In this document: one piece after another, positions 1 through 64,000 of the stretch | How positions within the stretch are numbered: position 1 is the first letter of the stretch | Layout of the letters: each line of letters begins with the position of its first letter | DNA from: Ophelia neglecta | Lineage: Eukaryota | Assembly: GCA_965285935.1 (NCBI GenBank) | Contig: OZ260662.1 | Span: 24,800,001 to 24,864,000, forward strand | Reading direction: 5' to 3' | DNA: 64,000 nt | The notes under the pieces: generated by a model | Seen by the model: only the letters and a program-made list of their open reading frames with translations | Told to the model about the DNA's origin: nothing | The model's database searches: none | Program-made: the position numbers and the translations under genes

Positions 1-112
1 GCCTTTCATCCTAAAGAGATGACCGTAAATTCGCACATACCGCAAATCGTTGATTTGAGCAACAATATACAAATTCTTTCACGCCTGAATACAATTTTAC
101 TTTCTATTGCAG

Positions 113-416
113 AACCATGCATGGCGGTGCGCTGTCACCTAATTGTGTGAACAGTCCTTTCACTGAGAAGTCCACTGCAATGGAATATGTTTCCCAAATG
201 GAATTTCATTCCTGCTGTTTTATGACATAGAGTTGGTACTTCATAGCGAAACGACCATAACTGGTACTTATGTTATTTTGGAGCTATTGTGTATATCAGT
301 GAACCTATCAGCATAACTTATGTCGTAAGACATTGCCATTAAATCAACGGATCTATTCATCACTTACTGATATCTCTAGTGGAGACAATCTATCCAGCAC
401 ATCTGTAAATCTACAG
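113..416 (+). other. Candidate non-coding (5'UTR) exon with a 37-codon uORF at 117-230
   Basis: Strong acceptor ttttactttctattgcag| and consensus donor CAG|gtaagt on the nAChR strand; no transcript evidence available. Confidence 0.4.
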
Positions 417-3400
417 GTAAGTGACGGCATTTCATCAGTTTAAAAATAGTGCTGGTTGCCAATCTTTGGAACGGGCAAAATATAATACCAATTTCTTTTA
501 CATTTCTATTTAAGGGTTTTAGATGTAAAAATCCTCAAATGACAAAAAAAAATTAATCAAAAGCATAACAAAATAGTTTGGTAAACAAAGTAATTGACTG
601 TTATACATTCCTACAATAATAGTCATGTTATAGCTGTCCCATCGTGTTTATATACATATATATATAATTGACTGGATGTTTTGTAATGTGATGTGTGGAA
701 CCTGTTCTTGTGAAAGGAAAGCTCGGATGATAGAAACAAGTCAGAAAAGGTCAATCCTGCACTACATGGCTTCTGTAATCAGCACCAACAAATATAATCG
801 CATTTCTTATCAGCGGGAGTATTGTGCCACCTTTATGTATTTTAGTCTCAGTGGGCGGCACTGTTTACCGAGTGACTTTATATAATGAAAGTGTGCCAAT
901 GGCTGAATGTGTCGCGAATCCGGGTTACCAGTTGGAATTTAAGTTAGTTTTATCACGTGTCTCAGCTGTTGAAATTCTAAGTTGAACTGACTGTTATACT
1001 CTGTATGGCAGTAAATACACATTGGTGCCTTAATAATAACTGCCTTGTCTATTGTTATGGTCGTCCTCGCCAAGGAGTTGGAATGGAGTTGATATCAGTG
1101 CAACGCTCTGCGTGGCAACCTGTATGTGCATAAAATCTCATTAACCTAATCCGCAGGTGATCAAGATAAGAACATTGGTGTTGGGAGCAACCTAGTAGAG
1201 CAAAGCAGATTTCTTTGGGTGTTGTGAGCAAAGTTCGTTTATGTCGAAGTGAGATTTAGAGTAATTAAACAGTAGTTCTATATTATTCGTGAAACAACGT
1301 CTCTCAAATATCCTTTTATACGTTATTTCGTGTTTAGAGGTTACATGAGATGCACAGGGACAATGTGCAAGCCTGTGACCTAGGAGACCCCCCCCCCCCC
1401 CGGGCAATATATGCATTCTTAGGCACTTATTTGAATGCACCAAAGTCTAAAAAACGTAACATATACTTTAAACTGCCATGTGTTTTAAAAAGCGAAATCA
1501 AAATTTAATCTTACTTTTTAAATGATTTGATAGATTTGCAAGCATAATATGGCAAACGTATAGCTGATTGCGTGTGTTTAAATAGTTATTACTTTGTGCT
1601 TACGTGCACCAATTTACTAAAATTGGGGATACCTATTTGACCGTCGGAGGTAACAAATTACCTACATTGTTTTGAAATTCTCTTTCCACGATTTCGTGTT
1701 CGAACATAATACAGCAATGTCTCGCTGGTCTTGGTTTAGGTTAGTAATCTGTGTTGAGTTGAGTGCAATAGACACTATGCCAGTTATAAAGCCTGGTTTT
1801 TTATATGACAGTTGGCACTTACCCCGCGATGTCATTTTTGGCTTTAGCAATTATCGTCACTTGACTTTCCCCTAGGAAATGAAGTGCAGAAAGTGCTATA
1901 AATATGGCAACAGCATCTTCCTTTCATACGAGTGATGTGCCCTTCATATCAGAGATACCCTCGGGTAAACTATTCCAGGTTTTTTTGTCGATGTGTCCTG
2001 ATAAAACTATTTGTGTTTTTTTTTTCCATTTTCCCACATTCTCTACGAATCGAATGGTTTCAAACCAAACTTTGTGTCCCCTACATAAATAAATGGAAAA
2101 AAAGCAATGCATAATTTATGTTAGAATTGGCATTTATAGTTAAATGAAACGGCTAAATGCCAGCGGGTTGCACTTTTCCTTATCTTGTAGATGGTGCAAT
2201 AAGGCAGGTTCTAGTTCCAGATAAAATATATATATAATTTCGCGAAATCGGGCTCGGTTAATTGCTTGATCCTGTAACATTAGAAGATGAGTTTAATAGT
2301 GATTTTTATTGTCTACAGTGTGGTTCATAGTGACTCGGTGCACTCAATGATAGTGGAAACAGGCAGTGGGCAATTGATAACCAATAATCTAATAATTCGT
2401 CTGTGAACCAAGTCGATGCACTCCAACCCTCTGGGGTAGCGTTATGTTCGTCCTTGCAAACAGACACTAAAGCCACCTTTGAATGACTCGGCCATGAACA
2501 ATGACAATGACTTGTCCCAAACTAGCTTAGTTTCATCCGCAGTAGGGCATGTACTTGTCATAATGGACAATAAAAGCGGGAGATGAGGAAATTGCGCTAC
2601 AATGGCATTCTATCCCATGATTAACAGTGGTGCGTGTATATGTTAAGTGCCACATTTTGGTCGTGGTAGAGCTTGATAAGGTTCCGTTCTTTTGTACCTT
2701 TTGAAACCTATGCCATTCAGTAGGTAGAAATTGTTCATAATATGGTAATGGACGCTCTTATCCACACTCCGCTTCGTGCAAAAATATCCCTCAAAAGCTT
2801 TTTCTGATCATATAAAAACTACAAGCCATAATTTTTTCTAAACACGAAAAAGGCATGGCCCGAATTCTTGTCTTCGTTACAGAAAACACAACATATGATA
2901 TATGGAGGCTGCATGTTCCACTCTGATGGACATAGTTGGCAGCCAAAACCCTTTGCTCAACATAGTGTTGGTGTGCGCCATCATTTGTTCTATACATGGG
3001 ATTTAGCCAGTTCATTTAATGTCCACTACAAATATACATTCGATTCTTCATAAAAACATAGACTCGTGATTCTGATTCCATTTGATTGATAAGATACTCA
3101 TTTTTTGTATTCGTCGATTAAATGGAGGTGGAGGGGGTGGCTTCATAAATGAACATAAAATGAGTTAAGCGCAACTTAATAAGCTCACACTTTGACCAAT
3201 GACTTGTTTGTTTTGAGATCTAACTCGCATCATGTAAAACTGTTGAATACTGTTGCAATTGGTATCAAAATATATTAATGGAATGTGTTATTGTATTCCT
3301 AGTTTATTTACCTTTTGAGATATGGAGATTGATTTGCGATGTGTGTGGGGATGCGCTTCTCGTTCCTGGTGTTTTTGAAGAGATTTAATAGGATAATCCT

Positions 3401-4670
3401 TGCTAATGATTTGGCTTTTTGCTTTTCTATCCAGTCCCGTTTTTTTTAAGCATTCAACAAATGAAGTAAGAGCTGCAATCAATTTAGAGGACCACAATTA
3501 CTGAATTGCACTTGGTTCAATGTTGCGTCACTTCACCACGTTGTCTTCCTCTAGAATTTTTAAGGGACATAAAATGACAATTAATCAGCTGGCGGAGAAG
3601 GCGGTAACTGGTGTTCTTGTTGCACATTCTCCATCAATCGGGTACGTGAATGGCTTACGCGATACTATCAGGTTAGAAGCGTGTGATGACTGGCTAAAAA
3701 CCTGTAATATTTTTAGTAATGGCTGAAAAAACCATTCATAGGACATAATAATATACGGTATAGGTTCGGTTTGTCAGCCATGCTGTTATACTGGTGTCTG
3801 TCGAGTCCACAAATATTAATTTGTTTAACTAAATAGTCAATTATAAGGCACTAGATTAAGCAGGAATTAGGAACCATTGGGCATTGCCATTACGTTCGAA
3901 GGTAAGGCATGAATTAAACAAAAAAGAACAGCAAAAGTTGGAGCCCAATAGTACAAAGTTTAAAAAAAAAATTCAAATTAATTCATAATTTTGAAATCTT
4001 GATGAACTCGAAAGACGTGTTTTTTTCAATTATTTCCCCAACTCGATAATTGTTGGTTACGCAATTATTCCACAGTTTTTGTCATTGAATAGCTCTATCT
4101 CAGACATAGATTATTCTATTACAACAGCTAACCAAGACCAATTATTAAAGCAGTTGATGTCACGAGATTTATGTTTTCATAGTAATTCAGTGCAGCGCCC
4201 TTATCTCTCACGTTAAACAAGGTCATACATTTTTGTTGTCTACTCGTGTCCTGTGTTCAAACGCCGCTGGCAATACGCAGACTATCACTTCTGAAATAGC
4301 CTTAGTCTCTAAGTAATCAACAGCAAAGCAAATACAATCAAACTTGATGTGTTTTCGTGTCGATGGCAGTTACATTTTTCTGGGTTTCCATAAATATTCC
4401 TTTACTTGGAATATCCGCGTTATATGATGCAGATTATTATGCTTTTATGACTGTTTGATAGGTATTACATGCAAACGCCCCTGATAATTTTGAATGCATG
4501 AAGCTATTAGCAATTATTTTGTTTCCTGTGCGTGGCTGGTCACTAGCACGAATGAGTGTTTGCTTCACTCACATAAGGGACCTCTGTGAGAGTTTATAAG
4601 TCCCAGAGATGTCTTGTACTATTGTTGTGTCACTATCTTATCTATTTTCACCGTTTTGTGTGTTTTCTAG

Positions 4671-4714
4671 ACGTTCAAAATACCTGTGATAAAACAAGAC
4701 GTTGGAACAGACAG
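4671..4714 (+). other. Candidate 44-nt non-coding exon
   Basis: Polypyrimidine acceptor tgtgttttctag| and donor CAG|gtaaac. Confidence 0.35.
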
Positions 4715-7700
4715 GTAAACGATTAGACCAAAATATTTATAACTGACTTGGGTTTATAAAAACAGCCAATATATGCGGCGATTAGATGTTAATCTGCCAG
4801 GAACCAATTAAATGATACAATTCGGCAAGCTGTCTGTACTGAACTGCACACAAGGAGACTTATTCTTTCCCTAAATATCGTTTATTGGCTAAGCATTGCA
4901 GCATTAATAAATGCGGACAGACTATATAGAGAATGATAATGATTGACAGATTGGCTTAACGAATACACATTTCTTAAAAGTACGCTTTGGCATATATATA
5001 TTATCAGTTGAATGAAATTCAGTATGTTTGGCCTTGTGCACTAATGTCCAACCTCATTAAAACGTTTGAAAGTAGATATAATAATTAACAATTGTCCTCG
5101 TTTGAGCTGAGCGAATTAGAGGGCTATTGCTATATACGTGACAAATCTTGTCAAACTGAACTGCTAGCCAGTTTCCGAGCCAGTTTAGATACGACGTGAC
5201 GAAACAGGACGAAAGAGACCAGACCATTCTCGACTCAGACTTCGGCCGGACGAGTTAGCCAAAATTAAAAACAAACCAAGAATATACAGAAATCTTCCAT
5301 TAAGAGGCATTTAAAAATCCAAGGATATCTCAGCATCCACTTGACTACAACAACAAATAGTCGTAAAACAAAGGCCTGGTGCACCTCCTGTTAGTTTTCG
5401 TTAAAAAAAAGATTTTGATGTTGGGTGGCTTCGCGGTTGCCAATTATCATTAGCCTCTGTACATGCCGATAGATAAAACATTCTCTAAAATAATCTGACC
5501 ATATTGTACACTCGCTGATTTATCCAAATAAAGATCTCGATGGTCCACCGCAAGTGGCATTCCAATAAAAGATCAGTTTTCTGTCGCCCTTACATAATTA
5601 TTATTTTATTAATCTCAATATCGCCAGAATAACGTTTTACAAAATGATAATTCATTTGACCAGAAGAGCAGCAGAATATTAACACATGCAGAATGCCAAC
5701 AGTATGTGATTTCAGCTACGTATCAAAGCAATGCATGTTTGGCATATGCAACAGCGAAGTCAAGACGGCGATGCATTAGGATCATGTCTACTTCGCATGT
5801 CTACTCTGTGTAAGGTCAAAGTATTACCGTATACAGCAATCACTTTGATTGTATATAAATAAGGCGTGTGTACTGTGGTGAGCTTTTAATGATTTTTCCA
5901 TCGCTTAGAATTTTTATCATTAGCCTCCACGGAGAAGTTCAACCGCAGCTAGAATGACGATATTGCACGCAGACTTCCAATGGGATGTGTCAAGAATGAT
6001 GCTGTTCCATTTAGAGAGCATTAGAGATGCCGGCAATTGAAAACGACGAGTAAACCATAAGAAGCTCAGCACGTTCCATCTAAACTGGTAGTCATTAGTG
6101 TCTTCGCCTTAAGAGTGTTTGCGGATGCATAACTTAGCGCACGGAAGGTGTTTTAGGAAAGGGTTTCGTTTAGTACTAGAACTGGCCCGCATACTTCAAC
6201 TTACAGTTTATATGGATAGGAATGACATAAATGGCTAAATAGCTATCATTCTAGATAACTTTTATTTTGGAGTAGGTATTTTCAAAAAGGTAGCCTAAGG
6301 GGGCATTTTATGGTGACAAGTGATCTTTTCATTCACACAGTATGTTGGAGTATGTTACTAATTTTTTTGCTATAGTGTCAAAAAATGGAAGTATTCGTGG
6401 TTGGCATGCTAACAGGTACCAAGCAACTAAAAAACTTTTATTGCTATTTTATGATTTTTTTTTATAAACCTTTCAAAACTAGTCCTCCTATTACAAAAAA
6501 GATGGGGTCAGAGACTGGAAGTACCTCTTTTCAACTGTACAAATAAGTGGCTTAAATAAATGTGAGAAAAGAAAACGGGAGCACGTCCATCTATGATTGA
6601 ATTTGCATTAACTCACACAGTGTTTAGAAATAAGGAGAAGCCAATGAATAGTGAAATATTCATCATCTGATAGATAATACAATTGACAATATAATGTTTG
6701 TATGCCAAAAAGTACCACTCTATCTGTAATAACAATATGTTTCCCTGATACTGCCCAAATAGCGTTTTGCAACCTCCCGCGTGGAACTTTAAAAGTGATG
6801 CTATGTTTCTAGTACATTACAACTAGATTTGACATTAACATGAGATAAATGTATTTTAAATGATTAAAGTAGTTGGGTATTAAGTGCAAATTTTTCACTG
6901 TAAGATAATAAGACGCTTAATAAATGGAGCGAGGTCCCAGGTTCCATTCACAGCATGGTTACAATATACAGATTCCCAATGAGTTGACTAATAATATAGT
7001 TTTAAGTGACTTTCGAATTATACAACTAACAAAGTATTTTGGACACATTTCATGTGATGCATATTACTGTTAAAGACTGAAAGGCCAGTTCCTAATATAC
7101 CACAATAGCACAGTGGGATGGTCATGTATGAACCATTTCCCTCATTTTGAAGTCATGTTATCCGTTTGAACATATAGCACACCAGCGTGTCAATAAACTG
7201 AGCATATTCAACCCTGCCTTTCATAGCCTTTATCTATTGAAGATCATTTGGCTCTCTCTCCGTTACTTTATAATCCCCATTCCTCTCCTATATGAACTTA
7301 AAAAACAGGCGGTTAATGTTTTACGATCGCATTTGGACGTTTCTTGCATATTTTAAATAAAATGAGAAAGCAAAAGACACTTTAGCAGAGTTATTTGCCC
7401 AAAATTGTCAATTTGCCCAATATTGCCTATAAATATTCTCTTAAATTTCCAGCAACCCATCCAGTTAGCTTCTGTTTTATTTCGATTCACGTTTAAAGTG
7501 GATATGACAGAAAAAAAACTTATTAAGTGACCACATAATTCACTAATCCCTCAATGTTAGTGTAATATTATCTGCATATTGCAAAATAGTACCCTCTTTA
7601 AAACCTGTTATCCATGGTAACATAGTCCAATGAATATCCTCGCTTTATCTTATTAAAATAGCAAGTAACATCACAAAACATATGGGTCATAATGGTCATA

Positions 7701-7809
7701 TTCCAACATTGCAGAAGGAGTCAGTATAGCAAACCAGCTTAACTGATGCAACCCACGGTGTGTGTTTAAAACAGACAACGAGTTGATGAAGGTATCACCC
7801 AAACACAAA

Positions 7810-9130
7810 AATTTAAGCTTTTCAATTATACTTTGTTTTCCTTGTGTAGAAATGCAATAATGTCAACAATTTTCCTGATTACTAATCCTGCATTTCGACC
7901 TTTTATGAAGCCGTTCTGGTCTGGACTAATTATATTAAAGGTCACTTGTCGACGCCTCAAGCGATAGTCTTAGCCATTATTTAATAATCAGCCTTTGTAA
8001 GGCTAATGGAATGGCAGTTTCCTAATTCAACCCAGTCTCCCTTCCCTTTGTAATGCAATGTAATCATCCCTTTTCTTTGCGATGGGAAAATCTCACTTAT
8101 TTGGAGACTCTCTAGGTTAGCACTCAGTAGTATGTGTCTTGGTCTTGCCCATCAACTTTATACCGACTGGTGTAAGGTCATCAGTACCAGGGCTCGAATC
8201 ATTCTTAAATGAATTAAGGCAACACCTAACTTATCGAAACTGATGTAAGTATCACAACTATTTTTCTGTTTTAAACTTATAGATTTGCAAGTTTAATTAA
8301 AAAATTATCCAGATCCTTAATATTTAAATTTGATTTCTTCTGATACAAGGAGCCGTAAAAATCACCCTGCCTGTTTCACAATGCACTACTGATCACTAAT
8401 GGTATGCCCATCGTATTTTAGCTGAGCCATGACATTTGGAAGTGCTCGTGCGTTTTCAAGACAAAGAAAGTGTTTTATGTTGTTCACCCTCCCCATTCAA
8501 CATCTAGCCTGATTAATAACACAAAGATTATGTTCACACTCCAACTCTTTATCTGATTTCTAACTCGTTATAAGTGACCTTTACAAGACACTGATTAAAA
8601 AATGTCAGATTACTTTGCCTGCTTGCCCTTTCATATTATCTTTGCCTTCAAAAGACTGAACTTTAATGAGGCATTTTAACCTGTACAGTACAGATGTCTC
8701 TAAGAGGGTTAAAAGGTACGAACTCATAATTATGAATGGTGCATTTTATAATATCACTAGTAAGATTAACATAATTGATTTTGCTCAAAAGTCCATAGTT
8801 AAGTGCCCAATACGATGGGCTCCCGTCTCTGTCAGACGTTTACAGCGACATTGATACCGATCTGTGATCCGCCAATGGGATGATATCTGAAATGTCACAA
8901 CCCACCGTGTTTATCATGGCAAGTGTATTGACAAATAGTTAATCAATATTACACATTATTGGGGAAGATTTATGATGCCAAGTATAATCCTTCTACTCCT
9001 CGTGATGTACGTGCCAAGCACCGAGCCAGGATCGGCCACCAAGTTTTCGAACTGACCTACCTCTTGATCAGAGTGAGCATGACCGCATATTAAAGATATT
9101 GTCAAAGGTTATAGCAAGTTTTTACTCGTA
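7810..9130 (-). mobile_element. Decayed Tx1/L1-clade non-LTR retrotransposon ORF2 (AP endonuclease C-half, linker, RT N-terminus)
   Basis: Minus-strand translation, with stops and frameshifts, gives in order AWHVHHEE*KDYTWHHKSSP...NID*LFV (EN), ADHRSV (SDH motif), PSYWALNYGLL (GPGYWKLN motif), SSPGTDDLT, SQRKGMITLHYKGKGD, ISLTKADY*IMAK, IISPDQNGFIKGR. Confidence 0.85.
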
Positions 9131-11866
9131 ATCCAAAAATGTTGAGCATTTGAATATCTTACATTTTGGCCCTTTCTTACGCCCCCCCCCCCCCCTTCCC
9201 CGGTATTCGTCTGCTCTTGTCAGGACCTCAGGAGATTTCACTGCGGTATCCTCAATAGAACCCGCATCACCTATGTTAAATTTCCACCCAAGGTGAATGA
9301 GCTGTCAATGCAGCTGTGTCCAAAGTGCTGGTGTCGTTTTCCTGCCGGAAGCCTGCTGCCACTGTGTCGTCTGCCTCAGCTTTTGTAATAAGTCTCCATT
9401 AACAGCTTGCCAATCAGATTTCTACCTGGCTTCTGACCGGAGTGGTGTCGTAAGAGTACTGCAGACTGAGACCAGAACCCCACCGTTTACCATGTGAGGA
9501 TCCACAAGACGTTTATCCATAGTACTTTGTAACTTTGATTGGGATTTTATACATTGTTGACATTTCAATTTGACTATTGTTTCATTATCTCATTAGACAA
9601 AGGAAGGGTCACTGGTATCTCTAACTCTAAGACTGTTGTCAATGATTTTTCTGGCTTCCTCTGGATGAGTAATCTGTTTTAGTTTTTCCATCAGATCTAA
9701 TGTCCAGCCACAGTATGCTGCCATTTATGTTTGAAAGAGATGAGCAGCTGTAGGAATAGTTCACCTTGATACTCAAATACTGCCCTGTTGATATTTGACA
9801 GGGGTGTTGCCTCGAATAATTCAATTGATGATTCGCGGATATTTCCGGTCCCTGAAGACAAGAATTTGGTTTTCGATTACCTAGACATTTCCTGCAATTC
9901 GCAGTTGACCGTCAGTTCTTTAAAGATAGACATAACTTTCCTGTTTAAAACACGTAAATTTCACAGGGTTTTCAGTTGGCAACAAACCGTAATTTTAGCA
10001 AAACAAGACACGTAATTAGCTGTTTCCGATTCTAGAACATATTCTCTTTCCCAGTACTATCTTAAGACTTTGTGAATTTCCGGAAAAGAGAGCGTAGGAT
10101 TTGTGTCGCTTTTTATATGTGGTTTCATTAGTCTTCTTTTTCTCTCTCTACAGTAGCTGTGTGCTCATATACTGTAAATATCTTACGAATGATTGAGCTG
10201 CCAACTGACGATTTAGGCTCTTTAGTGTCGAAGGTAACCAACGTGCTATTGCCGTTTTCAAGATGAATAACTATCTTACCAAATTAACAACATTCATGAG
10301 TGGCTTGCAAATTAGGGTGGAAAAAAAAGGAAATGATCCGAAATGTCCTTGGACGGCTCCATGGCATTCAGGGATGGGTAGGCCGTGTTCATGGTTTGTA
10401 TAAAATACCCAGTTCTAATTTGATTTTAAAAAAGGGCTGATGGGCGTAGATAATGGAAAGGAGGTGAAATTGGCCAACCTAGACAATCACGTGGCCTGGC
10501 TTATCATTGATTGACCTGCCTTCCCTGAACTAAGACTCGACGTTCACACAGGAAACGTTCAGCACGCTGTTTGAATTTCTATCATAATAGCCCAGTAACA
10601 GGGGGCCAAGAGGATATAATATGGATATTAATGGCTTAAACATCCTTGATTATTAAAAATCAAATCAATTGATTAAGCAATTATAATATGTAACGGTATA
10701 AATACATATTTGCAAGTTTTAATTTAAGAGTTGCGCAGTATATTGTCCATTTTCCTCTCATAATAACTTATTTGGCGGATGCCTTTCTTTTAAATTAAAA
10801 TTACAAACAACACGTCATGGTTTGTGAGGAGGCGGACGATACCTTGCCGTTTACTAGCAAAAGAGGCACGGAAAATCTCCAATGAAGGCTACAGGATAAA
10901 CAAATTGAAAATTGCTATCGGTATGTATAAATGAAAGGAAAGAATACGCGAGGATTTCATGATCGAACGAACAATATAAATGATTGGCATGTTATCCTGT
11001 CCATATGATTCTATATCTGAAGAAGACTTATTTGCTCCGCTTATGGCAATGATAAATAGGACCGTGCATTGGAACTAAAAAGGGGACCGGGCATTATTGT
11101 GTAATGGGGAGCATTGGAATATATCACATTTTGGCCCTAATATTTTTGAGCATTCCATTGCTCTCGACATTTATGGACAAACTCCATCTTTTGATAAGGC
11201 ACTTGAAAGTATGATGGCATGTAAAAATACTTGGGGCAAAGTAGCCATGTTTGCCCCAATGAGTACATATATTTTTGATTATATTATTGAGTCTTTTAAT
11301 TTCAAGACTGCAACCTATTTCAAAACGGTGAGAAGGAATTTAAAAAGTATGGCTTAAACTGGGGCAAAGTAAAGTAGTAGTTTTTGATAGCTCATGGGTG
11401 TTTCAATAACAAGATTTCAAAATATTCTAAACCGGACTAGAGGGAAGGAGATACAAAAGTTTGGTTATAAGCTGATTTAAGATGAAGCCGGCTTTTTCCA
11501 GGATATACTGAGTCTCTAAATTAGAAAGTTAGTTAGCCCATGGATTGTCGTGGATTCATATAATTACTCATTGTAAAATGTTCCTGTACTTGCATTTTTA
11601 GGTAAATACATTTAATAATAATATGTGGCAGCCTTTAAAATGCAATGTGCTAGTAACGTAAAAATATGAATTTTTCTTAGCGAAACAAGAAGTCAAGAGC
11701 CTTATTCATTTCCTTGTACTAACTGAACATGATATCATGTTACAAGGTTGCTAAGAATGGATTTGAAAAAAAGTGCTGTGTTCCCTCAAATACTCTTTCA
11801 TAGTTATACACCACGGTGACATAACTGATGAGATGAAATGTATATTTGCAGAGCGGAGCTTCTATT

Positions 11867-11948
11867 ATGCACCTAGACGAGATTGCCCGAGCATGGCTGG
11901 AGATAGCTTTAACCTTGCTGCTCACGTTTACATCTAGTGCCGTTCAAG
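11867..11948 (+). CDS. nAChR-like coding exon 1 (signal peptide MHLDEIARAWLEIALTLLLTFTSSAVQ)
   Basis: ATG at 11867, hydrophobic core, donor CAAG|gtgagc in phase 1; an acceptor tttgcag| at 11851 implies upstream non-coding exon(s). Confidence 0.85.
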
Positions 11949-14900
11949 GTGAGCAATAATCTCTCAGGGATGGACCATTTGTATGAACGCAATGGTTTGG
12001 ACAGTGAGAAGATGCTGGCTGATTATCATTCGGCATTCACAGAATATTATTGTTTTTTAATCCACTTAGTCAATAAGACCAATGATTTACGACACATACT
12101 TTGTTTTGGTTTCTGCAAAAAAATATTCACATAACATGACAGTGCCCACCACACGTTTGTAGCAAGTTAGCAATATCGTTTCTCTGATCAAATCCCCACT
12201 CTCTACTCAAACTATATCCGGTTCGTCACTTGTATTAAAGGAAAGAGTTTATTTCTTAAACATATAAATATTATATATGTATTTGACGTTGAAACCAAAA
12301 AAAAATACTTATTTTCCATTAAGGCCGCGGAAGAGGCAGGGTTGCCCGCAAATCAATGCCAGAAGCCGGCGCCACTGAGCAGCGCCTGATACAACATTTG
12401 CTGCGGAACTACGATACGGACGCCCGTGGAGTCACCAATTCAAACGACACTGTACGTGTAGAAATACAGTTCCTGCTACTCAGGATTCAAGGATTGGTAC
12501 GTGACAATGTAATAGTGCCAATGATTTGGAGTGCATGATAGTTTGTTTACCCACAATTGGGTCAGTTTCTACCAAGGAATGGCCGTTTGCACCACGAAGG
12601 TGCGATTGTTACAAACATACATGGAGTTTCCCAACATGTGTTGTATGAAGGTCTTTAGTGTATGGCTCTGGGTCTGGGGCTTTGTAGTAATTTAGATGAG
12701 AAACGCCGCGAAAATATCAGAAAAATATTTATAACATATTGAATATATGGGGACATCCTATAAGTTGTATAGGAAATACTCCTGCGGGTATTCAATGGAT
12801 CTAGCCACTGAAGAATCCAAACATGCTTAAAACTGTTTACAAAGATTACTTTTTGTCTCACACACTGGTAAGCAAGACTCAAAATTGCAAGCACCACAAT
12901 AATAATATTATTCCAAGAGTTGACAAAATCATTAGTTTTAAATCATTTCATAAGACTAGCCAACTTTACGACTTATCCAAGCTTAATGTCAACCTCAGAA
13001 AAGTAGTTCGTGTAGTTTCGGCATGAGAGTGCTTGTGAACATAAGGGATTAGCACCAAAAGGGTGTTTTCACAGTGGGTGGTCACGGTCAATCTGATCTT
13101 AGTCTCGCAAGGTAAAATTGGGGTGTAAATCTGGAACAGTTTGGCAAATGGAGAATTCCAAGTAATGATAAAGCAACGATTGGTTAAACAAATATGCGTC
13201 AAAATGAAATACACGAATAGAAAAAAACGAAACAATGCAAGTTTACAAACTAATATGACAGCCAATTGTTTATGTGAGGCGGATAATCCGCTGGTTCATA
13301 TTGTTAATGTCAATTTGCTATGTCCAGCTATATTGTTCTGAACCGCATACTATTGGAAGCGGGTAAAAAGGTCAATACATTATATGTTTAAATCCTTAAA
13401 CCTGGGGACAAATTTAAAAAAAATTGCAACGTTAAGTAGGCAGCAGTGATCATAAAGGGGTTGCTGGTAAAACTATTTAATATATTTTGCCCACTGACAA
13501 AACCAGTGATCACTGGTTAATATTTTATTCGTAAAATAAAAAGAAGTTGTGGGGCATCTAATTTGCTCTATGCTTTCAACTTGCCATAACATAAACTGTA
13601 GTTGCAACTTGGCATGCATGTTGATGCAATCACTTGTTATTTTATTCATTCCATGGCATTTGCTTACAACTGTGTAACTTTGAAGACATTGATTAGTCAA
13701 TGAAGCAAACTTTCGTTTGTTTTCAGTACTTGCTTGGGGAAAGTATGAATGAGACACATCGAAAAAAACTGATTATAAAGTATCACTATGAATATATTAA
13801 ACACGTTTTCTTTTATGTTTAGGACGAACGCAGTCAGGTCCTGACAACTACTGGGCTCATAATATGCGTAAGATTGCACCTAATACCATAGGAAAACAAT
13901 TAATTGTTCAGATTCCAACAGTTTGTTACTACTTTTGTGCCGTTTGGCTAATAATACTATTACATTTTAGGAAATATCCATGATTTCCTATGGATTTCAC
14001 TATGCATTTTCAGTTTGTTTTCTAAAAAGTAGTATTATACTAGGAAAATCTGACCTGAAATACTGGAATAACATCCATAGTAGTTTTATCTGAGCGAGTT
14101 CTTTAAAAGTAAGTAGTGACTTATTCTATCACTTAAGTGCCATGTATCGCCCTTCTAGGATTGGCAAGATGACAGGTTACGATGGAACAAAGAGGAATTT
14201 GACTATATCGAGGATATCGTCATCCGACCTAACAGAATATGGCTCCCTGAGCTGGCTCTCATGAACGGGTATCATTATGATTCGATTTTTTATATGTTAA
14301 ACGTTCGATTTTTTAACAGCGCTATTAACTCTTTGCCTGATAGAGATTATCCTGGCTACAGAGGCATGCCTACTTATTTCAACGTAGGTGTATATTGCTG
14401 ATGTAGGATGAGGATTATTAGTTTAGTCTAACACGCCATAAGTAATTTGCTCGGCTACCTATGATATATTATGGCAGTTCCAATAGTTTTTATGCATTCC
14501 CCACATACTAAGAGATACCTTAGATGACACCTGTCTGCTACTGCAATATGCACTTCAACTACATACAAATTATCAACATAATAACCAATTCCGTTAAATC
14601 TGTGTATGATTGTTTTACCTTACAGGGCCGATGAGTTAGCACCAGACTTTAGAAAGATTCGCGTCCTGCTCCGTCACGACGGACACGTGCATTGGGAGCC
14701 TGGTGGAATCTTTACGACTACGTGTGACATCGATATTCGCTACTTTCCGTTCGATGAGCAAAGTTGCATCATACAGTTTGGAGCCTGGGCGTACTACTCC
14801 GCTCGAATGAACATCACGAATGCAAGTCACGAGGTGACGACGCATGATTTCAAATTAAATGGTGAATGGCACATTTTCCGCACAAAATCAGTGTGGAACG

Positions 14901-15990
14901 AGACTGTTTTACCGTGTTGTGCCAATACACGTTACCCGTATGTGGAATTTACGCTATTTCTGCGAAGACGGTACACATTTTACGTAATGAATATTATTCT
15001 GCCTTGTACCTTGCTGTCAGTTCTGGTGATGATAGTGTTTTGTTTACCGCCTGATGCTGGAGAAAAAATATCCCTGGGTATCTCTGTGCTGCTTGCTTTC
15101 ACAGTGTTCTTGTTGATGGTAGCTGAAAACATACCAAGGACCTCTTTACATATACCTATTATTGGTGAGAATTAACATGCCATGTCCGCTTTTAAAGTGG
15201 AAAGAAATTTACGCAAATATTTTGATTTCTATGTATAACCTTTGGTTGGTATACACTTGAAATTAGTTTGAATTCTAAGTCTGTAATCAACCCTAATCCC
15301 CACATTCCTATATTATTTAGCCAGATATGTCTATATGTTTGGCACTACTACAACCTGTATTCTGTTATGTCTACTTATACATGCCTGGCAAAGAAACAAA
15401 TTAAATATGTTTTGAAACGAAATACTCGGCCTATTCATCACACCTAACATGTGTTATATATTTTTCCCAATTGGTAATATAGTTTTATATTTTCAGTTAT
15501 GTACCTAGCTTGCACCATGGCGCTAGGAACAGTATCAGTGTGCCTAACCGTTCTGGTTCTGAATCTTCACCATAGGGATGCAGAACGACCTGTTCCTAAG
15601 TGGGCCAGAGTACTATTTTTGAATTTACTCTCAAAAGTGCTCTGTGTTCGAGCTCGAAAGCCAAAAACTTTGGCGGATAATCTCCTACTGGACTCTCCAC
15701 CTGGAGAAGTCAGTATTAAGAGCGGGTTAAAACGTATTGCCCGGGACGTGGGCTTACTTCGCCCTATGCTCCAGCAGAATGGGGACTTGGACCGGGGATT
15801 TACCACCCCGCAAAGCACAGTGATCCCAAACCGGGAGAGACCGCATGCAGATCACACTCACGACTGGAAGGAGCTGAGTAACGTGCTGGATCGACTATTC
15901 TTTTGGATAGTCTTCATCTTTATGTCGGCTTCGGCCGGAATTATTCTTCTGGTGCCTATGTATAAAGTGTCGGAGGTTGCTGATCTCTAG
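11867..15990 (+). CDS. Nicotinic acetylcholine receptor-like alpha subunit (Cys-loop cation channel), 6 coding exons: 11867-11948, 12324-12496, 13823-13867, 14159-14268, 14626-15164, 15497-15990; 1443 nt, 480 aa
   Basis: Hand-spliced: all introns are GT-AG and the phases (1,0,0,2,1) give one open frame. It has a signal peptide, an N-terminal helix EQRLIQHLLRNYD, WLPE loop A, Cys-loop CDIDIRYFPFDEQSC, loop B GAWAY, vicinal CC in loop C, M1 FYVMNIILPC, M2 GEKISLGISVLLAFTVFLLMVAE, M3 followed by LNLHHR, and M4 preceded by WKELSNVLDRLFFW. Confidence 0.96.
12324..12496 (+). CDS. nAChR-like coding exon 2 (GRGRGRVARKSMPEAGATEQRLIQHLLRNYD...LRIQGL)
   Basis: Acceptor ttccattaag|, in frame with ORF 12356; donor TTG|gtacgt in phase 0. 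Confidence 0.9.
13823..13867 (+). CDS. nAChR-like coding exon 3, 45 nt (DERSQVLTTTGLIIC; loop D)
   Basis: Acceptor ttttatgtttag|, donor |gtaaga; aligns with the conserved 45-nt DEKNQVLTTNxW exon of nAChR genes. Not in the ORF track. Confidence 0.93.
14159..14268 (+). CDS. nAChR-like coding exon 4, 110 nt (DWQDDRLRWNKEEFDYIEDIVIRPNRIWLPELALMNG; loop A)
   Basis: Acceptor ccttctag|, donor GG|gtatca in phase 2; WxDxxLxW and IWxP motifs. Not in the ORF track. Confidence 0.94.
14626..15164 (+). CDS. nAChR-like coding exon 5 (Cys-loop, loops B and C, M1, M2)
   Basis: Acceptor ttaccttacag|, donor ATTG|gtgaga; lies within ORF 14606-15175. Confidence 0.96.
15497..15990 (+). CDS. nAChR-like coding exon 6 (M3, cytoplasmic loop, M4, stop)
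   Basis: Acceptor tattttcag|; the split codon G+TT gives Val, then ORF 15499-15990 ends in TAG. Confidence 0.95.
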
Positions 15991-18900
15991 TACACAAGGT
16001 ACCGGATGTCAACACATATGTGACCAAACAACGTGTCCTTGCAACACACTATTCCAAACGTGGATAGTATTACTGCTGCGAATTAAAGACCTGACAACCG
16101 TAGTGATTTCCCTAGACCGTCATTGAGTTGACCCCGTTATGTTCATAACGCTTAACGGTTCGGATAAAGTCCTTGGTTTGATGCCTAGGAACAGCAGTCA
16201 TAAGATTAATGCGTGCTGTATTTGCGAACCTTTGTGTCTGATTCTAAGCAGAGCCTAAAGAGTGTCGTGCTTGCCTGGAGTATTTGCAACTCAACAGCTA
16301 ATCAGTTAACTAGCCTGGCAATACTGATACATGCATATGACAACGGATATTAACATTTTTAGTGTGCAATTCCGACTTATAATCGAATACAGGACGGAGG
16401 AAGCCCCGAGGAGTAGTCATATGCATAATTAAAGACACGTATGATAAAGTCAGAGGTTCTTTAAGGACATGAGGCGGGAACCACTTTCATTGTTAACGCG
16501 CATGTTCAATCAGAGTCTGTAGATTCTTCACATAACTAAGGCATACTGTTCAACACTTGAGGTTGTTCCTGCTATTACTTCTGAAAGCATGCTTAAAGGA
16601 AATGGCTGATATTCCTGCATTCGATATCATTCCTAATATATTCCAATGCCTCCTTGTAAATGTATTTATCTAGGCCTATACCTTCAACTACCTAATGATT
16701 AATGAGTTACTGTTGAACAATCATATGATGTACAGATTTTAATTTATATAGTGACACTGTGCCATTCATGTATAATTGTAAGCAACAGTGATGATGACAA
16801 AAGGCTAACTGCAATTGGGAAAAATATAGTTATAAGGGAATAAAATGTTAATCATAACCTGCCCAAAGCTTTTATTTTATGGTCGGTAAACTATTATAAT
16901 TTAATGACTAAGTCTCTTAGTCAAAATAACTAATTTCCCTTAGTTTTTGTGTCTAAGTGCATCTGTGCAAATGTTTCTCACGCTAGTCGCATGCTAGCCA
17001 CACGACTAACCTAAGTAAGTCAAACTGGTTACCCTTAAAATATACATAGGTATATAATAAAATCTTGATTAGTGTATCCTTCTATCTGGAAAGTTGTTTT
17101 TATTGTAGACTTTATAAGTTACACATTTGTTAATTTCTATACAACAATACACTGTTTTGTGAATACATCTGGTATGGTATGGTATGGCCTCAGGCATGGG
17201 GATGACAAGCCTGTGGCCCTACTTTGTATGTCATCGTCATTTCGTCAGAACCGGACACGATATTAGTTATAAATTATTAGTTGTAAGTATATAATATATA
17301 AAATTTGCATGCATACAAGCTATTATTAAATTTTGCCGAACAGAATCTTCCAGTGTATCTATCCTGCTCTGTAAATAGGGTTAGCGGTTGGTCGGTTATT
17401 TTTTTGTAGGCCATCAAGTCTGGTTGCTGAAATTAAATATATTTGTTATGTAGAAGTGCAGAGAAAAAAGGATAGCATAATGAATGAACCACGTTTCGTT
17501 ATCAAGCAATATAAAGCAGGATAATTTCACTGCAATAATTTAGCTATGCAATGCTTGCCATTTAGGTAACTTGAAACGTACGCCTCAATCGAAAATTCTC
17601 ACGCCATTTACCTATACCGGCAGTTGGGTCTAAAAAGATGTTCTACAAATAAAAATATGTCACTAACCTATCTTAGTGCACTTAACCATTTGACTTAATT
17701 TGGCCTTTTCGGGCTGACTTAGATTAGATATTTTCTCGCGACTTACACAATTTTGACAAAGATCTTGAAAGCTAATATTTTCAGTGAAAAAGGTTGAAAT
17801 ATCTATTGCATTATCAATCAACAGAGCTCTGATCAACACACAACAGTGTCATTTCCATAAGCACCATGTTGAGACAAATCTTTAAGATTCGGTAAATGCA
17901 ATACACCAGATAGGGGAATGAAGGAACTTTCGTCGGCCTTCAACTAAATAACAAAACCTAGTTACAAGAGCAGTAATAAAAGGTAATAAACGCTTGATAA
18001 TCTACGTCTTCTGGATAAACTATACGAACGTTGTTCTTCACTGGCAAAAATGGTAGAAGACCATTGGCAATTTAAGATCTAAGCATAGTTGTGGTCATAT
18101 CACAGTTAATGTATGAAGTATGAAGGTTTGGTTATGTAAAAATGAATATTAATGTATAATTATCTAGTTCAAGGAAATTAAAATGATTGTTTACCCTCAT
18201 TGATGCTTATTTGAATATCTTCACCCCGTCTAAACCTGCGGATCAATTTACAATTATTTATTGTTTCGAATATTCCATAGCATAAACATTAAAAAGCAAG
18301 CCTTTATTATCAATCAATGAATAGTATACATGTAATGCGTTGAAAATGCCAGTTAGGCAGTGGTTAAACTATAATTGATAAATTGTTCTGTTATAAACAT
18401 TGAAGTATCGTTTAATCCCTGAAGTAATGATACTAATTATAGCCCCCCTGCCAACTGGCCAACTGGCGCAGATTCATTCAAGGAGTTTAAACAGCACTGA
18501 TAAGAAGGCACAGGTCAATGATTGTCAGTCCCTAAACAATACTTCAGGGTTACCAAATGTGGAGTTTAAGGTTTCTTATCCACCATATGTATGCATGGGT
18601 AATACTTTCCTGGCAAATCACGAATGCAAACAAGTTGGAGAAATCGGGAAATATACCTGCATGCCCACGGCTCAGCATGTAAACTAATAAAGTTATTTCA
18701 TGAATTTGCAAATATAAAAGAGAATCTTTCAGCATTTTTGGTATTAGGCAGTGATCTATATTGTACAAAAAGTGTCAGGTCCGGGCTTGTTTTCTATCCA
18801 ATCTGAGTATAAAGGCCCGTTCAGAGTATAATTTACCATAACAAACAAAGCCAGCTTCAACATCGATTCTCCCGTAATAATTTGAGAATAATTAAGAATT

Positions 18901-21900
18901 AACTCCCGTAATATTTTGTACCCTCATCTAGAGTACCATTGTCTAGTTGTACGAGGACAGATTCCTTGTACTTGAGGATAACCTAGTCATTTGGTGAGGG
19001 TAACTTGTACTTCACAATTTGCCGCAGTAATTGTGTACTAAGAATGTCTCTCCTGAGTTAAGATGGCAAGGGGATTTTTAACCCCATTAGCATTTATATG
19101 AGCAGTGGGGCATTTTGCGCCTTGACATTTGCCCGCTGATTCAATGCCATCGATTGAAGGCTTGACCGATCCCATTGGAACCTGTATTCGTGCGGTCCTT
19201 AAATAGTGATCTATGGCTGTAACTCTCTTCCCACGGTGATTATATTGCCAAGTATTAGACACCACGTCTCTGTCATAGGAATAATGAATATCATCAAGCA
19301 CTTGTCATTTTCCAAGATATATCAAACTAGAAGAATGCAGCTTTAATACTTTAGTTTTTGAACTTCCTGGACGACCACTCGTTCTGCTATCACTGCGCAG
19401 CCCGGATGCGCAGCTTTATTGAAGGTCCGGTTGTGTACGGGGGGGGGGAGCTCTAAAAAAAAAGACGACCATATATAACTGAAGTCTTTGTGGTGCCATT
19501 TCACTCTTCCATCAATATAACAAGCAACAATTATGTGATGCACCAACTTGAGAAAGAGACAGAGAGACAGAGAGATGGTTGTAAATTGAAAATCAAACAA
19601 TAAGTGATTCTTAAAAGCGTCCGACCTTGCCTCGACAGGGTATTAATCACCCCTCTGCTGGGTCTTAGAAGTGTCCGATACAAAACGGAATTCGCAAACA
19701 CATGGAGGTTTAATATAGGATGTTCCCGACCTATAAGATACTATGCGTTGATAAGGTTTCTACATGGACACTAAGGAAAGCTATTTCATTAATGAATTCT
19801 CACCGGAATTAGACAGTATGCCATAAAAGGCGGAGGAATATAACATTTTATGCTATTTATTTATTTGGATATATACCGGCAATGGATAGATTTATCTCAA
19901 TGAAGGTCAAAGATACTTTTGTGATGGCGACGATGTTTAAGAAAGTACCACTTATTTGTTTTCGATTTACTATCGACTTTAGTAATTGTTCTGACTGTGG
20001 TAAATTTTATGGCACCCGTGATTTCTCTCTTAGGACTGACCTTCAATGTTTGATTTGTAATTAATTAAGGCCTACCGTAGGCTGTGTAATTACTGTTATT
20101 ATTGTTTTTATTGCCCGCCTAAGCTTACTGTCCCTCGGAAGAGACAGGCGACGTCATAATACCTAGCATGCAATTGGGCAATAACCAAAACGAATTTATC
20201 ATCATTTGCAACGAGAAGTCAAACTTTGCCCATGATAGGAAACAGACCTCAACAAACCTGTCAATGATCAACGTATACAAGCGAGCAGGGTACCTTTGAG
20301 CGACTAAGCATGAACCCTATACATTTATACATTTCTTCAATACTTAACACAATGCTACCGGAAGAAAATGTATCTCTGAAGGTGGTTAATTTCCTATTTA
20401 ACCTACCTAGAATATAATCATAGTTAGCACAACGTTGGTAATTAAGCAACCTGGGTCACCTGTGTTTTTCTTTACATTCTGAACAGAAATAACGCACAAT
20501 ACTACGAAGGGCACATGTCTCGAAACAGAAAGGGGACTGGATACCCGGCATCAACAGTAAAATCGTTATAATAAATAGTCTATTTATTCGGCCAGTAATA
20601 ACGTGTACCATGAACCGTCAGTGGCATCCACCCACAAACGTCAGGCTCCGTTCTGACTGTAAGTACCCATTTAATACAATAAATAGTAACAGAAATAGAA
20701 TTTGATATCATTAGCGTTACAGAGCACATAACAGTCGGCGATCAACAGCAGACAGAAATTAAATATCCCTAATTGTGAAGTCCAACTTATTCCTCTTGTG
20801 ATTCTGGTACTCAACATGAATTGTTTAAAATAAACACACAACAGGAGAAGGAAATAATAGCTCCTTGCCTAATATAGGGAAAACTTGTACTATATCTGCT
20901 TAATAAAGCAATAAAATTTTAACTATGGTATATGTAAAAGGTATGCCTTTTTTCTTAGTGAATACTTACAACTTCATTTTACGATGATATATCCGAACAT
21001 AGCAGGTGTGCATCGGCCGCACCCCTAGGAGAATAGATCAATCAAATTTATTGCCATCCCTCTGGTGGCGTATGAGCTCAAACTTTGGAAATTAGAACCT
21101 ACACATTAAATGTCGCAAGGAGGGAAATCGATTGTGTATAGACTTCCTAAAGCATTATATTGGTTACAGCATTCCACAAGTAGTCAAGGCCTATGTAATA
21201 ACTCCGTTGAATAGCTATCTAAAGTTGGATGATGACCGTTTTAATCAGCACATTTCTTAACCTCGGGTCAGTTATTTTTCCAGCAGAGCTTGTCTTATGT
21301 TAAATCAGCAAGAAAACCACATGAATTTACACAGGCCAAAAGTATCAAAGTAAACGCCCCTTATGCTGTGGAACTTGGAATATTACTGTCAGTGAAAAGG
21401 CAAATACTATAATTAAATTAAATAAGCTCTTTTGTTAGAAAAAGGTTATGAAGTTTTCACCAATTATAAATGTCACTTACACATTGTCTGAAGTATCTGT
21501 CTTTGAACGAAAATAAACAATCTACATAACTTATTGCAGGCGACGATTTTCTAGCTTAGTGCAACCTCCCTTGACTTAGGCAGCTAGTCATAAATATAAA
21601 TCAACAACCAAAAGAGCACACTTGGTCTGCTTTTGAATCCCGAGTGTAGGGCAAACACCTCAATGCTCAACTGGAAAATAATAAGTCTAGTTTAGACAGT
21701 CAAGAAGGTCAACAGGCCAGGGTGAACTTCGTATGTGATAGCATTGATATTTAGTTTGTGAAAATAAATATATATTAAGGTTATTTTACATATAAAACGA
21801 TATATTGGGTCCTATGTAACTGTCCCTAATTATCAGGTACCCCTAATTTCTAGGTGCCCTTTGTACCAGTTTTCACTATAGTAGCCCGACATAACTAATA

Positions 21901-24179
21901 ATGTTAATCTTTTTAAAACAGGTGTATTTTACATGTAGGCGGCTCAATCTCTCATGTATCTCTGTATACTAGTAGAAAGCAGTATGTTCACATGTCCTGT
22001 AATTCTTGGTTATACCGCTAGCCGCCACTAGTCCAGGACCGGTATTACGTCACCTCACTAATTAAGAACCGCCAGGTGATTACATTCGTTGGCGCACCTT
22101 ATCGCGGCTTATTTCATTTCATCCATCAGCATGCAGCTAAGCAGCACGCACTGCTACAGACGCTAGCGTTGGGCTTTTACATAGCGTCTAACATGTTCTC
22201 CCGACCAGTAAATAACTTGGTATGTACAACTCAATGTATTGTCCCATAGACTAATTACTACATGAGCTTTGTATTAAAGTCTGCATGTAATTATTAAACA
22301 GTTAAAAGTATGAACCATGTAAGTGGAGTAATGCCAACAAGTATATTTGAATGTAGACCACAAGATCGAGTTCTAACCTATGATCAATTTATTTCAGATT
22401 GTTTTCATATTTGTGTTTCATCGTCGTTCCTTGTCTTTGGTCATCTCATCTGTAAATACTACATAGCTAATATAAAGAAATAACCCCAGAGACGACTCCA
22501 CTTATTACATTATTGTCTTTATCTGAAACCTTGAATCAGCAAATCTAGTCCGTTGCCCCTAGACTAGTAAAGTTTCATTCGGGCCAATAAATATTACCAT
22601 ACACTAGCCCGAAAGTACTAATGCCTAAAATAGGAAAAGTCATATATAATCCTACATGACATTTTTTGGGTTATAAACGACAATGTATCATTTTGATAAA
22701 AAGACTGCATAAATAATGATGTAAGTATTTAATTACTAGTGGGTATTCCTTATCCTTAAACCGTACCGTGTATTTCATTATAAGTATGTTGTAAACGTTG
22801 GGCCAGTGCACAGTCATTCGGGCTGGTAATGGTCCAACTTAACAAGCATGAACGGACTAGGAACTTGGAAAGCATTTGTTGCAGATTAGGCAGTTTACAG
22901 GGTAGAGACGTTCTCGTTAGAAACAAATCGGTATTCAATGGCACCATACCTTCAATACGGTGTAGCAGGTCTTTATGGTATATTACAGAACCAACATAGG
23001 TTCTGCATCAATTTTACACAAATCTACAATACAATCATACCTTTCCCATCATTGTTTTATTTGTAGTCTCTTGATTCATGAGGGTGCATACACTATTTTA
23101 GCCGATTTTCGGGAACATTCATCTCTGCCCCAAGTTGACCACTAAGACTTGTTTGTGCCCCCAGCATAAAAAACTGGTGATTACTTGATTTCGTCAATTG
23201 TCTGTTGTATTCTCTTTAGTGTTCATATTTTCTAATTGGCTTTGACTCAAATAGTACACTTTTGGCAAATGAGGCAGTTACTCCAATGTAACTGGTGTAG
23301 GTGTTTTTTTTCTAGAAGGAAGGAGGAAGGTTTTTCGGTTCATCGCTACTAAAAGGTGGGCATCAGCTATTCACTGCTACCACTCTATTTGATACTCTAC
23401 TTGAGGCTCACACATACAAACACATAAAATTGAAGACCAGTTAGCAACCTAGATAAAACTTGAGCATATATTATTTTCTGATATGCTAGCAAATAGGAAC
23501 CCGACATAAACTTATGAGATGCGCAGACCGATAGGCTCAAGAATGCATGGATATACTTTCTTTTAGATGGAGATGTGAATAGAGTCGGAGCAGTTAGCTA
23601 TTACAGATTCATGAAATATGCTGCAACATGTTTATAAGTAAATCCGATTCTGTTTTCAATAACAGCACCAAAAAAACCCGCTTCAGCAAAACCTACAAAT
23701 GTCAAGTAGGTTTTTATCAGTGATAAATACTGTTTGAATGGCCATTTAACTAGGTCCACAGAGACAAGCATTGCTGCAAAACATGCAGGTACAGTCAATC
23801 GGTGTCTTATTTGCAATTTATTCAGCCTATCAAGTTGAGTTCAGGTTAGAAGAGCATAGGATGAGTTATACATTATATATTGTGCACAATTATTGCTCAA
23901 TAACAAATTTATTCCTTTTTTCTCCGTTAGTGGTTTATTAAATGGTTATATTGAAGCAAGGCATATAGCAACGTAAGTTATCAATCCAACCGATGATATA
24001 ACAAAATCAAAAAGCAGATTGACAATAAATTTGTAAGCGGTATAGAATACAAGTGCAGAAGCTAAAGCTTATTTTCCCCATTATAATTTGTTTTAAGCTA
24101 ATGATTTCTAAGTTCCATATGCAAAGACAATAATGAGAAATGAAACAGTAAAATTAATTCGATGGCCCACAATGGTTGA

Positions 24180-25255
24180 TTGTTAGAATGGTAGAATTAA
24201 TCATACACGTTTTTACATCAATCTTAAAGGCCGGCAATGAACAATTAAATTTGATATTCTGACACAACTGGTTGTAGAGCTAGACCCCTTGAAAAATCAT
24301 GGATCAGCGAACAAGGTTTAACCAAACAGTGGAGTAGCCAGTTGGGCCGTTTGCCTGGTCATATAATTATCTGTGTCAGCATAACGTTTAAACATAGTAG
24401 AAATTGGAGAAGGCAACACACCATGGGGATAGCGGTACATAAAAATAGCAACATTATAGCTTTATAATTTAGGTAGAGATAGTATTTCCAGCTAAAAAGT
24501 ATGGTAGAGTATGCTTCAGTCGGCCAGCATCGGCAACGAACCTCACAGCCCTCTCTTTGAGTGTCAGCAGCGGGCTGAGATAGCAATCAAAAGACCTTCC
24601 CCTTAATACATTACAGTATACGAGATACGGGTAAAAGAAAGCATAATACAAATGTAAGAGTATCTTGGTTATACTAGTTCCTACATTTAAAATTTTTCCA
24701 AAGTCCTCGCGCTATTTTGCTCCAATATAAAGTAAATGCTGATTGCGTAAAAGCCCATAATCTATAATCACCCATTGAACTTATTTGTCTAAAACATATC
24801 AATGGTTCCTCCTGAAAAAAATATGAGATTGCAGTTATATCATTTCTGTGCCTGGTCCTTATAAAAATAATGAGGATTTTAAAGTTTAGATTTAATTTAT
24901 TGGTGCCTAGTCAAAGAATAGTTTTTAGTCTCAATGTACATGGTTTGTATGTGATGGTTTGGATCCTTACCAGAGAGAAAAATATTTGAATCGTCCGCAA
25001 AAAGAATACTAAACACCTTATTGCTGACCCTGTCAAGATCATTTACATATAAAAGAAAGAGTTATGGAATGAGAATTGAGCCCTGATGGACCCCAGAAGT
25101 TATTAGTTGTTTATTCGATAAGGCTACATTATATTAAACAAAGTGAGTATTTTTACAACCTTCGCACTAATATCATCCCATCCAGTGTACAGCATTCTTC
25201 ATTTCAAGTTAAGTATCAGGATCAGCAAAAAGGAAGTGCCTTTTCTGGCATCAAA
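24180..25255 (-). mobile_element. Decayed CR1-group LINE, RT C-terminal half
   Basis: Minus strand reads SGVHQGSILIP*LFLLYVNDL, SILFADDSNIFLSGKD, YYAFFYPYLVYCNV, NCSLPAFKIDVK; collinear with the intact copy at 35129-36571 but with stops and frameshifts. Confidence 0.88.
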
Positions 25256-25349
25256 GTAATTCATGCTGTAAAGCCTTCAAACTGGTGGGTGTGAAGTGCA
25301 TCAAGTATCACTACAGCGACACCACTGTTATTATCTCTATACGGTGCAT

Positions 25350-25436
25350 TATGGGTTCGCTAGGCGCCTATCCACTGCTGCCTACGTATAACTTGTTGTA
25401 CCTGGGTTGCGGCGGACAGGCGCCTTCGTACCTGTG
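25350..25436. repeat. Imperfect ~87-nt inverted repeat / long hairpin
   Basis: tatgggttcgctaggcgcctatccactgctgcctacgta pairs with tacctgggttgcggcggacaggcgccttcgtacctgtg, allowing G-U pairs and a few mismatches. Confidence 0.7.
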
Positions 25437-28349
25437 AATTCAATATCCCATTTTTTTAAAATAGTATTATCTTACCCATACATCATTCTTCTACTATTAC
25501 ACCTCATCCTACCACATGCTTGTCCATAATGTCGGTAAGTATTACCTTTTTGAACTTAGGCTTGTATGCCTTCAACTTTTGTTAAAATCCAAATTATGAA
25601 ATAAATATTGTGAAAACTATAGCAAACTGAATTCAGAAACACTGTTGATTAAAAGGTAAACAGTTTTATCAAATGTGGTAAAATAGCATATTTGACTAAT
25701 TGGCATTTAGAATCGGTAAGGGTGTAATTGGGATAGGTCAATAATATTATGTTGACATAGACAAACATACGGTGGTAAAACGACGTATGCACTAATGTGG
25801 TAAATAAGCGGACATCCTAAGCTACAACATTGGTCCAGCCTTAATACATTACAAAGAGAAAGGTTAAAAACTAAGTTGAAATGGTTATGCATTTACGGGA
25901 AATGGTGGCCACTTATAAGAATATTTGGGGCTGTCCTTCAACCCTTAGGGTGTTATTTGCCTAGGCCATTGTCCTGCTCTAATAAAACACCTATGCATTA
26001 GATGCAATATTTGGAAGATTGGTGTATGCAGTATAGCGGTAAATATATAAGGATGATTTGCATACAAACAATCAAACCTAGTCACATTTAGTCTAGATAA
26101 TACTAAAGGTAATCTAATGTGTTGAAATAAACCTTTAGCTAACTGAGTACAGCATTGCTTCTGCCTTGAAACACTTTTCACAATATTAGTGTGTGTGACC
26201 TTACAGTAAAAAACGGTATAGAGGCAAGTTATAAGTTGACAAATGTATTACACGTATTGTCAATTTTCCTCGAACATTTTCGATAAAAATTCATATAACC
26301 ACTTAGTGTCAGTGTCCTGATCAACCAACAAATATATTTTGTAAAAGAGATGCGCATCAAAAACAGTGTTAGCATGGCATTTACGTTATATCTCTCATTG
26401 CCAATGTTTTGTTTTCAAGCTATACCGTTATAGATACAGTACTTGTATTTTTCGTGGTGTTTAAAAATCTAATGCATAGTTTTATTTAATATAGACTTCA
26501 ATATAACTCTGTTTTACCAGCGTATTTTATTGACATGACTTCAGTTTTACAATAGCCATATATAAAGTAAACAGTATATCATAAACGTTATACAACCAGT
26601 TCTTTAATTCAATCCCAGAACAAAGAGATCAGCACTAGAAGAACATCGTTACCTAATATGTTTTTTCCCTTTATTTTACCACATACTACTGACAAACGTA
26701 AAATAAATGATATAAACTCGTTACAAAACTTATTATTCATGGTAACAATTATCTGCAAAGACCAGCTTAATATGCCGACCTAACTCATTGTGGTTCGAAC
26801 AATCATAACAACGACCCATACGTGATATATTTTGACATACAACTAAGGCAAGAAAAAACAGTTATGCCTACATAGTATTTAAATTTACATTTAAATATAA
26901 GTAAACATAGTTATTGACTGTACAGCGGATTATTTTTTTGTGAGCTTTAGGGTAGCTATTGGGAAGGGAAGGGGGTCTCTAGACAGCAAAATAAAATACA
27001 CAGCGTATCTCCCGAGGAAGGAGTACACTTACTTTCATTGGCATTCTACACATGATATGGAATATAAAATGGGACTAGTTCTAAGACCGTTTTATTCACA
27101 AACAATTGTTCAAGACCAGTGTGATCGTCACGATCAGTATTCACTATCGATCGACAGTTCCCAGCACACTCAGTGTAAAACATCAAAGTGTATTTAGGGT
27201 TCGTGTTCTGATAACTTGCTTTACAGAAATTGCTGGTAAAAACCCGATCCAAAATTAATTTAGTGCTTGCCTTTTATTTCATAGTGTTGCTGCCAATTTT
27301 CTGTGTTTGCAAACATATTTGTCCGGATTTCAGCTTTTCACAAGCAATGGATGAAACCAAATTTGATTCTTACAATGAAATACACCTTCGGTGAAGTTAC
27401 AAACATGTCTTTCCAAAATATTCTCTGCCCTAGCCTGTTATTTATTGGCATTTATTAAGCTTGGAACGTTGTCAGTGTACCTTTTAATCATGTTTACAGT
27501 TTAAGTATGTGTGTATTAGAGAATACTATCACATTTAGTAGCGACTCTAACGTTTTACCTGTTACTGTTGTTGGCCTTTACGAACCTGATCACGCGATAT
27601 TGATGAGTCATATTATTGAAACAGGTATTGTTTTACGCATTAAGATAAGATTACTGCTTTAAACCAATGTTTTGAAATATCGCTGTTATTGACTAATAGA
27701 AATATAACAGGTCCGGCTAAAGTGGAGATATCGTTTAATCATATTATTGATATTCATTACATTTCTCATTTCATTCATCGATTCACCTTTTTTACATATA
27801 AGCTTAATCATCTTTGCTCCGTTTGTCATATTATTTTCACAGCATTTGTGTAAAATAAAAATAGATGCTTAAATTTAGACACATACTTTCATCTATTCTA
27901 TTTCGCACCTGTCGGTGCATACAACATTTGATCTTATTCTGTTGGCACATGTTATAGTTGTAATATAATCATAACCGTTGTTTTTCACGTGATACTAACG
28001 CTTTTGTTAGCATTTGCTATTGTAAAAATCACAATGTAAATAAATATGTATAAACCAAACCAAGTCGAGATATCAATTATAACAAGTGTAAGGCACATCT
28101 ACCCTGTGTGCAAATGGTACGACGTCCTTAATGACATACGCACTACATGATGCGCTCCCTTTGCAATACACATTTTATCTACTCAAACCGTTAATTAATG
28201 TACTAATCTAAACAGTCTGGAAGTTAAATATAAACTTGGTATAGATATAATGTAATAACATGGTCCCATCTGGAGGATAAGAAACTGGGAAGTTTAACGT
28301 TACACATCCGGAAAAAGTCGAGATTGAATGGCAGTTTCCCATTTTATTT

Positions 28350-29573
28350 TCAAAGTTCTTGTAATCGCAAACCATCTTCTTTGCTGGAAAGGCCGCTTAT
28401 TTCGCCAATGCGAGTACGCGAGGTGTGGGTGTAGGATCGCTGGCGGGTAACACTGCGCTTGCACACTTGACGCATACATAGAACATCCGCCACTTCATGG
28501 CGGAATTTCTTCCCGGTGATACAGTAGAGAAAAAAATTGATGCTATGATTAACGTACATCAGAAGGAAACATATAATTTTCACCAGCTGTGCTACTGCTA
28601 CACCGTATGTTGAATGCATCCACCAGGCTGCCGGAAAAACCGAATACAGAGTGAATGGCAATGTAAGAAGGAACCAGCTAAAAGAAACAGAAAGTAGCAT
28701 GTATGTAATGCGACGTTGCGTCTCGTTTTGAGCCTGTTTTCCGATGTATGTAGATCTGTAGACGCCGCCGTAGGTATTTTGAATAGACTGCCTTTTAGAG
28801 TTTCTGATCATAGGAGAGTCCCGGTTCAGTTTCATGATTATGCACACGTTAAGCCCTAATACGATCACAAATGGTATGAAAGAATAGGTGGCCAACTTTA
28901 AGTAATTGTAAGTATAGTTGTGAAAATTATCCCAGCGGTAGGGACCACAAATGAATTTTGTTCCAAGATCAGACTTGAATGTCTGTAAATGGTAAGTCCA
29001 TAACAATTGTATGTTGTAAACGACCATAATAACAAAACATGCGAGAGTCATTGTGGCCGCTCTGCGTGTTGTGCAAAACATGGCGGCTTTTAGTGGAAAC
29101 CATACCGCCACGAACCTATCGGATGTCATAAACACTATCAGCCAAGCCGACATATGTAATGCCATTGCGAAGAAGAATATCAATGTCTTACACAAACCGT
29201 TCGAAGCGTGTAAAAACTCCACTCCAAAAACCACCCGCACCCAAGTTTTCAAAGCACTTACATACAAAACAATGGTATCAGCACATGCCAACATCATTAG
29301 ATAAACATAAACGGACTTCCCGAGCATGCGCTTGCGCACAATAACCGCTATGCTTAGACAATTGCCAAACGTACCTACTAAAATGATTATAGGTAATAAG
29401 TATTGTAATAAACCATACGAGACAGCTGTGATCCGCATTTGCCCGGGATTCTTCGTCAGCGGGGTGTGGTTAAGTGCAGAACTATTGGAGTTATCTAGAA
29501 GCTCCGCAGGGTACAAAAAACTGTAGTTGTTAGCGCGTGTAGCAGTGCTGTTTAGATAAAGGGAATGCTCCAT
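28350..29573 (-). CDS. Class A GPCR, FMRFamide/peptide-receptor-like orphan (407 aa, intronless CDS), paralog 1
   Basis: Seven hydrophobic segments; GN in TM1, LACAD in TM2, TM3 Cys plus SDRFVAVWFP, IPF in TM5, LLTLP in TM6, NHSINFFLYC in TM7, helix 8 KFRHEV; N-terminal N-glycosylation sequons. Confidence 0.95.
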   Translation of the reverse strand: MEHSLYLNSTATRANNYSFLYPAELLDNSNSSALNHTPLTKNPGQMRITAVSYGLLQYLLPIIILVGTFGNCLSIAVIVRKRMLGKSVYVYLMMLACADTIVLYVSALKTWVRVVFGVEFLHASNGLCKTLIFFFAMALHMSAWLIVFMTSDRFVAVWFPLKAAMFCTTRRAATMTLACFVIMVVYNIQLLWTYHLQTFKSDLGTKFICGPYRWDNFHNYTYNYLKLATYSFIPFVIVLGLNVCIIMKLNRDSPMIRNSKRQSIQNTYGGVYRSTYIGKQAQNETQRRITYMLLSVSFSWFLLTLPFTLYSVFPAAWWMHSTYGVAVAQLVKIICFLLMYVNHSINFFLYCITGKKFRHEVADVLCMRQVCKRSVTRQRSYTHTSRTRIGEISGLSSKEDGLRLQEL

Positions 29574-32500
29574 GATGCTGTGATTCCAGTGTACCTATAA
29601 TAATGTTGATAACTCACTACTGTGCCTGCCCCGTTTCCAATCGGCTGTTTGCATCTAGATTCATTTATTAATAGCTGCTACGGGAATGTGAATATAAGCA
29701 GTGAAAGTTTCTCTCCTACCGAAAACCCGTGAATAATATTGTCCTAAATATTCCGCCTGTGCCGGTACCTCCTAGATCACTGAAGTGTTGCAACGGTTAA
29801 ATGAAGTCTTTAAATGCTTAACAGCCGCACCTTATTGTGAAAGTCAGGCAAGTAGCCACAAACGCTGTCAGGGAAAGTTGAGTAAAACTAACAAGTAGTA
29901 TCATTTCCCCAATCAACACGTGGAATTAATGCGATGAATTTCTGAATGGTAGAATGCAAACGTATTAGCGCCCCTCTCCATGGTTTATTGATAAGATGAG
30001 CAATGAGGCTTATGCTCCTCAGTTTAAACGCCTCACAGCGCTCTGCGGGAAGTGTGGGCGCGTGCAGCGTCTTCTAATTGGTATCGCAATTACATTTGGC
30101 CGCTCTGTATGTATCCAAGTTACACTATTAACAGTGTGCGAAATTAACGATGGACCGATAGAACCAGTCTACAATAAAATTCGTCCGTTTTAGCTTTTGT
30201 GTATATCCATGATCCTATTATCTATGAAGCTGTTAGCCCAATTTATTTAAAAAATGTTTCATACTTCGCACCAAATAGCGTCGGCGTTGTCGGCCATACT
30301 TCTTAACTAGTCTTAACTACCCATAACATGTATCCTACCTATGTACTAGGCGTACTAGAATACGCTTGCACAGCATATGCTTGTTTTACGTCAATGTTTT
30401 GCCTTATTGAGGCTGCATAAAATACTCCAGTATATAATGGACTGGAAAGGCCGTTGTCTTAACACTTTCCTTGCTGGCCCTAAATGGCAGGCTCCTTTTT
30501 TTTAATTACCATAGCCTGAATTCACTTAGTCCAGCTTTCGACCAACACCATGAACGGAAATAAGTGATATTACAATGGAAAGCGCATGATATGAGAATCC
30601 CATCAAATGGTAGTCAGTTTTGTACATAATTCGTAATATTTTTTTTAGGGTAGATATTTTAATATTTCCCTGTCAAGGATACTTGCTATTTAGATCCAAT
30701 CCAATTAGGCGGGCAATATTTCTGGACCAGAATACAGGTAAAATCAGTGAGATTTAATTAATCACTTGAAAAAAAGATGAAGATACGTTGTTCTTTTTTA
30801 AAAAAAGTAACGAAGTAATATGTGAGTACAGCAATCTGTATGAAGGAACACAATGTTTCTTGCATTGATATACAAGTCCAGAAAGATCTGGGAAATTTTC
30901 GATTTAAGTTCCATTAGACCTATGCCTATGATGGCCAACAAGTTTGAATCATAGAATGCACTATTGTGCATCATCTCGTCTTCAATATAATTCTAAAGTA
31001 ACGACGCAGAGCCCAGTTTAATGGCATTTGGCTTACCATTATAGCAACTTTATACGTGGGCGCATTCAAAAAACCTAAGCCCCCCCCCCCCCCTCTTCGT
31101 TCCAATATCAATCGCAACCCCCGTAAGCTAAAAGGAAGCACACATGAAACTTCAAACATTACCAGCAATTTTGATGATGAATCACTCATTAAATAATATC
31201 ACAGCATCGCTTTGACATGCTATCCGTTAATAGTGATGAACGAGATGCTTGACTCCATTCACAGAGATGAAAATGATTACTAAGGAACTAATTTTTAGCC
31301 GATGGGCATCAGAAAATAAGAACTACAAGGCCATACTAAGAGATGACGCATGAATGACTTGCTCTCATATTGATTTGTTTTAGAAGCGAGTCATTTAACG
31401 TTCTATCTGTGGTCAATAATCCTAACTCACTTATACCCACTCCTACTTTCTTGTCACAAAAGCCCCTTAGAGGGTTACATGTCAGTGTGAACTGGGTAGT
31501 CCGGTGCCAACAACCTTCGGTCGGCCCCATATATGGTTCATAAACGGCGCCCTACCCCCACCCCAGCCGGACCCCGCCTCCTCCCAGAGTGCAAAGGTGG
31601 ACATTTTCTTGACGAAACTGCTGACTAAAAACATATTTGAACGTAAGAGAGTTATTTGATTTCTGGTTTCTATTCCGGCTAGAGGGTAGGCTATATGCTC
31701 TATTAATTTTCATAGTACAACGAATTACCAGTTGGGTAACTTTCTCTGGTGGGATAAAAACTTCCGTGATTGTAAACATGAAAACAAAATGCGGGTGTAA
31801 ATGGTTTTTAAAAGTCCGGTTGCCTGTACAGGCTGCAGTGAACTATATAGCCTTTGGGAATTATGGAATCCAAAAGAATTTCAAAAGGATTAAGCAGGGT
31901 CACCATATGATGAATCTTAATAGGCACTGTTAATAAACTGTATATTCTAGTTTGCATTGTTTAACACCAACTCAGTAAAATACAGCAATGGCCATAAGTA
32001 ATCTATTTATCACATCCTCGGCCTAGAGGCCTTACTCATCTGCGTATATAGCATCGTATACTGCAGATTCACGTGTTCAGGAAAACTAAAAGCGCGGCTG
32101 GTTCACAAAAAAAAATACCTTTTGGTGCACTATGGAGAATATTTAATACCATTTTATTCTTAAGAAAGCAATGACTTTTTACATGTTTTTCCTGTTTTAT
32201 GTTTATTGAGACGATTGCATTTTAGTCTTGAATATTAGTAGCGTTTTGTCTACTATAATCTATCCTGGCGCATAGTTAATCTCTGTTCTACGTAGACCAC
32301 TGAATCGCTTGTTTTATGCCTCGACTCGCATCGTGGCAAACTGTGGCGATCAGTTACCTGGGGATTGGTGCATGTGGGCTTGTGGCTGATAGCTTTAATG
32401 ATTACGGACCAATTTAATGGCCTATTCTAGATAAATAAATAAAATTTTTGCCCGGTATCCACTCACGCTTCTGCGGGTATCCACTCCCACCGTTATTCCT

Positions 32501-33552
32501 GATGTTTATGCCCCGTGTGTATATTTTGTTTACCTGTTTACTGTAGACCAAGGGCAAAGTTAGTACAGTTTTCGGGATAACTTGTAACCGTGAGCACTAC
32601 ATACATATTATAGTTTTATGTCTACTTAGAACTTTGTTATGATCTGAAATAATCTGAAAAATATACTTGGATTGAAAATGCTACATTTTAATCATGAATT
32701 CAACCAAAATGTCTTTAATTTCCCCCTTGGGGTTATCCTGACTGTTCATATCAAAATAGATGTCCAGTTTCGGATCTGTGTTGTCATAAAGCTATAAAAT
32801 GTCCTTTCACTAATTTCCTGTCCGACAGCGAGCACCCGACATGGCGAAAAGTGAATATAGCATGTTTTGAACTACGTTTGGGCCCATGTTAATGAGTGTA
32901 TGGCCTGGAATTGCAGGAATGTCACATGAAACAAGATAATGGAATATGTTACCCAATGGATATATGGCTCAGGCTTTGAAATTATCGCCATTTATATGAA
33001 CTCACTGAATTCCAACAGTGAACACCCTGCAAGATCATCTCTCGTGTAGATATTCACCACACTTGATATATCAGATATGTATTTATTTTCCAGGTCAGAT
33101 ACAAGTTGCAGTGAGCAATGAAAAAGCAATATAGCAAATATATTGCTGCCAGCTGGTAGGGGTTCTAGAGCTCCTAGGGTAATAATAAAGTTGGCCAAGC
33201 TGGCCTGTGATATGCCAAGAAAGGCAGAAAAAAATATCTGGATTGCCGGGATTATATGTGAATGGTAAAATGTAGATAGTATGCTTATGAATGATAAATA
33301 ATATGAGACCCGAGATGGTATTGTTTTGGAATTGTGGGATAGCGACAGACAAATTTGTATATTTATTGGTTAATCTGTACCGTATGGCTCCTACACGTCG
33401 AAAAAGGTTATTGGTGGGAAAATACGAAAAATGAGGTCAAAAGCCTACATTAAACCTATTTAATTCCCTTCATGTATGTAATTTATTCTTGTTACTTAGA
33501 TATTTCTGGTAAAAATGTGCATCAGTGTATTTATAATTTGTGTATTTGAGGT

Positions 33553-34062
33553 AACAAGAGCCAAAGGCCTCTTCAATTGAGGTTTAATGGACGAAAAGTA
33601 TGGCCTGCAGTGATGGGAAAGGGTAAGGAGGCTGTGGTGATGGGTAGTGCCGGCCATATTTCCAGGAACTGTCCTCCGCGTTTAAGGCAAATCGTTTGTG
33701 GTACTTCATATCGTTTGTAGATATAAAGGCAGGCCAATTGGCGTGAACTTTTCATATTCACGCCGTTCTATGCGTTTCCGACTGTCCTTTGTAACTATGG
33801 CAACCAATCAGGTAGTACACGATGACGATCGCGACTATTGAGGGATCCTATCAACTTGAATAACAGGCGGTTCATTTGAGCCCATGTCGTAGACATTTTA
33901 TTTTCAAATGGCCAGGCGAGGCAGAAGATCCCATTTCTTTGCCAAAAAACATTGAAATAGATCTGCAATAAAAATGAGGTCTGAAAATAAATTTCCCCTT
34001 AGAATCATGACATGCAGTGCTGCCCCCTGGTGGGAGTTCCACAGTTCTTAGGGCAACAATAA
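33553..34062 (-). mobile_element. Possible non-autonomous Helentron/HINE-like interspersed repeat
   Basis: Minus-strand ends TTATTGTTGCCC...GAGGCCTTTGGCTCTTGTT with a small terminal hairpin resemble HINE/DINE-1 termini; no coding evidence. Confidence 0.3.
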
Positions 34063-34879
34063 AGTTGGCCTAGCTGGCCAGGATTATGTGTTTAAAGAAA
34101 AAAAAAAATCTTTTTCTTCACGAGTCTCTAACAATTGTTTTTTTTTTACATTTGCTATGGTGAATCTATATGCAGATTATAGCTGTGAACATACGAAAAA
34201 TGACGTCGAAAATCCATCATTTAACATGGGAGATTTATTAAGTTTCCTGCAATCAACAACATGTGTGATAGCCATACAATATCCGGTCACCGAGAGAAAA
34301 CAAGAAGTTTCATGTGATTATTGACCAACGCAAATAGACCTATATGTGTATAATGAAATGTTGATACAATTTACACGTTCTAGGCCGTGGACTCAAAACC
34401 CAAGGGTAATATGACTTTGGGGATGAATGTACCAGTATTTTGGAATCGGCGGGCGAAATAAACCAAAAATTCATGACCGGATCCCGAATAAACTTGTATT
34501 TCTAGAGAGCTGGACTTATAATACTAATACTAGGGTTTTAACACCGGGGACTCCCGGGTTTGAGTAAGGGTAAATAACTGTAGTCCGGGTGGAGCTTGCA
34601 CTGAAGGGACTCAAAAGCTTTTACACTGGAACTGCGTTCTAGCTTCCACGGTTACCACTCTTTGCTAAGGAGGCATATCTACACAGCCAACATATATTTT
34701 TTTACTGTTTACATGCTTGAAAATCGATTATTTTCCTCGCTTCATGCGACCTGCTATTTTTTTCCACAAGACGAGGCTGTGAATAAAACTGAAAGCCCTT
34801 GCTATGGAACAGGCAGCGTTAAGGTCGGTTATCATATTAACCCACTGGCTGGCGCACACGCTTTAGTTATAAACTCATA

Positions 34880-36571
34880 GATTTCTTGATCTTTCTTTAT
34901 TAATCGAGATATTGTGTACAATGTGTTTAAACAATCTAATTGGCTCCTGAGGCTAACTTTAGCCTATATGGGCCTCTGCTACTATTAACATTTTTATTGC
35001 TGCGCCATAAACGTATGCAACAGATCTATATAAGAAAAATTACAAAATAGGTGCATTGCTGTACACGGCACAGATGGATTGGAAAAATCAGTACCATAGT
35101 TATGTAGTACAATACAAGCGAGAATGATTTACAAACAGAGAAAAGATTTTACCATTTTTTTAAACGTATGAATAGAACAGTTATAATCTAAGAAATTTCT
35201 GGCATTGTTGTATGTCGTAATACTCTGATATAAAATGTGATTCTTTAATACATTAGTCTTTACAATTGGTAGATGGAGATTACATGATTGGCGAGTGGGA
35301 TATGCATGAACTTGAAAGTTAAATTGTAGTAACATCGAGATAATTCTTGGTAATTTCCCATTAAGGAATTTAAATATAAATATATGAAGTTTATATTGAA
35401 ATATAGAGTCAACAGTTAGAATGTTGTTTTCTAAGAATATTGGTGCGGAGGGCGCGGATCGGGACTTCCCAAAGACCATTCTTATGGCTCGCTTTTGAAT
35501 AGTACGAAGTGGATCGATATACGTTGTACACGTACTCCCCCAAATCTCAATACAGTAATCCAAATATGGATAAAGGAAAGCATAATACAGCGAGTGGAGA
35601 GTTTTATTAGTGAGAACTTTACGGGCCTTTGTTAAGATACCAAGTCCTCTACAAATTTTCCCTTTGATATATAATATATGGTCCTTCCATGTCAGATTGG
35701 AATCAAGGATAACCCCTAAGAATTTTGTCTTGTGTACACGATCAATCTTTTGACCTTTAATAGTCAGGTCACAAGTAGGCTCTACAGTACGGCCTTTGTT
35801 GCAAAATATCATAAAGTGTGTCTTGTTAACATTAAGAGTAAGTTTATTAGCATATAACCACGGTAAAATAAGTGAAATTTCTTTGTTGACTGTGTCCAGT
35901 AAATTATCGATATTTTTACCCGTAACAAGAAAATTAGAGTCGTCGGCAAACAAAAGAGTAAATAAAACTTTAGAAACTGTTGCCATATCATTGATATAGA
36001 GAAGAAACAGTAGCGGCCCCAGGATAGACCCCTGGGGCACACCACAAGAAATATTTAAATGCATCGAATAAGTGCCTTGGTAGTCAACAAATTGGCTGCG
36101 ACTATGTAAGTAGTTTTCTATCCATTCAAGGGCAATACCGCGAATGCCGTAATTATAGAGTTTGGATAGTAAAATAGTGTGGTTAACGGTATCAAATGCT
36201 TTGGAAAGGTCAATAAATAAGCCCACTGCACAATCACCTTTATCCAGAGCCTCAGAAATTTTATTAGTGAGGACTGTTATTGCCAGGTTAGTGGAGTGAC
36301 TTTGTCTAAAGCCAAACTGATTATCATATAAGATATGATTCGCCCTAATAAAAGATTCGAGTCTGGTATACATGAGCCTCTCGAATATCTTTGAGAAAAT
36401 AGGCAACACAGAAACGGGACGATAATTGGTAAATGAACTTGGGTCTCCACTTTTAAAGATAGGCAATACTCTCGCAATTTTCAGTTCATCTGGAAAGTGT
36501 CCCTGAAGAAAAGATAGTTCAATAGTATGAAGAAGTGGATCCATGTATGAATTTATACAAGTTTTGATAAT
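34880..36571 (-). mobile_element. Young, 5'-truncated CR1-group LINE with intact RT C-terminal ORF and 3'UTR
   Basis: ORF 35129-36544 stays open upstream to ~36571 (IIKTCINSY); 3'UTR stem-loop aggcta-N4-tagcct at 34950-34965; AATAAA (minus) at 34896-34901 followed by a short A-rich repeat tail. Confidence 0.92.
35129..36544 (-). CDS. Reverse transcriptase (LINE ORF2 fragment, 471 aa, no endonuclease domain)
   Basis: NYRPVSVL, QFGFR, DLSKAFDTV, GVPQGSILGPLLF, FADD and KFLGV motifs without a stop. Probably not independently expressed; the Met is internal. Confidence 0.9.
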   Translation of the reverse strand: MDPLLHTIELSFLQGHFPDELKIARVLPIFKSGDPSSFTNYRPVSVLPIFSKIFERLMYTRLESFIRANHILYDNQFGFRQSHSTNLAITVLTNKISEALDKGDCAVGLFIDLSKAFDTVNHTILLSKLYNYGIRGIALEWIENYLHSRSQFVDYQGTYSMHLNISCGVPQGSILGPLLFLLYINDMATVSKVLFTLLFADDSNFLVTGKNIDNLLDTVNKEISLILPWLYANKLTLNVNKTHFMIFCNKGRTVEPTCDLTIKGQKIDRVHKTKFLGVILDSNLTWKDHILYIKGKICRGLGILTKARKVLTNKTLHSLYYAFLYPYLDYCIEIWGSTCTTYIDPLRTIQKRAIRMVFGKSRSAPSAPIFLENNILTVDSIFQYKLHIFIFKFLNGKLPRIISMLLQFNFQVHAYPTRQSCNLHLPIVKTNVLKNHILYQSITTYNNARNFLDYNCSIHTFKKMVKSFLCL

Positions 36572-39500
36572 TCACAAGTTAATAATAACAGTCACAACAG
36601 AAAAAAACTATGCTTTACTAATATATTTTTCATTTTTTAAATAGCCCCTCTGTGTACAAGGGGGCATCCCATCCGAGTCAGGCACATACGACACCTGACT
36701 ATCTTCCATAGAGGCCGTCCAGCCAATTGCTACCATGAGAAGAACACCTGGACAACCTAAAAAACATTATTTCTAATGCGCCATTTAACAATGTTTCAAT
36801 CAATTTCCAACATGACTGATGCTCATCTATTATACTTATTAGCAATTAATGTTATTGTAGAAAGGTCATATCTCATTTGTTGTGATTAAATCTCTTACTT
36901 ATCGACTTAAATTTATGTTGAAGATGTTAATATAGAAATATCCATCGACGATTAGAATCCTCGGCTACGCCTCGGGCGCTAATGACAATGTCGGGCTTGT
37001 TATTGTTGATGTCGGGCTATGAATAAAAGCACAACCCTCTCAAAAGTAATGTTATAGGTATATTGATAATCTTACCCAAGGTTTTATGATATATACAAAC
37101 GCATGAAAAAGGATACATCATACCGCAAGGACTACATCATACCACAGCTATGCCATTCCTAAGATATTTTCTTCCAATAGGAAATAAATCCTACCTACCA
37201 GCCATAATCTCACAATAGCACGCAAAAAAAACCATCGTTACAGAATAACGAAGACGGTTTAAATATGGCTTAAAAATGGTGTTGATATAATTTGGTACAA
37301 AATAGTTTTCCACTGGTTGACTTGGAAGCGATGTAAAAGTATTTGTATTCTTATTAGGGATATACTTTCAATCAATCATGTTTCCTCTTAACCGTCATAA
37401 TATACATCAGCATTCGTGCGTAGTTGTTCCTGGGCATGATACAATGGTCCATGAAAATCCAGACAGGGTATCTACTCGGTAGACTTGTAGAAACACGTCA
37501 TTCGTTGTCGTTAATTCCTGAAAATTAAAATAGTTTTTCAAATCATATAATAGAGCAAATATTCTTTTCTTAAACTCGGTTTTGGAATTGGCAAGTTAGC
37601 AATTTAGACGGTGTAAATCTCGATTAGTTTAGTTGGAATTATATACAAAAACACACATCATCACCTTATTATTGTAGCAAACAAGGTCGAGATTTTGACC
37701 AACACCATGCCATTACTAATTAGTAAAAGTTAGTTTACACTAAGAAATATAAAGCTATTTCTTGTTTCTGGGGGGGGGGGGGGTAGAAGAGGGGGGGGGG
37801 TATTTAACCACGTTGATGTTATTGATTGATCTCCAGGTAGCCGCCAAAATAGCCCATTTGCTATAAGTATTAACCTAAACATTCTACAGGATCCACATCG
37901 CTGTGTAAAATATGAATGCACGATAACAAGAAAATAAGAAGGATAATGTTAAATCCCTTATCGAAATAAGTTAAGCCCAAGGACAAGTCTCAATTGCCAG
38001 GCCCACGCCGTACACGTCTTATCATACAGCCACTACACACAGGAAAGCTATCTATACAACAGCTGGCTCCGATGCTTGTTTATCGACACAAGTTAAACAT
38101 ATTACCCAATCCAGGTGTAAGGGCAGTATGGGTCGAAGAATCCGAAAGGGGGTGCTAACTATCACCTGTGGGTTGGCTGTCACATTCCACCTCTATCCCC
38201 TCCCTAACCGCACACCCCACCCACACCCCTCAGGAGGATAAGGTACCCTTCCTACCAATTTAATAGGCTTCGACTGCACTGTTTGACCTCAACAGACGGT
38301 TCCTGGTGATTTTGCAACTCTTTACTGGACTATCCTTGATTTATGAGGATGGCTAGCGCCTATACCCGCCAGCCCCTAATATACCTCTTAACTAATACCG
38401 ATTACATGGCTTGGTATGTTGTGGGATGGGACATGGTGTAGTAGATCGAAGACGAGGAACATACTGTTGTTAAACTGATGTGTGAAGATTAACTCGTTTT
38501 TACCAAGGCTATGGGATCTATCCAATTTACTTGGGTTCCCTGCTTTTTTCTGATGTTTGACTGATGTTTGCAAGTGTATTGGGAAAAAAGATATAATGTG
38601 GTACAGTAAAAGGAAAACAGCTTAAACAATTTTTCATTTAGTTTCCAATCATTTTTTCTCTGGCATTGGGCCAGCGTATGAATTTGCTCATAAAACCATG
38701 GTTAATTACTTCATACATTTGATAGCTTCCATGCACAGAAATACATAATTATGCTGTTATTGAAACTTATACTTGCAAATGGCGTCGAGAGGTGGAACAT
38801 ATTATGTATTTCGTCTCGCAAGAGGGCCAAGCCGCCGGACGGTTGGGCTGTTTTCGCAGATAACATCTGTTTCCTTTAAATTTCATAGAATTTTTTACTT
38901 TGAAGCAGACGTAAAAACCGAGGCGAAGACGAGTTTATCGCGATTTCGAATAACGTTAATCAGACTCAGTATCAGACATTATTTATTAACAAAATAAAAA
39001 AACAAATCATACGTAGCCTACATGTGTGACCAGTAAATATTTTACACATAGTTCACAAATAAGCCAGATTTCGATTAATTTTCGTTTCAAATTACCTAAT
39101 AGGGCATATGCAAGAACAATTTTTCTCTGTCGCTGGGCACGCGACCCAAATAGTCAATGGTTTCATTGCCGCAGCCGTGGTAGGGAAGAAAACTGCAGTG
39201 GGACAAGACACCACGGGCAAAATAGTTATGTGCTTCATCCGAATTCAGGTATTTGCTTAAGGTTTATTTCCGAAAAAATTAAAACAAATCAATTATAAAA
39301 GATAGAAATCAAATACGTTATTTACTCTATTGCTGAAGTGGACCCTGGAAGAAGCATAGCTCGCCGTCGGCACCGGTTCCTCTGACAGATGACTCGGTTT
39401 TCCATTTTAAAGTAGCGATATCTTATAATATAAGACAAATTAAGTTGTGAAAAATGTCTGGGTATAGGCCTAGTGCCTTCATGTTGTTTGGGGAATTTTA

Positions 39501-41594
39501 TTATTGGTTTTGAGTAACAGTACTAGTAATTATAAGTGTCATGGCGCTCCTGGACGGAGGCGTCAAACGTATATGCTAATTTAAGTATGGCTATGGCGAA
39601 ATTACAAACATGCCACCTAATGTAGTGAACTTTGTAAGTTAAATGATTTTATAAGAAAATCTTTATAAAAATAACATAAATAGGCGGTATTGTTGAAACA
39701 TAAGCAACGAAACAGACTTGACATTTTCAGTATACCTTAATCACAGTCATATGATATTGGGCAAAGCTAGACGGACATTATTTCAGCCACAATTTAACTT
39801 GAAAAAGATCTTTTGGAACGCGGATTGAATATCAAATGGCCCTTTAACCCCTCCTACGACACCGGACGTCAAATGACCTGAAAGAAATCGAAAGACCAGA
39901 TAAGCAAGCCGAAGAACTACACGCATAATTGGGATTTCGATCGGTAAGTCTACTTTCACCACATCTAGATGCTATACACGGTTTTGATTTCATTTTATTA
40001 ATCATCATTTTCAGAAGGCTGGGGTGCAAGTCAAAACAGATTAGTGGACTAGTTTTGTGTAAGAGGTCACCTTCACTAGATGAGATGACTTCAATCTAGC
40101 GACAAGTGTTCTTGCATGCCATCCTGCTTAAGATGTAGCCTTGCTACCTGTTAAAATTGAGTTATGGGGACAAAGAAAACTTCATTGATTATGTAACATC
40201 ATAGACTCACAAATGGACTCAAGTGTTCCTAAATGTCTAGGCATGTTTATGCCGGTCTATTGTGTGAACAAAGATCCTGTCAGTGTTTCCTGCAAAGTCT
40301 TACTGATTCTAGCAGTATCTATCATAATGGGGGTTAATAAATATCATCATCAAAACTATGAAGGTTAGCTCTGCAAAACATTATGAAAGCTGACGAAGGC
40401 CTGACTTCCCCCAAAAGGAGCGCTATTTTGCACGCAGTTTGAGGTTACATAGATGCTTTTTTACATGTAAATTCACAAATCTGCAATAATGTCACCACAA
40501 AAATAAATTTATTAAATGCAGGAATCTTTTTTCATTTTGAACAACACAGGCGTTGGTTTTATGAAATGAATCAAGATTCACACATTTTATAATCTTATTC
40601 ATTGGTGACTATATTGTAGATTGGTGAGTATATATTTGAAGATCCCTCGGTGATACCATAAACTGGGTGCATAATAGCGTTCTAAGGAAAGTCGAGTCAT
40701 GTTTGATTTAAACGTCACGGAGCATAGCTAACCAAACATAAGTGTAATGCCCCATCAACACTATATATACGACTGATAAGAAATTGTTTACTTCACAGAG
40801 CTAATACACCAGTGTTGTTTCTCAGGTGTTCATGGCCGTTATATCACACTTTTTCTTGTTAAAGTAAACTAGTCTTAATTTCTTAGTTCTTTTTTCCTAG
40901 AATTAATTGTGTCGAGTGCTACTTATAAATGATCTTTATATTCTCAAAAAAAAACACTGGTTAACAGTGTTTATATGATAATGTGAACCACGAACAAAAC
41001 CATAGCATTTAATAGCTGTAAAAAAGTTAAGTATAATATTTAGCATTGTATTCATCAAAACATAGCACATGTAATCATCACAATTTAAACAAATTTAGAT
41101 GTGTGAGACATACGTTCTAGAAAATTGTGTACGCCAATTATGAACGAATTTAATCAATCATTTCTAGTAACTGTTGGTTACCTTCATATATTTCCTCATA
41201 AAATTCCGTGTTGCAATAATATTATTGTAAAGTGTTAAGACCAGTAACATTCATACTTATTGTAATACTATGGATCACGAAGAAATTAAGCCACCAGATC
41301 TATAAATTATGGAAAACTGCTGCAGGCTCACATTATATTTTGTTGCTTTGTGATATGGCTTACAATTGCCATATCGGCATGTTAAAATATTTCAGACTAA
41401 CCTTAATTAGTGAATTGGCTAGTATTTCTAACGATTGTTTGGACAATTGTTTAAATACTGACCAAAATTAGACAATTTGACTAATTTTCTCTGTTCAAAG
41501 TTATCAGTGAACTCAAATTGTGCATGTTCGATGTGTTAGCGCTTTTATGCAGGCTAAACATTGGGGTTAAAAACAGAATCACACGAGTAAAGTC

Positions 41595-41686
41595 CTGAGG
41601 GGAGTCTTTACATCCGACGGATACATCATGCACGGAAATCTGAGGGGAAACATAACATCCGACGGATACATGATGCACGGAAATCT
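41595..41686. repeat. Tandem duplication, 45-bp unit x2
   Basis: ctgagggga-N6-acatccgacggatacat(c/g)atgcacggaaat at 41595 and 41640. Confidence 0.9.
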
Positions 41687-43860
41687 ATCCCGCGGACGCC
41701 TTGCAACATTTTAGTAAGATACAAGTAAAAATATTCGACAGTGGGGCTTGTACATCATGTATGCATCAAAGCTAGTTCCGATATAATCTAATTTGTGTTC
41801 CACACTATTTCACATTAATTTGCAACTAGAGTCGATATAATACTCCTAATTCAACTTGTCTGCTCTGTATGGACATTACGAACTGTTATAAATACATTGT
41901 CTAGCTAAGCATTATATTTCTGCAGCACATTTGACTCCTGTTATAGAAAGAGGGGACGTGGCCAAAACGTATACATATCCCATGTGGTAAATGATATGGG
42001 AAAACACGCGTGTCTGTTTGACAGGGGAGGGCAGGGGGAAACCATTTTCTGGGTTATTCATGTCTGCAATTGTTCTTGTTTTACAGATATCAAAAACCTA
42101 TAGTCCGGTCACTATTAAGAGACAGTAAGCACATTTAGGTACGATGTTATATTCCAAAATATTAAATTCAGGCTTAAACAACCATTTATTAATTATCATG
42201 GTATAAGCCATCGTATTATCTAAGATAAGGTGCTATAAATTTTTATTTATATTTGGCCATTTCATAGATTGGTCTCAAATGAAATATGTGGTATAGTGCC
42301 ATATAGTGCACATGGGTTTGATTCTCAAAAGTTTGGGTCATAAGGGGTCCTCTACATGGTCAATAACATAGGCACAGGATGCACTTTTTACACCTTGCAT
42401 TCCGTTATATACTAGTACCTCTAAACGTATTTCCGCAGAAGATGGTATAAATATATATATATACATATGATATAAACTTATTCTGAAAATATTTACTCAA
42501 GGGTATTTGAGTGCAATGTGATAGCACCTATGCTCCATCTGTTCGAAAACACATTCTGAGAGCTGGCAAATTGCCACTACCAGTATAACGTATTGTCATA
42601 TGCAGCTCATTTACAGCGCAAAAACCTATTGGTGACTAATGTGATGAATCCGATTGAACTGTTTACTCGCCAAGAGTTGAAGGACATTCATAATTTGCCT
42701 CAGTTGTCCTGAGGAACTAACCATGAATTATGTTCAGAACTGTCTACTCGTGCCGCTAAATGTTCAAACCAATGTTGATCTAGCTATTTGAGTTATCAAG
42801 AAATAAACATATTCCTATTTGTAAAGATATATATCCAGACAGTATTAAGTAATCAACGGCACTTTATGAACCCTTGCGGGCGCAGACACATACGAAGCTC
42901 GGTGCATTGCTCAGCCTCTAGAGTGTATTTTTATAACGGCTGGAGCCAATACTATTTTATCGAAAACATATTATAGAGATGAGTCTCAAGACACTTTATC
43001 CAGATGAAAAGGGTCGGGTCCAATCGGATCCGGCCATGAAGGGAGTACTAAGGTTAAGGTTCCCCCCACCCTATCCTCCTCTCACAACTGTGTAGAGATA
43101 ACATTCAATTTCCAGAATAGGTACGTTAAGGAAATTAAATGGAACTTTGGAGGCTGGGGGGGGGGGGTGTTAATGACCAATGAACTAAATTCAAAAGAAG
43201 ACTGCCTTTTGTATCGAGGAGTGTTATTGCAAGCATATTATATATTTTGTTGGCATTTCTTTACAGGAAAGCGATAGTCGCCTGGTTGAACACCCCTGAC
43301 ATGTTTTACTCGTAAAGTAAAAACTCAAAACCTTTCAGGAACAGTGGGGTTTTTCTATTGGGTCAACGTTGTCTTTAGGAAAGAGGAATCGCTTCGCAAT
43401 GCTCTGTTGAAAAAGCATCTAACATGATCCCGTTTTCTAGCCGGGAGACGAATTAAACAAAACGAGTCATTCTTCATGTGGTTTCGGTGTGTATATGACG
43501 AATGTATACGAAAACTGTTAAGTTGTGTATAGACAAATGGCGTGCTTTCGATGAGAATGAAGGTTCAATTTCAAAAAATATTATTTATGCCATCCCTTCG
43601 GTTTACTTCGTATTCGTCTGTTTCCGTGAATCTACAACGGAAGCCAAGAGGCGATATATAGCGCAGCTCAAATTCAATTACTAAACGCCGTTTGGAGTTA
43701 GTTGGTTAACAATGGATGACTGTCGGTAGCAATTCTTTGCTGAAATGGTGAAGTTGTTGGACTGGTGTAACTCCATAGGGCGGGGGGGGGGGGGGGGGGA
43801 GCAAACCACACTCTGCAGCGATAGATGCTTTATGGTCCAGGTGTGGAAAGAAGCTGCGGG

Positions 43861-43995
43861 TGATGATGTGGCACATAAAACATGTTATGTCCAGCTCCAT
43901 TTGCTACTGCCAACTATAACACTGTACTTTATATGTATTTTGCCTATATGTACATGTTTAATTATTATGTTGCCAATTGAATTGAAAATGAAACT
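43861..43995 (+). repeat. Retroposon 3'-tail fragment, copy 1 (related to 56358-56495)
   Basis: Shared gatgatg..aacatgt..tccagctcc.ttt.ctact.ccaa.tataa...actttatatgtattttg, ending in ttgaa/tgaaa repeats. Confidence 0.7.
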
Positions 43996-44344
43996 CAGTA
44001 CCCTGGTCCCTCTCCTAATTCCACCAGTGGTAATTTACAGAGAAGCAGACCGCTAAAAGGACGAGACGGGACGGTCTACTTAAAAAAACGACACTGAGAT
44101 TTACCATGATACTGTTGCTGTATTGTTACGCATTCTGAATGAATTTTTCGCAGAAAATGATTATTCATTTCCTTAACATGCCTGTATGACAAATAATGTG
44201 GCTGGCTAAGTGAGTGTAACGACAATTTGGATACCACATTCACTGAGGGTGTCATATTTTCAACACGCTGTACTTGAGAGAGTTGTACAATATTTCGAAG
44301 TGGACAAGGAGTCCATCCGCATTCGCATCCATGTCTATACGTAA

Positions 44345-44411
44345 GTGTATGTATATGTATATATGGGTGTGTGTGTGTATGTGAGTATATGTATGTATGT
44401 GTGTGTGTGTG
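44345..44411. repeat. Compound (TG)/(TA)/(TATG) microsatellite
   Basis: Directly visible alternating purine-pyrimidine tract. Confidence 0.9.
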
Positions 44412-45025
44412 CGGACATATTTGTTCTTGCTCGGAAGGCCAGGGCAACCTGAAAGGGCTACCCAGGTTAAATTTGTTGTAAAAATAACGTTCTAATTTGC
44501 AAATGATGCATTTCGAACGTTTGTTTAGGTCTCTAAAAGCAGCTTAGAATATACATAAACTGGTGTCCGTTTAGATTGCACCGCACGCCATCTGTATTCT
44601 CATCATCATCTTTTAGCTGATAGTGGTGAGCTGTGGATCGTTAACGTGGATTAGTGACCAGCTGGCATTCGATGTGGTACATAGAGACCAATTATTGCGT
44701 ATATGCTTTGATTATGGGTGTTAAAGACAGGCCAATTAAATGTGATAGGCATAAGCTAGTAAGAGTGCCTTGGCACCCAGCTGTTAGTGAGATATGGAGA
44801 CGATTACTCGAATCTTCATGCAGATATAATTATTATATTTGTAATTGCATATTTGTAATTAACTGAATAGGTCGTGATCATTAATTAACCCTGCGCCGCC
44901 TCCGACAAAAGCTTAAGAATATGTGTGTATGACGTTTGCAAACAAACCCGCTCCTTTATTGAGTTATTGATGGCATTAACCAGCACCATCTATAGAACTA
45001 CATTGATACACCAAATGTCAAGTAT

Positions 45026-45235
45026 CGGCTATTGATTAGACGCGGGGGTGCGGACGCTATGCGGAGGCGGAGGTTTTTGGAATTCCGAAACAGAAAACAT
45101 CGCCAGCATGGCTAGGTTAATAGCTGAGGCTTAAACTTCGGATAGAGAAAGGGTCATCTTTACTAGTTCTAATGATCTGTCACAATTTAAGGATGTACGC
45201 CCGCATGACCCCGCGACTCAAATATTAGAATGCAC
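45026..45235. mobile_element. MITE family A, diverged copy (inverted relative to 46886-47089)
   Basis: attgattagacgcgg...gcggaggt...cagcatggctaggttaatagctgaggcttaa aligns to the reverse complement of 46886-47089. Confidence 0.7.
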
Positions 45236-45539
45236 TTCGACCACATATCAAAGAACCAAGCGCTGACCAAACTATTTGTCCCAAAGAGAGGTGACCGATG
45301 AATTATTTCCCAAGACCTATATTCACAAAAAGAAGAGATTTTATTTATGCATCATGCCTAATGATCGTTATTTTTTGCTGATAAGACCATATCCTTGTGA
45401 ACAACAAAATTGAAACCCATCGGTAATTAATGTGTAAGCCAAGTTGAAGATTTGTCATCTTAATGGTGGTGGAATCAAAAGTCCTCATGTTATTTCTCTC
45501 CACCAGCTCTGAATGTGTTTATTTCCGAAAATAAATACT

Positions 45540-45716
45540 GTTAGTATTATAAAAGCTTTTCTGAGGTGCGTTCTAGCTGTTGTCAAACAAAGGGCACCCT
45601 ATTGTGATATCGACAAAGCACCGGATTTGCCTGTGGTTTATTTTAAACATCATGCCAGCTACAGAGATTTGCGTCTGAGGAAGCCATTTGACTGTGGGTG
45701 AAATGTCGTCTCTGTG
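45540..45716 (+). mobile_element. Probable Penelope-like element 3' remnant (GIY-YIG C-terminus plus degenerate hammerhead motif)
   Basis: FLRCVLAVVKQRAPYCDIDKAPDLPVVY resembles the PLE endonuclease tail (FxRxxKEAIxIxxxxPxLNRDxGxxLPxxY) and is followed by CTGAGGA-A-GCC...GGT-GAAA-TGTCGTC. Confidence 0.55.
45662..45716 (+). ncRNA. Degenerate minimal type I hammerhead ribozyme motif (PLE type)
   Basis: Core CUGAGGA at 45675-45681, imperfect stem II GCCAU/GUGGGU, GAAA at 45700-45703, very short stem III region UGUCGUC; flanking cagaga/tctctg are complementary. Confidence 0.45.
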
Positions 45717-45860
45717 TTGGACGCATATCTGTTACCTCTGATGCTTTGTTATAGTACAAATACGTCATAGAAACTGTGGCGCAAATTGCAAATGAAATTG
45801 GAATGTTTGGCCAAACACGCCACCCTCAACAACTATCAGATTATGATAGAGGTTAAAATT

Positions 45861-46079
45861 CGGCTTTGTGTTAACAGCGAAAGCAAAGGTGCGGCGAAAG
45901 CAGCATTGGTTGCACAATAATCTACAATATCCGCCATTTTATAACCCAACCCGTACCCAAACATCTCGGTTTAGTCCTTTGTACAAGGGGTAAGGGTAGG
46001 GTGATTACTGTGATTATGCTAGCTCATTTTAAGAGGCCCAGCTGCTTTCGCCGAGGCTTTCGCCGTTAACACAACGCCG
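45861..46079. mobile_element. MITE family B, 219 bp, with near-perfect terminal inverted repeats
   Basis: The 5' end cggctttgtgttaacagcgaaagc matches the reverse complement of the 3' end cggcgttgtgttaacggcgaaagc (22/24), with an inner repeat cggcgaaagcagc in both arms; TT flanks both sides. Confidence 0.85.
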
Positions 46080-46754
46080 TTCAAATTTACTGTTTCTATA
46101 ACGCTTTTGTTACCACGTTATTTTCTTTGACCAGTTATGGAATAAATCGTAATAATATTTGGCATTTGCAAAACAAATCAGAGTCTTTGGCTTTGGAAGG
46201 TATTCGATTAGACACGCTTGTATTTTTTTGAATACAATTTATGGAATCGTGTGGAAATGATGACTCGTACGTACACAAACGACACGGCTGTTTTGAAATC
46301 GCCCATATGGGCCATGTGGAAAGAATGACCAGAACGCTCAAACAAAAACTGATCGCTCTGAAATAACCCCTACGGCAAGCGTAGAAGGAACGCGAGGGGG
46401 CACAACGAAAATCGCCTTTTCGTACTCATGTAATGGATAAATAACGGGTTAACCTGGTCTGATCTAGACTACTACTACGTAAGTGTAGTTACTATTTCGT
46501 TATGCTCACTCATATTAAATCATTTAACAAATTATTACTATGAAAATACTCAGGAATTCACGACTGTTGCGTTGCTGCCCCCTACCTCCCCCCCCCCCCC
46601 CCCCCACACACAAACTCCAAACCAACTTAAGCTTATCCTCACCGGCATTTAGAACCAGTAGCACATTTTTGAAACTTTTTGCACCATTTCCTTGAAACTT
46701 TCACGCATTGGGCAATATTTAAATAAATACGTGGAAGAAACTATAATAAAATGT

Positions 46755-46788
46755 GGCTTTTGATTAAAAGCGGATGTGCGGAAGCTTG
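46755..46788. repeat. Solo terminal fragment of MITE family A
   Basis: ggcttttgattaaaagcggatgtgcggaagcttg is nearly identical to 46887-46920. Confidence 0.8.
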
Positions 46789-46885
46789 AGTTGGCAATTT
46801 AGATAGGGGCACAATACAATAATTTAAAACAAAAACTAAAATCTCCCTTATCCTAAAAAGACACAGACTGAGTCATGTACCTTTT

Positions 46886-47089
46886 GGGCTTTTGATTAAA
46901 AGCGGATGCGCGGAGCCTTGCGGAGGTATATCCCGAAATTAGTACAGAGCACTAGACATATTAAACTTGAAATTAACCCTCAGCCCTAACCCGAACCTTG
47001 CTGACGCTTTTTGTTTCCTGTCATTCTGAAATACCCATGACCTCCGCGTCCGAATACCTTCCGTACGTCCGCATTTAATCAATGGATCC
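46886..47089. mobile_element. MITE family A, ~200 bp, with imperfect TIRs
   Basis: Left end ttgattaaaagcggatgcgcgga; right end tccgtacgtccgcatttaatcaa (inverted); central ccctaacccgaacc. Confidence 0.75.
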
Positions 47090-50000
47090 TTTTGCGGATA
47101 ATAGGTTTCATCATTAATTATCTGATTAGGTTTACAACATATACTACATTTGACATTAAATGCGATGCGTTCAGCCACTATTAAACGGGACCTTTGATAC
47201 CTTCAGCCTGTGGGTGACATAAGCTTTACTTTGCGCATTATCTTGGCGTTCCCCACGTGCGCACAATTCATCAATTCTTGTTTACCAGTAAGAAAAAACA
47301 GTCCTGGCCGTATTTTCCTCCGATGATGGTTTCAAAATTACTAGTAACACCTATGTCTAGAGGGTTAACCTATTTAGATATAAAAGTGAACTGATCGTAG
47401 TTTTATCATCTCTGTAGCATGGAGTTCTTAGGCTTAAGAGCATTGATATGAGGAGCAATGGGATCGGTGAGTGGTCAAATGTGTAGCACAGCACAAAGGA
47501 CCAAGGACCCATACCTTTAAGATATAATTAACTAATGGTTCGAGCGTCAACTCGTCGAATATTTAATGGGAACCTCGGAGAAAACCAATCAGATGATGGA
47601 TATTTAACCTTTAATCAGTATGAATTCTACGGACAGGAACCCAAAATACCCAAACCTATCAATTGCTTGAATAAACATATTCACTTGATATTAAATAGTT
47701 ATATCGTTTTCTCCTGTCAGTATTTACCCCAAAAAATTGAAAAAGCCTAAGGCATCGAACCTTTCTTGTCGTATTGCACTTTAATTTATGGTTATTAGCA
47801 TAACTACTTTTGAAGATTCAATATATAACTACCTTAGAGAATTCAATATATATTCATTTCAGTATTGAGAAACGTGTCAATTCCAGTACACGTACCATAC
47901 TTCTCTCCCCTTGTTTACAGAGGGCAACCCAGCAAGATATTTTCAGAAATCATTTACATTTCTGAGGTGTGCCTTGTCGACATCAAACAACTGAAGAGTA
48001 TGGGTTATCAACGATCATCTACCATTTACCAAATCACCGCATTTACTGAATCATTGCAACCATGGGATCCACATAGATGCAAATCACTTTTTTCATAAAC
48101 CCTTTGGGATGTCAAATTGAGTACTGCAAATACTAGAAACTAATCACCAAAATAATTAAGGAAGACATTGGCCTTTCAATAACGTGGTTATCTTATTATT
48201 TCTCAATAATTGTTCATAGTCATAATTAGTATATTCGAAATGTCGGATATTAAAAAGGCACATCGGGCCAGGTCAAATAGCATAATTCACGCATTATTGT
48301 ATTATATTCTTATTATTGCTTTGAAAATGGCAGAGTATTAGGCTGATAGTTTTTCAATTACTTTTACGGAAGATTCGCTGCAAAGGTTCATGAGACTCCT
48401 TGCAAAGAAACCTCAACACGAACTTCGACTTTTATTTTTATTATCACATTCCATATCAAACACAATAAGTTTACAAAGTTAAACGCTGCCTTTGGGCTAA
48501 ACATCATATATATCAAATATATACTCTTTAATTTATTTTTACAAAAAACCCCTATGAGGACAAGGCATTCGTAATCCATATTGAACATCAGCAGTAGGTA
48601 ACCAAATAGCCATATTTATTAAGCAATTGTCTTTGCGACTCTAAATGACTCATACAGTTTAAAACTATTAAAAAATCTGCATGACAAACTTGCTGACAAT
48701 ATGTACGAACTAACAAATATTACCTTTCTTTGGAATAAAGCCAATTCAGTAAAAGCAATTAAACATGTTCACGCCACTTTCATTTGAGCTCTTGGCATTT
48801 TATATCTTTAGGATGCCGATATTCAAATGAAAATATATTGCCATTGCCAATATTGCACGTTCGACGATATTACTAGGACAGATTTAGACAAACGCAAACC
48901 AGGGGAGGCCAGAACATTGAGTAGCATAAACCGGCCAATTTAGATTCATAAATATGAAGCAGTCCAGTTCGAAAAAGTATTTTAATGGGTTTCTATATAG
49001 TCCAAGCTTCGTTCAGTGGTTTTAATACATCATATTTGACTTAGTTGAACATAAAAATACAGCAAATGTTTGGTCCATATTCTACAAATAGCGACCCTTA
49101 GTATGTCACGTTAAGCAGGCTAAAAATAGAGCCTTTTACCACATATTCAATGCAATTTAATAACAATATTTCTTATAATATTAGACACCATAACACAATA
49201 GAGATAACGTTTATTACATGTCAGCTAGACATTACTAGACAGATATGATCATATATTGGTAAAATAAATAAGGTAAACGGGAAATATGTTTTTGACCCTA
49301 AATCAATAAACTATGAATATTATCATAAAAAAAAACCCGCAATAAAAGGAAATGCCTACAGTATTTGATTTTCAAAAAAGAATTGTGCTAACAGTGATTC
49401 CATCGGTTTAATTGAATGGACAATCACATGGCGGCCAAGTGGATTCTCTATTATGCTGTACCAGACTTCGGTTGAAGTAGCATATAGTTTTGTGATAGGG
49501 ACTAACTCAACTATGGGAAAAAACAATGATGAATTAGAAAATTACGGGCTCAACAACACTGATAACAATATGTATATTACGGGATTAACTAAACAATTTT
49601 ATGTATTCTAATATGCCAGAAATAGCTTAGATTTCGGCCTTGTTCAATTTTTCTAGCAAATTTTGGCATGTAGATGAATTTTACTAAGAACCAACCTTCC
49701 ATTTTGGGGCAAGAACACAAGTGTCACAAAATTGGATTTCCCAATAAAATGGCGTGTTGGCTCTTCTATGGCTAGATTGACTTAATATTCTGTCAAACTG
49801 GCAGTGTAAATATGAAGTTAATACCCCATTCAATAGTGTACATCATTTTTGAATAAAATATTACGATAAAAATTACATATTAGTAAAGGTGCATTCGGTT
49901 TCCTGCGGGTCATATCTTTTATCTGGCACAAACGCTATATCCTTTGAAAACCTGCAACGAAGAAACACTTTTCGCAGGTTTCTTTTAACAAAACCTTAAT

Positions 50001-50312
50001 TTCTCCGCAGAAGTACTCTTGGGCGGAGTGGAAATGAAATATAACGAACCCCTCCCCCCCCCCTCCTACCACCTGCCCTGGAAATCAAATGTAACCTAAC
50101 ATGGATATCAGATTAATAGTTAGTCAAAGAGCAAAGAGTCATGTGCGGTAATCATGTGCAAGATAAATACAGCATGCACGAGTTATAATTCGAAATATAC
50201 GTATCATTTCGCTTACAATTAATTCAAATTGACAAACAAACATATCATCGATATATTGTGCATGATGTTAAATTATAGCAAAAAAGTACTGACTTTTAAT
50301 TTGTTCTTAATA

Positions 50313-51539
50313 TCAAACTTCCCGCATTTGAATGTCATTTGTGTTACTTGATTGCCAAACGTGATCTAAGACTGGCGTGCGCGTGGTTCGGGAATAATGT
50401 GTGTTGGATTGTCCTCTCTTCTGATTTGGTATTAGACAGAGGATATCAGCTACTTCCTGTCGAAACTTCCTTCCAGTGAGACAGTAGAGGAAAAAGTTGG
50501 TACTATGGTTGATGTACATAAGAATAAAGCATATTACTTTAGCCAATAGTCCGGGGGCTTTTCCATAAGTCTCGTGTTCATACCACGACCCTGGCAACAC
50601 GGAGAACAGTGTAAATGGTACTGTAAGAATGAGCCAGCTGAAAGACACAGCAAGCAGCATGTAGGTTATACGCCGCTGCGTTTCATTTTGAACGTTGCGT
50701 CCATCAACATGTCGTCCACCGCTGTTTCCGCCTTGTTTGCTAGTTGTGAAAGATTTTGAATTCCTCAGCATCGGTGAATCCTTGTTGAGTTTGATAACGA
50801 TGCCAACGTTGAAAAATAAAACTGCTGCAAATGGTATGATTGAATAAGTAGCGAACTTCAAGTAATTATAGGTATATTTATGAAAGTTATCGTTGCTGTA
50901 GGGCCCGCATTTATGATAGGTACCTGAACCGCTTTCAAATGTTTGAAGATGAAAAGTCCAAAAAAGATGAACGTTGTATCCAATAACTATTATAAAGCAC
51001 ACAGTAGTAATAACAGCAGCCCGTCGGGTTGTACAGAAAATGGCTGCTTTCAACGGAAACCAAACCGCAACAAACCTGTCAGAAGTCAGGAATACTACTA
51101 ACCACGCGGACATGTGTAGAGATATGACAAAGAAAAACATAAGCGATTTACAGGAGGCGCTGGAAACATGCAGAAATTCATACCCAAAAGCAGCTCGAAC
51201 CCATGTTTTAAGAGCACTAAAATATAACACCGCAGTGTCGGCGCAGGCCAGCAATAGTAAGTAAAAATACACAGATTTCCCTAGCATGCGCTTGCGCAAA
51301 ATAACAGCCATACTAAGGATGTTGCCAAAAGTACCAACTAATATTATAACCGGAAGCACGTACCGGATCAACGCCATTGACACATATTCGAACTGTTTTT
51401 GGCCCGGGTTTTTTTCTTGTACACTACTCCAGTTGAACGAACCGTTAGGCCCATTTGGAAACTCCTGGATAAGAGCGAGGTCCAGCGAGCTGTTGGTATT
51501 CACAAATGATTTATTCCAATTGCCAGAGGAATAAGCCAT
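50313..51539 (-). CDS. Class A GPCR, FMRFamide/peptide-receptor-like orphan (408 aa, intronless CDS), paralog 2
   Basis: Same motifs as paralog 1 (GN, LACAD, SDRFVAVWFP, NHSTNFFLYC, KFRQEV); by hand count about 27 differences over ~119 aa of TM1-ICL2. Confidence 0.95.
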   Translation of the reverse strand: MAYSSGNWNKSFVNTNSSLDLALIQEFPNGPNGSFNWSSVQEKNPGQKQFEYVSMALIRYVLPVIILVGTFGNILSMAVILRKRMLGKSVYFYLLLLACADTAVLYFSALKTWVRAAFGYEFLHVSSASCKSLMFFFVISLHMSAWLVVFLTSDRFVAVWFPLKAAIFCTTRRAAVITTVCFIIVIGYNVHLFWTFHLQTFESGSGTYHKCGPYSNDNFHKYTYNYLKFATYSIIPFAAVLFFNVGIVIKLNKDSPMLRNSKSFTTSKQGGNSGGRHVDGRNVQNETQRRITYMLLAVSFSWLILTVPFTLFSVLPGSWYEHETYGKAPGLLAKVICFILMYINHSTNFFLYCLTGRKFRQEVADILCLIPNQKRGQSNTHYSRTTRTPVLDHVWQSSNTNDIQMREV

Positions 51540-51812
51540 GTCGATATGTCCTTGCTCCAGGTGTTGATGTTCACTGTATGCACAAGCGAACGGGTGAAGA
51601 CAAGCGGCTGGTGTCCGAATGTAAGAGGAAAGATGAGGTAGCTTGAAAATGTCGTCTAGTTTTCACGCAATGGTACCTATAATGTAAAGCACTTTTGCAA
51701 CACATTGAATGCAATGCAACAGGTGTAGTAATGTTTATGCTGGCCGTCGGTGGTTTTGCACAACGTTGCTCAATGGAAAAGAGCGACTTGCAATGACGTC
51801 TCATCTGCGTGT

Positions 51813-51835
51813 CTGAAAACAAAAAGGAAGAATAC
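51813..51835 (-). promoter_or_regulatory. Splice acceptor of a 5'UTR intron of GPCR paralog 2
   Basis: Minus strand reads ttcttcctttttgttttcag|acacg, 273 nt upstream of the ATG. Confidence 0.6.
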
Positions 51836-54800
51836 TTGATTGGTGTAATGATTTTATCCACGATACCAGAAAATCGCTCATCCTACTGACTACTCAAATA
51901 GTAACATACAAAGAGGATTACGTCAACCGCAGACGCCAATATCTGCTACAGCTAAGAAAGGAAACCATCTTACTAAAATAACTAGTTCGGAGTCAAACTA
52001 AGGATGCAATGTGGTAAGCTTGTGCGCGAGCAGCCACCACTGTAGCAGTTGCCCTAAAGACCATTCTATGATGCTATATATGATTGAATATAAAGAGTCT
52101 TCATGTTTGGACAAGTAATATGCAGAAATACAAAGAGACCGACGTGCAATGTTTTCTGGAAACTTTCAATATGTCATTTCAGGAAGACAAACCTCTTGTC
52201 TCCCTAAGTTCATTTCAACAATATTTAGGTTAAACCCAGTGCTAAGGCAAATCCCTTAGGCTTCCCCTTTGACATCTAGCTCGATTTCACCAAACACGTG
52301 CAAACATCTGCCAACATGGTGAAAGTAGCGTTTTTTTGTCCGCTTTAGCCCTTGCATCGCCCAAAGACAATGATGCTTATTCTTTTGTTGCTACCTCGGA
52401 TCATATATTGATTATTCTTCGATCGTAAGGGTCTCAATGATTAAACGTTCCGAATTTTATCTTGAGCGCCTCCAAACGCGTGGCTTTCGCATGATGTACC
52501 TCAAGCTAAGAAGATCTTTTAGTCAGAGCAATTTCTTATTTCTTATCTAGCCGACTGTTATAAATAACAGTTGAACGTAGAGGTATACAAACTAACAAAT
52601 AACTGAAATCCACCATTAATGAAATTCAAGATACGAAACTCTGCGAAAATAAATGATTTTAGAACTCGATTGAAATCTCATCGCTTTTAGTCAAATATTT
52701 GATAAATATTAAACTCATGCAGCTTTTCTTTTAGGTCATTTGTTATATTTTACTTTTGCAATTATTATGTCTGTTGTCCATGCCCTTGTTTCCATACACC
52801 TTTAGTCGGCAAATGAACTTAATGTTTCTCTTTAGCCCGTATCAATCTAACTTTAAGTTCTTAGAACCCATCCTTGCGTAGTCACTTTATATCCAAATTG
52901 TCAATAAGAATAGTTCATAAGAAACAGCGTATGGGTTGTTCACTAGGATGAAGGATCGAATCTCCGTGTGGGCATATTTGAGTCAAGGGCATCGTGACAT
53001 TTTTCTATGTGCCACCAGATTAAACATGGTATTAAAACGAGATGGCATTGGTTACTTAAGGGCCTAACTAAATTGCAAACAATGGCAAGTTGTTTGGTCC
53101 CTTGACCCCAAAGATTTCTAAATTAAGGGCATTTAAGCTCAGAGGTGTACACCTTGGAATGGTGAGAACCCGGAGGTGTGACAAAGGCGTTCCCAGAAAC
53201 AAGAAATCAATTGTAATCAAAAATATGCCCATTATTAGGTTAAGCATTTATAAACTAAGGTTTATTATTCAAATAGGCAGTCTAATGTATTATCATCAAA
53301 CAATACACGTATTGAGGAATATGCATAGGGAAGCAGAACAACACCTACTTTACATAAATGTATTTCCGATACCTGTAGCTTTCTCTGTGAATACGGCTAA
53401 ATTGTTACATGTGCTATGTATTTTCTAGGTATATATGTTACATTTTCCACTTTTAATAACTCGTTAAACTTCTGCATACTAGGACGTACCACATAATGTC
53501 GCGGGATGTGCTTTGCCCTTCCTTCAAACTAGAGATAACATTCTATAACAAAAGGGTACTCGTCCTCTTACTCATAACATTCTAAACACTTCCTCCAAGT
53601 CAAGCCAAATGGTTGTTTCCTCCAGTTTCCAGATTCAACAAGGAGATCATGATTATGGATTCTAAATCTGCTTACATATTTTAGTATACCACCAACCTTT
53701 CCTGGGTACTTCAAAACCAGAAGACCAGTTGTGAGTGCGTCTGCAAATTAAGGAAATATATGATCAGTCCGACGAGTGCTATAAATTCACTGATTCGACT
53801 GTACAATATGTTTCCTACAATGGTTTTTGTCACATGTAAAATATATTTGCAATTTCGCTATGAGGTAAATTCTGACTTTATTGCATTATAAACAAACATC
53901 TAAACTGGAGGCCCCGCACAAAGAAGGCGTCATAAATGAGCCCTGTATGTTGCGTTATAAAATATAACTTGGACGAACATTTGATTGCATCAAACGAAAA
54001 TAACAAATAAATAATTAAACAAGTACATAAAAACATCCAGATAACAGTGATCTAACAGTTTTCGGAGGATTTGTGATATATCTAGAGCGCTGCGCTGCGA
54101 CCTAAACTCCACTGCTAGGAGTTATAAATCATTCAAAATACAAGAGAGTATACTAAGATTTAGGGGTAGGCCTTCAGAAGTTAACAAGCACTCTCAACTG
54201 AGCAAGCAGGCCATTAAGCCTAATTGTTTTGTGAAATAGCTGTCTAATAAATTTGGGACGAGCCGAGGAGGTTTAAATGACATATGTCATAAACGGCGGT
54301 GTCATTTCTGTGTGGTCTTACATTTCCGTTAGTGTGACCAAATGCCTTTCTCTGAAGGTACTAGGCTGCTGACGGCAAATTCAGAGTCATGTGGAGTACA
54401 TAGATACGTTGTGCATTATAGACCGGCGTTTTTTATAGACCCGGCTCTATTTTAGCGTATATTGTACTCATAGACTATCCAAGTAAGAACCGGTAACTCA
54501 AACAGTAATTGCTGCCATGATTGGAAAATCTGTCTTTAAATAAACCTCACACGAAATTGTTTTTCATGAAGGTCTACAATCTGAATATTGCTAGTGTATA
54601 TAGTTATGAAGTGAAATCACATATTTACCCATTATATCTTGTTGTAGACAAGGAATTTTAATTCAGTACTAGTACTCTGTCACTGAGTCAGCTGCTATGT
54701 GTACCTAAAATATGTATTTCCTTGTGTGTTGTAACAGTCTTTACTCCGCGAATGGAAAAGGTGACACCAAAAACGAATCGTAATTTGTTCATAAGGTCTA

Positions 54801-56357
54801 GAGAGTCTATGTAGACTGTCAATGTTTGTAATATTACTTATATACTCAAATTGTATTATTTTCTAGATTTCCTTTGTATTTTATCAAGTGATTGACAACT
54901 TTGTTTGGGCAAATATCCCACTTAGCACAATAACACAAATAAAATGTTTTAAGCAAACATTACCTAACTCCTCCCTTTAATTCGTCCCCGATAACATTAC
55001 ATCAGTTTTGTTAAGGACATGAAGTGGTGGGACGGGCATATCGTGGTCGAAGAGGGACTGCTGTGAATTAATAACTAAACGCATAAGTACTGGAAACGAA
55101 CATCTTTCAAACGTACACACTAAAAATGTTCTTTACAACACGGCTGACGCTCGAGGAATGGCGGAGTTTATCGTGAACTACACGAGCATCCTAACCATCA
55201 CAACACAATCTCCCTTTTGTAAAGTACGTGTTTCTGTTGGAGAACTTTAAAAGAAAAAGATTCTCTAGTAGATTTAAAAGATTGTCTATCTTTGACAAGA
55301 AGATGATAGATAGAAAGTTTCTGATACGTGTACCTCCCGCGACCTCATAGGAGAGCATGAGCCGCAGGAAGAGCGGCTTGATCAAGTAAATCATCTGCAT
55401 GGGGCCTGGCAGTGCTCAGTCACCAGTGTTCCATCATAAGCGGGGCTAATGTGCTGTATTCTGAGCTTATGACCACACCTGCCATACATATCAATTTTGT
55501 CCGATATGGAGAAACACGGAAAGATAGGCCCAGCACACCACGTGTCGCCCATGCTGAGAACAGAATCTCCGGGGTATTCCTTACTTCGTATAACTTCCTA
55601 TAATTAAGTGATTACACCCAATTGAACTAGCTTTGGCGTTGTCAACATGAATCGATTTTCCCCGCATTCGGTCGTCAATCGTGTAAGGCAAACTCTGAAA
55701 GCACCCTGATTCGTCGAACTTGTCACGTGGCCCAGTAATTAGATAGAGGTCATGTGCAGTGCAGTATGCCGTTTATAAGACAAAAGAAGTCAATAGTGCA
55801 TTTTAGGTATTGGTGAGAACTGCCACACGGCTTCGGACACGGGTGTTCAATTTATGAAGAGTAAGTCAAAAGTTTAGTCTTAAACTTTCAAGAATTCCAC
55901 TCCAGGTAATCACTAGCTAGCTGCATACATGCATTGCAACATTGTAATATGTAAGGCCCAACCAATAGGTGTACGTTTTACCTGAATATAATGACTGCAC
56001 TTCGACTTCGGCACAGTGTTTTTTTCCGGTATTATTGTGTTTCTGTTCCGGGTTTTACCTCTATCGTACGGCTGAGGAGCAGCTAAATATATAACTGACT
56101 ATTCTTATACCCGCCAAGTGGCTGGCAAATAAGAACAGATCTTTAAAGGCCATTAAATTGTCAACCAATATTAATTTATCTCTAAGGTTCATCTTACTGT
56201 GACACCAGACACCAGACAACCAATAGTTCATTTCATTTTCTTTTGTTATTTTTTTCATATCCTTTGAATAAATTTGTTGACTTGATCTGTGGTGATTTTC
56301 ATCAACATGTCTCACTTTGTCCCTAGATAATTTTTTTTTCAAAATTTGTATTGTAAA

Positions 56358-56495
56358 TGATGATGGAGAACATGTGTTATCCAGCTCCCTTTACTACTAC
56401 CAATTATAATGTTGCACTTTATATGTATTTTGTGTACATGTTTGTAGCCAAGTTGTGGCAATAAACACCATTTGAACTGAAATTGAAATAGAAAT
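56358..56495 (+). repeat. Retroposon 3'-tail fragment, copy 2
   Basis: Matches 43861-43995; has AATAAA followed by a tail ttgaactgaaattgaaatagaaat. Confidence 0.7.
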
Positions 56496-59400
56496 ATTTT
56501 ATAAAGTGTGGCATGTTCCTTGGCTGCTATAAGGTTCCTGCCATTATTACCAAATTAGCATCCGCTTTCGTTGAAAGAATCTGAATAGAAAAGCAGTTCA
56601 TAGTTGATTCCTTTTACTGTTTCTTCCAGTTGTGTTTTATATTTAGTCATTCCACCTATGACAGTTCCGTGCATATATAAGAACAACGTTAATGATGACA
56701 AGGCAACGGAACTTCTAGAAAGCTATGTCGGTTGTTACCTGGATTTCAGCTCGAACAGATGTATTTACTCGTTGGCCTCGGTAAGTCGAGGTTCCTTTCT
56801 GATACAAAAACTTGCCTCGTCACCAGAGCTATAGTTCACATATCTCACAAGGCCCTTACGCCGGACTATTTCTCGGGAGTATCCAGCGATCGCCCATTTG
56901 GCCGAGTGTAGGTATTTTTTACCCGGATCGGAAGAACACAGGCAATTTTTGTTTAAAATCCCATTCGTCAACTGTCTTTGATATTCTAGCCGATTTGAGT
57001 GATGATTCTGTTGCGCAGATCGGATTTAGCCAAAGAGGGAAAAACAATGAGCACCTGCGATGGCAGCTTCGATGTGGTGCGTGTTTGCTGGAGGTGGGGG
57101 TGTGGTAACCGAACCTTTTTTTGACAGATCCGTCGCTACGAAATTCAATGCAAATTGCATTCGGGAACTCATATTAAATTTGCTCCAAATAAAATTCCCA
57201 ATTCGCAAAAAGTCGGAAAACGAATGAATCTGATTGGCAAGCCTCGTTTACAATTTATCAAGTACATTCATATAGACAGCCTATGAGTCGAATTTTAAAC
57301 ATAAATACGGATTTGTAACGGTTGCACACTGGTCACAACTCGGAGATTATACAGGGCGTTAGGAATGTAACCTGCAGCCCGACACATGCAGCATTGCAAA
57401 TCGTATGCATTGTAGATCTGAAGTCAGGCTTGACCAAGGATACCAGATAATGACTGGCTGCATTCATGTATGGTAACACTGTTTTCTACTGATAAACTGG
57501 CTAACACAGGATGTAAATGACTATTGGTGAATTTGTGATGCACGAGTAGGTATAGGGTAATTGGAACGTTAAAAATCCAGAACACTCATTGGCCATTTCC
57601 GGTTAAATTATTATTGGGGTCCACAGACCTTCAAAATATGTGTTATTTTCTAACTGACTCATTACTGTGTGTCTGTGCACCTCTGCCAACACAATACCGC
57701 TCTTATTAAACCAAAAACTGATCATGTGTAAGAGTCATTCGACTTTAACTCTCCCCCTTGGATACATCCCACCCACAGTCCGCCATATAATGAGGACATT
57801 ACAAAGGGATATTTAGCAGTGTCACGTTTGTCATAAATGGCATAAACGCTCTAGACTACCGCTCGCCCATAATGGACCGTTCATTATTAACTGCAGGGGG
57901 GGGGGGGGGGGGCGAAAAAAGGAATACACATTTTTATATGACATTTTAAGAGGCAGCAAAATCATCACAGACGCTGGAAAAATATTTAATGCATAGCATA
58001 TGTTGGGGAGGGGTGGGGGTCGGAAGAGTAAGGGAGAACACACTTTGCAGACGCAATTGATAATTAACGAATACTAATATACTATTGTGGGAGGACGTGC
58101 TGCAGTATGACTCGTCAATGGCCAAGCAGATACGACGCAAACAATAATTGGTTTAAGTAGTTACCCAACTACAACCAATAACCAATAATGTTAGGTTACG
58201 TTCAACACTCACATGACGTTTCTAGATACAGGCTTAGAAATTGGCACTGAAACATGCTCGTATTAGAAGTAGCAATATTTAATGTCATGTGGCCAACTGG
58301 CGATGTCTAAGATTATGACTCGGGACTTACATTAGGATTATTATTATTAGTATTGTAGTTTTTAGATTATCAGTATTTTTGGGATGCTTGATATGTTTGT
58401 GTTAACGTATTGTCTGGATGTTTATGGCAAAATTTTTCTATTCCTTATTGACTAACGTTTTACCATTGACCGATACATGACGCACTGCTTGATATACGGG
58501 TTTTGTAAAATATGTTTTCAAATTAAAAGCTTAATGGTCCGTAGTGCGAATAGACATCTAGATGTTTCCTAAACTTACTTGTACTACTCATATACACCTA
58601 GGCTGGGGCCAACGTTTAAAGCCCCCCCCCCCCCCCACCCCCCTCCTCCAAACACACAAACACACACACTTATCACAACATAATTTAATGATGGCTTAAT
58701 CATCCCATCCTTAGCCTTCACCTTTATCCTTACCAAACATGCTCTACCCAATTTCCAGACTGCACAAGGAGGCACTCCTTTAGAGTGCGAACCAACCTCC
58801 CACTACATATGAGACCCACATCGCCTGTACTTAAACCACAGTGCCTATTGAGTGTGGCGTCTTTTACTTCAATGGAATACTTTTAAACCTCGGTTACACT
58901 TTAGTGAAAAGACCAAAGTGCTTTTTTTGAAAACCTGATGAACTTGAAAACCTGAACAATCATTACAAACAGTCGATATGGACTTATCGCTGCATCGTAA
59001 TCTCTCGCAAAAAAACGGGGCACGTTTAATTGTTACGGCATGTTATATTCGGGATAACCGAATTACTGTTGGAAGCCCCAATGGGAAGTTGTCTTGTGTG
59101 ATGCAACACTGAAACAGCTTATACTTTTATCACAAGACAACTATTCCGCCCATCTATGGGCGGCGTCATTTGATTACAATATAATTTGTCTCGATGCTAC
59201 TGCTCAGGTTTTTAAACAGTGCAAAAGGTGCATTCGGATGGCGGTCAGGATAGAACATGAAATGTTTGAGCATTATCTTTTGTGAATCCACTCCATCATC
59301 CATATTAATAAATAAATGGAAATGTGATTCAGCTACGTTGTCTACTTGTCTCTACGCCTGAACTGCAGTGACTTGGCAAGTCCATTGTCGGAATAAAAGC

Positions 59401-59940
59401 AACTCTTTGACCCAGCTTACTCCACCTGTGCTCTGAGTGCACACGTAACCTGCCGAAAATCTTTGGAAACGCATTTATACTGTATGTTAAAAGCCAAAGT
59501 GAAAATGTGTCAACAAGTTGAGCGCTTCCTTTATTCTCTTGTCAACTCAACAAGGTCACTCAGTTTTTCTGCCACGCAGACCAGCAAACTTTATCCCTGA
59601 AACCTGATCGCTTATGTGGAGTATATTTTCTAATACTATGTTTTAATATTAATTTTAAATAATTTAATATGTTGAACCAGTGGTTTAAGACAGATAAGCT
59701 CCGCATTACTGTGGGTTAAGTGGAAGCTCGGGGCTTCAGGACGCGCGCTGGGCTAGTGCCCCTTGTGTATCACCTATGCCCCTCGACTTCCAGATAGACA
59801 AAAAATCGACAGTTATCTATTACATGGTTGTGTGGGACTGTTACCTTGCGTTTCTTGTTATTGAATCAAGAAATGCACCTTCATTATGTTTTCCTTTTCA
59901 TAAACTTCGACCCTGTTATTAATACCGTTGTTCGACGGTC

Positions 59941-60077
59941 ATTTCGCATGACGATAACCCACAACTGTTGCAGCCATTTCGCATGACGGTAACCTACTAC
60001 TGTTGCAGCCATTTCGCATGACAGGAACCTTCAACTGTTGCAGCCATTTCGCATGACGGTAACCGACAACTGTTGCA
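59941..60077. repeat. Minisatellite, 35-bp unit x ~3.9
   Basis: atttcgcatgac-N12-ctgttgcagcc units start at 59941, 59976, 60011 and 60046. Confidence 0.95.
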
Positions 60078-60384
60078 CAACTGTGCTTCACTGTCATGTG
60101 TTGTATCGTTTGCTGCATGTGTGGTTTCGATGCCAACCGCCACATTAAAAACCCATAACGCCGAGTCACACTGCTAATACCGATGAGATAAGATTTTATT
60201 TTGTAAATTGTAAGACGCAATATTGTTTATGTTGGCAATGAATCACCGATCCAAATAAACAAATTAAGCCTACGTCAGACATCAGGAAAATATAATGTAG
60301 AATATCTAACATCACATCTATTTAGCATCCTAGGCACGTCCCATCCAAAATCTTATTCTCTTAGCGACTTTGGACTAGAATTTA

Positions 60385-60840
60385 TTTGCTACGTGTGACT
60401 GTTAATTGTGACACACTGAAATCTATCAGATAAGTAAGAGAGAAACCACTCGAGTGCAGTGCCGGTGATACCAAGCCTCCGTTGCAGGCGGCCAAACTGA
60501 ACTGAATGTTCGACGGTATCAAAGGCTGCCGATAAATCAGGCAGGACCAGAAAAACGCAAGAGCGCTGATCAAGTGCCCCTAGGATGTCATCCTGAACTT
60601 TCAAGAGCGCTGTTTCAACACTGTGTTCCTGTTTGTATGCCGATTGTTAATATTCATGCAAATCATTGTCTGCCATATGGTTGAGTAACCGAGCAGCAAC
60701 CACTCTGTCCACTATCTTGTGCAAGAATGTGAGGTTTGAGACTGGTCTGTAGTTGCCCAGGTTTTCCCTATTCGAACCAGTTTTCTTAAGCAATGGCTTG
60801 ACAACCGTCTTCTTCAGCAAATGTGGAAAAATTCCTGTGC
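60385..60840 (-). mobile_element. Decayed L2/CR1-superfamily LINE RT fragment
   Basis: Minus strand reads VKPLLKK, NYRPVSNLTFL, EY*QSAYKQEHSVETALLKVQDDIL, DLSAAFDTVEH and, after a frameshift, GITGTALEWFLSYLSDRFQCV. Confidence 0.9.
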
Positions 60841-63800
60841 TGACTAATTATTGTGAAGAAGTGATGTGAATGTCGCTAAATTCATGTTTCTTAAAAAGGA
60901 AATTCCTGATGACCCTGTTTGGTAAGCTTCTAACCATTGCAAGAAAGAAACTAATATAGAACTCTCACGTTTGACCTGCCTTAGATGGCCATTTAGTCTA
61001 ATTGAATTTTCTGGGTACCCTTCACTTACTAGGTTTTATGAAATTGTCCTCCAGCAATTGTCATTTGACAAACAGGTCACAATGATCAACACGCGGGCTT
61101 CCACTAGAGCTATTGATTAGAAAGGAAACCACTATTTAACATTGACCACGAATCTTGGTTCTTGGGCCAACTGGTATAGTTTACCTGGAGTACACCATTA
61201 AAAAAGGTTCAAAACTAGAAAAATAATGCTCATTGTATATTGGAAGAACTGCTTTATTTTTTCTCCCAGTGCACTGCATAATTAATGATAGGAATGAATT
61301 TGGGAGCTGCTTGGTTTGCACGCTTCTTACCACACTTCTGCTCACACCAGCAACTGAATATCGTATATATAATGCAATTGGTGAGGGGTTATAGGAGAAA
61401 AATTGAGCTGGAGAAGAACAGAGAAAGTAGATTATACATAGTTGGTGCGCATGCTTTTGTAGGGAAGCCATTTCTGAAGAAATACACGTTTACGGTCACC
61501 GGCATCAGTATAAGACGAAATAGCCCTTCTAAGATATTCACGTCGGTTTTGGTAACTATCTCATGATTCGGACTAAATACTTTGGTCTAGAATGCTGCTT
61601 TAACCTGAGAGTAGGAATGAATCATTCTACCCCGAGTCTTACCTTTATATCAGTGGTGATGGTAGTGTATAAATTAGTCATGGTAAATGAAAGATGTTAT
61701 ATATGTCAATCATCCATGTGATAAAACGAAACTTAGGGTCACGGATATTCTATCGATTCGTTCGCAAAATTCGAATATTTCCTTCAATCGTTGTGTATGT
61801 TAAAGAGAGTGTTGAAGGGCTTGGGGAGGGGGCGGGATTAAATAAAAACTTTTGGTACAAAAACACTATTTGTTCGGTCAGAATAGTAAAATAATGCCCT
61901 GTCATCAGAGCAATGGTAATTAGAGATATGCATTTGATACTCTGTGATACAAGTTTCCTAATAGCTTATATGAGAAAATGAAATCAGTAATCGGCTCAAT
62001 ATCTTGAATGAAAATTCCTATTTTGTAGTAAGAACAAATGGGCACTGTATGGTATCCAGGGCCAAGGGGAAACAAAATCAAATTACATTTAAGCAGCACT
62101 TTTTTTATATCCTTCCAAAGCAACACATTGTATCGAATGAAATAATAGAAGCCTGAACACACAAGGACAAGCTTGATTAAGTTAAGGGTCTATAACCCTT
62201 GTCTTACCTTTTTCACCAATGGTCCTCCTCTATCAAACTGTTCTCCACAGGCGATGGTTGGCACTTGTTTCCAATTGGCATAAAAATAGGAAAATCATGT
62301 GGGCCTATTGATAAAAAGGTCTGATGATTCCTAATTCACTCCCCGAAATTAACCCAGTCTTGACCATCTCAGCTGGGAATGTGGAATGCAATTCTGAGAC
62401 TAGAGTGTCTTACGATGAACAAGCTCACTTGGCGAGCGACGAGCGTCCAGAAACAGTTTCCGCGTGAATTCCTACGCTTTCCTCTTGACTGTATATCGCT
62501 CTGCCCGATCCAAAGCGCAGGGCCGAGTTGGCTGCGCTGCCTCGAACGTTTTAAATCACTCATTTGCAGCTAGCTAATCAAGAAGGTAACCATTTCACCT
62601 ACCAGCCAATGTCTTAAATTCAACTCACATACAGTACAGATCAGTGTCTGTTTTTGCATATACATATACAGGCACATTATATGTGAACAAGTTGAAGGCA
62701 AATAAGCATGCAGATTGGACGCACATTATATGACTCAATCGCACTCGTCTCCCAATGCGGTATAAGACACCTGAAGGCACTGATTGATACATCTGTTTTG
62801 AAAGAATACTACCTTCATTATATAGGACGTCTAGTGTGATTTATAGTCTTAACTCTAACAAGTAACGCATGTATTTCTCGTACGCCTGATTATTTTATAT
62901 ACAATTTGTAGACTAGCAATAAGGCTTCCAATCTAAAGACAATTAGACATCAATCAATTTACGAAAGAAGATTAATTACTTATATCGTTGTTCAAATTGC
63001 CCTGTAAGCAATCACGGTGGTAGTCCACATGCATAAAGTAGTATATAATCGCATTACGATGGTAAATCTTAACCTTTGACCTGGTCAATTACATTCATCA
63101 AACAGTATGTGCTATTTACTCACCAGTCAAGCCTACAAAACAAGTTCTTATTACTGGTTATATTCTAGACAAATTAGGGAAAGTAGGTTGAAAACTAATT
63201 GTTTTTTTCCTAAACTTTATATTAAATTTTACGGCCAGACCTAGAGGTGGACATAGGACCCTAGAATGCAGCGTAGTGCCTGTAGCCACACAATCATTGC
63301 AACGGCGACAATACAGATCTGTGCCTGTGTACTTGGACTTCTTACCGTCTAAGGCAACATCAACACTGGCGCAAGAAACTGACAACACAAAGGTTTGTTT
63401 TGCCAAGTTGCGTATGAATATACATTGGTCATTGTCAGATATCGCTCCACGACTGCCACACGGCAGCAGTCTGAAATCGCCATTGTCACGGGGGCTCGGT
63501 CTCCAAGAATGAATATTGTATCCAAAGCATTCATCGCTGACAGACGAGCAGTAAATCGTAATGTCAGAAAAAAGTTAATGGTATGGGGAAAATACTATTG
63601 TCGGTTGGTTCACCGGAAACCAACATTTGTGTACGCACCATAAAGCGACCACTGCCATACATGCCGAAGTATAGAACGATAGTAAGATATAGCCTCACTA
63701 TATCTCGAAAGTATTAATACCACTGATAGATTGTCGATGAGAGAAATCATTCTTTTTAGGACCTTTGCCATGACCATTTCCTGTTAATGGCCTTCTCCCC

Positions 63801-64000
63801 CTTCCGCAACATATTCTAATTCCCATGTTTATGGCTAAAATATCGTCTGCCAAATATAACGACAATATCTGATTTAGAGGTCTTGTGTCTGAAACCAAAT
63901 ACCGACGATGATTACATAGTTTCCGCTCTGTATTATTCCGTCTAGGAAAGTATCACCATTTTTAATAATTGACGAGGGCTTTTAGTAATAATATTGTTGC

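Follow-up and report, generated by a model that had tools for sequence, protein, structure and literature searches.

Related receptors

The canonical acetylcholine (ACh) site of nicotinic receptors (nAChRs) is an aromatic box of five residues–TyrA93, TrpB149, TyrC1 190, TyrC2 198 and TrpD55–and in alpha7 it is TyrA that carries the cation-pi contact for ACh. The vertebrate alpha5 and beta3 proteins are accessory nAChR subunits, with a conserved pore and without the residues for a canonical agonist site; nematode DEG-3/DES-2 is a choline-sensitive, divergent nAChR-type cation channel with non-standard pharmacology; and, among other pLGICs, the nematode ACC channels use a rearranged box to bind ACh. 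In lophotrochozoans, nAChR-like genes number in the tens to hundreds, most with ligand unknown (Jiao 2019, PMC6896357; De Gieter 2023, PMC10338036). These include the octopus chemotactile receptors (CRs), which have expanded within their lineage and whose pocket residues are under diversifying selection (PMC11526382), and Alpo4 of the annelid Alvinella pompejana, an nAChR-like orphan receptor that keeps the aromatics F103, W159, Y199, Y205 and W65, has no vicinal Cys pair, and is constricted by a Met at 16' (PMC10338036).

The gene described here lies in a 64-kb window of the Ophelia neglecta genome (64,000 nucleotides; contig OZ260662.1 of assembly GCA_965285935.1, positions 24,800,001 to 24,864,000), and appears to be an uncharacterised receptor variant with a pocket rebuilt alike across its annelid relatives. 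It resembles alpha7 and ACR-16 (39% identity to alpha7 over 315–331 aa, and 36% to ACR-16) in its two-domain Cys-loop architecture, the vicinal cysteines of loop C, and a GEK...L9'...E20' pore motif of the same type, but it belongs to a protostome sister group, has TyrA, TyrC1 and TrpD replaced, and carries glutamates in place of Leu119 and Asp89. There is no descent link to alpha5 and beta3 and, unlike in those subunits, both faces of the site are changed to specific, invariant residues common to several paralogous clades. The cephalopod CRs are likewise lophotrochozoan nAChR-derived cation channels without the canonical ACh box (PMC11526382), whereas this gene is solitary and apparently single-copy, purifying selection acts on it, and both the vicinal Cys pair and a charged residue in the pocket are retained. 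The pattern of Alpo4 is reversed, with the Cys pair kept and aromatics lost, and the 60 best solved-structure matches do not include Alpo4; an Alpo4-like reading was rejected. Kinship with the DEG-3 class, which had been raised as a parallel in the original prediction, was not borne out, as the solved DES-2 chain scores well below alpha7 (E 6.4e-28 and 4e-43, respectively) and is by that score the more distant.

Gene organization

The gene is an alpha-type (vicinal Cys) Cys-loop cation-channel gene with six exons, on the + strand at window positions 11867–15990, and this interval runs exactly from the ATG through the stop codon, a TAG at 15988–15990. All exon borders are GT-AG, and the 1443-nt coding sequence translates into 480 aa with no internal stops, in agreement with the intact frame and splice sites originally predicted. 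The parts of the gene are as follows.

Exon 1, 11867–11948, + strand: ATG with a hydrophobic stretch resembling a signal peptide (prediction only), joined in frame to exon 2 across a GT donor
Exon 2, 12324–12496, + strand: N-terminal helix TEQRLIQHLLRNYD and first beta strand of the ligand-binding domain; Pfam Neur_chan_LBD positions 1–38
Exon 3, 13823–13867, + strand: 45 nt; loop D DERSQVLTTTGLIIC
Exon 4, 14159–14268, + strand: 110 nt; loop A WLPELALMN; Pfam LBD E 1.9e-08
Exon 5, 14626–15164, + strand: 539 nt; loops E, B and C, Cys-loop, M1 and M2; Pfam LBD E 1.6e-24, transmembrane E 2.5e-20
M1, 14978–15046, + strand: in exon 5
M2, 15059–15130, + strand: in exon 5
Exon 6, 15497–15990, + strand: M3, cytoplasmic loop, M4 and TAG stop; Pfam Neur_chan_memb E 2.1e-13
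M3, 15499–15567, + strand: in exon 6
M4, 15886–15957, + strand: in exon 6

Exon 1 shows no conservation at the orthologue loci compared, and in exon 2 the 3' two thirds are conserved in orthologue loci L038/L039, while the 5' part, in the signal-peptide region, is a prediction without conservation. Databases were searched exon by exon (mainly with window positions 14627–15163), with P0020 and P0123 from the database as additional protein queries; the joined 480-aa model was used for alignment, for BLAST against fetched proteins, and for the tree. Among the sequencing runs that contain the gene, none is recorded as RNA; the three entries containing it are contigs of one sample, and these span the introns without joints, showing them to be DNA and uninformative on splicing or expression.

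The Neur_chan_LBD domain (PF02931) is matched by exons 2, 4 and 5 and Neur_chan_memb (PF02932) by exons 5 and 6 (best E 1.6e-24, Pfam), in the order typical of nAChR-type Cys-loop channels. The Cys-loop, CDIDIRYFPFDEQSC at 14723–14767, has the 13 residues between its cysteines and the internal FPFD that mark the family. M2 reads GEKISLGISVLLAFTVFLLMVAEN and gives a gapless alignment with the M2 of alpha3 and alpha4, and its E-1', K0', L9' and E20' correspond at the sequence level to the acid at -1', Lys/Arg at 0', Leu at 9' and acidic 20' ring of a cation-selective nAChR pore. The vicinal Cys192-Cys193 pair that defines alpha-type subunits is present, with LPCC opposite the YxCC of alpha3 and alpha4. 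The closest solved structures to exon 5 are alpha3, alpha4 and alpha7 (E about 1e-45 to 1e-43, PDB chains with residue-level alignment). The gene product probably functions as an alpha-type subunit in a pentameric ligand-gated channel that is alpha7-like, cation-selective and probably Ca-permeable.

The binding pocket

The motifs originally claimed for loops A, B, C and D, the Cys-loop and the pore are all present in the translated model. On the principal face, loop A (WLPELALMNGAD) has Met (14261–14263) in place of Tyr93 and Glu in place of Asp89, loop B (FGAWAYYS) keeps Trp149 (codon 14786–14788), and loop C (VLPCCANTRYPYV, 14906–14944) has Leu in place of Tyr190 (codon 14909–14911) and keeps Tyr198 (codon 14933–14935). 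On the complementary face, the Trp55 of loop D (VLTTTGLIICDW) is replaced by Leu (codon 13856–13858) and the Gln57 position is Ile, and loop E (HWEPGG) has a glutamate, codon 14696–14698, at the position of alpha7 Leu119. Only TrpB and TyrC2 of the canonical aromatic box are thus present.

The three replaced and two retained box residues were confirmed by alignment to solved alpha3, alpha4 and alpha7. In HMMER alignments to the solved alpha3 and alpha4 chains, Tyr190 is matched by the Leu of LPCC and Tyr198 by the Tyr of RYP, and in MAFFT alignments with alpha7 the residues at Trp55, Tyr93 and Trp149 are Leu, Met and Trp, respectively. Compensating aromatics, which would have undone the claim of a lost box, are absent from the aligned Trp55 and Tyr93 positions in the MAFFT alignment, and the substitutions stand. 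Glu119 is found in 35/35 sequences and Leu190 in 35/36; there is no variation among 12 clade-A sequences at Glu119, Trp149, Leu190, the Cys pair or Tyr198, while only 55/116 extracellular columns overall are invariant.

The original prediction described the pocket as aliphatic, which holds for the replaced aromatics but missed Glu119 and the Asp89 to Glu change. Because Glu119 is conserved, Asp89 is replaced by Glu, and the loop B Trp and Tyr198 are retained, the pocket is not simply aliphatic, and it looks like a reduced cation site with a carboxylate, not a purely hydrophobic cavity. Alternatively, the role of Glu119 could be structural, through pairing with the Arg/Lys (RYP) that is conserved in loop C.

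Relatives and phylogeny

The pocket residues are common to the orthologues in leech, Paralvinella and Dimorphilus, to those on further contigs, and to two intact paralogues on the same chromosome. The TTTGL of loop D recurs in orthologues L033, L038/L039 and Helobdella P0123, and the WLPELALMN of loop A is identical in L033, L038, P0123 and P0125. Orthologous exon 5 ORFs share 80–87% identity; those of exon 6 share 51–63%, with M3 and M4 conserved and the cytoplasmic loop variable. Over the full length, the leech orthologue is 69% and that of Paralvinella 73% identical, and the three named orthologues, HELRODRAFT_94890 (Helobdella), LSH36_1607g00011 (Paralvinella) and DgyrCDS2509 (Dimorphilus), are 64–73% identical and have the same pocket and pore. 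The literature searched contained no mention of the orthologues' locus tags, and a search of the supplements of PMC10338036 likewise gave nothing. Paralogue B (C2:17.97–18.00 Mb) and paralogue C (C2:15.04 Mb) are both intact and have the remodelled residues, and in clade B the loop B Trp is also lost, with Tyr instead. Across the sequences compared, the pocket change is a fixed trait of the family and no one-off loss. The departure of both orthosteric faces from the canonical box, as originally claimed, is therefore general to the orthologues and paralogues, and fits a functional non-canonical site.

In a maximum-likelihood tree of 51 rows the gene falls in an annelid-only branch (18 rows, 100/99) inside a protostome sister group of alpha7/ACR-16, and not within the alpha7/ACR-16 clade itself, which is separate (99/98). 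Clade A has support of 99/95, the inner Leu190 clade 100/99, and the molluscan sister group of the annelid-only clade 100/99. Of the groups initially proposed for a phylogeny, the rows covered alpha7 (with ACR-16) and molluscan and annelid sequences, and alpha9/10, DEG-3 and cephalopod CR sequences were not among them; cephalopod CRs are also absent from the gene's named nearest relatives. We define an annelid remodelled-pocket subfamily by Leu/Val55, Glu89, Met/Ile93 and Glu119 together with monophyly, and by the residue table and the tree the gene belongs to it.

There is no second such gene in the window, where the neighbours are two GPCR genes and a retroelement; Rfam has no match within it. 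The copy number appears to be one per species in the named annelids. Across the genome there are at least 97 exon matches of nAChR-like type, some of them containing stops, and many canonical subunits.

Selection is strongly purifying. By NG86, dN is 0.09–0.13; saturation of dS in almost every pair leaves most ratios undefined, and dN/dS is 0.04–0.10 in the three pairs where it is computable, far from the value near 1 that had been set as counting against a working receptor. The exonic allelic differences are synonymous in 13/13 of those listed, and all listed indels are intronic. The claim of an intact channel subunit, not a decaying copy, is upheld by the integrity of the gene and the constraint upon it.

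Function and alternative explanations

We are about evenly inclined for and against the explanation that we regard as best, in which the gene encodes a functional alpha7-like subunit of an old annelid-only subfamily, with both faces of the agonist site remodelled together into a new site for a non-ACh ligand. Because the changes on both faces fall in one lineage and are also present in the sister paralogues, we infer that the subunits meet each other, either in homomers or in heteromers among clades A, B and C. The new site would consist of a Trp, a Tyr and a carboxylate within an aliphatic lining; it should hold ACh poorly in the canonical manner, and its ligand may be another small endogenous molecule, probably cationic or protonatable, a class suggested by chemical reasoning from Glu119. 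A more specific form, in which the alpha7-derived, ancient clades A, B and C, all intact on one chromosome, would jointly make up a receptor for a non-ACh transmitter, with the Trp/Tyr/Glu site replacing the cation-pi box, a ligand class new to the nicotinic branch, and a conserved physiological, non-chemosensory role, is possible, and we hold it tentatively.

A conserved accessory subunit would likewise show conserved pocket residues. Such a subunit would occupy a non-agonist position in cholinergic heteromers with canonical subunits, tuning assembly, conductance or Ca permeability in the manner of vertebrate alpha5 and beta3, with its own pocket agonist-free. Key residues are absent from both faces, so that neither a canonical + nor a canonical - face is possible, the pore and gating elements are highly conserved, and the many canonical subunits of the genome are possible partners; but the replacement pocket residues are invariant (Leu190 and Glu119 at the frequencies above) where relaxation might be looked for, and the change of both faces in one branch, in all sister paralogues, is easier to understand if the faces meet each other. 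We consider this reading somewhat unlikely. Since the loop B Trp and Tyr198 are retained, the receptor could also still bind ACh or choline, in which case these two residues would hold the agonist together with the new Glu, and affinity and pharmacology would be changed. The vicinal Cys pair is likewise retained, and the gene lies within the nAChR radiation, adjoining the alpha7/ACR-16 group. Against this, 3/5 box residues are gone, TyrA among them, and clade B has lost the loop B Trp too; gating by ACh or choline is accordingly unlikely in our judgement.

The original prediction also offered an analogy with the cephalopod CRs; on this reading the product would be a chemosensory receptor at the periphery, responding to hydrophobic ligands from the environment. 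The aliphatic replacements at several aromatic positions are in keeping with it, and chemoreceptors derived from nAChRs are already known from another lophotrochozoan lineage (PMC11526382; PMC10338036). However, the CRs are expanded and diversifying and this gene appears to be neither, its pocket being invariant under strong purifying selection and its site lined by a conserved, charged Glu. Membership of a tandem chemoreceptor array was rejected. The solitary position in the window, with the apparent single copy per species, favours a conserved physiological role over a chemosensory family of the CR type, and the analogy is improbable. A non-functional, drifting duplicate of the large nAChR expansion might be suspected from the exon matches with stops and the lack of an RNA run on record, but the intact frame and splice sites, distant annelid orthologues at 69–87% identity, the low dN and the synonymous polymorphisms make drift scarcely credible, and a pseudogene is effectively refuted by the conservation across annelids.

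Most lophotrochozoan nAChR-like genes are in fast-evolving lineage-specific arrays and are hard to deorphanise. Because this gene apparently occurs once per named annelid species, is strongly conserved, and has an invariant, non-canonical pocket, it makes up, with its two similarly conserved sister subunits, a tractable group small enough for expression screening and mutagenesis. Should the Trp/Tyr/Glu site bind a non-ACh ligand, it would represent a conserved change of transmitter specificity within the nicotinic branch; if the gene encodes an accessory subunit, it would show the origin and fixation of such subunits outside the vertebrates. We note that all three named orthologues are annotated as hypothetical, and that the ESM Atlas match reads 'nicotinic receptor' and nothing further.

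Genome organization of the channel gene

The alpha-type nicotinic-like channel gene consists of six rightwards-transcribed exons, with borders located and checked by script. Spliced together, they give an open frame of 1443 nt (480 codons) free of internal stops; all introns are GT...AG. Exon 1 and the beginning of exon 2 are predicted, and the orthologue loci show no conservation there.

Exons of the channel gene
11867-11948, + strand: exon 1, predicted
12324-12496, + strand: exon 2, Pfam Neur_chan_LBD; start of exon predicted
13823-13867, + strand: exon 3, 45 nt
14159-14268, + strand: exon 4, 110 nt, Pfam Neur_chan_LBD
14626-15164, + strand: exon 5, 539 nt, Pfam Neur_chan_LBD and Neur_chan_memb
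15497-15990, + strand: exon 6, Pfam Neur_chan_memb

Every motif quoted in the original prediction is present in the translated exons, which encode a Cys-loop of 13 residues, a vicinal Cys pair and the M2 segment GEKISLGISVLLAFTVFLLMVAEN (E-1', K0', L9', E20'), and the frame, splice sites, Cys-loop and pore are intact as described there. Database searches rested on single exons (chiefly window positions 14627-15163) and on the database proteins so found, and the joined 480-aa model was used for local alignment and comparison. We take the 45-nt (13823-13867) and 110-nt (14159-14268) exons to have the sizes of vertebrate nAChR exons 3 and 4, and exon 5 presumably covers the span of four CHRNA7 exons; on these assumed sizes, old introns would have survived at the gene's 5' end and disappeared from its middle.

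The channel gene stands alone. Its neighbours in the 64-kb window are two rhodopsin-type GPCR genes, both intronless, and an ORF for a reverse transcriptase; no second channel gene was found there, and no Rfam family matches within the window. The GPCR ORFs, about 22 kb apart, also match nematode-type models of serpentine chemoreceptors, though less strongly.

Other genes in the window
28350-29573, - strand: intronless GPCR ORF, 407 aa, 7tm_1, E about 2e-26
35129-36544, - strand: retroelement ORF, 471 aa, RVT_1, E 1.2e-34, between the two GPCR genes
50313-51539, - strand: intronless GPCR ORF, 408 aa, 7tm_1, E about 2e-26

Agonist-site residues

Exon 5 aligns with solved alpha3, alpha4 and alpha7 chains (E about 1e-45 to 1e-43), and in the alpha3 and alpha4 alignments Tyr190 faces the Leu of LPCC and Tyr198 the Tyr of RYP. 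Against named alpha7, ACR-16 and other subunits, Trp55 is replaced by Leu, Gln57 by Ile and Tyr93 by Met, and Trp149 is Trp. These alignments bear out the predicted changes at positions 55, 93 and 190 and the retention of the loop B Trp and Tyr198. The pocket is not simply aliphatic as had been proposed: loop E carries a strictly conserved Glu, previously missed, at the position of alpha7 Leu119, and the near-universal loop A Asp89 is replaced by Glu. We take Leu119 to be a complementary-face residue lining the agonist site. Extra aromatics adjoin loops B and C, Tyr152 (GAWAYY) and Tyr200 (RYPY), and are mostly conserved in clade A, the annelid group around the window gene.

Conservation and selection

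A word search with exon 5 returned exon-sized database ORFs (P0001-P0011) at 80-87% identity and further groups at about 57-70%, the named matches all being annelids (Capitella, Paralvinella and Lamellibrachia). In an alignment of 36 related sequences Leu190 is present in 35, Tyr198 in all 36, and HWEPGG of loop E in 35 of 35. Clade A (n=12) shows no variation at Glu119, Trp149, Leu190, the Cys pair or Tyr198, with only 55 of its 116 extracellular columns invariant. Full-length orthologues with the same pocket residues occur in Paralvinella (LSH36_1607g00011, 73% identity), Helobdella (HELRODRAFT_94890, 69% over 438 aa) and Dimorphilus (DgyrCDS2509, 64%). Genomic loci L033 and L038/L039, from two other species, have exon 3 DERSQVLTTTGL(V/L)I and exon 4 ...RIWLPELALMN, and hence Leu for Trp55 and Met for Tyr93, as in the window gene. 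The comparisons indicate that the gene is conserved and that its pocket changes are shared by orthologues, with no one-off loss. The orthologues in databases all carry hypothetical annotations, and literature searches found no paper naming the subfamily or its orthologues.

We note that L038 and L039 (ena:ERZ25069859 ctg24689, 126658-147116 and 81596-102054, reversed) are inverted clade A copies on a single contig, separated by a few tens of kb and identical in their matched exon peptides; they reflect either an inverted duplication of recent date or an artefact of assembly.

Between orthologues, dN for exon 5 is 0.09-0.13 with synonymous sites saturated, and the transmembrane part is under tighter constraint still (dN 0.04-0.06). 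The original prediction would have been undermined by a dN/dS near 1; where computable, exon 5 ratios are 0.04-0.10. Contigs from three runs of one sample span the gene and reveal allelic differences, 22 of which lie outside the listing; among those listed, all 13 exonic differences are synonymous and all indels intronic. Assuming that roughly one random coding change in four is silent, chance would very rarely give 13 of 13.

Relationships and paralogues

The 762-Mb source genome (G000) contains at least 97 nAChR-like matches to exon 5, and among those listed only three genes, all on contig C2, have Leu at position 190.

Genes with Leu190
C2, 24.81 Mb, + strand: window gene, intact
G000:C2:17969846-17997032 (17.97-18.00 Mb), - strand: paralogue B (loci L042, L043, L031, L040)
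G000:C2:15037972-15042954 (15.04 Mb), + strand: paralogue C (loci L032, L041)

Paralogue B is intact, has five recognisable exons across about 27 kb and shares Leu55, Met93, Glu119 and Leu190 with the window gene, with Tyr in place of the loop B Trp (GAYSY). Paralogue C (WTPELSVIN, LPCCPDIRYSKV) looks intact and has three extra introns splitting the stretch equal to exon 5. Elsewhere in clade B, the annelid group around paralogue B, the vicinal Cys pair is sometimes lost (e.g. Helobdella 70180).

An exhaustive HMMER search gave 13,897 matches, with only one 50%-cluster representative above 55% identity. Glu119 occurs in 16 of the best 150, the four named carriers among these being molluscan (Lottia, Patella, Haliotis and Mytilus). 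In a maximum-likelihood tree of 51 rows hand-picked from search results, clade A (99/95) lies in an inner Leu190 clade (100/99) that unites A, B, C and one further group, within an annelid-only clade of 18 rows including Owenia (100/99). A sister group with the four named molluscan sequences joins at 100/99; next out comes a protostome group (tick, mite, rotifer and mollusc), and the entire assemblage is sister to the alpha7/ACR-16 clade. Of the relatives the original prediction had named for comparison, the rows cover alpha7 and annelid and molluscan sequences, but not alpha9/10, DEG-3 or cephalopod chemotactile receptors (CRs).

Mapped on this tree, Glu119 is common to the annelid and molluscan clades; the molluscan sequences have Gly or Asp for Tyr93, and the two readable at Trp55 keep it. 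Four changes occur in nearly all annelid-clade rows: Trp55>Leu/Val, Gln57>Ile/Val, Asp89>Glu and Tyr93>Met/Ile. Only the inner clade has Tyr190>Leu; in outer members this position is Tyr or Phe.

Loci L003, L005, L006 and L009 (G000:C7 60.6-63.2 Mb and G000:C5 44.9 Mb) are outer members of the annelid clade, with pores that have Gln for Glu at -1' and Asp or Gly at 20'; the first three have Glu119, and the L009 match stops short of that position. At least seven nAChR-like genes form a tandem array 2.3 Mb downstream of the window (G000:C2:27.08-27.16 Mb; L016, L018, L020, L023, L025-L027), and all of them lack both Tyr190 and the Cys pair of loop C.

Interpretation

The sequence evidence argues firmly that the gene encodes an alpha-type cation-channel subunit that is functional and under constraint, and that it belongs to an annelid-only subfamily whose agonist site was rebuilt co-ordinately. 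Because the two faces of the site were altered in a single lineage, and in every sister paralogue, we infer that the remodelled faces meet. We give about even chances that they do so and would form a working non-canonical site, with Trp, Tyr and Glu within an aliphatic lining, for a ligand other than ACh held in the canonical manner, most plausibly a small cationic or protonatable molecule. That the product is instead an accessory subunit is the less probable alternative we would rank next, and a modified cholinergic site appears unlikely. The CR-like chemosensory role suggested originally fits poorly and is very unlikely, since CRs have expanded and show diversifying selection at their pocket sites (PMC11526382), the opposite of a solitary gene with a constrained pocket.

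Annelids carry expansions of 52-129 nAChR-like genes (PMC6896357) and orphan receptors among them are already known (PMC10338036); the present subfamily offers a tractable target for deorphanisation. Alpo4 of Alvinella pompejana, the one studied annelid orphan, is a different case, since it keeps the aromatics and has no Cys pair (PMC10338036). In solved-chain matches to exon 5, DES-2 is further from the window gene than alpha7 is.
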